Origin: Candidatus Saccharimonadota bacterium
Lineage (GTDB): Bacteria; Patescibacteriota; Microgenomatia; UBA1406; GWC2-37-13
Assembly: GCA_016432445.1 (NCBI GenBank)
Contig: CP066689.1
Span: forward strand, 420,001-452,000
DNA: 32,000 bases
Direction: 5' to 3'
Part shown: positions 1 to 32,000 of the stretch, in pieces
How positions within the stretch are numbered: the first letter of the stretch is position 1
Layout: every line of letters starts with the position of its first letter
Notes under the pieces: model-generated
Databases searched by the model: none
The model's input: the letters and a program-made list of their open reading frames with translations, nothing else
What the model was told of the DNA's origin: nothing
Translations under genes and position numbers: made by a program

Positions 1-2
1 CT

Positions 3-320
3 TTGCCTGCAACTCCTTTAGTCAATCAGGTAATAGATGATGTTAAAAAAGCGGCTTCTGACTCAGGTTTAATCTTGGGCAAAGCTGATATTAATCAAGT
101 TAGCCTAAAAGAAAGTAAACCTAATTCAAAAAACAAATTTTATTCTATAAATATTTCTACAACTTCAGATTTTAAAAGTGTAGAGAAATTTATTAATACG
201 GTCATCCAACAGAGGCGTTTAAAAGCGGTTAAAAATCTTAGTATTACTAAAGATGAAAAAGAAAGTACCAATAGTTCGTCTCTTCAGATAAAATTAGAGA
301 TAGAAGGAAGTTATCTATGA
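3..320 (+). CDS. C-terminal part of a PilO-like pilus/secretion assembly protein (5' end outside window)
   Basis: ORF is open to the window edge. Its stop overlaps the next start (ATGA at 317-320). The PilO assignment rests only on by-eye resemblance of the C-terminal alpha/beta domain. Confidence 0.35.
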   Translation: MPATPLVNQVIDDVKKAASDSGLILGKADINQVSLKESKPNSKNKFYSINISTTSDFKSVEKFINTVIQQRRLKAVKNLSITKDEKESTNSSSLQIKLEIEGSYL

Positions 321-502
321 ATCAACGAGAGTTACTAATCATTTCTATCGGAGTTTTTCTTACAATTATTGCATGGATGATTATTGATATTTTTCAAATT
401 CGCAATCAAAACACAATAAGTCAAAAGATTAAAACTGTAGAAGCAGTACAATTTAAAATTGATGATAAAGTTTTTAAAATATTGAACGAAAAAAAACCCT
501 AA
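317..502 (+). CDS. small single-pass membrane protein, hypothetical
   Basis: 61-aa ORF translationally coupled to the upstream ORF. It has one hydrophobic helix (LLIISIGVFLTIIAWMIIDIF). Confidence 0.5.
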   Translation: MNQRELLIISIGVFLTIIAWMIIDIFQIRNQNTISQKIKTVEAVQFKIDDKVFKILNEKKP

Positions 503-506
503 TTCT

Positions 507-1799
507 ATGATGTATAGTGATTTTTATTTTAAATCTAAAAATAGTATATCGTTTATAATATTTATTTTAGCTGGTTTAAGTATATTTAGTTTTCTTATAT
601 TTTTTTTCGGTTTCAATTCAACAACTACTCGAGCTTCCAAAAAAATTATTAAACGACACGAAATAGTTAATCTTACGGTAAATCAAGCAGCAATCTTTTG
701 GCAAACTGAAAAAAAAGAGATAGGCTGGATTATCTATGGTGATAATGAAAATTCAGTAAATAATCTAGTTTTTGATGAAAGAGATGTAGGAGATAAAAAA
801 AATCCTTCATACTATCACTATGTTCTTTTAAAGAATTTGGAAAGAAATAAAGTTTACTACTATAAGATCATAAGTGATAACGAGATTGTTGCAATAAATA
901 ATAATCCTTTTAGTTTTAAAACATCAAGAAATATTGGGAATTTGATATCAATTAAGCCGGCTTACGGAAAGGTAATGCAGGCTAATGGTTTGCCGGCAGA
1001 AAACTCTTTTGTTCTATTTAATTATCCTAATGCATATACATTAGTTACACTGACTAAGACAACCGGAGAGTGGCTCATACCTTTACAGTCAGTAACCGAT
1101 AAAGAAACAGGTGAACCTTTAATGATAAATGAAGAAATTAACGTAAAGATGGAGTTATTAGCTGCTGATTTAACTTCTTCACTAATTGAAGCTCCAGTAA
1201 AAAAAACTAATCCTTTTGCTCAAACGATAATTATTGGTAAAGATTACAAATTAGATAATGCAGCTGATGTTTTATCTGTTTCCACTTCTTTTAACTCTAC
1301 CCAGCCTTCTAACATCGATATAATTCTTCCTAAAGAAGGGTCAATAATAACTACACGGAAACCTCGCCTAAAAGGAACTGCCATTGCTGGCAAAGAAATT
1401 GAGTTGTCTATAAATTCTATACCTGCATTTAAACAAAGAATTAATGCTAATAATCAGGGTGAGTGGATAATAGATAATCCTGTTGCGATGTCGCCGGGTT
1501 CCTATACTTTAATTATGAATACTCTGAACGAAAAAGGAGGAAAAGTAACCTTAACAAGAAATTTTAAGATAGGCAAAAGTGGAGAACAAATACAAGGTGT
1601 GGCAACAGAATCTGGAACTTTAACTCCTACTATTGTACCAACAGCCACACTTATTCCCACATCTCAAGTAATATCTCCAACCATAATAGAAACAGTTACT
1701 TCACCGACTCCGCCAGTTACTGGATTTGATAGTAAAATTTTTACTTACGCTAGTATGGCTTTGATTATTATTGGTGCAGGCTTCCTCATTGTTTTTTAA
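507..1799 (+). CDS. membrane-anchored surface protein with FN3/purple-acid-phosphatase-N-like and Ig-like domains and a C-terminal PPVTG + TM sorting-like signal
   Basis: 430-aa ORF with an N-terminal TM helix. FN3-like stretch (VNLTVNQAAIFWQTEKK...YYYKI) and Ig-like stretch (PRLKGTAIAGKEIELSIN...GSYTL). A T/P-rich linker is followed by PPVTG (1710-1724) and a 24-aa hydrophobic tail. Confidence 0.6.
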   Translation: MMYSDFYFKSKNSISFIIFILAGLSIFSFLIFFFGFNSTTTRASKKIIKRHEIVNLTVNQAAIFWQTEKKEIGWIIYGDNENSVNNLVFDERDVGDKKNPSYYHYVLLKNLERNKVYYYKIISDNEIVAINNNPFSFKTSRNIGNLISIKPAYGKVMQANGLPAENSFVLFNYPNAYTLVTLTKTTGEWLIPLQSVTDKETGEPLMINEEINVKMELLAADLTSSLIEAPVKKTNPFAQTIIIGKDYKLDNAADVLSVSTSFNSTQPSNIDIILPKEGSIITTRKPRLKGTAIAGKEIELSINSIPAFKQRINANNQGEWIIDNPVAMSPGSYTLIMNTLNEKGGKVTLTRNFKIGKSGEQIQGVATESGTLTPTIVPTATLIPTSQVISPTIIETVTSPTPPVTGFDSKIFTYASMALIIIGAGFLIVF

Positions 1800-1812
1800 G
1801 CTACGTATAGAT

Positions 1813-1851
1813 ATGCCACTTCGTCCCGCTTAGCGGGACTTCGTTAGGCAT
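1813..1851. repeat. GC-rich compound hairpin (GTCCCGC-TTA-GCGGGAC core within an ATGCC...GGCAT outer stem), possible terminator
   Basis: Core stem 1823-1829/1833-1839; outer stem 1813-1817/1847-1851. It lies just after the stop of the 507-1799 ORF. The core is flanked by ACTTCG direct repeats. Confidence 0.4.
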
Positions 1852-1894
1852 TATCCCACTTTATTTTGAAAGCGAAGGGGTATACAATGAAATT

Positions 1895-2542
1895 ATGGAT
1901 GTAATGCAGTTTATTTCTTCTGTAAATAAAATTAGTCTTTTAGCTTTTTTTATTACCGTTGGTTTTTTGTCTTACGAGATAAATCTTTTATTAAAAGAAA
2001 AAAGAAAAAAACAAACACCTTCTATTCCAAAGTTTAATCCAACTGTACAAGCCCAAAATCTTGGAAAAAAAAGTATTGTTGTATCTGAACCAAAAGTGGG
2101 TTTAAGAAAATCCTCACACATAATGCTGATTTTTATTTTATTTGTTACGATGTTTATCTTGGGGGGTATATCGATTTTTAGTGTTTTAGGAATAAAAAAT
2201 ACTTCTTCAGAAAACAACCGGCCAAAAGTAATTATTCAGGAAGTACAGTCAAAAGGTATAAAAATTTTTGACAAAGACTGGAAAGAGATCAAAAACCTAG
2301 ATTCAGGATTGCTTAATCAAGGTGATGAAATTACTGTGGCAGTAGACATCATATCAGATACGGATATTGATAGTGCTAGAATTAGAATAAACGAAAATAT
2401 ATGGAAACTTGATCACATTACGACTCAATCCAATAAAGTTTATAATGTTTTTTACAGAGAGTATAAAATTGGTTCACAAGAATCTAAGTTAAAAATTGAG
2501 GCTCAATTGCATTCTTTAAAAGACGGATGGCTTGGTGATTAA
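1895..2542 (+). CDS. hypothetical membrane protein
   Basis: 215-aa ORF with two hydrophobic helices. TACAAT at 1883-1888 lies 6 nt upstream of the ATG. Confidence 0.55.
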   Translation: MDVMQFISSVNKISLLAFFITVGFLSYEINLLLKEKRKKQTPSIPKFNPTVQAQNLGKKSIVVSEPKVGLRKSSHIMLIFILFVTMFILGGISIFSVLGIKNTSSENNRPKVIIQEVQSKGIKIFDKDWKEIKNLDSGLLNQGDEITVAVDIISDTDIDSARIRINENIWKLDHITTQSNKVYNVFYREYKIGSQESKLKIEAQLHSLKDGWLGD

Positions 2543-2543
2543 T

Positions 2544-3050
2544 ATGAAAAATAAAATAAAAACAGCAGTGCTATTGTTTATTGTGGGATTCTTATTAGTA
2601 ACGACAATATATATATCTTTTTTATTAAGAAGTGAGTCTGAGTCTGCCCCAACTACTATTAAAAAAACAAAAGCGGCCGCTCGCACCTATACCAAATTGA
2701 TTGCTTTAAATATGCCGACTGCTACGCCTACTCCATTACCAACATCTGCTAAATATATAGAAGATGGTCAATCGTCAGTAAGTCCAACACTACCAACAGT
2801 TTCTCCAACATCAAACCTTTTAGCAAAAAATGAGTTAACTCCTACAGAGCCTCTGACACCGATATTATCGGAAACAATTACTCCAACTGAAGTTTTACTT
2901 GCGAAAGTGACGATTACTTCTACAGTTTCGGCTGCAGTTTCTCCAACAACAACTAAGGTAAAAACATTGCCTGATTCTGGGTGGATTAAGCCTTTACATC
3001 TGATGTTTGTTTTTGCGTTTTCGCTTATTCTTTTTTCTCTACTTTATTAA
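2544..3050 (+). CDS. T/P-rich surface protein with C-terminal LPDSG sorting signal
   Basis: ATG at 2544 is preferred over the TTG at 2532 in the track. N-terminal signal anchor and T/P/S-rich body. LPDSG (2967-2981) is followed by a 22-aa hydrophobic tail. Confidence 0.6.
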   Translation: MKNKIKTAVLLFIVGFLLVTTIYISFLLRSESESAPTTIKKTKAAARTYTKLIALNMPTATPTPLPTSAKYIEDGQSSVSPTLPTVSPTSNLLAKNELTPTEPLTPILSETITPTEVLLAKVTITSTVSAAVSPTTTKVKTLPDSGWIKPLHLMFVFAFSLILFSLLY

Positions 3051-4074
3051 GTTTAAGGCAGGTATCTTCATCTTCTTTCTCAAAAAGGCAGAGGACAAAT
3101 TGATGAATTACATCAAAATTTTCGGCTGGGATGAGAACATATTTGTTATCGTAATCAGCGTAGTTGGGGACAATAAATAAATCTTCGGGTAAAAAGACAT
3201 TTCTTTGCGAATAATTCTTGCTAAATACGATGTCTTTAAACATTATGGCGACTTCTTGATTGGAAACATCGCGGTTAACCAAAGAATCAGCCTTTTGATA
3301 AAGTTTTTTTATTTTTTCTATATCATTGTTTTTTACAATCTCAATTACTTTGGATTTAATGGCTGAAATGACAAGTTGTTGCCTTCTGCTTCTGGCAAAG
3401 TCACTGCCTTCGTCGCCTTGGGCGTTGCGCGAGCGGGTAAATTTTAAAGCTGTCTTTCCATCCATAAACATAGTGCCTTCATTAAAGGTAAGCGTTTCAT
3501 AACGGCATTTATATTCTGTGTCACCGCCGCATAAGTCATTTTCTTTTCCTTCAATCGGAAATTTTTTATCAATAAGAGCGTGTTCAACATTAACATCAAT
3601 GCCGCCAAGATAGTCAATAAGCTCTTTGAATTTATTAAAGTTAATGACGGCTGAGTATTGTATAGATATTCCTAAAATGGCTCCCACTTCGGCTTTGGCA
3701 AGTTTAAGACCGCCATCTTCCTGTTTAGCTTCGCCATAAGCATAGGCAGTATTAATTTTATCTTTTAAAGTATCGCTCCAGATATCTCTTGGTATACCAA
3801 TAGTTGTTAAATGATTTGTTTTAAAATTGTATCGAAAAACTAATATTGAGTCAGAAAGATTGGGTCCATCATGCTGACCTCCGGCAATACCAAGAACTAA
3901 AACATTCACTGAGTCTTCAACTTTCTTTAGAGAGTTATCAGAAAGAAGAATTTTAATAGGAGAAATGCTTAAATCAGTAGTAAGAAACTCATAATACGGT
4001 TTTATAATGAAATAAACAGAAACAATGATTGCCAAAACAAAAAAAATTAAAATGATTTTTATTTTTTTTAGCAT
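3025..4074 (-). CDS. LytR-CpsA-Psr (LCP) family cell-envelope phosphotransferase
   Basis: N-terminal TM helix. LCP hallmarks are present: VLVLGIAGG...SDSILV, IPRDIW, LGISIQYSAVINFNKFKELIDYLGGIDVNV, FTRSRN...SDFARSRRQQ. Confidence 0.85.
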   Translation of the reverse strand: MLKKIKIILIFFVLAIIVSVYFIIKPYYEFLTTDLSISPIKILLSDNSLKKVEDSVNVLVLGIAGGQHDGPNLSDSILVFRYNFKTNHLTTIGIPRDIWSDTLKDKINTAYAYGEAKQEDGGLKLAKAEVGAILGISIQYSAVINFNKFKELIDYLGGIDVNVEHALIDKKFPIEGKENDLCGGDTEYKCRYETLTFNEGTMFMDGKTALKFTRSRNAQGDEGSDFARSRRQQLVISAIKSKVIEIVKNNDIEKIKKLYQKADSLVNRDVSNQEVAIMFKDIVFSKNYSQRNVFLPEDLFIVPNYADYDNKYVLIPAENFDVIHQFVLCLFEKEDEDTCLKLNKVEKKE

Positions 4075-4081
4075 AAATTCT

Positions 4082-4753
4082 TCAAACTTGATCTAAAATC
4101 TGAACGAAAGAATGAGGATAAAGAGAAGCTGTTCCTATCAACAAACCATCGATTTCTTGATCGTGAAGATATCCTTTACTGTTTATTTCATTAACACTGC
4201 CTCCATAAATGAATTTAACAGGTGTTTTAAAGGCAAACTGTTTTTTTATAGCTGTAATTTCTTTTAAATCCTGATTTTTTCCTGTGCCGATGGCTTCAAC
4301 AGGCTCGTAGGCTACAAAATTCACATTGTCGTAAATTTTATCTGATGTATTTCTAACGCATAATATTGGTTCAATACCATAATTTTGAGCTTGTTCAATT
4401 TTTCTTCCGATGTTTTCTTCATTTTCATGAAAATTTTGCCTTCTTTCGCTGTGGCCAACAAGTGTAAACTTAGCTGCAAGAGTAATCATTTTGGCTGTGA
4501 CTTCGCCGGTATAGCTTCCTTCTTCAAAAGATGAGATATCTTGAGTTCCAAAGCAAACATTTTTAGTGGTGATAAGATCCTTTAGAAGATAAATAAAAGG
4601 GTGAGCAGGAGCGATGATAACTGATAATTTATCGATGCTTAAGGCTTCTTTAACGCGGCTGTTATTTTCAATGAGATTATTGAAATCTTTAATCCAGTTT
4701 AGAGCCTCAGGGAGCGTTTTATTGGCTTTCCAATTGGCGACAATATATTTCAT
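4082..4753 (-). CDS. tpiA: triosephosphate isomerase
   Basis: Motifs ANWKAN, VGHSERR, AYEPVEAIGTGK and YGGSV. Confidence 0.9.
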   Translation of the reverse strand: MKYIVANWKANKTLPEALNWIKDFNNLIENNSRVKEALSIDKLSVIIAPAHPFIYLLKDLITTKNVCFGTQDISSFEEGSYTGEVTAKMITLAAKFTLVGHSERRQNFHENEENIGRKIEQAQNYGIEPILCVRNTSDKIYDNVNFVAYEPVEAIGTGKNQDLKEITAIKKQFAFKTPVKFIYGGSVNEINSKGYLHDQEIDGLLIGTASLYPHSFVQILDQV

Positions 4754-4846
4754 AATTGGTTATGAGTTAAGAGTTAATGGTCTAGGGTTTTAACTCTGAA
4801 CTCTTAACCCTAAAACCTTCAATTCAATATGCTAATATTATAGTTC

Positions 4847-6676
4847 ATGAATTCAAAAATATCTTTTGATCATTTGAATAAAAAACAAAAGGAAGCGGTA
4901 TTTAATACGACAGGCCCGTCGGTCATTTTGGCAGGTGCCGGATCAGGAAAGACCAGGGTTTTAATTAATAAAGTAGTTAATCTTGTTGTTAACCATAAGA
5001 CAGATACTTCCTTGATTTTAATGATCACCTTTACTAATAAGGCAGCAGCTGAGATGAAGGAAAGAATTTATCGCGTAGGGGCGTATGGCAATACGCCCGT
5101 ACATAGCGTTGCGCCCGTATATTTAAAATTAGGTTATGTTGGTACCTTTCATTCTTTTTGCGCTTTAGCGTTAAGACGTGACGGTCATCATTTGGGAATT
5201 GATCGCAACTTTGTGATTTATAATGATGATGATCAATCAGATTTAATCAAAGCTATCCTCAAAAAACTTGAAAGCAAAAAATTTACGCCTTCTTATTTTC
5301 AAAACCGTATCTCTTCAGCCAAAAATCAGCTGATTTCACCAGACCGCTATTTGGAGGTATTTTCAGATTATGGGGCATCTCTTGCAGCTGAGGTTTACGG
5401 AAAATATCAAAAAGAGTTAGATAAAAACCAGGCTATTGATTTTGATGATTTAATTATGAAAACCTGTGAACTTTTTACAAAACATAGCCAAGTTTTAGAG
5501 AAGTACCAAGATAAGTATCAATTTATCTTAGTTGATGAGTTTCAGGATACCAATTATGCTCAGTATGTTTTAACCCGCCTAATGGGCGCAAAATATAGAA
5601 ATGTAACGGTGGTTGGTGATTTTTCCCAAAGCATTTATTCTTGGCGCGGTGCAGATATAAGGAACTTGGAAAAGTTCAGCAGTGATTTTCCTGAAACTAA
5701 AGTTTTTAATCTTGAACAAAACTATAGATCAACTCAAAATATTTTAAATTTTGCTTATGAAGTGATTTCCAAAAATCAGACTCATCCGATCCTTCAGTTA
5801 TTTACTGAGAATAACGAGGGAGAGGAAGTATGTTTTTGTCAGATGGCCAATGAGGAAGAGGAAGCGATGTTTGTGGCCAACGAGATTGAAAAACTAAATA
5901 AAGATGATGATTATAAACAGTTTGCGGTGCTTTATAGGACTAATGCTCAGTCGCGCGCTATTGAGGAAGCATTCTTACATTGCGGCATTCCTTATACTTT
6001 AATTGGCGGAACCCGCTTTTATGAAAGAAAAGAAATAAAAGATATTCTTTCTTACCTTCGGTTACTTATTAATCCTGAGGATACAGTTGCGGCTGATAGA
6101 ATTAAAAAATTAGGTAAAGGAAGATGGAATAAATTTAGAGGATTTTATGATTCTGTAAAAGATAAGATTGAGGATAAGAATACACCTGAGATTATAGAAT
6201 TATTGTTTTTGGAAACCGGTTATCTTGAGTTATACAATCCAGCGCACGAGGATGATTTCATGAGACTTGAGAACATTAAAGAGCTTAAATCTGTAGCTTT
6301 TAGTTATCCCAAGCTTATTGAGTTTTTGGAACAAGTAGCGCTTGTTGAATCGGAATATTCTGAAGGGGAAAAGAGAGGGAAAAATAAAGAAGGAGTCCGG
6401 CTTATGACTTTGCATCAGGCCAAAGGCTTAGAATTTCCTTATGTTTTTATTGTTGGAGTTGAGGAGGGGATATTGCCTCATTCCCGGTCAGCTGCAGATG
6501 TGTTTCAGCTTGAGGAAGAAAGGCGATTGTTTTACGTAGGGATAACCCGCGCCCGGGAAAAACTTTATATTACCTACGCTAAACGCCGGTTTATCTTCGG
6601 CCGCCGCAATGAGGCCATGAAATCAAGATTCATAGGTGGGGAAGATGAAGATACCGAGCGAAGCAGCTGGTACTAA
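4847..6676 (+). CDS. pcrA: UvrD/PcrA-family ATP-dependent DNA helicase
   Basis: Walker A AGAGSGKT, motifs VDEFQDTN, QNYRS, YRTNAQSR and LMTLHQAKGLEF, plus the VGITRA arginine finger. Confidence 0.9.
   Translation: MNSKISFDHLNKKQKEAVFNTTGPSVILAGAGSGKTRVLINKVVNLVVNHKTDTSLILMITFTNKAAAEMKERIYRVGAYGNTPVHSVAPVYLKLGYVGTFHSFCALALRRDGHHLGIDRNFVIYNDDDQSDLIKAILKKLESKKFTPSYFQNRISSAKNQLISPDRYLEVFSDYGASLAAEVYGKYQKELDKNQAIDFDDLIMKTCELFTKHSQVLEKYQDKYQFILVDEFQDTNYAQYVLTRLMGAKYRNVTVVGDFSQSIYSWRGADIRNLEKFSSDFPETKVFNLEQNYRSTQNILNFAYEVISKNQTHPILQLFTENNEGEEVCFCQMANEEEEAMFVANEIEKLNKDDDYKQFAVLYRTNAQSRAIEEAFLHCGIPYTLIGGTRFYERKEIKDILSYLRLLINPEDTVAADRIKKLGKGRWNKFRGFYDSVKDKIEDKNTPEIIELLFLETGYLELYNPAHEDDFMRLENIKELKSVAFSYPKLIEFLEQVALVESEYSEGEKRGKNKEGVRLMTLHQAKGLEFPYVFIVGVEEGILPHSRSAADVFQLEEERRLFYVGITRAREKLYITYAKRRFIFGRRNEAMKSRFIGGEDEDTERSSWY
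5072..5125. repeat. GC-rich palindromic element inserted in frame in pcrA
   Basis: Stem GGGCGTAT (5079-5086) / ATACGCCC (5091-5098) with GTAGG...CCGTAC flanks. A partial direct repeat GCGCCCGTAT follows. It translates as VGAYGNTPVHSVAPVY. Confidence 0.6.
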
Positions 6677-6684
6677 TGCTCTAT

Positions 6685-6705
6685 CTCACTTCGGAGGTGT
6701 TTTTT
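6685..6705 (+). terminator. weak intrinsic terminator after pcrA
   Basis: CACT-TCGGA-GGTG hairpin (6687-6699) followed by T6 (6700-6705), between convergent genes. The stem is short. Confidence 0.3.
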
Positions 6706-7468
6706 ACATTTTATTGCCTCCAAAAATAAGATCGACTTGAGTGCTGTCAATACCAATACCTACATGTGACCAGGTTGAGTTAAGCTGATTATTGTTGTGA
6801 GGTTCATCGCCGGCAAAGATCCATTCAATTAAGTGAACGCCGTACATTTTATAGCCATAACTTGAGTTTTCCCCTAAGCTCCAAAACCCAAGTTTTTTAA
6901 CATTTTCTATATCTTTTGTATATTCCTCAAAACCGGCATGAGAGTCAAGTTTACCTAGACCGGTAAAATATTTAGCTCTGGTTTGCGCAAATTCAGCTAG
7001 TCTATCATCCCATGTTAAGGTCGATTTGTTATGACGCTGACGGTAAATATTTAAAGCCTCAAATACTTCCTGAGCTGAAGCCATCCGGTCATCGAGCGCA
7101 ATATTCATAGTCCAGGTTTTCTCGTCAATCTGTTTGGCTGTCCCCCATGGTTCGGTGGGGGTAATAACAATACTGTTACTGTTAATTTGTCTGATAGTTG
7201 GGGATATTGGAGAGGTTTGGGTCGGAGAGAGAGGTGAGGTGATTTGGGGAGTTGGGGATATTGGGGCAATTAGGGAGATTGGGGGTATTACTATTTTTTG
7301 TTTTTGTAATTTTTTTACTTCTGCTTGAGCTATTTGTAAGTTTTTTTCAGTTATCGTGAGTTTTTCCTTATATTCATTTTTTCCAATAGTGTAACCTAAA
7401 GTAGTAAAGACAATAATGAGAAATACAATGATTAAGTCGTGAAACTTAAATTTTTTTATTTCTGCCAT
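6704..7468 (-). CDS. membrane-anchored CAP/SCP (PR-1-like) domain protein
   Basis: N-terminal TM helix, coiled coil and P/T/S-rich linker. CAP-like C-terminal domain (ALNIYRQRHN...LTWDDRLAEFAQTRA...GENSSYG...HVGIGI). Confidence 0.65.
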   Translation of the reverse strand: MAEIKKFKFHDLIIVFLIIVFTTLGYTIGKNEYKEKLTITEKNLQIAQAEVKKLQKQKIVIPPISLIAPISPTPQITSPLSPTQTSPISPTIRQINSNSIVITPTEPWGTAKQIDEKTWTMNIALDDRMASAQEVFEALNIYRQRHNKSTLTWDDRLAEFAQTRAKYFTGLGKLDSHAGFEEYTKDIENVKKLGFWSLGENSSYGYKMYGVHLIEWIFAGDEPHNNNQLNSTWSHVGIGIDSTQVDLIFGGNKM

Positions 7469-7947
7469 TGGATGTAGGTACAGCCTGAGGAAGCTCGTGT
7501 TTTAGGATCCCACTGATTGGTCGAGCATTTTTTCATTTTTTTTCCGGCGGCTGAGGTGTACATAACTAAAGCTGATCCGCAATCCGGGCACTCTTCATTC
7601 AACTGTTCAGTTACTCCTTTAATCCACTCAACATAATCACAGCCTGACTGAGTGCGGGTGTCAGGATCCCATTTGCTGGTTGAACATTTTTTAAGTTTTT
7701 TGCCAAACTTAGTGACAGTAAGCATTAGAGCTTCGCCGCATTTAGGGCATTTTTCATCAAGTGCTTTAGGTTCAGGAGTAATCCACTTAATAAAATCACA
7801 TCCATCTACGCTTCGGGTTTGAGCATTCCATGAGCCGGTAGAACACCTCTGGAATTGTTTTCCGGATTTAGTTTCCATAACTGAGCCGAGAGCCGATCCG
7901 CATTTAGGACAGTTTTCAGGGGTTTGAGTTTTTTTAGTTTTTTCCAT
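7456..7947 (-). CDS. protein with three tandem topoisomerase-type C4 zinc-ribbon repeats
   Basis: Three repeats of about 50 aa with the pattern CP(K/D)CG(S/E)AL...G(K)K..(K/R)CST..W...TR...GC(D/T)(F/Y)(I/V).W. Confidence 0.7.
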   Translation of the reverse strand: MEKTKKTQTPENCPKCGSALGSVMETKSGKQFQRCSTGSWNAQTRSVDGCDFIKWITPEPKALDEKCPKCGEALMLTVTKFGKKLKKCSTSKWDPDTRTQSGCDYVEWIKGVTEQLNEECPDCGSALVMYTSAAGKKMKKCSTNQWDPKTRASSGCTYIQWQK

Positions 7948-8082
7948 GTTTAAAGTTTATAGTACCAATATTAAATTGTATATAGCAAATAATCTACAAA
8001 ATTAAGATAATTGAGATTATTTCATTGTTGCATTGCTTCATTGCTTATTGACAAGTTAATAATTATGGTATTAATATTAGGT

Positions 8083-8796
8083 ATGCCGTTTTTAAAGAAA
8101 TATCAGGAAATAATCAGTAAAACCTCAATTCCTCCAGAAGCAGTTCTTTTGAAACGTGTTTTAATTTTTAGTCTGTCTGTTTTTTTACTTATATTTGCTT
8201 ATCTCTTTTTAAGAAAAGGAGCAGTTGATATAAGAGTCGTCAATCAATCAATTGCATGGGTATCAGTTATCCTTATTGGCTTATCTTTTGCTTTAAGCGG
8301 GCTTTGTTTTTTTTGGAATTTTGCCGACAAATATATTATTTACCGGAAACATTTAGGACTGGTTGGTTTTTGGTTTGCTGTGGGGCATGTAAGCTTGACT
8401 CTATTTAATCTTTCTAAAAAGTTTAATTTAGTTGATTTCTTCATGTCTAAAGAGCGGTTTAATTATTTTATTACTGGCGCACTGGCTTTAATTATTTTTG
8501 CTGTCATGGCCAGTATTTCCAATAGATATGCGGTTCATGAACTTGGCGGTAAAACGTGGAGAAGAGTCTTAAGATTTGGTTACGTGGCTTTTGCTTTAGC
8601 TACGGCTCATTTTATATTTGTCGGTCTTACTCAATGGCAAAAATGGTTTACCGGTTTTAAAGGTTTACCTCCTTTAGGAATTGCTATTATTGTTTTTGCT
8701 TTATTTGTTTTTATTCTCAGAATTTGTCTTGAAGTTGCAGTACGTTTGAAGAAAAAAGAAACCTCTGAGGATACAAACACTCCAGCAACAGTTTAA
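8083..8796 (+). CDS. ferric-reductase-like / MsrQ-like multi-pass membrane protein
   Basis: About 6 TM helices with conserved His in TM segments (FAVGHVSL, ATAHFIF). The start is uncertain: ATG at 8083 or 8065 is preferred to the TTG at 8011 because TTGACA at 8048-8053 lies inside the longer ORF. Confidence 0.5.
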   Translation: MPFLKKYQEIISKTSIPPEAVLLKRVLIFSLSVFLLIFAYLFLRKGAVDIRVVNQSIAWVSVILIGLSFALSGLCFFWNFADKYIIYRKHLGLVGFWFAVGHVSLTLFNLSKKFNLVDFFMSKERFNYFITGALALIIFAVMASISNRYAVHELGGKTWRRVLRFGYVAFALATAHFIFVGLTQWQKWFTGFKGLPPLGIAIIVFALFVFILRICLEVAVRLKKKETSEDTNTPATV

Positions 8797-8797
8797 G

Positions 8798-8885
8798 ATT
8801 GTCATTGCGAGCCCGCAGGGCGTGGCAATCTAACGAGATTGCTTCGGTCTCCTTCGACAAGCTCAGGATCCCTCGCAATGACAAT
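8798..8885. repeat. nested palindromic intergenic element
   Basis: Perfect 14-bp outer inverted repeat ATTGTCATTGCGAG (8798-8811) / CTCGCAATGACAAT (8872-8885). Inner hairpin GCAATCT-AACG-AGATTGC (8825-8842). It fills the gap between convergent genes. Confidence 0.7.
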
Positions 8886-8891
8886 AAATCT

Positions 8892-10355
8892 TTATTTAAT
8901 TTTCAAATCATCCAATATCTCAGTTCTGGGGTCAAAGACTCGGATAAGGTGATTGTTGGTATCGGCAATAAAAAGCAGATCATTTTTGGCAACAATATCA
9001 TTGGGTTCATAAAGGGCAAGCTGTTCACATTTTTTATCTCCGATCATACAAATATCAGTGCCTTTTTCACGGCCGACTAGAGTTTCAATATCTTTTGTTT
9101 TTAAATTCACAACCCGGATGGCATTATTATAAGTATCGGCAATATATAGAAATTTACTGTTAGCAAAAACTCCCAATGGATGTTGAAGCAACGCTTTATT
9201 AAAAGGGCCGTCTTTATGCCCGAAGGTAAATAAGCCCTTACCGATGAGCGTAGCAACCTTTTCTTCATCAATATTTATTTTTCTTAAAGATGAACTTTCG
9301 CTATCAGTGAAATAAATATCATTGCCGTAAATACTTAAGCCGCTGGGTTGAGCTAGTTCGGCGTCAGACCAGTGGTTATCAACTAAGCCTTCATAGCCGT
9401 TTCCGGCAAAAAGTTCCATTACGTTGTTTTCAAATCCGTAGCGCCAGATTTGATGGGAGCCGGCCATAGCAATGTAAAAAAATTTATCGAAGTAATCTAT
9501 ATCCCAAGGAGAACTTAGGGCAATCTCCAAGGCTTTTCCGCTTATTGGTTGTCCAAAAGGAGCTTGAATGCCAGTACCGGCAATCGTCGACACTTTTTTA
9601 GTTTTAAGATCAACTTTTTTAAGCAAATGATTATCAGTGTCGCAGACATAAAGATTATTTCCTAAAGGATATATTCCTTGAGGGTGATTGAAATTGCCTT
9701 TAATAATATTTTTGATCTTAACTTGGGCGGGAGATTTGTAATCACAAATTAGAATGCGGTTGTGGTTGGAATCTGAGATAAAAAGAGTGTCGCCTTTTTG
9801 ATCAAACTCAATTTTTCCAGGAAAAGATAAAGTTTGTTTAGATTTCTTTTTTTTAAGTTCTAGGCGTAAAGGTTTATCAGCCAATGTACCTTCAACTTCT
9901 CCTTCTTTCAGCAGAATCTCAATTTCGTTTTCAAGGTGACCGCGTTGTCCTTCACCAGAGACTTGTTCGCGCACATAACCTTCAGGATCAATAAGAATCA
10001 TTGTCGGCCAGGCATTGACAGCATAGGCATTCCAGATATCATGGTTGTTATCGGCTATTACCGGGTGAGTAATCTCATATCTTTCTATAGCCGATTGAAG
10101 ATGATCAAGAACAATCTCATTTTCAAATTTAGGTGAGTGAGCTCCGATGACAACCACAGGTTTGCCTTTAAATTTTTCTTCAATAGATTTTAGATCAGGT
10201 AGAACATGAATACAGTTAATGCAGCAGTAAGTCCAGAAATCCAAAAGAACAACATAACCTTTTAATTTTTTCATGCTTAATTTTCTTTTAGAATTAAGCC
10301 AGGTTAAATCTGCTGGAAATTCTGGAGCTCTAACTGCTTGAGTAAATATTGGCAT
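8892..10355 (-). CDS. thioredoxin-like domain + NHL-repeat beta-propeller protein (NHLRC2-like)
   Basis: N-terminal redoxin motif LLDFWTYCCINCIHVLPDL. This is followed by repeated NHL-like blades (FNHPQGI, LSSPWDI, LAQPSGL, LQHPLGV, LYEPNDI). Confidence 0.85.
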   Translation of the reverse strand: MPIFTQAVRAPEFPADLTWLNSKRKLSMKKLKGYVVLLDFWTYCCINCIHVLPDLKSIEEKFKGKPVVVIGAHSPKFENEIVLDHLQSAIERYEITHPVIADNNHDIWNAYAVNAWPTMILIDPEGYVREQVSGEGQRGHLENEIEILLKEGEVEGTLADKPLRLELKKKKSKQTLSFPGKIEFDQKGDTLFISDSNHNRILICDYKSPAQVKIKNIIKGNFNHPQGIYPLGNNLYVCDTDNHLLKKVDLKTKKVSTIAGTGIQAPFGQPISGKALEIALSSPWDIDYFDKFFYIAMAGSHQIWRYGFENNVMELFAGNGYEGLVDNHWSDAELAQPSGLSIYGNDIYFTDSESSSLRKINIDEEKVATLIGKGLFTFGHKDGPFNKALLQHPLGVFANSKFLYIADTYNNAIRVVNLKTKDIETLVGREKGTDICMIGDKKCEQLALYEPNDIVAKNDLLFIADTNNHLIRVFDPRTEILDDLKIK

Positions 10356-10392
10356 ATTACCCCATGATAAGAGAGTAAGGTAAGATTTCTGT

Positions 10393-10460
10393 AAAAAAAA
10401 AGCGCCGGTCGGGTAAGAAAGTCAGAAGAGTCTGACAAACTTGCCTTTCCGGCGTTTGAC
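10393..10460 (-). terminator. composite three-helix intrinsic terminator of cassette 3
   Basis: Minus-strand RNA reads GUCAAA-CGCCGG-AAA-GGCAAG-UUU-GUCAGA-CUCU-UCUGAC-UUU-CUUACC-CGA-CCGGCG-C-U9. The plus-strand A-run is at 10393-10401. Confidence 0.8.
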
Positions 10461-10467
10461 CTTTCAG

Positions 10468-10653
10468 TCATTCAGTTGGTCGAGGCTTGATGTTTTTGCG
10501 AGGCACCATCAGGCCTTTCCCAATGCCCGTTCTCACGTAGCAATCAGTGCTCCAATAAAATGCGACGGTGCCTTCGATGGGTTTAGGTATCTTGCCCTCG
10601 CTGTCTGGCTCAGGCTGGACAATGACAGCTGTCCCGACATCAATATGTGGCAA
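10468..10653 (-). CDS. 61-aa beta-rich small protein (S4), uncharacterised
   Basis: TTG start at 10653 with AGAGGTG 6 nt upstream. It shares the pattern G-T-x-V ... I-E-G-T ... C-x-V ... I-K-P with the 62- and 65-aa ORFs. Confidence 0.55.
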   Translation of the reverse strand: MPHIDVGTAVIVQPEPDSEGKIPKPIEGTVAFYWSTDCYVRTGIGKGLMVPRKNIKPRPTE

Positions 10654-10729
10654 TAGTTCACCTCTTTTCTATCCTCTAAGGACAAAATTTGATTGCTGAC
10701 CAAGGTGGAGAGGGCGGTCTCCCACGCAC

Positions 10730-11149
10730 TTACCTCAGAAGTCCAGCATCCTCTAAGATGGCTCGAGCCTGCTCGACGACATTCATGCATATTTCACAGT
10801 GATCTAGGTGAGTTGCAATCGAGTTATACTTTCCACCTTGCTTTCGATCACCGGTATCGTTCTTGGCGAAGTCAACCAAGTGAATCGGTAAGGGACAGAA
10901 ATCCCTTTTAAACATGAGTCTATCATGCAAGGCACTGTAGAATGTTTGTGTGCAACTTTCACATTGCTCTAAGACCTTCCTAAGGTTGGGAGGTAGGAGC
11001 AAGCTAAGCGGCAGTTTGCGGAGCTCTCGCAGTCTTAGTTCTATGGTAGGTTCCAGCCCTGTCCAGATGAGATCAAAAAGCTCCATGGGTACCCGGCTAG
11101 CCAGATATTTGGCTAAGTCGTGGTGGTCACAATCGGTAGTGGGTTCCAT
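10730..11149 (-). CDS. 139-aa helical Cys/His-rich protein with C-terminal HxxxCxxC motif, uncharacterised
   Basis: Longest ORF of cassette 3. CxxC at residues 63-66 and HLDHCEIC at residues 114-121 (10787-10810). Its ATG is 17 nt from the leader SD, and a 15-codon uORF occupies the optimal position. Confidence 0.6.
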   Translation of the reverse strand: MEPTTDCDHHDLAKYLASRVPMELFDLIWTGLEPTIELRLRELRKLPLSLLLPPNLRKVLEQCESCTQTFYSALHDRLMFKRDFCPLPIHLVDFAKNDTGDRKQGGKYNSIATHLDHCEICMNVVEQARAILEDAGLLR

Positions 11150-11308
11150 TCGGATATCATTCCTCTCTCCTTACTCCGCCCTTAGCAAGGAATACAAAGA
11201 CAAGAGTTTATCTTCATATTCCTTGCCAGGACAGATACATAACAACTGAATTTTCAAAGTACTATAAGCAAAAGATAGGCATGCGAAAGCCTAGGTTTAT
11301 TTGATATG
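11150..11308 (-). promoter_or_regulatory. conserved structured 5' leader, copy A (cassette 3)
   Basis: P1 11276-11280/11289-11293. Invariant motif ATTCAGTTGTT (complement of 11241-11251). P2 11185-11194/11217-11226 and P3 11196-11200/11211-11215. SD at 11167-11172. Confidence 0.65.
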
Positions 11309-11314
11309 GGAAGA

Positions 11315-11356
11315 ATTTTATCAGAAATAAAGGGCAAAATCAAACTACTATGGGAC
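11315..11356 (-). promoter_or_regulatory. sigma70-type promoter of cassette 3 with conserved upstream box
   Basis: Minus strand reads CCCATAGTAGTTTGATTT. The -35 TTGATT is at 11338-11343, followed by a 17-nt spacer and -10 TAAAAT at 11315-11320. Confidence 0.7.
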
Positions 11357-11376
11357 AGCCTTGTAACTTTGGAGAT

Positions 11377-11448
11377 AAAAAATAGCGCTCGGAAGGAAAG
11401 AAAGTCATGAAAGTCATGACAGACCTGCCTTACGAGCGCTCGTTTGAG
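11377..11448 (-). terminator. composite three-helix intrinsic terminator of cassette 2
   Basis: Outer stem AGCGCUCG/CGAGCGCU (11433-11440 with 11384-11391). Inner hairpin GUCAUG-ACUUU-CAUGAC, followed by A-U6. Confidence 0.75.
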
Positions 11449-11454
11449 ATGATC

Positions 11455-11643
11455 TCAGCTGTTTGCCGGGAAAGGCTTGATGGTAGCGTTTAAGCAAACT
11501 GTGGGTGTACCGTTGACTACGACGAGGCACCAAGTGGAGTTGTATGGCTCTCGGTAGATGCCATGTACAGGTCTGTTGGAACCGTGGAGTTGTGCTGTGA
11601 CGTGATCTCCGCGCTGAACGCCTTGTCTAGGATGATTTGCCAT
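11455..11643 (-). CDS. 62-aa beta-rich small protein (S3), uncharacterised
   Basis: ATG at 11643 is preceded by GAGGAGG. The longer 80-aa track ORF would overlap the upstream gene. The ATG at 11655 is a weaker alternative. Confidence 0.55.
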   Translation of the reverse strand: MANHPRQGVQRGDHVTAQLHGSNRPVHGIYREPYNSTWCLVVVNGTPTVCLNATIKPFPANS

Positions 11644-11662
11644 TTTCCTCCTCATTTCCTTC

Positions 11663-11860
11663 TTAGTTGACTGCGCTTGCGATAACGGCGGTTTCAATTC
11701 CCTTGACTAAACAGGTATGATTATTGCCGTAATCATCGCGAACGATGCAGATTCCGTCATCGTAGTAATCCGTCAGTGTACCTTCTACGGTCTCCAAGGT
11801 AGGACGGTGAATGGCGAGTATTGCCTTCACTCGCGTACCTAGTGGAATTTCATCTAACAT
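11663..11860 (-). CDS. 65-aa beta-rich small protein (S2), uncharacterised
   Basis: ATG at 11860 with AAGGAGG 6 nt upstream. The pattern GTRV...VEGTLTDYYDDGICIVRDDYGNNHTCLV suggests a small beta-barrel. Confidence 0.6.
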   Translation of the reverse strand: MLDEIPLGTRVKAILAIHRPTLETVEGTLTDYYDDGICIVRDDYGNNHTCLVKGIETAVIASAVN

Positions 11861-11903
11861 TTGAATCCTCCTTTCTAGTCTTTTTGAGTTGATTTTTCGT
11901 TGG

Positions 11904-12170
11904 CTAGCCGATCAGTTGATGCCGGCGCTGGCGAAGCCGGAACTCTGATGCATAGTACGGTAGATAGAAGCCGCTGATGTGACCGATGCAAAATACTACA
12001 AAGGCGAATAGATACGGCCATCCATCGGGAACAAGGCTTGGGCCGATCCATAAGATCACGATTCCGGCGAGGAATAATACCGGTTTTGTATTCGGTGTAG
12101 GTTCGATGAATTCCATGCCGAGTCTTACCCCGAAAGTAAACCATACTGCCAGGAACAGTGCAAAAGACAT
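11904..12170 (-). CDS. 88-aa three-TM small membrane protein, paralogue 2
   Basis: ATG at 12170 with AAGGAGG 7 nt upstream. Three hydrophobic segments and a basic C-terminal tail. About 70% identical by eye to the 12463-12723 product. Confidence 0.75.
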   Translation of the reverse strand: MSFALFLAVWFTFGVRLGMEFIEPTPNTKPVLFLAGIVILWIGPSLVPDGWPYLFAFVVFCIGHISGFYLPYYASEFRLRQRRHQLIG

Positions 12171-12334
12171 CTCGTTTCCTCCTTTCTCCTTACTCTATCC
12201 TTAGCAAGGAGTATAAGGAGAAAAGTTTATCCTCATGCTTCTTACTAAGGTAAAAGTAAGGTAACAACTGAATATGTTAAAGTGCATTGGATAAGACGAC
12301 AGATAGACAGCAAAAGCCTAAACTCATCTTACTC
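12171..12334 (-). promoter_or_regulatory. conserved structured 5' leader, copy B (cassette 2)
   Basis: P1 12304-12308/12316-12320. Motif is the complement of 12263-12273. P2 12199-12208/12241-12250 and P3 12215-12219/12230-12234. An 8-nt anti-SD (12214-12221) is exactly complementary to the SD (12185-12192). Confidence 0.65.
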
Positions 12335-12340
12335 AGACGC

Positions 12341-12382
12341 ATTTTATCAAAATGGAGAATTTAAATCAAACTACTATGGGGT
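12341..12382 (-). promoter_or_regulatory. sigma70-type promoter of cassette 2 with conserved upstream box
   Basis: -35 TTGATT at 12364-12369, 17-nt spacer, -10 TAAAAT at 12341-12346. The same 18-nt box CCCATAGTAGTTTGATTT is present. Confidence 0.7.
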
Positions 12383-12385
12383 TAT

Positions 12386-12455
12386 AAAAAAAGCGCCCGT
12401 AGAAGTAAGTGCCGTGAAAGTCACGGTAAACTTACTCTTTCGAGCGCATTTGACC
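12386..12455 (-). terminator. composite three-helix intrinsic terminator of cassette 1
   Basis: Minus-strand RNA reads GUCAAAU-GCGCUCG-AAA-GAGUAAG-UUU-ACCGUGA-CUU-UCACGG-C-ACUUACUUC-UA-CGGGCGC-U7. Confidence 0.8.
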
Positions 12456-12462
12456 TTTCGGT

Positions 12463-12723
12463 TCATTCAGTTGTTTGCTGCCGGCGAAGCCGAAGCTCTG
12501 TTGCGTAGTACGGCAGGTAGAAGCCACATATGGTGCCGATAATGAATGTTGCTATTGCAAAAAGATACGGCCATCCGTTGGGAACGAGACTTTTTCCGAC
12601 CACGAGCATTACTATTCCGGCAAGTAAAAGTACAGGTTTCATCTTCGGTGTAGGTTCGATGACTTCCATGCCAAGTCTTACCCCGAAAGCAAACCATACT
12701 GTCAGGAACAGTATAAAAGACAT
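12463..12723 (-). CDS. 86-aa three-TM small membrane protein, paralogue 1
   Basis: ATG at 12723 with AAGGAGG 7 nt upstream. It is a paralogue of the 11904-12170 product (MSF.LFL.VWF.FGVRLGME.IEPTP..KPVL.LAGIV...SLVP.GWPYLFA...GFYLPYYA.E.RLR). Confidence 0.75.
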   Translation of the reverse strand: MSFILFLTVWFAFGVRLGMEVIEPTPKMKPVLLLAGIVMLVVGKSLVPNGWPYLFAIATFIIGTICGFYLPYYATELRLRRQQTTE

Positions 12724-12738
12724 CGTTTTTCCTCCTTT

Positions 12739-13002
12739 CTACCCTTTGCAGGTAAGTATTGAGATTTTGAGATTCTCGTAGTCGCCGCGTGTCAAGGTTA
12801 ATAGGTCTTCTGCTGTCGGTAAGGCGATGCGATCAAGATCCTTCAAGTGTTTCTTGGTTCCGTCCAAAAACCTGACGTCTATATCGCACCGGTTTATTCC
12901 TTCAATTACGCAGATTCGGCCTCCGTGAATAATAATTGCTCCGGCTGGACCCTTAAGATTGGTTGTTAACACTTGGACATACATATGGTTCATTTTCTTC
13001 AT
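12739..13002 (-). CDS. 87-aa small soluble protein (S1), uncharacterised
   Basis: ATG at 13002 lies 7 nt after the leader SD (13010-13015). The 121-aa track ORF would read through the conserved leader. Confidence 0.6.
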   Translation of the reverse strand: MKKMNHMYVQVLTTNLKGPAGAIIIHGGRICVIEGINRCDIDVRFLDGTKKHLKDLDRIALPTAEDLLTLTRGDYENLKISILTCKG

Positions 13003-13155
13003 TCTCTTTCTCCTTACTTCACTCAAGCAAGGGATATAAGGATAAAGATTATCCTCGTATTTCTTACTTGAGACGAAGCAAAAAGTAAACAACTGAATTT
13101 TCAAAGTACTACAAATTAAAAATAGGTATGCAAAAACCTAAGTTTGTTTTGTTAA
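13003..13155 (-). promoter_or_regulatory. conserved structured 5' leader, copy C (cassette 1)
   Basis: P1 13123-13127/13136-13140. Motif is the complement of 13087-13098. P2 13022-13031/13063-13072 and P3 13039-13043/13051-13055. SD at 13010-13015. Confidence 0.65.
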
Positions 13156-13161
13156 TGAGCA

Positions 13162-13203
13162 ATTATACTAAATTTTTAGCCTTAAATCAAACTACTATGG
13201 GAC
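13162..13203 (-). promoter_or_regulatory. sigma70-type promoter of cassette 1 with conserved upstream box
   Basis: -35 TTGATT at 13185-13190, 17-nt spacer, -10 TATAAT at 13162-13167. The same 18-nt box is present. Confidence 0.75.
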
Positions 13204-13266
13204 AATGATCTGAGGTTTTTAGGTGGATAAACGATTAAATGTGTGGTAAAATATATTATTCTTAAT

Positions 13267-13297
13267 ACTTCACGGTTTAAGGCGTGAAGTTTTTTTT
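13267..13297 (+). terminator. canonical intrinsic terminator or attenuator immediately upstream of typA
   Basis: 8-bp stem ACTTCACG (13267-13274) / CGTGAAGT (13283-13290), 8-nt loop, then T7 (13291-13297). It sits 17 nt before the typA ATG. Confidence 0.6.
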
Positions 13298-13313
13298 GAG
13301 TCATAAAACACCT

Positions 13314-15140
13314 ATGGAAATAAGAAATATTGCTATTATTGCCCACGTTGACCATGGTAAAACTACCTTGGTTGATGGATTACTCAAACAAACCCACACT
13401 TTCCGTGATAATCAGAAGGAAATGTCTGAAACTTTGATCATGGATTCCAATGATTTGGAACGGGAAAAGGGCATTACGATATTGGCCAAAAATACTTCAG
13501 TTTTCTACCATGATCAGAAAATTAACATTATCGATACTCCTGGGCACGCAGATTTTGGCGGCGAGGTGGAACGGGTGATTAATATGGCCAGCGGCGCTTT
13601 GCTTTTGGTCGATGCGGCCGAAGGCCCTTTGCCTCAAACCAGATTTGTCTTAAAAAAAGCTTTAGAAGCTCATTTAAAAGTAATCTTAATCATCAACAAA
13701 ATTGATAAACGCGATGCCAGACCTCAAGAAGTTCTTCATGAAGTGGAAAATCTTTTTCTTGAATTAGCTCATGATGAAAACGCTTTGCATTTCACAACTC
13801 TTTACGCTGTAGGCCGAGATGGTAAGGCTTTTTACACTTTGCCTGAGAAATATGATGCATCTATGCCTGGCGATTTATCTCCTTTATTTGAAACAGTTGT
13901 TAAAGAAATTCCTAATGTTGCCGTGAATGATGATAAACCTTTTCAGATGCTTATTTCAACTTTGGATTATGATAATTATGTAGGCAAACTTTGTATTGGT
14001 AAAGTTTCAGCGGGAGTATTGTCTAAAGGTCAAACTGTGTCTTTAGTTGATGAGAATCAGGTTTTAGGAAATCATAAAGTGATGAAACTTTATACCAGCC
14101 GTGGTTTGCAAAGAGAAGAAGTGGATAAGGTAACTTCAGGAGACATTGTGGCGATTGCAGGTATTCCAGAACTTACTATTGGTCAAACTGTAACTGATCC
14201 TCAAAATCCTATAAGTTTACCAAAAATTGATATTGAAGAACCGACAATCAAAGTTACCATTGGTCCAAATACTAGTCCGCTTTCAGGTAGGGAAGGAAAA
14301 TACTCAACTTCAAGACAGATTAAAGAAAGATTAATGAAAGAAAAAGAAACAAACTTAGGTTTAAAGATTAAAGAGGATCCGGAAGGAGTAAGTTTTATAG
14401 TCAGTGGTCGGGGAGAGCTTCATCTGGCTGTTCTTATTGAAACCATGAGACGGGAAGGATTTGAAATGCAAATTTCAAAACCACAGGTTATTTATAAAGA
14501 TATTGATGGGCATGTTTGCGAGCCATATGAGGAAGTAACTATTGATGTTCATCAGGATTATATGGGACCAATTCAGGAGGAAATGGGAAAAAGACGCGCC
14601 ATTATGCAGGATATGACAACTGATCACAATGGCAATGCCCGTTTAATTTACAAAATCTCCAGCCAAAACTTATTGGGTATCCGCAATGTAATGTTAACCA
14701 AAACGAGAGGAACAGCTATTATGAGTACTTATTTTTTAGGATACGAGCCAAAAGGAGTCAAAATGGAATCTTTAAGAAATGGTGCTTTGGTAGCAGTTAA
14801 ATCGGGACAAGCCTTGTCTTATGGTTTACAGAATGCCCAAGATAGAGGAACACTTTTTGTGGGAGTTGGAGTTGAGGTTTATGAAGGAATGGTTGTGGGA
14901 GTGGCCGCCCGAGATATGGATGTTGAAGTTAATATCTGTAAAGCAAAACAACTGACTAATAACCGTTCTTCAGGAGAAGGTGTCAATATATCAGTGGCGC
15001 CTCCTACAATTCTTTCCCTTGAGCAGTGTTTAGACTTTATTAATGAAGATGAACTTCTTGAAGTTACTCCTTTAAATTTAAGGATAAGAAAAAAATTCTT
15101 AAACACAACTCAGCGAAGGGTTTATAATAGAAATAATTAA
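13314..15140 (+). CDS. typA: translational GTPase TypA/BipA
   Basis: [33 protein letters not shown] and NKIDK motifs, with the BipA-type C-terminal domain. ATG at 13314 is preferred to the GTG at 13284, which lies inside the hairpin. Confidence 0.9.
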
Positions 15141-15181
15141 TTTATAACGGTTATAATTGTTATAACTATTATAATCATTAT

Positions 15182-15850
15182 ATGAAAAGTGAAGTAATAT
15201 TGGCAGGAATTGTTTTACTGTTTTTTGTTGGCGGATTATTTCTTTTAACCAAATCAAACATGACTAAAAAGTTTGAAACTGCTTCTCAAAAAAAAGTAAC
15301 TTCTCCGACAGCCAGTTTAGCTCAAAAGCCTGTTGAAACTTTTGCCGCTTTACCTGAGAGTTTCTTTGATAAATCGAAATCTTATACTGCAGTATTAAAA
15401 ACAACCGAAGGTGACATTACAATTCAGTTAAATGCTCAAGAGACTCCTAAAACAGTAGAAAATTTTGTAACACTATCGCAAAAGAATTTTTATAACAATA
15501 CTATTTTTCATAGAGTAATCAAAGGATTTATGATTCAGGGCGGTGACCCGAAAGGTGATGGCACAGGAGGACCAGGTTACCGTTTTGCTGATGAACCTTT
15601 TGAAGGAGAATACACAAGAGGTATAGTAGCTATGGCTAATGCCGGACCAAACACCAATGGAAGTCAGTTTTTCATTATGCATCAAGATAATCCTTTGCCT
15701 AAAAATTATGTTATCTTCGGGAAAGTAATTGAAGGCATAGAAGTTGTTGATAAGATTGCCGAAGCTCCGGTTGAGTCAAGCTCAAGCGGCGAGCCATCAA
15801 AACCGATAAATCCAGTAACAGTTCAATCTGTTGAGATTATTGAAAAATAA
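15182..15850 (+). CDS. membrane-anchored cyclophilin-type peptidyl-prolyl cis-trans isomerase
   Basis: N-terminal TM helix. Motifs FHRVIKGFMIQGGDP, GGPGY and MANAGPNTNGSQFFI. Confidence 0.9.
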   Translation: MKSEVILAGIVLLFFVGGLFLLTKSNMTKKFETASQKKVTSPTASLAQKPVETFAALPESFFDKSKSYTAVLKTTEGDITIQLNAQETPKTVENFVTLSQKNFYNNTIFHRVIKGFMIQGGDPKGDGTGGPGYRFADEPFEGEYTRGIVAMANAGPNTNGSQFFIMHQDNPLPKNYVIFGKVIEGIEVVDKIAEAPVESSSSGEPSKPINPVTVQSVEIIEK

Positions 15851-15852
15851 TT

Positions 15853-17001
15853 ATGGTTCACCGAGAACAAGCCATTGGCGCTAAGGGATGGAAACAGCTG
15901 CAGAATGAAAAAAAACAAAAGGAAGTGTCTGGAGGAAGAGGGATTACAAGAAGAGATTTTTTGTGGAAGGCTCCACTAGCTGCAACTGGAACGGCTTTAG
16001 CGATTAAAGAAGTTATTAATGGTGAAGGGCGAAAATTTCTCGGGGATCTCGCAGCTGGATTGGTTGGTGGCATTAACGCAACTGCTTCGCCAACTACGTC
16101 AGAACAAATAGCTAAACCAGCCGATGTTGAACCGACTTTCTCTCAGACTTTCTTGGATACACTAAAAAAAGAGGATATAGATCGACTAAGATCTATGGAA
16201 AAAGTCATACTTGAAGAAGTAAATCTCCTTATGGCCGGTAAAGACAAAGCTCATATATCCAAAGCTTTAGAGCAGGTGGGTTACCATGTCTTAGCAAACT
16301 TTAATAGAGATACTGACCTTAAGAATTCATCAAGTCGGGAATGGATTAAGATCATCAATGAAGTGGCTCCGCTTTTAGATAACAAGCCAGATTCTTTTGT
16401 TCTGCACTTTTTACCGGGGGTAATTTACGCGGAAAGTTCAGGAAATCCTAAACAATTAGGTACAAATAAAATAGATGCGGGATTGTGCCAGATGCAACCT
16501 GATAATGCAGCTGAAATATATAAACGGTTAACTGATAGACTGGCGAGATATTCTAAAGGAACAGATGAAGAATCTAAAAAAAAGTCTCAGTTCTTAACTC
16601 AAGCAATAAAAGGTATAAAATTTAATGAAAAAAAAGAAATTGACTTATTTGATCCTAAAACAAATATAACCTTAACTTTAGAATATATTGATTATTTATA
16701 TGATTTATTTCCTGATAAAAGTTTAACTCTTTGGGGTGTAAATATGGGTAATGGTAATTTGATAAATGCTTTGGTGGCTAGTCGTGGTCAATCTCAATCC
16801 AGAGCTCAGGAAATAAAACATAACCTGAGCACGTTTGCTAATTCAAAGCAAGCTTATAAAGATGTCGAAGCTTTGATTAAAGGCAATTCTCCAGCTGATG
16901 CTATTGATTTTACTAATATGACCGAATGGAACAGCGCCCGGGCTTATCCAGCCAGGATTATTGCCTCAAGAACACTAATGAGAGTGAAAAATTTATTATA
17001 A
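15853..17001 (+). CDS. Tat-signal SLT-domain lytic transglycosylase-like protein
   Basis: Twin-arginine motif TRRDFLWKAPLAATGTALA. SLT-like catalytic stretch AESSGNP...GLCQM. Confidence 0.6.
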   Translation: MVHREQAIGAKGWKQLQNEKKQKEVSGGRGITRRDFLWKAPLAATGTALAIKEVINGEGRKFLGDLAAGLVGGINATASPTTSEQIAKPADVEPTFSQTFLDTLKKEDIDRLRSMEKVILEEVNLLMAGKDKAHISKALEQVGYHVLANFNRDTDLKNSSSREWIKIINEVAPLLDNKPDSFVLHFLPGVIYAESSGNPKQLGTNKIDAGLCQMQPDNAAEIYKRLTDRLARYSKGTDEESKKKSQFLTQAIKGIKFNEKKEIDLFDPKTNITLTLEYIDYLYDLFPDKSLTLWGVNMGNGNLINALVASRGQSQSRAQEIKHNLSTFANSKQAYKDVEALIKGNSPADAIDFTNMTEWNSARAYPARIIASRTLMRVKNLL

Positions 17002-17009
17002 TGTAATCT

Positions 17010-17615
17010 ATGAACTTACCGATAAAGGATAAAGACGGAAAAAATTTATCTATTTCACAAGTTATTATTAAGATTGTAAACCGCTTTCAAAATATTTTAC
17101 TGGAGTTTCAAGTTTTTCTTCTTCATCTTATTTCTGCTTTTCCCTGTCATTTTACAAGAAGATTTTTTTACCGTTTGGCCGGGATTAAAATTGGTTCTGG
17201 TTCAACCATTCATATTGGAGCCAGATTTTATGAACCTTCAAATATTTCAATTGGGGCCGATTCAATCATTGGAGAAGGGGCTGTCCTTGATGGTCGGGAA
17301 ACATTGAAAATAGGTAATCATGTCGACATTGCCACAGATGTCATGATTTATAACAGCGAACATGATGTAGAAAGTGAAAGTTTTGCTGCTCATAATGCTC
17401 CAGTTATTATCGAAGATTATGTTTTCATCGGACCGCGGGCAATAATTTTACCTGGGATTACAATTAGTAAAGGCGCTGTAGTTGGTGCCGGTGCCGTGGT
17501 CACTAAAGATGTACCTCCATTTGCAATTGTTGGCGGAGTGCCTGCTAAAATTATCGGTGAACGGAAAAATAAAGAACTTCGCTACAAGCTTGGTCGGGCC
17601 AGATGGTTTAGGTGA
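17010..17615 (+). CDS. hexapeptide-repeat (LbH) O-acetyltransferase
   Basis: Repeated [LIV]G-x4 hexapeptides ([38 protein letters not shown]) and the tail [10 protein letters not shown]. Confidence 0.8.
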
Positions 17616-17616
17616 T

Positions 17617-19029
17617 CTAATCTGCAGTTCCCACAAGGTAAACGGCTTGCCAGGGTTTGAAGTAAGATGTAAATTCTTTTTCAAAGGTTATCTCGCTTCC
17701 TTTGCTTACTTTATAATGAAATGTAGCCAAAGCTCCCCAGGCTGGAAAATCTACCTGTTTAACTACTCCTTTTTTTTGGGTCGGGTCGTCCTGATAGAGC
17801 GCTGGTGGGGGAGGCTGCTCATCAGTAACCTTTACAGATGAGATCTCAATATTTCTTCCATCTTTTTTTCCAAAAAGCTTAAATCTTAATATATTTTTTT
17901 CTTTATCAATTTCTGTCATTATTAAAATAGCAGCCGGCGTGTCATTTTTTATTTTCAGATCAGGAGAAGGAGAAAATACTGTTGCGTCAAATCCTGGTTT
18001 TGAGTCGTTTTCATAATAAGAAACACGGTAAGCATGAGCTGTGCGTGCCAGTATGGGGAGGCCGGCATTAAGAGCAGCTCTAAACATAGTGGTTGAGACC
18101 TGGCAGACTCCTCCTCCATCACCTAAAACAGTTTTTCCTTCTTTGATGATATAAGCTGGCTTATAACCAGTGAGCGCTGATACATCCCCTAGAACATCAT
18201 TAAACGAAAATTCTTTGTCTTTAGGAATTAATACGCCATTAAATTTAGAGGAGGCAAGAGTAAGGTTATGTATTCTTTCAGGTATAGAGTGAGTATAATC
18301 TGATTTTCCTTCAGCAATAAGCTCTTCTATTCCAAAATTATTAATGTTTTTTAAAGTTATTTCAGGCTCGATCAAATCAGCTGTTAACTTAATAGTTTTA
18401 TTTGTAGGTTTATTATTAAAATTAATTATAGCTTCATCAAAATCTTCAAAAAATTTATCAGTGTTGATTTTTAAACCTTTTTCTTCTTGCCTAAAGCTTG
18501 AAACTTTTCCATCTTCAAATTTAAAGAGAGCGTTTTTTGCTGGTTTGTTATACTGATCTTTAACCGTGTTTATAAAATCATCAACTTGATCTTTATCGTA
18601 GGCAATCTGCGAATAAAAATTATACTTTTCAAGCTTGAATAAAGAGGTAATTTTTTGATAAACGCGAGATATTCCATGACTGCTTCTTCCGATAAGATAA
18701 GCTCTCTCAATTATTTCTTCACCATTGGAATGAAGATTGAGTTTTTCGGCGGATAGAGTCGCAATTGTATTTTCTTTATAGGAAATAATAATGTCAACAG
18801 ACTTAAGTTTTTGATTTTTTTCTTTAAATTCCGCGGCTACTTCTGATTTTAGTTTTCCGCCAACATTATTCCCATCTAAAAAAACATTAGGATAAATTTT
18901 TTCTTTTAATCCTTTTTCCTGATTGATAATATACTGAGTCAGAACGACAAAAAAAATTAATAAACTTACAAAAAGCAGAATTGAATATTTTAAAAAATGA
19001 GTGTGATTGTCTTCTTTTTTTGGTATCAT
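17617..19029 (-). CDS. VanW-family protein
   Basis: N-terminal TM helix. VanW core GGGVCQVSTTMFRAALNAGLPILARTAHAY. Confidence 0.8.
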   Translation of the reverse strand: MIPKKEDNHTHFLKYSILLFVSLLIFFVVLTQYIINQEKGLKEKIYPNVFLDGNNVGGKLKSEVAAEFKEKNQKLKSVDIIISYKENTIATLSAEKLNLHSNGEEIIERAYLIGRSSHGISRVYQKITSLFKLEKYNFYSQIAYDKDQVDDFINTVKDQYNKPAKNALFKFEDGKVSSFRQEEKGLKINTDKFFEDFDEAIINFNNKPTNKTIKLTADLIEPEITLKNINNFGIEELIAEGKSDYTHSIPERIHNLTLASSKFNGVLIPKDKEFSFNDVLGDVSALTGYKPAYIIKEGKTVLGDGGGVCQVSTTMFRAALNAGLPILARTAHAYRVSYYENDSKPGFDATVFSPSPDLKIKNDTPAAILIMTEIDKEKNILRFKLFGKKDGRNIEISSVKVTDEQPPPPALYQDDPTQKKGVVKQVDFPAWGALATFHYKVSKGSEITFEKEFTSYFKPWQAVYLVGTAD

Positions 19030-19036
19030 AAAGCTT

Positions 19037-20620
19037 ATGGTTGATAATAAATCAAATCAAGAAGAAAATCAACTAGCTACTGGAGAAGTGCCGGCTAATG
19101 TTGATCTGACTCCGGTTTATAAAGCTGATTCTGATAAACCGCCTGATAAAATAAATAAGGCTTCAGAGAGACCTCAGCCTATATTTGAAACGGTTCCGGA
19201 CCCAGGGTCTTCAAAGCCTGAGGATTTAAGACCAGAGGAAGTATCCGCAGACGTGGTCAATCCTAAAGATGCTTTGACTTCATCTCCGCCAGAGGCTTTT
19301 TCTCCTCCGCCTCCGCCGTTTGAACATAAAACAAAGTTACTTTTTATTGGAGGTGTAGCTGTTTTTTTCTTAATAATATTTTTTATTATCATTAAACTTT
19401 TTTTTGGAGGTAAGGCACAACCCAAAGAAATAAATCTTCAGTACTGGGGGTTATGGGAGGAAAAAGAGGTCTTGGAACCTCTGATAGCTCAGTACCAAGC
19501 AAAAAATCCTAATGTCAAAATAGTTTATCAAAAAATGTCTCCTCAGCAATATAGAGAAAAGTTAATTGCACGAGGAAAAAATGGTCAAGGACCAGATATT
19601 TTTCGGTTTCATAATACATGGCTGCCTCAAATTAAAGAGATTGTAACCCCTTTGCCTTCAAACATTATGAGCAGTACTGAGTTTGAAAAAACGTTTTACG
19701 CGATTCATGCGAGTGACCTAGGCATAGGTGAGAAAGCTGGTAGACGTTACTATGGGCTACCTTTAGAAATAGATGGTTTAGTTTTAGTTTACAATGAAGG
19801 TTTATTTAAGAAAGCTGGTATTAATAAGGCTCCAGTTACATGGGAGGAAATTACAGAATATGTAAGTAAACTTGCAGTGAAGGATAAAAATGGCCAGATA
19901 ATTAACTCACCTATTGCACTGGGGACTGCTTCAAACGTTGAAAATTTTTCTGACATTTTTGGTTTAATGCTTATCCAAAACGGCGGAGATTTAAAAAATC
20001 TTGATAAACCTGAAGCAGCTGGTGCTCTTGAGAGTTATAGAAAGCTTTCTGAGCCACCAACTGATTTTTGGAATGATTCTATGCCTAACTCTATGGCCGC
20101 TTTTATTCAGGAGAAAGTGGCTATGGTAATTGTTCCTTCCTGGGAGATACTGACAATAAATATTGCTAATCCTGATTTAAAATTTAGAGTAGTCGGAGTA
20201 CCTCAGATTCCTGGAGCCAAGCCTGTATCATTGGCATCATATTGGGTGGAAGGAGTTTCACGTTACAGCAGAAATCAAGTTGAAGCTTGGAAATTTTTAA
20301 GATTTTTAGTTGAAAAAGATAACCTAACTAAACTATATACTCAACAAAGCAAAAATCGTATATTTGGTGAACCTTATTCAAGAAAAGATCTTGGACCGAC
20401 TATCATTCAAAATGAGTATATAGGAGCAGTCATTCAGCAAGCAGAATCTTATGTTTCTTTACCACTAATTAGTCGTACTTACGATGCTGGAATAAATGAT
20501 GAAATATCAAAATACATTGAAAATGCCATTAATGCGACACTTCAAGGGACATCATATGCTGAAGCTTTAAGAGTAGCGGCTCAAGGAGTAGCACAAGTTT
20601 ATGGACGTTTCAATAATTAG
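19037..20620 (+). CDS. membrane-anchored extracellular solute-binding protein (ABC family 1, sugar-type) with a proline/acidic N-terminal extension
   Basis: ATG at 19037 avoids overlap with vanW. TM helix, then LQYWGLWEE...NPNVKIVYQ...GPDIFRFHNTWLPQ, typical of SBP_bac_1. Confidence 0.7.
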   Translation: MVDNKSNQEENQLATGEVPANVDLTPVYKADSDKPPDKINKASERPQPIFETVPDPGSSKPEDLRPEEVSADVVNPKDALTSSPPEAFSPPPPPFEHKTKLLFIGGVAVFFLIIFFIIIKLFFGGKAQPKEINLQYWGLWEEKEVLEPLIAQYQAKNPNVKIVYQKMSPQQYREKLIARGKNGQGPDIFRFHNTWLPQIKEIVTPLPSNIMSSTEFEKTFYAIHASDLGIGEKAGRRYYGLPLEIDGLVLVYNEGLFKKAGINKAPVTWEEITEYVSKLAVKDKNGQIINSPIALGTASNVENFSDIFGLMLIQNGGDLKNLDKPEAAGALESYRKLSEPPTDFWNDSMPNSMAAFIQEKVAMVIVPSWEILTINIANPDLKFRVVGVPQIPGAKPVSLASYWVEGVSRYSRNQVEAWKFLRFLVEKDNLTKLYTQQSKNRIFGEPYSRKDLGPTIIQNEYIGAVIQQAESYVSLPLISRTYDAGINDEISKYIENAINATLQGTSYAEALRVAAQGVAQVYGRFNN

Positions 20621-20695
20621 TTAGTTATTCGTTGAACGTTTGGCGTTTAGCGCTTTACGCAGTACGCATAACGATTAACATTGTTATAATGAACT

Positions 20696-22771
20696 ATGCA
20701 GTTTTCCCTACCATTTATTAGTAAAAATAATAAAGAAGAAGTATATTTTGGTTTATTTTTGAAAGAAGAAGAGGCTATCGGTTTTGTGCTTGAGAGACGC
20801 GGTCATAACTTAGAGATAACAGCTGAGGAGAGAATAAGTTTTGTTAATGGATGGGATAATATCGTTGAATGCGTTGATGAGTTACTTTTTTCTTTAGAAC
20901 AAAAATCAAAAAAGCATTTAGAAAAAATCATTTTTTTTGTTTACTCCCATTTAATCGATCAAAATACAAAGGATATTAAAAAGTCTTACCTTACAGTTTT
21001 TAAAAATATCCTTAAACATTTGGAATTAAAACCTTTAGGTTATATCGAGTGTTATGAAGCAGTAGCAAATTACTATGAGAAAAAAGATCAATCTCCGTTA
21101 ACGGCTGTTTTAATTGAACTTGATAAATCAAATGTTGGTGTTTTTGTTTACAAGGGAGGGCACAAAACTTTTGCTAAAACAGTTGGGAGAACTCAGAATA
21201 TTATTGATGATTTAGAATCAGTTTTTATTGATGTAAAAGGAGACATGCTTCTTCCTTCAAGAATAATATTATATGATTCTTATGACCTTGACTCTGAATC
21301 AACAACTATTCTTTCCCACCGCTGGAATACAGAACTTTTTGTTCAGTATCCACGAGTTGAGATTGTAAAGCCAACAGATCTTCATAAGGGTTTAGTTATT
21401 GTTTTTGAAGATCAAATAAAAAACTCAAATTATTATGTAGAAGAAAAAGAAATAATCCAGGGAAAAAAAGAAGTAATGGGTTTCACCATAGGTGAAGAGG
21501 TAGAAGCTAAAGAGAATAACGCAGAAAGAGAAGACTTTAATGAAATCTCTGAGAGTGTTATAATAAAAGAACAACACGCAAGTTTTTTTTCAAAACTGAA
21601 AATAAAAATCTCTCAGATTAAATTTCCAACTCGATTATCTTCGGGTCATATTATTATTGTTACTGGTATTGCGTTGATCTTGATAGCCTTAGGTTTAACA
21701 GAATACTTTTTTCATAAAGTTCAGCTTACGGTTTTATTTCCTTCCCATACTTTAAGCAAAACAATTGAAGAAAACCTTACAATAGGTGAAAAATCAGATA
21801 AAGGAACTGAAATTAAATCTTTTACATTTTCTCAAGATTACAACGAGAAGAAAGCAACGACAGGCAAAAGAGATGTGGGAGAAAAAGCAAAAGGTGAGGT
21901 AACTATTAATAGTTTTGACAATAAGGATAGAGTTTTTAGTAAAGGAACAATACTTGAGGTTAACAATATTAAATTTGTGCTTGATGATGAGATTAAAGTA
22001 GCTTCATACTCAGAAAAAATAATTAATGATAGTACAGCTAGATTGCCAGGAACAAATAAGGATAAAGCAACAGCTGTGGAAATAGGTACAGAAGGAAACA
22101 TAGCTAAAGGACAAAAGCTAAAAATAGCTGATCTTTCTTTAACTGATTTTTTCGCAGTTAGCAATACAGCTTTCACTGGCGGAAGTAAAAAACAGATAAG
22201 AACAGTATCTAAGCAGGATGTAGAAGATATTAAAAAAAGAATCTTAGAAAAATCAAAACAAGAGGCAAATAGTAAAATAAAAACTGAACTGCAAAACAAT
22301 AATATTTTATTGGACTCATTAACTAATACCACACTCGATAATATTCAAATATCAAAAGAGATTGGAGAAGAAACTGAACAAGTATCTACTAAAGCTACTT
22401 CTAATACGACTTATTACACACTTTCCAAAAAAGAAGTTCAAAATATGCTCAAAGATTCTTTTAAAGGAGAAGTTCCTTCTGGTTTTCATTTAACTGATGA
22501 TCAAATTTCATTTGAGGTAAAAGATGTTGAGCAAAATGAAAATAAAATATCCATGAAAATTACTGCTAAAGCGGCGGCGTTAAAAGATGTTGAAAAAGAT
22601 GATATTATCCATAACGTGAAAGGAATGAATATTAAAGATGTAGAAAAAATATTAAAAGAAAAGTTTCAAGCTTCAGGATATGAAGTAAAAGCAAAGACTT
22701 CAATATTTTTTTTGAAAGAATGGATACCTTTTTTTGAGAAAAATATTAATCTAGTCATTTCCTCAATTTAA
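20696..22771 (+). CDS. large hypothetical membrane protein (cytoplasmic N-domain, one TM helix, K/E-rich extracellular domain)
   Basis: 691-aa ORF with a TM helix at about residues 315-335. No family was recognised. Confidence 0.6.
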   Translation: MQFSLPFISKNNKEEVYFGLFLKEEEAIGFVLERRGHNLEITAEERISFVNGWDNIVECVDELLFSLEQKSKKHLEKIIFFVYSHLIDQNTKDIKKSYLTVFKNILKHLELKPLGYIECYEAVANYYEKKDQSPLTAVLIELDKSNVGVFVYKGGHKTFAKTVGRTQNIIDDLESVFIDVKGDMLLPSRIILYDSYDLDSESTTILSHRWNTELFVQYPRVEIVKPTDLHKGLVIVFEDQIKNSNYYVEEKEIIQGKKEVMGFTIGEEVEAKENNAEREDFNEISESVIIKEQHASFFSKLKIKISQIKFPTRLSSGHIIIVTGIALILIALGLTEYFFHKVQLTVLFPSHTLSKTIEENLTIGEKSDKGTEIKSFTFSQDYNEKKATTGKRDVGEKAKGEVTINSFDNKDRVFSKGTILEVNNIKFVLDDEIKVASYSEKIINDSTARLPGTNKDKATAVEIGTEGNIAKGQKLKIADLSLTDFFAVSNTAFTGGSKKQIRTVSKQDVEDIKKRILEKSKQEANSKIKTELQNNNILLDSLTNTTLDNIQISKEIGEETEQVSTKATSNTTYYTLSKKEVQNMLKDSFKGEVPSGFHLTDDQISFEVKDVEQNENKISMKITAKAAALKDVEKDDIIHNVKGMNIKDVEKILKEKFQASGYEVKAKTSIFFLKEWIPFFEKNINLVISSI

Positions 22772-22780
22772 TTTACTTAA

Positions 22781-23524
22781 ATGAATATGATTAAACATGT
22801 ATATATAAAAGAGTATTATTCTGTAAAAAAAAGAATGACGGAAGTAATTTCTTATATTTCTTTGGTTACAGGTGCGATATTGCTTTTCTGGTCTTTTTAT
22901 CCAATAGTTTCTTTTGAAATTTATTCCCGTCTATTTATTCAGCGTGATGTTTTAAGTCCTATTCCGCGGTCGCAGTTGGCATTTTCCTTAAACACAGGCG
23001 GTTCAGTACTGGGAAGTTACCAGATTTATTCAAGCAATTTAAGAGATTTTGTTCAGGCTAATCTATGGTTTCCAACAATGTCACAAACCAATACTCCAAG
23101 TAACATTGAAATAAAAGAATATTATTTGACAATTCCTAAATTAAATATAGCTGATGCAAAAGTTATTGTTGGAGGTAACGATTTATCCAAAAGCTTAATT
23201 CACTATATTCCAACGACTCTTCCAGGTGAGTATGGAAATGTTAATATTTTCGGTCATTCTAGTCTACCGCAGCTTTACAATTCTAAGGATTATAAAACAT
23301 TATTCACGTACCTTCCATCAATTGAAAAAGGAGACAAAGTCATTATAAAAATAGGCAGTATAAAATATGAGTATGAAGCTTATGATATGTTTGTGGTAAA
23401 ACCAGATCAAGTATCAGTGCTTGAACAAAGGTATGATGCTGCTTATTTAACTCTTATCACCTGTGTTCCTCCGGGAACCTACTGGAATAGATTAGTAGTA
23501 AAAGCGAAGTTGAGCAAAATTTAA
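22781..23524 (+). CDS. sortase-family transpeptidase
   Basis: N-terminal TM helix. Catalytic His (IFGHSS), TLITC motif (YLTLITCVPPG) and Arg (WNRLVV). Confidence 0.85.
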   Translation: MNMIKHVYIKEYYSVKKRMTEVISYISLVTGAILLFWSFYPIVSFEIYSRLFIQRDVLSPIPRSQLAFSLNTGGSVLGSYQIYSSNLRDFVQANLWFPTMSQTNTPSNIEIKEYYLTIPKLNIADAKVIVGGNDLSKSLIHYIPTTLPGEYGNVNIFGHSSLPQLYNSKDYKTLFTYLPSIEKGDKVIIKIGSIKYEYEAYDMFVVKPDQVSVLEQRYDAAYLTLITCVPPGTYWNRLVVKAKLSKI

Positions 23525-23872
23525 TTAATAAATAATCTTAAGTGTGTTTCCTGAATGAATGATGTTAGGATTAGTAAGATTATTGTCGCGAGCAATTTTT
23601 GTCCATAAATCAGCATCTCCATATTTTTCTTGAGCAATGTGCCATAATTCATCACCTTCCTTAATTATATATATATCAATTTTTCTTTGAGTATTTGGAG
23701 AAACAGCGGTTATATCACCTTTATCGATAACCTGTGTTTTTTTATTCGGCAGTTGCGTTATAAACAGAATTGCTTTTAATATAAATGTCAAAACTATAAT
23801 TACAGAAATAACACCAATTAAAAAAGATATCCGGTTTTTTCTAATGATAGCAATCATGTTTTCTAGTCCCAT
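23525..23872 (-). CDS. membrane-anchored LysM-domain protein
   Basis: TM helix followed by a LysM repeat (YIIKEGDELWHIAQEKYGDADLWTKIARDNNLTNPNIIHSGNTLKI). Confidence 0.8.
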   Translation of the reverse strand: MGLENMIAIIRKNRISFLIGVISVIIVLTFILKAILFITQLPNKKTQVIDKGDITAVSPNTQRKIDIYIIKEGDELWHIAQEKYGDADLWTKIARDNNLTNPNIIHSGNTLKIIY

Positions 23873-24099
23873 AGAATCTAATCACTGATCAAATTGGTAT
23901 TGACAAGTTAAGTAACTTTTGTATTATGAAAATAGAATACCAAAAAAACAAATTTTTAAATAGTGTTTTTTAAATAATGAATACTATTCCTGGTAAATAA
24001 ACTATTAGGACATAAGACACGGATAACAAAAAAAACATTAAGCTATTATTATTTTTGCTATAAATAGCCTATAATGTCCGGTATAATTTTGCCAGGTTT

Positions 24100-26373
24100 A
24101 TGGTTAAAAAAAGAAAAAAAATAAAACCAGTAAATAAGAATTTTACTAAGATTTTCCTTATTTTCTATAAGGTCATTTACAGTTTTATCCTTTTTTTTAT
24201 AGTTACCGGAGATATTGTTAGATATCCTATTGGGAAATTAAATTTAAGAAAGATTTTCTTAACAGCTGCAATTTATATAATTATTATTTTGAAGAATTTT
24301 ATACTTAAAACAGCTGATCTTAAAAATAAATGCAAAAACAATTTTTTAATATTATTCAGAAGACTGCCAAAAAAAAGAGTGAAAATAAAACTGCCTCAGT
24401 TTATAACTCCACTGAAATATTTTGTATTAGGGATTTTCTTTACAATGAGCGTAATGGTAATAATACAGGGATATGCTTTTGCTAAATCTCTTCCTAATCC
24501 AAAAAGAATAGGTACTGTAAATTATTCTTTAACAACTCATATCTATGACCGTAATAAGAAACTTTTATATGAAATATATCGGGATGAAAATCGCACGCAG
24601 GTTAAATTAAAGGAACTGGCAGATTATGTACGAACTGCAGCAATTGCCATAGAAGATAAAGATTTTTATAAACATAATGGCATATCTTTAATTTCAGGCA
24701 TATTAAGATCAATTAAAGATATGGTAATAAGTCATAATCTGCAGGGAGGATCAACACTAACGCAACAGTTAGTTAAAAGTGCCTTGCTATCGCCTGAAAG
24801 AACAATTCAAAGAAAGATTAAAGAAATAATCTTAGCCTTATGGACAGAGAGATTATTTACCAAAGACGAAATATTGGAGATGTATTTGAATCAGGTGCCT
24901 TATGGAGGACTAGCCTATGGAGTCGAGGAGGCATCTAAAACATATTTAAAAAAACAGGCTAAGGATTTGAGTTTGGCAGAAGCTGCACTTTTGGCCGGCC
25001 TTCCGCAAGCTCCTTCACTTTATTCACCATATACAAATCCAGAGGCAGCAAAATCAAGGAGAGATGAAGTTTTAAGAAAAATGAAAGAACAGAAATTTAT
25101 TACAGAAATCCAATGGAGAAACGCTATTAGTGAACCTATAAGTATTAGTCCTCCAAGAACTATGATTAAAGCTCCGCATTTTGTTTTTTACGTCAAACAG
25201 GAGTTAGAGGATAAATATGGCACAGAACAGGTTGAAAAAGGAGGACTTAAGGTTACAACTACCCTTGATTTGGATATACAAAATGAGGCTGAAAAAATAT
25301 TGAGAGAAGAGCTAGATAAAATCAAAAATTTAAATGTGACTAATGGAGCTGTTTTAGTCACCCGCCCCTCAACTGGAGAAATATTGGCAATGGTTGGGTC
25401 TGCGGATTATTTTGCTCCCCCTTCAGGAGCATTTAATGTCTCAACAGCTTTAAGACAGCCGGGAAGTTCGATTAAGCCCCTTATGTATTCTTTAGCTCTT
25501 GATTCCGGGTTTACAGCTGCCTCAGTCATTGATGATACGCCGATTACCTTTGCCTCAGCAGACGGCCAAGCTTACAGCCCCTTAAATTATGATGGAAGGT
25601 TTCATGGAAGAATACCACTGCGCTATGCCCTAGCCAATTCCTACAATGTTCCGGCAGTAAAGGTATTAAATGCAGTTGGAGTAGAGAGATTTATTACACG
25701 GGCCCGCAATATGGGTATTAACAGCTGGGAAGACACTTCCCGTTTTGGTCTTTCTTTGACTTTGGGTGGAGGTGAGGTGAAGATGATTGAACTCGCTAAT
25801 TCTTACGCAGTTTTAGCCAATAACGGATTTAAGACTAATATTAACAGCATTTTAAATCTTGAAAACTCAATGGGTGAAAACTTGTATAAGCTAAGAGCGG
25901 AAATGGCAAAAGTTATAGAACAAGGAAATGCTTATATAATTTCGGATATTTTATCGGATAATGTTGCCCGCCAATGGGCTTTTGGACCAAAGTCTTATCT
26001 TGAGATACCAGGTTACAAAGTGGCTGTTAAAACAGGAACAACCGATAGCAAAAAAGACAACTGGACAATAGGTTATACTCCTGATATTTTGGTTGCAGTA
26101 TGGGTTGGCAATAATGACGGAAGTCCTATGGATCCTTATTTATCATCAGGCATAACCGGTGCGGCGCCAATTTGGAACAGAGTTATGAATTATGTCTTAC
26201 CAAAATATGGAAACAAAAATAGCTGGTATAGCAGGCCGTCTAATGTTTTGGAAAAGTCATGTTATTTTGGAAAAAAAGAATACTTTTTGAAAGGAACTGA
26301 AGCCAGTGTTTACTGCGGGCAAAAAATTCTCGAAAGCACCAATCCCTCCACTCAACCCCCTCCATATAATTAA
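24100..26373 (+). CDS. bifunctional class A penicillin-binding protein (PBP1A-type transglycosylase/transpeptidase)
   Basis: GT51 motifs AIEDKDFYKHNGI, GGSTLTQQL and RKIKE. Transpeptidase motifs SSIKP, SYN and KTGTT. Confidence 0.9.
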   Translation: MVKKRKKIKPVNKNFTKIFLIFYKVIYSFILFFIVTGDIVRYPIGKLNLRKIFLTAAIYIIIILKNFILKTADLKNKCKNNFLILFRRLPKKRVKIKLPQFITPLKYFVLGIFFTMSVMVIIQGYAFAKSLPNPKRIGTVNYSLTTHIYDRNKKLLYEIYRDENRTQVKLKELADYVRTAAIAIEDKDFYKHNGISLISGILRSIKDMVISHNLQGGSTLTQQLVKSALLSPERTIQRKIKEIILALWTERLFTKDEILEMYLNQVPYGGLAYGVEEASKTYLKKQAKDLSLAEAALLAGLPQAPSLYSPYTNPEAAKSRRDEVLRKMKEQKFITEIQWRNAISEPISISPPRTMIKAPHFVFYVKQELEDKYGTEQVEKGGLKVTTTLDLDIQNEAEKILREELDKIKNLNVTNGAVLVTRPSTGEILAMVGSADYFAPPSGAFNVSTALRQPGSSIKPLMYSLALDSGFTAASVIDDTPITFASADGQAYSPLNYDGRFHGRIPLRYALANSYNVPAVKVLNAVGVERFITRARNMGINSWEDTSRFGLSLTLGGGEVKMIELANSYAVLANNGFKTNINSILNLENSMGENLYKLRAEMAKVIEQGNAYIISDILSDNVARQWAFGPKSYLEIPGYKVAVKTGTTDSKKDNWTIGYTPDILVAVWVGNNDGSPMDPYLSSGITGAAPIWNRVMNYVLPKYGNKNSWYSRPSNVLEKSCYFGKKEYFLKGTEASVYCGQKILESTNPSTQPPPYN

Positions 26374-26405
26374 TGTGAATATTTTTTCCTGATATAATAA
26401 ATTTT

Positions 26406-27332
26406 ATGGATATTTTGGAAGTTCACAATTTGACAAAAAATTTCGGCAACTTTACTGCCGTTGATAATATCTCTTTCTCATTAAGAGAGGGTGAGATACT
26501 GGGGATTTTGGGTCAAAACGGAGCCGGAAAAACTACAACTATCCAAATGCTTCTTGGTGTATTAAGACCTTCTTCTGGCACTATTAATTATTTCGGAAAA
26601 GATTTACAGAATAATAGGGAAGAAATTTTGGAGGAAGTAAATTTCTCTTCAGCTTACACTAATTTACCTTGGAATTTAACTGTTAAAGAAAATTTAACTT
26701 ATATATCTTATCTTTATGATATAAAAAACAGGGTGGAAAGAATAAAAAGAATAGTTGAAGTATTTAGACTATACGAAATATTTAATAAACAAATAAGAAG
26801 CTTATCGGCAGGTCAGATAACAAGAGTTAACTTAGCGAAAGCTTTTATTAATTTTCCAAAAGTTTTGCTTTTGGATGAGCCTACAGCATCTTTGGATCCC
26901 GAAGTCGCAAAACACATTAGAGATTTTCTAATGGAAGAAAGAAAAAAATTCCAAGTTTCAATCATTATTACTTCTCATAATATGGTAGAGGTTGAAGAGA
27001 TTTGTGACCGGGTGTTGTTTATCGATAAGGGAAAAATTATTGCTGATGATACTCCAGATAATTTAGCCAAAACGATCGAGATTTGTCATGTTAACCTTCT
27101 AATTAAAGATGGTCTTAAGAGGCTCGAAGATTATTGCGAAGAGCAGTCTCTTGCTTTTAAAATTGACGCTAGGCACATTATTGTTGATGTTAAAGAAAAA
27201 AAACTTGGAAGTTTTCTTATAGAGATTACTAATAGTGGAATTATTTACGATGAAATATCGATTGATAAACCAACACTTGAAGATTATTTTTTAGGAAAAA
27301 TAAAAATTACTCAAAAACATGAAAATACATAG
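26406..27332 (+). CDS. ABC transporter ATP-binding protein
   Basis: Walker A GQNGAGKTT, signature LSAGQ, Walker B LLLDEP. Confidence 0.9.
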   Translation: MDILEVHNLTKNFGNFTAVDNISFSLREGEILGILGQNGAGKTTTIQMLLGVLRPSSGTINYFGKDLQNNREEILEEVNFSSAYTNLPWNLTVKENLTYISYLYDIKNRVERIKRIVEVFRLYEIFNKQIRSLSAGQITRVNLAKAFINFPKVLLLDEPTASLDPEVAKHIRDFLMEERKKFQVSIIITSHNMVEVEEICDRVLFIDKGKIIADDTPDNLAKTIEICHVNLLIKDGLKRLEDYCEEQSLAFKIDARHIIVDVKEKKLGSFLIEITNSGIIYDEISIDKPTLEDYFLGKIKITQKHENT

Positions 27333-28107
27333 AATATACGGAATTTCATTAAGATATCTTTTTTATTTTAGGCACAGCTTAGATCGATTGAGCGATGTAT
27401 TTTATTGGCCGACTATTGATTTATTGCTTTGGGGATTGACGAGCTTATATTTTAGGTCCCAATTAACTACGAATGCAAACTTTATTGTTTTTTCCATTAT
27501 TTCAGGAATTATTTTTTGGATAATAGTTTGGAGAGGTCAATATGAGATTACTGTAAATATTTTAAGCGAATTGTGGGACAGAAATTTGATTAATATCTTT
27601 GCTTCGCCATTGAAATTTTCTGAATGGATTATTTCATTTGTTATTTTAGGAGTGATTAAAGCTATGATTAGTTTTGTTTTTGCATCTGCGATTGCCTATT
27701 TGCTTTATAAACTTCAGATTTTTGCTTATGGCGTATATTTGATTCCTTTTATTTTGCTTCTTATTATGACTGGTTGGGCTGTTGGTTTTTTCGTTGCTGG
27801 GATCATCCTAAGATTTGGATCAAAATTTCAGTCTTTAGCCTGGGCATTTGTTATGGTTTTTGCCCCTTTTTCCGCAATTTATTATCCTGTATCAATTCTT
27901 CCTGATTGGGCTCAAAGAATCTCATCCTTAATTCCTTCAACGTATATTTTTGAGGGAGTAAGAGAAGTGCTTAAAACAGGGAATTTAGATTTGAACAAAA
28001 TCTATTTAAGTCTATTGCTTAATGTTATTTATTTAGCATTATCTCTCTGGTATCTAAGAAATAGTTTTAATAAAGTTCTTGATAATGGTTTAGTTAAAGT
28101 AGATTGA
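27319..28107 (+). CDS. ABC-2 type transporter permease
   Basis: Six TM helices. The start overlaps the ATPase gene by 14 nt, indicating an operon. Confidence 0.8.
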   Translation: MKIHRIYGISLRYLFYFRHSLDRLSDVFYWPTIDLLLWGLTSLYFRSQLTTNANFIVFSIISGIIFWIIVWRGQYEITVNILSELWDRNLINIFASPLKFSEWIISFVILGVIKAMISFVFASAIAYLLYKLQIFAYGVYLIPFILLLIMTGWAVGFFVAGIILRFGSKFQSLAWAFVMVFAPFSAIYYPVSILPDWAQRISSLIPSTYIFEGVREVLKTGNLDLNKIYLSLLLNVIYLALSLWYLRNSFNKVLDNGLVKVD

Positions 28108-29358
28108 TTATTTTCTTCTTATTTCCTTAAATCCGGTTAGTGATTGAAGGGCGTCGGGGATTTGGACTGAGCCGTCTTTTTGCTGATAATTTTCAAGAAT
28201 GGCAATTAAGATTCGAGGTGATGCTAGAGCAGTATTATTAAATGAGTAACAATACTTAGTTTTTCCTTCATGATTCCGGTATTTGATATTTAATCTTCTG
28301 GTTTGAAAATCACCCATTATTGAGTTGGACATAGTCTCTCCGTAGGCGTTTCGCGATGGCATCCAGGTTTCGACGTCATATTTTTTAATTTGCGGTTCAC
28401 CCATATCTCCGGTTGACATCAACATCACATGATAGGGGAGTTTAAGATCTTGTAAAATTTCTTCGGCGTTTTGTTCTAACTCTTCATGAAGTTTTTTGGC
28501 TTCTACCAAATTATTATTTCCGATAATTACCTGTTCTATTTTCCAAAATTCATGAACCCGGTAAAGCCCTTTAGTGTCTTTTCCATAAGAGCCGATTTCC
28601 TTTCTAAAACAAGGGGATAGAGCAACGAATTTTTTGGGTAGATCTTTTTCACTTAATATTTCACCGGAATGATAAGCGGTGACTGGTACTTCAGCAGTGC
28701 CCGCAAGATATGCATCATCATCATTTAATTTATATACCTCAACTTCTCCCCATGGAAACTGACCTGAACCAAAAAGGGTAAAGGCTTTAACGATCGCCGG
28801 GGCAATCATTGGGGTATAGCCTTTTTTAGTCAGCTTTTGAAAAACGTAGAATAATAAAGCAACGTGTAAAATAGCCAGTTCATTTTTCAAAAAATATCCG
28901 CGGTAGCCTGATACTTTGACTCCCCGTTCAAGATCAATAACATCAAGATCAGTCCCAAGTTCTATGTGAGACTTAGGAGTGAAATCAAATTGCGTGGCCT
29001 CTCCCCATTTTTTAATTTCAATATTTGCGGAAGCATCGGGACCTACGGGTACTTCATCAAGCGGGACATTGGGGACATAAGAAAGAAGAGTGTTTAATTC
29101 TTTTTCGGTCTCGTCAAGTTTTTGTTCAAGATATTTCAACTCATTTTTGATATCTTTTCCTCTTTGAATATGTTTTTCATCTACAGGTTGTTTTGCTAAA
29201 AGATTTCTTTCTTCTCGCAATTCCTGAATTCTGTGAATCAATTCTTTTCTGATATCGTCTTTTGCTAATATCTGTTCAATATTTACTTCGCGGTTTTTGT
29301 TTTTGGCCGCTTCAATCACTTTTTCCTTATTGTTTCGAATGTAATCGATGGATAACAT
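28108..29358 (-). CDS. serS: seryl-tRNA synthetase
   Basis: N-terminal coiled coil (MLSIDYIRNN...) and class II core (FRKE, YRVHEF, GDMG, NNTALASPR). ATG at 29358 is preferred to the GTG at 29373. Confidence 0.9.
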   Translation of the reverse strand: MLSIDYIRNNKEKVIEAAKNKNREVNIEQILAKDDIRKELIHRIQELREERNLLAKQPVDEKHIQRGKDIKNELKYLEQKLDETEKELNTLLSYVPNVPLDEVPVGPDASANIEIKKWGEATQFDFTPKSHIELGTDLDVIDLERGVKVSGYRGYFLKNELAILHVALLFYVFQKLTKKGYTPMIAPAIVKAFTLFGSGQFPWGEVEVYKLNDDDAYLAGTAEVPVTAYHSGEILSEKDLPKKFVALSPCFRKEIGSYGKDTKGLYRVHEFWKIEQVIIGNNNLVEAKKLHEELEQNAEEILQDLKLPYHVMLMSTGDMGEPQIKKYDVETWMPSRNAYGETMSNSIMGDFQTRRLNIKYRNHEGKTKYCYSFNNTALASPRILIAILENYQQKDGSVQIPDALQSLTGFKEIRRK

Positions 29359-29366
29359 ATGGTTAT

Positions 29367-29478
29367 AAAACACCTCCCCAGGTACTGTCCAGTACCTGGT
29401 ACTCCTCTTATGAAGAGGAGAATTTCAATCCCCACTTTTAAGAGGGGTGTCCCGGCGAAGCCGAGGACGGGGTGTTTT
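29367..29478 (-). other. GC-rich multi-hairpin element between rdgB and serS (structured RNA or repeat cluster)
   Basis: Closing helix AAAACACC (29367-29374) / GGTGTTTT (29471-29478). It encloses four hairpins at 29378-29399, 29402-29420, 29430-29447 and 29449-29468. Confidence 0.5.
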
Positions 29479-29480
29479 AA

Positions 29481-30128
29481 TTATTCTATCAGATAATTAT
29501 TTATTTTTACTATTAATCGTTTTAAAGCTAGCAACCGGTGATTTACTTGTTCATGTTCTTTCTCATTAAGATCATCATAGTATTTTTGAAATTTTTCCAC
29601 AATAAAAAGTCCTCGGTAAGGATAACCGGGTGTCCATTTATTACTAGGTTTATCAGCGATGCGGCCTTTTATTTTTTCTGTTTCTGAAACTGAAGTTCGG
29701 CTTGCGGGATCATAAAAAGTAATTACTGTTTCCAAATAAGCAGTTCTTTTTTCCTCAGGAATTCCTTGAAGTTTCTTTAAAGTAAAATCAATAAGTTCTT
29801 GGTCTTTAGCTTCATGTCCCAACCAACGGTTTGATTTGACTCCCGGTTCTCCGTTTAATATATCAATAGTTAATCCGCCATCATCAGCAAGAATGTAGGG
29901 ACAGCACATTGTGCTGTCCGTACAAAGTCTGGCATAGTATTTTGCTTTAAGAAGGGAGTTTTCCTCAAAAGTTTTGCCTGTTTCTTCCGGTTGAGAAGTA
30001 ATATTTAAATCGAACAGGGATAATAATTCAATATGTATTGTAGGGACAGGTCGCGACCTGTCCTTACAATAATTTGAGATTTCTTTTAATTTTGAAGGAT
30101 TATGAGTGGCGATAAGAAGAGTGTTCAT
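29481..30128 (-). CDS. rdgB: dITP/XTP pyrophosphatase (RdgB/HAM1 family)
   Basis: ATG at 30128 (MNTLLIATHNPSKLKEI). Motifs EETGKTFEEN, ADDGGL and GYPYRGLF. The track ORF's 5' extension overlaps guaA. Confidence 0.85.
   Translation of the reverse strand: MNTLLIATHNPSKLKEISNYCKDRSRPVPTIHIELLSLFDLNITSQPEETGKTFEENSLLKAKYYARLCTDSTMCCPYILADDGGLTIDILNGEPGVKSNRWLGHEAKDQELIDFTLKKLQGIPEEKRTAYLETVITFYDPASRTSVSETEKIKGRIADKPSNKWTPGYPYRGLFIVEKFQKYYDDLNEKEHEQVNHRLLALKRLIVKINNYLIE
29894..29924. repeat. palindromic element inserted in frame in rdgB (copy 1)
   Basis: Sequence TGTAG-GGACAGCACA-T-TGTGCTGTCC-G-TACA, with 10-bp arms at 29899-29908 and 29910-29919. Confidence 0.7.
30038..30069. repeat. palindromic element inserted in frame in rdgB (copy 2)
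   Basis: Sequence TTGTAG-GGACAGGTCGCGACCTGTCC-TTACAA, containing a perfect 20-bp palindrome at 30044-30063. Confidence 0.7.
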
Positions 30129-30132
30129 TGGA

Positions 30133-31695
30133 TTATTCCCATTCCATTGTTGCCGGAGGTTTATTAGTAATATCATAAACCACGCGGTTAACTTCACGCA
30201 CTTCGTTAACAATTCTTGTGCTGATTTTGTCAATAAGATCATAAGGAAGCCGCGCCCAGTGAGCTGACATAGCATCCTTGGCATCAATTACTCTTATGGC
30301 GATAGTTTCTCCGTAGACCCGGTTGTCACCTCTAACTCCAGTTGTTTTAATGCCGGTAAAGACGGCGAAAGCTTGCCAAAGTTTATTGGTTAATTTTTCT
30401 TTTTCAATTTCTTGGCTTATGATAGCATCAGCCTTTTTTAAAATTTTCAATTTTTTTTCGGTTACCTCGCCTATTATTCTTATTGCCAGTCCAGGACCTG
30501 GAAAAGGCTGACGGAGATTAATTTCTTCAGGAAGATTTAATACATTACCAATTATCCTTACTTCGTCTTTATAAAATGCGCGTAAAGGTTCAACTAATGT
30601 AAGCTTCATATTTTTAGGTAGTCCGCCTACATTGTGATGGCTCTTTATTTTTTGACTATGCTTGCCAGCGTCCCCCTTCGCTAAAGCTTCGGAGGGACTC
30701 CGCGATGCTCCGCTTTCTATGACATCAGGATAAATTGTTCCTTGGATAAAATATTTGGCGCCCACTTTTTTGGCTTCTTTTTCAAAAACTTGGATAAAAG
30801 TTTTACCGATAATTTTTCTTTTCCGTTCAGGATCAGTTACGCCTTTTAGATTTTTAAGGAAGATATTTTTAGCGTTGACGATTTTAACATTCATATGATA
30901 ATGTTCTTTGAAAGTTTTTCTTAATGATGCAGTTTCATTAAGTCTCATCAGACCTGAGTCAATATAAATTGAAGTTAAGTTTTTACCAATAGCTTTATGA
31001 ACCAGTAAAGATGAAATTGAAGAATCAACTCCTCCAGATAAAGCGCTAATTGCTATTCCATCTTTAATAGAATCTTTTATATCCGCGATTAAGTTATTTA
31101 CAAACTCTTGATCAATGGTTTGTTTTTTAATTGAAATATTACAAATTGTCAGAAAATTTTTCAAAATTTGCTCTCCAAATTGGGTGTGAATAACTTCGGG
31201 GTGAAATTGGACTCCATAAATTTTTCTTTTTTCGCAAGCAATTGCCGCGCAAGGAATAGTTAAAGTTTTTGCACTAATTTCAAAACCTAATGGTAGGGTA
31301 ACAACTTCATCTCCATGTGACATCCAGACACTAAAAGTTTCAGGGGTTGAGAGTAAAAGGGTTGAGGGTTTTATAATTTTTAATTCTGCTGGGCCGTATT
31401 CTTTTCTTTTACCAGGAATAACTTCGCCTCCTAATAATTGAGCGATGAGTTGCTGTCCATAACATATGCCAAGCACTGGGATTCCAACATCAAATATTTT
31501 TTTATCAATTGTTGGGTCATCTTTTTGGTAAACACTTCCTGGTCCTCCTGAGAGGATAATTCCCTTACATGAGGAGTGATTAATTTTTTTAAGAGCTTCT
31601 TCAGGCTCAATGATAATTGATTTGGCGCCAAGCTCTCTTAATCTTCTTGAGATAAGGTGAGTAGTCTGCGATCCGAAGTCAATAATTAATATCAT
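30133..31695 (-). CDS. guaA: GMP synthase (glutamine-hydrolysing)
   Basis: GATase domain (GICYGQQ, HPE), ATP-PPase SGGVDSS, KSHHNVGGLP and C-terminal PPATMEWE. Confidence 0.92.
   Translation of the reverse strand: MILIIDFGSQTTHLISRRLRELGAKSIIIEPEEALKKINHSSCKGIILSGGPGSVYQKDDPTIDKKIFDVGIPVLGICYGQQLIAQLLGGEVIPGKRKEYGPAELKIIKPSTLLLSTPETFSVWMSHGDEVVTLPLGFEISAKTLTIPCAAIACEKRKIYGVQFHPEVIHTQFGEQILKNFLTICNISIKKQTIDQEFVNNLIADIKDSIKDGIAISALSGGVDSSISSLLVHKAIGKNLTSIYIDSGLMRLNETASLRKTFKEHYHMNVKIVNAKNIFLKNLKGVTDPERKRKIIGKTFIQVFEKEAKKVGAKYFIQGTIYPDVIESGASRSPSEALAKGDAGKHSQKIKSHHNVGGLPKNMKLTLVEPLRAFYKDEVRIIGNVLNLPEEINLRQPFPGPGLAIRIIGEVTEKKLKILKKADAIISQEIEKEKLTNKLWQAFAVFTGIKTTGVRGDNRVYGETIAIRVIDAKDAMSAHWARLPYDLIDKISTRIVNEVREVNRVVYDITNKPPATMEWE
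30664..30715. repeat. GC-rich insertion in frame in guaA
   Basis: GTCCCCC (30670-30676) ... GAGGGAC (30692-30698) with internal CTTCG direct repeats. It encodes SRSPSEALAKGD between the conserved VIES and IKSHHN segments. Confidence 0.55.
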
Positions 31696-32000
31696 ATAGC
31701 TGTTACAATGCCTGCCATCTCTACTTTACCTCCGCAATATTTTTGAATAATCTCAATAGTCTCTTTTAAATTTTTTTCAACGTAAGATCGATCAATCCCG
31801 TAAACGCCGTCAATATTAACCAATAAGTTTTTTGTATTTTCAGTAACAGCTGTTCTTTGAGCATCACGATAATTAAAGTCAATATTATATCCGCCTTGCT
31901 GGTCAAAGTAGGCAGCTTCTCCTTTTTTATATTGAGTTGGTTCTTTATCTCCTAAAAGCAAAATTTCTTCGCCTGTCTTGGCAAAGCGAAGTTCTGTTGG
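31692..32000 (-). CDS. hypothetical protein, C-terminal part (5' end outside window)
   Basis: Frame is open to the window edge (PTELRFAKTGEEILLLGDKEP...). The stop overlaps the guaA start (ATGA). No family was recognised. Confidence 0.5.
   Translation of the reverse strand, partial: PTELRFAKTGEEILLLGDKEPTQYKKGEAAYFDQQGGYNIDFNYRDAQRTAVTENTKNLLVNIDGVYGIDRSYVEKNLKETIEIIQKYCGGKVEMAGIVTAI

Follow-up and report, generated by a model that had tools for sequence, protein, structure and literature searches.

The locus described here raises the question of what a leader RNA of about 150 nt, found in three copies ahead of short operons of orphan genes, does for the mRNAs that begin with it. The earlier note had taken it for a translational switch, and had placed the copies on the minus strand at positions 11150-11308 (copy A), 12171-12334 (copy B) and 13003-13155 (copy C) of the window, i.e. 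the whole 32-kb stretch of DNA that was analyzed. All three are there as claimed, and a covariance model of the three copies matched exactly these, with scores of 140-148 bits, and nothing else above noise in the window and the fetched contigs.

A sigma-70-type promoter (TTGATT, 17 nt, then TAAAAT or TATAAT) lies about 7 nt ahead of each leader, where an invariant 18-mer, CCCATAGTAGTTTGATTT, encloses its -35 element; the window contains three copies of it, where 0.03 would be expected. The transcription starts of the three leaders were placed from the -10 boxes only. Each leader comprises P1, which is a small hairpin at the 5' end, an 11-nt box that is invariant and unpaired (AUUCAGUUGUU) and a hairpin of 28-33 bp, and the blocks that are invariant across the copies measure 18, 11 and 10 nt. 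In copy C (all features on the minus strand) the promoter box spans 13184-13201, with the -35 element TTGATT at 13190-13185 and the -10 element TATAAT at 13167-13162. The leader (13003-13155) begins at the inferred transcription start and stops immediately before the start codon (13002), with P1 at 13140-13123, the 11-nt box at 13098-13088, the long hairpin at 13085-13010 and the Shine-Dalgarno (SD) sequence, AGUAAGGAGA, at 13018-13009; the unit ends in a terminator at 12385-12447, a long hairpin (GCGCUCG...CGGGCGC) followed by a U run. The corresponding elements of copy B are the promoter box at 12363-12380 (-35 at 12369-12364, -10 TAAAAT at 12346-12341), the leader at 12171-12334, which is the interval of the original finding and precedes a start codon at 12170, P1 at 12320-12304, the box at 12273-12263, the long hairpin at 12261-12188, the conserved SD at 12194-12185 and a terminator at 11372-11445, whose long hairpin has 32-nt arms ahead of the U run. 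In copy A the promoter box lies at 11337-11354 (-35 at 11343-11338, -10 TAAAAT at 11320-11315), and the leader, delimited at 11161-11308, contains P1 at 11293-11276, the box at 11251-11241, the long hairpin at 11235-11175 and the SD at 11175-11166, with a terminator at 10393-10454 (hairpin CGCCGG...CCGGCG, then a U run). The locus is thus made of three tandem paralogous units. In each, a conserved promoter and the leader precede two or three orphan genes, and the unit closes with a conserved 3' end and a long terminator.

The leaders serve seven small ORFan genes (10468-13002, minus strand). Cassette C encodes a protein of 87 aa and, as its second gene, a membrane protein of 86 aa; in cassette B a membrane protein of 88 aa comes first, followed by proteins of 65 and 62 aa; cassette A encodes proteins of 139 and 61 aa and no membrane protein. 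The 86-88-aa hydrophobic proteins carry a basic tail and three hydrophobic stretches, as judged by eye, and every cassette has at least one beta protein of 61-87 aa. The 65-aa protein was modeled with confidence as an SH3/Tudor/Sm-like barrel (pLDDT 81), for which fold searches returned only generic barrels of that kind (best Foldseek E 0.03); no usable model was obtained for the 139-aa protein (pLDDT 44). Strong SD sequences precede all seven genes, whereas the flanking host genes mostly have none and are apparently often leaderless, and this 3-kb island looks foreign to the Candidatus Roizmanbacteria genome in which it lies. A search of the literature on SD or leaderless usage in the Candidate Phyla Radiation returned nothing useful.

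Homologues were sought at the level of both RNA and protein. No Rfam 15 family matched anywhere in the window at gathering score, in agreement with the earlier failure to assign the leader to a known class, and lowering the threshold to E <= 10 over 10300-13400 gave nothing beyond noise (the top match reached 21.9 bits where the gathering score is 54, and PhotoRC-II 20.5 where it is 39). The pattern ATTCAGTTGTT...GATAA...CCTTGCT was matched 15 times in genome contigs, once in viral contigs and 10 times in metagenome contigs, always by chance: in Helicobacter pylori, Chitinophaga, Nostoc and the others the flanks are unrelated and none scores with the covariance model. The promoter-box pattern was absent from metagenome contigs and had one unrelated match in viral contigs, and further scans of viral contigs for the leader gave no true match. 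Searches with the 88-aa membrane protein, the 139-aa protein and a profile of the 65/62/61-aa family, as well as an exhaustive HMMER search with the membrane-protein profile over 1.84 billion representatives, recovered only the query or its paralogue in the island, and none of the island proteins had an above-threshold match in Pfam, PHROGs, PADLOC or NCBIfam. Ten Logan contigs from different samples match the window at 100% identity and have the same orientation. The leader element is known so far from one locus of one uncultivated organism.

The helices previously quoted for the leader could all be verified. The strings of P1 (UAGGC/GCCUA in A, UAGGC/GUCUA in B and UAGGU/ACCUA in C), P2 (GCAAGGAAUA/UAUUCCUUGC in A, CCUUAGUAAG/CUUGCUAAGG in B and CUCAAGUAAG/CUUGCUUGAG in C) and P3 are as quoted, and the P2 and P3 pairings are real, but they are not separate helices: both belong to a single continuous hairpin, of 28 predicted pairs in A, 30 in B and 33 in C, with energies of -34 to -38 kcal/mol. 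In B and C this hairpin extends further down, where AGUAAGG of the SD pairs with a pyrimidine tract located 5' of P2, and the RNAalifold consensus comprises P1 and a 33-pair hairpin reaching the same AGUAAGG. The tip of the hairpin, GAUAA, is conserved in all copies.

Conservation by itself is no proof of constraint at this locus, since the identity between the B and C leaders (64%) is no higher than that at third codon positions of the adjoining paralogous genes (63%; 24/34 at 4-fold degenerate sites). The pairing, however, has been maintained. The compensatory changes pointed out earlier are real, with both sides altered in 9 of 45 pairs, against 4.3 +/- 1.7 in shuffles, although this covariation rests on three paralogous sequences from one clonal population; the nine pairs were equalled in 3 of 500 shuffles, and slid partners gave 0-2. 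Between any two copies there are 18-19 substitutions in the paired columns, yet 27-30 of the 30-33 pairs are canonical, and a simulation of neutral substitution gave P <= 0.015 for every copy pair, even granting the observed transition bias, and down to < 5e-5. In the strand facing the SD (pairs 84-92 with 149-157) the changes are C/U facing G and G/A facing U, so that pairing with the invariant SD is kept. The leaders have MFE z-scores of -4.0 to -6.3, there are 3-6 G-U pairs in their hairpins, and folding is more stable for the sense than for the antisense strand (-38.4 and -18.8 in A, -34.0 and -31.8 in B, -36.6 and -26.0 in C), which indicates that the constraint acts on the RNA. The long hairpin is kept paired by selection, on the sense strand.

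The SD is predicted to be largely paired: the unpaired probability of AAGGAG is 0.01 in C, 0.19 in A and 0.29 in B, compared with a median of 0.46 at the equivalent position upstream of 24 other ORFs in the window. Occlusion is nevertheless uneven among the copies, and strong in C. The foot of the hairpin pairs with the 5' half of the SD in C and B, while the predicted partner in A is a different upstream CU-rich tract, not homologous to that of the other two. Furthermore, the conserved AGUAAGGAGA of copy B is 15 nt away from the AUG, and a second SD, GGAGG (12182-12178), located 3' of the long hairpin and 7 nt before the AUG, is likely the working one; in copy A the conserved SD faces an AUG at 11160 that opens an ORF of 15 codons, and the AUG of the 139-aa ORF follows 11 nt later, at 11149. 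Being kept paired by selection and tucking in the ribosome-binding site, the hairpin can be considered a real but ordinary element of expression control.

What did not hold was the alternative pairing on which the proposed switch depended. Segments resembling an SD, an anti-SD and the SD itself are present, and in copy B the exact 8-nt complement reported before is found (UCUCCUUA at 12221-12214 and UAAGGAGA at 12192-12185). However, if the 3' strand of P3 is placed on the real SD, the fold lies above the MFE by 6.7 kcal/mol in B, by 16.2 in A and by 14.6 to 19.9 in C. Copies A and C lack the 8-nt complement, and the SD is still paired in that alternative state. RNA thermometers such as ROSE and fourU elements rely on short, mismatched, weak helices. 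The leader resembles them in having its SD paired with an upstream pyrimidine tract, but the stability of its hairpin sets it apart, and the predicted unpaired probability of the SD (0.00-0.33) is nearly flat in silico between 4 and 55 C, with no predicted melting, which makes a thermometer unlikely. The lack of a known class leaves room for a new riboswitch, which is unlikely as well: there is no multi-helix junction, no aptamer match and no pocket-like conserved core, only one long regular hairpin; the invariant unpaired box already has a complement in cis at the 3' end of the mRNA, and the downstream genes are unrelated orphans without a metabolic theme. We therefore give very little credence to the idea that the leader is a riboswitch or a thermometer. 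A leader peptide or attenuation mechanism was also discarded: an 11-codon ORF inside the hairpin exists only in A and B, with C having ACG instead of AUG, and the six differences between A and B within it all fall on second codon positions, so that each alters the amino acid. An intrinsic attenuator was rejected on the lack of a U run after the leader hairpin, and an integron attC-like site, IS200/IS605-like ends and a CsrA target were considered and rejected.

The complement of the invariant box lies at the end of the same operon, over the last codons and the stop codon. Apart from the leader boxes themselves, the 11-mer recurs exactly only once in the 32 kb, as its reverse complement at the stop codon of cassette C; a reverse-complement copy with one mismatch is located at that of cassette A. 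The 3' box of copy C, AGCAAACAACUGAAU (12465-12479, minus strand), overlaps the end of the gene for the 86-aa membrane protein, covering its final codons and the UGA stop codon (12465-12463), and is complementary at 14 of 15 positions to 13098-13084 of its own leader; in a fold of the full transcript the two pair with a probability of 0.9-1.0, and the duplex (-19.1 kcal/mol) was not equalled in any of 1000 shuffles. In copy A the 3' box is ACCAACUGAAU (10470-10480, minus strand), whose last base is the first of the 61-aa gene's stop codon; complementarity is 10/11, the pair probability in the full-transcript fold is around 0.45, and the energy of the duplex (-17.7 kcal/mol) was equalled by 2.8% of shuffles. 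That of copy B, AACAGCUGA (11455-11463, minus strand), is degenerate; it includes the stop codon and can pair with UCAGUUGUU by means of one G-U pair, but the duplex is weak (-12.8 kcal/mol, equalled by 5.7% of shuffles) and the fold of the full copy B transcript does not predict it. In C and A, the 5' UTR is thus complementary beyond chance to the 3' end, in the manner described for icaR and hbs, and in B the complementarity is weak; since the 3' boxes of A and C share ancestry they are counted as one event. From these predictions we infer that the 5' and 3' ends interact within the mRNA, which may have an effect on translation or cleavage.

Three bacterial mRNAs are the closest known systems. 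In Staphylococcus aureus, the ends of the icaR mRNA pair, which hinders translation initiation and gives RNase III a double-stranded substrate (Ruiz de los Mozos et al., 2013; PMC3868564). The likeness is that both ends of one mRNA pair; however, the 3' UTR motif of icaR, UCCCCUG, pairs directly with the SD (PMC3868564), whereas the 3' box of the island pairs with a box located 20-90 nt upstream of the SD, which is hidden by a local hairpin. In the hbs mRNA of Bacillus subtilis, a helix modulates the access of RNases and couples stability to translation initiation (Braun, Durand and Condon, 2017; PMC5737220). The leader is not homologous to hbs in sequence or structure, the 3' partner of hbs is in the 3' UTR while that of the island overlaps the last stop codon, and, unlike in hbs, the SD of the island itself sits in a helix. 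The fold-back of hok/Sok (tac/fbi/ucb) closes the mRNA by 5'-3' pairing, and an upstream complementary box sequesters the SD (summarized in PMC9841398). Complementarity of the ends and a hidden SD are shared with hok; on the other hand, no antisense RNA gene was found in the island, which also has no small single-helix toxin and no evident refolding pathway.

Leader hairpins processed by RNase III are known in lambda N, T7 early mRNAs and the pnp and adhE leaders of E. coli. The leader resembles them in having a near-regular 5' UTR helix of about 30 bp beside the ribosome-binding site, and its 28, 30 and 33 pairs exceed the 20 bp or more of near-continuous helix expected of an RNase III substrate. 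By analogy, cleavage by RNase III could unmask the SD; the window contains no rnc gene.

Taking these results together, the explanation we favor, tentatively and with somewhat less than even confidence, is that the leader is a paralogous 5' UTR that would hold the mRNA closed, in a layout nearest to those of hbs, icaR and hok. According to this model, the new mRNA would fold shut: the base of a very stable hairpin would hold the ribosome-binding site, the 5' and 3' ends would be paired, and this closed form might limit translation initiation and protect the mRNA against nucleases. Expression would then require the opening of the structure, for which three routes seem plausible: an RNase specific for either double or single strands could cut the leader (RNase III on the long helix, or processing of the RNase Y/J type), ribosomes reaching the stop codon could unwind the end-to-end helix, or a factor could bind the box or the conserved GAUAA tip of the hairpin.

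Part of the same evidence could be accounted for if nothing switches and the leader is a passive stabilizer of the mRNA, in which a structured 5' UTR and a strong, invariant SD would act as a ribosome block of the STAB-SD/hbs type. We consider this rather unlikely, also in its extended form, where the block would act against a 5' exonuclease while the long terminator hairpins guard the 3' end. The strong SD of hbs does block RNase J1 (PMC5737220), heavy structure exists at both ends of every unit, and the invariant AGUAAGGAGA of copy B has been conserved despite being too distant from the AUG to work as an SD; yet the prediction has the invariant SD paired at the foot of the hairpin, which would hinder the ribosome binding that a STAB-SD needs, and the 5'-3' complementarity would have no explanation except as added protection. 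It is less probable still that a protein factor, titrated on the invariant box, the hairpin tip or both, sets the translation of the three operons. Candidates for such a factor are the small SH3/Sm-like barrel proteins encoded in every cassette, a suggestion consistent with the presence of at least one beta protein in each of them, the predicted fold of the 65-aa protein, and the box and tip that are common to all copies, but neither structure nor sequence gave a significant match to RNA-binding families, and the box already has its partner in cis at the 3' end.

A mechanism like that of hok, where 5'-3' pairing locks the mRNA with its SD hidden until 3' trimming leads to refolding and to translation of a harmful membrane protein, would agree with the features recalling tac/fbi/ucb and with the hydrophobic proteins with a basic tail in two cassettes. 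However, at 86 and 88 aa and with what look like three hydrophobic stretches these proteins exceed the typical type I toxins, which are single-helix proteins below ~60 aa; cassette A has none, and the gene is second in C and first only in B. In addition, a consensus scan, which weak promoters would escape, showed no plus-strand (antisense) promoter in the island, and no alternative partner for the box was seen inside the leader, all of which makes this mechanism distinctly improbable. The odds are lower again for two readings in which no RNA-level control is involved. One of them considers the 11-nt inverted repeats as recombination sites flanking an invertible promoter or the cassettes, or the hairpin as a palindromic mobile element, on the grounds that AACAACTGAAT (12475-12465) and ATTCAGTTGTT (12273-12263) flank the C terminator and the B promoter, 191 bp apart. 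Nevertheless, an exact pair exists only at this C/B junction, with no upstream partner for the C promoter and a degenerate 3' box in B; the complementarity inside C is longer (14/15) than that across the junction (11); the G-U pairs and strand asymmetry of the hairpin indicate RNA; and the gene tables contain no recombinase, so that, with one sequence in one orientation in the ten contigs from different samples, an inverton was rejected. A dispersed palindromic element (MITE, REP or Correia-like) was considered unlikely, with copies at three homologous positions only in the 32-kb window and fetched contigs. The other reading is that the leader has no function and its similarity is a remnant of recent tandem duplication. 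Leader identity close to that of near-neutral codon positions in the neighboring paralogues would fit, but this reading was already disfavored by the survival of pairing through 18-19 substitutions per copy pair with compensatory changes, by the invariant 18-, 11- and 10-nt blocks, and by the A leader being 68-72% identical to those of B and C while comparable A and B proteins are only ~30% identical; we deem both readings highly improbable.

A broader interpretation, which we regard as improbable, is that the island might be a self-contained foreign expression system, with closed-loop mRNAs gating the SD-dependent translation of orphan and possibly harmful membrane proteins. In this interpretation the host would mostly translate leaderless or SD-less mRNAs, the units would bring their own promoter box and strong SDs, and a 5'-3' fold-back helix at the stop codon would be combined with an SD locked in a 30-bp hairpin, the strands of which are SD-like and anti-SD-like. 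If it were true, it would define a new class of hok-like, antisense-free mRNA switches in the Candidate Phyla Radiation.

The practical value of the leader is limited for now; the element comes from one locus in an uncultivated organism, ahead of genes without known function. Still, the contrast between an SD-rich island and an SD-poor host may provide a handle on the expression of foreign genes, and a simple marker for acquired DNA. To our knowledge, post-transcriptional control in the Candidate Phyla Radiation is essentially unstudied. If the closed-mRNA model is right, this leader would join hok, icaR and hbs in the very small group of bacterial examples where an mRNA pairs its own 5' and 3' ends, and would be the first of them in the Candidate Phyla Radiation.

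The three leaders, each forming the ~150-nt 5' part of an mRNA, belong to a 3-kb island on the minus strand, flanked by typA, which starts at 13314 on the plus strand, and by a thioredoxin/NHL-repeat gene (10355-8892), with a G+C content of 43-46% vs 30-39% (about 35%) in the flanks. The island consists of three tandem transcription units on the minus strand, with seven genes in all (10468-13002): unit C encodes an 87-aa protein and an 86-aa membrane protein, unit B an 88-aa membrane protein along with 65-aa and 62-aa proteins, and unit A a 139-aa and a 61-aa protein. A conserved promoter box is common to the three: every unit starts with the invariant 18-mer CCCATAGTAGTTTGATTT, with three occurrences in the window where 0.03 would be expected, which contains a -35 element (TTGATT) followed 17 nt later by TAAAAT or TATAAT. 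Leaders A (11308-11150), B (12334-12171) and C (13155-13003) begin around 7 nt past these -10 boxes, from which the transcription starts were deduced. At the 3' end of each unit a homologous region is followed by a long terminator hairpin and a U run.

The three copies and all the helix strings that the earlier note had quoted were found as described, so the observation was accurate and the RNA structure is real. Mean column identity in the alignment is 76-80% (pairwise identity, 64-72%). Single-sequence folds and RNAalifold coincide in two elements, the 5-bp hairpin P1 and one long hairpin, which takes in helices P2 and P3 of the earlier note and extends further down. The foot of this hairpin in C and B pairs AGUAAGG in the Shine-Dalgarno sequence (SD) with a pyrimidine tract immediately 5' of P2, while in A it covers only GAGUA, the rest of the SD pairing in the minimum free energy structure with a different CU-rich tract upstream. 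The long hairpins have 28-33 pairs and predicted energies of -34 to -38 kcal/mol, with whole-leader z-scores of -4.0 to -6.3.

The compensatory changes proposed for the helices were borne out: 9 of the 45 consensus pairs have changed on both sides, compared to 4.3 +/- 1.7 in column shuffles (9 was reached in 3 of 500), and sliding the partners by 1-3 columns left 0-2 such pairs. Any two copies of the long hairpin differ at 18-19 paired positions, yet 27-30 of 30-33 pairs remain canonical, whereas the same number of substitutions placed at random would leave ~17-23 (P < 5e-5 with unbiased substitutions, P <= 0.015 if the observed transition bias is granted). Where the foot has changed on its anti-SD side, C and U alternate opposite G, and G and A opposite U, so that pairing with the invariant SD is kept. 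Each hairpin contains 3-6 G-U pairs, and the sense strand folds better than its complement (-38.4 vs -18.8 kcal/mol in A, -34.0 vs -31.8 in B, and -36.6 vs -26.0 in C), indicating that it is the minus-strand transcript that is constrained. Identity between leaders B and C (64%) is not above that of the adjacent paralogous membrane-protein genes (63% at third codon positions, 24/34 at 4-fold sites), so that the evidence for constraint is the pattern of change and not its amount; leader A is 68-72% identical to B and C, although identity is only ~30% between those A and B proteins that can be compared. A sense-strand RNA structure is under selection in these leaders.

Between P1 and the long hairpin there is an invariant, unpaired 11-nt box, AUUCAGUUGUU, a feature absent from the earlier note, which in A and C is part of a 24-nt identical block. 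This box has a complement in cis at the 3' end of the mRNA. Outside the leaders, the 32-kb window has a single exact match to it, the reverse complement at 12465-12475, which lies in the same transcript as leader C and overlaps the last codons and the stop codon of its last gene; by our estimate, ~7e-4 exact 11-mers would be expected by chance on the island's sense strand (3000/4^11). Within C, 14 of 15 nt are complementary, a longer match than the 11 nt in common between this 3' box and the next downstream leader. Unit A carries a 10/11 version at its last stop codon, and unit B has AACAGCUGA, with which pairing is still possible through one G-U. Duplex energies are -19.1 kcal/mol in C (reached by 0 of 1000 shuffles), -17.7 in A (2.8% of shuffles) and -12.8 in B (5.7%). 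Since A and C have homologous 3' ends, they represent one evolutionary event and not two. When whole transcripts were folded, the two boxes paired with a probability of 0.9-1.0 in C and ~0.45 in A, and did not pair with each other in B.

Occlusion of the SD is supported by the folding models, unevenly among copies: at 37 C, the predicted probability of AAGGAG being unpaired is lowest in C (0.01) and reaches 0.19 in A and 0.29 in B, compared with a median of 0.46 at the equivalent position of 24 other open reading frames (ORFs) in the window. In copy B (12171-12194, minus strand) there are tandem SDs, the second being GGAGG, 7 nt 5' of the AUG. This second SD (GAAAGGAGGAAAcgagATG) is the membrane gene's own and is nearly identical to GAAAGGAGGAAAAAcgATG (12724-12745, minus strand), the SD of the paralogous membrane gene in C, which suggests an origin of unit B in which a first gene was lost and the leader became fused to the ribosome-binding site that belonged to the membrane gene. 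The conserved SD of copy A faces a 15-codon ORF, MISEWNPLPIVTTTT, being best spaced for its AUG at 11160; this ORF runs, in another frame, over the start of the 139-aa ORF (11149, minus strand), and the overlapping starts could reflect start-site competition or coupling.

All seven island genes have strong SDs (duplexes of -7.1 to -11.9 kcal/mol, mean -10.0), while only 3 of 22 flanking genes (507-31695) reach -6 (mean -1.4), as computed with a generic anti-SD, assumed because the 16S rRNA of the organism lies outside the window. A TATAAT-like box ends 5-14 nt before the start codon in 9 of the 22, suggesting from its position that their mRNAs may be leaderless or nearly so. Taking SD strength and G+C together, the island has expression signals that look foreign to its host. 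NCBI 'MAG: hypothetical protein HYW86_02370 [Candidatus Roizmanbacteria bacterium]', on a 1.10-Mb contig, is identical in sequence to the 65-aa protein; searches with the island proteins yielded no homologues outside the island, leaving them all as orphans. The 139-aa protein (10733-11149, minus strand) has an HxxxCxxC motif (HLDHCEIC) within residues 107-127 and resembles the RsrA zinc anti-sigma family below threshold (17 bits, cut-off 62.5; E 0.0045), its single-sequence structure model being unusable (pLDDT 44). The 65-aa (11666-11860), 62-aa (11458-11643) and 61-aa (10471-10653) proteins, all on the minus strand, are distant paralogues (~30% identity); the first is confidently modelled (pLDDT 81) as a small beta barrel of the SH3/Tudor/Sm type, with no significant match in a PDB structural search (best E 0.03). 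A 17-nt inverted repeat (10505-10521 with 11468-11484; 16/17 complementary, 946 nt apart, chance expectation ~0.015 in 3 kb) joins the 3' parts of the homologous 61-aa and 62-aa genes of units A and B.

Two other observations concern the neighbouring DNA. In the region 13224-13313 (plus strand), typA has a promoter-like site (13224-13252: TGGATA, 17 nt, TAAAAT) and, within its short leader, a terminator-like hairpin and T8 at 13267-13298, just 5' of its ATG at 13314, which could be an attenuator or merely a 5' hairpin. A 30-nt repeat is present three times at 7568-7918 (spacing, 159-162 nt) within a 163-aa zinc-ribbon-like ORF (7456-7947, minus strand), so that the encoded protein is internally repetitive.

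With a covariance model based on the three leaders, only these copies (140-148 bits) were retrieved in the window and all fetched loci, the next-best matches being opposite-strand palindromic echoes. Pattern scans of genome, metagenome and viral collections gave chance matches or nothing, so the known members of the family are the three paralogous copies of this one locus. Over the island, the contigs of ten sequencing runs from a single study were 100% identical, and hence offer no population variation to exploit.

The mRNAs would adopt a closed form, with a very stable helix holding the ribosome-binding site in its foot and with both ends paired, that may limit initiation and protect the RNA; opening could come from RNase processing of the 30-bp helix, ribosomes reaching the stop codon, or a factor binding the box or the hairpin tip. 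The earlier note had seen an SD mimic in the 5' strand of P3, and proposed that the 3' strand could pair with the real SD instead. The 8-nt complement in B (12221-12214 with 12192-12185) is indeed exact, but it exists in B only, and forcing this pairing costs +6.7 (B), +14.6 to +19.9 (C) and +16.2 (A) kcal/mol and still leaves the SD paired, which speaks against the switch. With this costly alternative helix, and no Rfam family matching the leader (in line with the earlier failure to assign it to a known class), a riboswitch is disfavoured, as is a thermometer given that predicted SD accessibility is nearly flat from 4 to 55 C; we hold either to be the least probable of the explanations considered. 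An attenuator is disfavoured because the hairpin lacks a U run after it. So is a leader peptide: the 11-codon ORF within the hairpin in A and B is missing in C, where ACG replaces AUG, and its six A/B differences all hit the second position of a codon, making it no coding feature.

Other explanations differ from the closed-form reading in what the structure would be for. That it acts purely as a stabiliser is unlikely, and that it is a leader titrated by a protein more unlikely still. Control of a hok-like toxin appears improbable. We give very little credence to repeats acting at the DNA level, next to the G-U pairs and better sense folding, and equally little to a neutral remnant of duplication, next to the retained pairing.

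The closest known layouts are those of Bacillus subtilis hbs, which has a structured 5' UTR, a strong SD and a 14-bp helix, formed by the 5' UTR with the 3' UTR, that modulates RNase Y (PMC5737220), Staphylococcus aureus icaR, in which pairing of the 3' UTR to the SD region gives rise to an RNase III site (PMC3868564), and the tac/fbi/ucb elements of hok (PMC9841398). The island leaders belong to none of them: they have no homology, the genes they would regulate are different, and a search for an antisense RNA found none. Judging from the predicted folds, what remains is probably a structured leader that occludes the SD, with the mRNA's 5' and 3' ends paired, an element of a known kind in a new, locus-restricted form. 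The leader is well supported as a structure, and it serves orphan genes of an uncultivated organism in an unusual genomic context.

What the first reader, a model, noticed from the sequence alone, without database searches (positions are those of the whole stretch)
12465..13098. Leader motif AUUCAGUUGUU is complementary to the sequence overlapping the last stop codon in all three cassettes
The motif pairs with the 3' end of each cassette, so inverted repeats bracket the cargo. Cassette 1 has a perfect 12-bp pairing: the leader AUUCAGUUGUUU (complement of 13087-13098) against AAACAACUGAAU (complement of 12465-12476), which overlaps the codons ACU GAA UGA. Cassette 3 has 9 bp: AUUCAGUUG (complement of 11243-11251) against CAACUGAAU (complement of 10470-10478), again overlapping ACU GAA UGA. 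Cassette 2 has 10 bp: UUCAGUUGUU (complement of 12263-12272) against AACAGCUGAG (complement of 11455-11464). There, both differences from the other cassettes are absorbed as G-U pairs. Two readings are possible. One is long-range 5'-3' pairing within the mRNA, affecting stability, circularisation or termination. The other is DNA-level inverted repeats that delimit an exchangeable or invertible cargo segment located downstream of a fixed promoter. The fim switch uses 9-bp repeats, so this length is not too short. No recombinase is encoded in the window.
Basis: seen in the sequence. Interest (0 to 1): 0.62.

Follow-up and report, generated by a model that had tools for sequence, protein, structure and literature searches.

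The report
Leader-trailer RNA helix bracketing gene cassettes
The short complementary sequences at the start and end of each small operon are the two strands of an RNA helix. It closes the whole messenger RNA the way ribosomal RNA precursors are closed, and the design recurs around at least 15 foreign-looking gene cassettes in this tiny uncultivated bacterium.

Summary
The coordinates are right except for a 1-nt slip in the 3' arm of cassette 2. Within the window alone it is only marginally beyond chance: cassette 1 gives p about 0.01, and cassettes 2 and 3 are not significant on their own.

The leader family turned out to be much larger than three copies. I found at least 15 GC-rich cassettes in this 1.1-Mb Roizmanbacteria genome and three more in other genera of the family. 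In nearly all of them, the roughly 10-14 nt after a conserved leader box pair with a site at or next to the last stop codon, just before the terminator. The helix sequence differs between cassettes (at least 8 types) but complementarity is kept, including a clean A-U to G-C swap. Base pairing is therefore what selection maintains, not a protein-binding site.

The conserved box, G(C/U)ACUUU(G/A/U)A(C/A)A, is the same motif as the BoxA in this genome's own 16S and 23S rRNA leaders. There too it is followed directly by the leader strand of a leader-trailer helix. NusB, RNase III, Rho and a SuhB-like gene are present.

Best reading: an rRNA-operon-style BoxA plus leader-trailer shell around protein-coding cassettes. 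The RNA-level reading is supported. DNA inversion is not.

The scan had already noted the same architecture at other loci of this genome (e1-2736006, e1-2736007). I tested that reading here.

The parts
13162..13201 (-). Cassette 1 promoter: invariant box CCCATAGTAGTTTGATTT (13184-13201, contains the -35 TTGATT) and -10 TATAAT (13162-13167)
13110..13150 (-). Cassette 1 5' leader hairpin (boxB-like position, two-tier stem)
   Evidence: RNAalifold structure used for model R1
13099..13109 (-). Cassette 1 BoxA-like element GUACUUUGAAA
   Evidence: same motif in the rRNA leaders
13087..13098 (-). Cassette 1 leader strand of the leader-trailer helix, AUUCAGUUGUUU
13022..13072 (-). Cassette 1 long leader hairpin (SD mimic / anti-SD), followed by the SD GUAAGGAG at 13010-13017
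12739..13002 (-). Cassette 1 cargo ORF S1 (87 aa, no family match)
12463..12723 (-). Cassette 1 cargo ORF M (86 aa, three hydrophobic segments, no homologues outside this genome)
12465..12476 (-). Cassette 1 trailer strand AAACAACUGAAU, overlapping the last codons and the U of the UGA stop
12386..12462 (-). Cassette 1 3' module: small hairpin plus rod-like intrinsic terminator and U run
12341..12380 (-). Cassette 2 promoter (box 12363-12380, extended -10 ending at 12341)
12275..12285 (-). Cassette 2 BoxA-like element GCACUUUAACA (10 of 11 to the consensus GYTCTTTAANA)
12263..12273 (-). Cassette 2 leader strand (A)UUCAGUUGUU
11455..12170 (-). Cassette 2 cargo: M paralogue (11904-12170), S2 (11663-11860), S3 (11455-11643)
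11454..11463 (-). Cassette 2 trailer strand AACAGCUGAG (contains the UGA stop; two G-U pairs with the leader)
11377..11448 (-). Cassette 2 3' module: small hairpin and terminator
   Evidence: (I1)
11315..11354 (-). Cassette 3 promoter (box 11337-11354)
11252..11262 (-). Cassette 3 BoxA-like element GUACUUUGAAA
11243..11251 (-). Cassette 3 leader strand AUUCAGUUG
10468..11149 (-). Cassette 3 cargo: 139-aa Cys/His protein with HxxxCxxC (10730-11149) and S4 (10468-10653)
10470..10478 (-). Cassette 3 trailer strand CAACUGAAU, overlapping the stop
10393..10467 (-). Cassette 3 3' module: small hairpin and terminator

Best explanation
AUUCAGUUGUU is the 5' (leader) strand of an RNA leader-trailer helix, and the sequence at the last stop codon is its 3' (trailer) strand. 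Each cassette is transcribed from its own sigma-70-type promoter. The leader consists of a 5' hairpin, then a BoxA-like element G(C/U)ACUUU(G/A/U)A(C/A)A, then the leader strand 0-3 nt later, then a long hairpin and the ribosome-binding site. The cargo genes follow. The trailer strand lies at or next to the last stop codon, 55-140 nt before the end of an intrinsic terminator. This is the layout of this organism's own rRNA leaders.

Shown here:
- the helix, its covariation and its position;
- the identity of the box with the rRNA BoxA of the same genome;
- the presence of nusB, rnc, rho and a suhB-like gene.

Inferred: NusB/NusE bind BoxA on the nascent RNA and tether it to RNA polymerase. The GC-rich, foreign-looking cargo is then transcribed in a Rho-resistant mode. 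The tethered leader strand anneals with the trailer as soon as the trailer leaves the polymerase, closing the mRNA into a loop.

Not determined: what the closed helix then does. Options are RNase III processing, protection of the 5' end, or release of the Nus factors before the terminator. Because the trailer strand lies under a terminating ribosome, helix formation and termination of translation of the last gene should exclude each other.
For: 1. A covariance model of the three leaders found a fourth cassette in the same genome (41.9 bits) and one in another genus, G164 (33.3 bits). The fourth has CUGCGGAAA in place of the motif, and UUUCCGCAG one nt after its last stop. G164 has AUUCGGUUGU paired with ACAACCGAAU, an A-U to G-C double change relative to the window.

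2. nhmmer and a BoxA pattern scan raised the own-genome count to at least 15 units, each with 9-14 bp of private complementarity. Helix types include UUGCGGAAA, AUUCCUUAC, CAUUGUGCA, CUGUGCAGAA, AUUUAACUCGUG, UUAGGGUUCAGAUU, AGUUCAUUGAGU and ACGGGAAAG.

3. Rank test: the best partner lies in the last 150 nt in 12 of 14 units. Cross matrix: the unit's own 3' end is best in 7 of 8 classes. Blind tests in G021 (12 bp, top hit of 4.8 kb) and G140 placed the complement exactly at the end of the GC-rich zone.

4. The same box occurs in the 16S leader (GUACAUUGACAA) and twice in the 23S operon (GCACUUUUAAAA, GUACUUUGACAA). The 16S leader-trailer helix (-67.6 kcal/mol) starts 2 nt after the box. The G164 cassette box GCTCTTTAACA fits the published BoxA consensus GYTCTTTAANA at 11 of 11 positions (PMC5725501).

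5. NusB, RNase III (adjacent genes), Rho and a SuhB-like protein are encoded.

6. Literature: BoxA bound by NusB anchors the leader strand near the RNA exit channel so that it pairs with the trailer when that emerges (PMC10250234). The rrnTAC bridges the 5' and 3' ends and boosts RNase III processing (bioRxiv 10.64898/2026.03.17.712431).

7. RNAfold of the full cassette 1 transcript gives the helix a probability of 0.87-1.0.
Against: - The transcription starts, the helix in vivo and any processing are therefore unverified.
- The helices are short: 9-14 contiguous bp, about 20 with interruptions, against 25-40 bp in rRNA. RNase III cleavage is uncertain.
- In cassette 2 the helix is weak: predicted probability 0.02, and it barely beats other sites.
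- One family member (x608) shows no clear helix.
- A sense-versus-antisense energy comparison, which should favour the mRNA strand if G-U pairs matter, was inconclusive: 10 of 18, with equal means.
- BoxA has not been defined experimentally in any CPR bacterium.
- In E. coli suhB, BoxA represses rather than promotes expression (PMC5725501), so the direction of the effect is open.
Confidence: 0.68

Rival explanations
1. The two arms are DNA inverted repeats at which the cargo segment is inverted or exchanged (phase variation, fimS or inverton type).
For: At the sequence level the arms are inverted repeats of 9-12 bp flanking the cargo. Two large serine and two tyrosine recombinase genes exist elsewhere in the genome. 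The sense-versus-antisense test does not exclude a strand-neutral, DNA-level constraint.
Against: - The repeat sequence differs between cassettes (at least 8 types), so there is no common recombinase site.
- Conservation of the leader continues about 90 nt inside the 5' arm.
- All 18 units have cargo co-oriented with the promoter.
- Five assemblies from different runs are 100% identical and in the same orientation.
- No recombinase lies within 290 kb.
- The 5' arm always abuts a BoxA-like RNA signal, which has no role in DNA inversion.
- Cassette 2's arms carry two mismatches at the DNA level.
Confidence: 0.03
2. The 3' module is released as a 3'UTR-derived small RNA. Its single-stranded 5' seed pairs in trans with the leader of its own and sister transcripts (OppZ/CarZ-type autoregulation).
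For: The 3' module has a small-RNA-like anatomy: an unpaired seed, a small hairpin and a strong terminator. The three neighbouring cassettes share one seed and target, which would allow cross-talk. The published precedent is PMC7398697.
Against: It does not explain why the target always abuts BoxA, or why the layout copies the rRNA leader-trailer design. In several units the pairing extends on both sides of the seed into the BoxA half-site, which suggests a cis clamp. Hfq and RNase E were not looked for. No processing data exist.
Confidence: 0.1
3. A Nus-independent fold-back lock, as in type I toxin mRNAs (hok tac/fbi, aapA1) or B. subtilis hbs. The 5'-3' helix simply controls translation or RNase access, and the conserved box is an RNase or protein site unrelated to BoxA.
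For: 5'-3' helices with covariation are known in hok and aapA1 (PMC9841398, PMC5416894, PMC6733600) and in hbs (14 bp, PMC5737220). Some cargo are small membrane proteins. The leader carries an SD-mimic / anti-SD hairpin next to the helix strand.
Against: - The box is the same motif as in the 16S and 23S leaders of this genome.
- The trailer strand is not at the extreme 3' end. It lies behind a stable terminator, so 3' trimming cannot free it as in hok.
- Cargo is diverse and often multi-gene and cytosolic.
- No antisense gene is evident.
Confidence: 0.15
4. Chance plus shared ancestry: the three cassettes inherited both motifs from one duplicated ancestor, and the complementarity has no function.
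For: Within the window only cassette 1 exceeds chance (p about 0.01). Cassettes 2 and 3 do not. The three are paralogues.
Against: Divergent cassettes keep the complementarity with different sequences, in four genera. The rank and cross-matrix tests also argue against it.
Confidence: 0.02

Closest known systems
rRNA operon leader: boxB-boxA-boxC with the 16S/23S leader-trailer helix, transcribed by the Nus-factor antitermination complex (rrnTAC) (PMC10250234; bioRxiv 10.64898/2026.03.17.712431)
   Same: Same order of elements: promoter, hairpin, BoxA, leader strand, product, trailer strand. The BoxA motif is the one in this genome's own rRNA leaders. The leader strand starts 0-3 nt after BoxA, as in its 16S leader (2 nt). 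The helix is maintained by covariation.
   Different: The product is a translated mRNA of one to seven orphan genes, not a stable RNA. The helix is 9-14 bp (about 20 with interruptions) rather than 25-40 bp. The trailer strand overlaps a stop codon. An intrinsic terminator follows at once. The cargo is GC-rich and looks foreign.
BoxA in front of protein-coding genes (E. coli suhB and others; Baniulyte et al. 2017, PMC5725501)
   Same: A BoxA in a 5' UTR of an mRNA, within about 100 nt of the first ribosome-binding site. A role of Nus factors beyond rRNA.
   Different: No leader-trailer helix is described there. In suhB the effect is translational repression and Rho-dependent termination. Here at least 15 unrelated cassettes in a single 1.1-Mb genome carry the element.
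hok mRNA tac/fbi fold-back and H. pylori aapA1 5'-3' long-distance interaction (PMC9841398, PMC5416894, PMC6733600)
   Same: A helix between the 5' UTR and the 3' end closes the whole mRNA and is supported by covariation. An SD-sequestering hairpin lies nearby.
   Different: In those systems the 3' strand is at the very end and is removed by 3' trimming, the cargo is one small toxin, and an antisense RNA partner exists. None of this is seen here.
B. subtilis hbs mRNA 5'/3'-UTR interaction (Braun, Durand and Condon 2017, PMC5737220)
   Same: A 14-bp long-range 5'/3' pairing in a bacterial mRNA that modulates RNase access and links stability with translation.
   Different: It is a single gene, not a family. 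No BoxA is involved. The 3' strand lies in the 3' UTR proper rather than on the stop codon.
fimS-type invertible DNA switches
   Same: Short (9-bp class) inverted repeats flank a segment.
   Different: Those flank a promoter, are served by dedicated neighbouring recombinases, and share repeat sequences. Here the arms flank the cargo, differ between units, and no recombinase is nearby.

Membership tests
BoxA / Nus-factor (rrnTAC-type) leader | BoxA sequence close to the consensus (GYTCTTTAANA in gamma-proteobacteria) | tested here: met
   c2 GCACTTTAACA fits 10 of 11; c1 and c3 GTACTTTGAAA; the G164 cassette GCTCTTTAACA fits 11 of 11
BoxA / Nus-factor (rrnTAC-type) leader | The same motif in the organism's own rRNA leaders, after a hairpin and before the leader strand | tested here: met
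   16S: GUACAUUGACAA at 695944. 23S operon: GCACUUUUAAAA at 630756 and GUACUUUGACAA at 630997
BoxA / Nus-factor (rrnTAC-type) leader | Nus factors encoded | tested here: met
   NusB 85.5 bits, a SuhB-like protein 199 bits and Rho 89 bits. NusA, NusG and S10 were not searched separately.
BoxA / Nus-factor (rrnTAC-type) leader | NusB/NusE bind the element and modify elongation or termination | not testable with these tools
   Needs binding assays or reporters
rRNA-type leader-trailer helix | Complementary strands flank the whole product and are kept by compensatory change | tested here: met
rRNA-type leader-trailer helix | A long helix (25-40 bp) cleaved by RNase III | tested here: not met
   9-14 contiguous bp, about 20 with interruptions. 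rnc is present, but cleavage could not be tested.
rRNA-type leader-trailer helix | The product is a stable, untranslated RNA | tested here: not met
   The cargo consists of ORFs with Shine-Dalgarno sites
Invertible DNA segment (fimS / inverton) | A dedicated recombinase nearby | tested here: not met
   The nearest PF00589 and PF00239 genes lie at 86.9, 137, 727 and 886 kb, against the locus at 430-433 kb
Invertible DNA segment (fimS / inverton) | Both orientations present in sequence data | tested here: inconclusive
   Five Logan assemblies show only the reference orientation. Raw reads could not be consulted.
Invertible DNA segment (fimS / inverton) | Repeats of sites served by one recombinase share their sequence | tested here: not met
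   At least 8 different arm sequences among 18 units
hok/aapA1-type fold-back lock | The 3' strand is at the extreme 3' end, removable by exonucleolytic trimming | tested here: not met
   The trailer strand lies 55-140 nt upstream of the 3' end, behind a strong terminator hairpin
hok/aapA1-type fold-back lock | A single small toxic peptide with an antisense RNA antitoxin | tested here: not met
   Cargo ranges from one to seven genes of 43-397 aa, many of them cytosolic. An antisense gene was not specifically searched for.
3'UTR-derived autoregulatory sRNA (OppZ/CarZ) | A processed stable 3' fragment that acts through Hfq and RNase E | not tested
   No transcript data. Only the small-RNA-like anatomy of the 3' module was seen.

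The most novel reading that the evidence does not exclude
The cassettes carry a self-limiting antitermination device. BoxA loads Nus factors so that foreign, GC-rich genes escape Rho. The trailer strand then pairs with the nucleotides abutting BoxA (and, in several cassettes, with the BoxA half-site GCAC itself) and strips the Nus factors off. The cassette's own terminator, 55-140 nt further on, can then work. This would be a portable, autonomous expression shell that lets acquired genes be expressed in a host without read-through into neighbouring genes. It might also hand terminating ribosomes back to the nearby start site.
Probability: 0.15. Interest if true: 0.85.

Novelty: new variant of a known kind. 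Interest (0 to 1): 0.72.

Why it matters
BoxA/Nus-factor complexes and leader-trailer helices are regarded as machinery for ribosomal RNA. A few mRNAs carry BoxA alone. Here the complete rRNA-style shell (hairpin, BoxA, leader strand, trailer strand) wraps at least 15 protein-coding, GC-rich orphan cassettes in a 1.1-Mb genome and recurs in other genera.

If the inference holds, it shows how minimal-genome CPR bacteria express, and perhaps domesticate, foreign genes in the face of Rho. It would also provide a natural system of many orthogonal 5'-3' clamps for testing how RNA looping by the transcription complex assists long-range RNA folding.

Practically, the BoxA-plus-private-helix rule marks the ends of transcription units in genomes for which no transcript data exist.

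Tried and rejected
- BLAST of the leader against 189 family genomes gave only short chance hits.
- An exact scan for the 18-nt promoter box found 17 hits in genome contigs, which is the number expected by chance and is taxonomically scattered. It found 1 hit in viral contigs.
- Two metagenome pattern scans found nothing.
- Protein searches with the M protein and the 139-aa protein found only the proteins themselves. A profile search over 400 genomes of the class and an HMMER search of 1.84 billion representatives found no homologues.
- Pfam and PHROGs annotated almost none of the cargo. The exceptions were a ClpX zinc finger and one phage family hit.
- Rfam gave no match in the window.
- RNAduplex on whole leaders against whole 3' modules gave meaningless long duplexes that scored worse than shuffles. 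I replaced it with short fixed probes.
- Model hits in G020, G157, G566 and G591, and most weak R3 hits, were inspected and rejected as false.
- A MAFFT alignment of five leaders misaligned the variable strand. RNAalifold found no consensus pairs across 11 leaders, so model R3 is sequence-only.
- The sense-versus-antisense energy asymmetry test for RNA-level selection was inconclusive.
- I considered terminal inverted repeats of a transposon and rejected the idea, because homology extends beyond both arms.
- I considered a retron-like a1/a2 pairing and rejected it: the transcripts are coding, and the conserved promoter lies outside the RNA.
- I considered whether TTGACA inside the box acts as a -35 element and rejected it, because no consistent -10 follows.
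One Rfam LSU search failed; I located the 23S gene by pattern instead.

Full report
**Observation**

On the minus strand of the window lie three tandem cassettes: c1 at 12385-13205, c2 at 11372-12384 and c3 at 10388-11358. They sit between an NHL/thioredoxin gene and typA. Their G+C content is 45-50%, against about 35% around them.

Each cassette has these parts:
- a sigma-70-type promoter inside an invariant 18-nt box;
- a leader of about 150 nt;
- small ORFs without family matches;
- a conserved 3' module that begins at CAACTGAATGA and ends in a rod-like terminator.

The leader motif ATTCAGTTGTT is invariant in all three. The repeat finder reports 12465-12479 / 13084-13098 as 15 nt at 93% complementarity. 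Cassette 3 has 9 bp.

**Is it more than chance?**

Inside the window, only just. Against dinucleotide shuffles, cassette 1's 12 bp is reached in 1% of trials. Cassette 3's 9 bp is reached in 36%, and cassette 2's Watson-Crick run always. With a 17-nt probe, the 3' site is the best partner in each transcript. The margin is clear only in c1: -15.0 against -7.4 kcal/mol, compared with -13.0 against -12.9 in c2 and -11.3 against -10.1 in c3. Folding of the full transcripts gives the helix a probability of 0.87-1.0 in c1, 0.3-0.5 in c3 and at most 0.02 in c2. Because the cassettes are paralogues, the window alone cannot separate function from descent.

**Relatives**

Searches by DNA identity, exact patterns and cargo proteins found nothing outside this organism. 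Five public assemblies of the locus are identical to the window and in the same orientation.

A covariance model of the three leaders (R1) did find more. It hit a fourth, diverged leader 51 kb away in the same genome, and one in another genus of the family.

- In the fourth cassette the motif position reads CUGCGGAAA. One base after the last stop codon stands UUUCCGCAG.
- In the other genus (G164) the leader reads AUUCGGUUGU and the 3' site reads ACAACCGAAU. Relative to the window this is a double, compensatory A-U to G-C change.

nhmmer on the whole genome and a pattern scan then raised the count to at least 15 units in this genome. All have G+C-rich cargo. Each has its own 9-14 bp complementarity.

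A sequence model of the 5' domain (R3) picked out two further cassettes, in genera G021 and G140. I tested these blind. The best complement of the 20 nt after the box fell at the end of the G+C-rich zone, next to a stop codon and before a terminator. In G021 it was 12 bp and the top hit in 4.8 kb. In G140 it was the top hit within the unit.

**Statistics across the family**

I used a probe fixed by rule (the 20 nt from the last base of the conserved box) and a target zone fixed by the terminator (the last 150 nt).
- The best site lies in the zone in 12 of 14 units. Taking one unit per helix type, the joint chance is about 1e-6.
- In a leader by 3'-end matrix, 7 of 8 class representatives pair best with their own end.

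The trailer strand overlaps the last stop codon or lies within 2 nt after it in most units. It lies 12-24 nt before the stop in two.

**What the conserved box is**

Immediately 5' of the variable strand stands G(C/U)ACUUU(G/A/U)A(C/A)A. After I had established the helix family, notes from earlier readers of other loci of this genome called this a BoxA. I tested that claim.

- The same motif precedes the 16S gene (GUACAUUGACAA, after a hairpin). It occurs twice in the 23S operon (GCACUUUUAAAA, GUACUUUGACAA).
- The 16S leader-trailer helix (-67.6 kcal/mol) begins 2 nt after the box. That is the same spacing as in the cassettes (0-3 nt).
- The published gamma-proteobacterial consensus is GYTCTTTAANA (PMC5725501). 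The G164 cassette box fits it at 11 of 11 positions and c2 at 10 of 11.
- NusB and RNase III (adjacent genes), Rho and a SuhB-like protein are encoded.
- In several units the pairing also extends to the GCAC of the box itself.

**Mechanism**

In E. coli, BoxA bound by NusB/NusE is thought to keep the leader strand at the RNA exit channel while the product loops out. The trailer then pairs with it on emergence (PMC10250234). The assembled complex bridges the 5' and 3' ends and boosts RNase III processing (bioRxiv 10.64898/2026.03.17.712431).

The cassettes copy this layout around translated genes. I therefore read the motif pair as a leader-trailer helix of an rRNA-style shell:
- Rho-resistant transcription of foreign-looking cargo;
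- followed by closure of the mRNA.

What closure achieves is inferred only. Candidates are processing, protection, or release of the Nus factors ahead of the terminator. So is the direction of the effect. In suhB, BoxA represses (PMC5725501).

**RNA or DNA?**

Against DNA inversion:
- the arm sequence differs from unit to unit;
- homology runs on inside the 5' arm;
- all cargos are co-oriented with their promoters;
- no recombinase gene lies within 290 kb;
- assemblies show one orientation only.

A test for strand asymmetry (G-U on the sense strand becomes C-A on the other) was inconclusive. The DNA reading is therefore unlikely rather than excluded.

**Comparison with known systems**

The closest known system is the rRNA leader-trailer/BoxA design. 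It differs in helix length, in having translated cargo, in the overlap with a stop codon and in the terminator that follows. BoxA alone before mRNAs is known (PMC5725501). 5'-3' clamps are known in hok, aapA1 and hbs (PMC9841398, PMC5416894, PMC6733600, PMC5737220). I found no description of the combination, as a family of cassette shells in a CPR genome, in the papers searched.

**Verdict**

- The RNA reading is supported and extended.
- The DNA reading is not supported.
- It is a new variant of a known kind.
- The same architecture had already been noted by this scan at other loci of the genome.

Noticed in passing
window 11911-11918 (minus strand): The M gene of cassette 2, which is not the last gene there, ends with CAACUGAU followed by CGAAAAAUCAA. 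This looks like a decayed copy of the trailer strand and the start of the 3' module. It suggests that cassette 2 arose by fusing an M cassette with an S2-S3 cassette.
   Followed up: partly
window 10464-10474 (minus strand): The start of cassette 3's 3' module reads UGAAUGACUGA. That puts stop codons in all three frames within 11 nt, so any cargo frame would be closed there.
   Followed up: no
window 13184-13201, 12363-12380, 11337-11354; also G000:C1:374719: The 18-nt promoter box CCCATAGTAGTTTGATTT is invariant in the three cassettes. A close variant, CCTATAGTTTGATTT plus TATAAT, stands 6 nt before the ATG of an apparently leaderless gene elsewhere. The part upstream of the -35 may be a general promoter element of this organism.
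   Followed up: partly
G000:C1:675404-676130 (outside the window): nusB and rnc (RNase III) are adjacent genes on the same strand.
   Followed up: no
G000:C1:759840 and 761247 (outside the window): Two BoxA-like leaders 1.4 kb apart carry nearly the same variable strand ((C/U)GAGCUAGAUUGA). Both are complementary to a single trailer site near 761430, giving a nested or alternative bracket.
   Followed up: no
L083 (G000:C1:598600-598695): Cassette c9 starts about 40 nt after the 3' end of a tRNA gene (GGTTCGAATCCCC arm), a typical landing site for mobile DNA.
   Followed up: no
L114 (G140:C14), about 1606-1791 of the cassette: A 61-aa cargo ORF of the G140 cassette matches phage protein family phrog_15963 (E = 1.7e-14). 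It is the only clear link of any cargo to phages. The cargo of that cassette is 56% G+C against about 40% around it.
   Followed up: partly
L079, L082, L068: The 3' ends of cassettes c4, c7 and G164 share TTTTT-CATGG(C/G)T after the terminator. The cassettes begin with CCCATAG. This short terminal inverted symmetry (CCCAT...ATGGG) might mark the ends of the inserted DNA.
   Followed up: no
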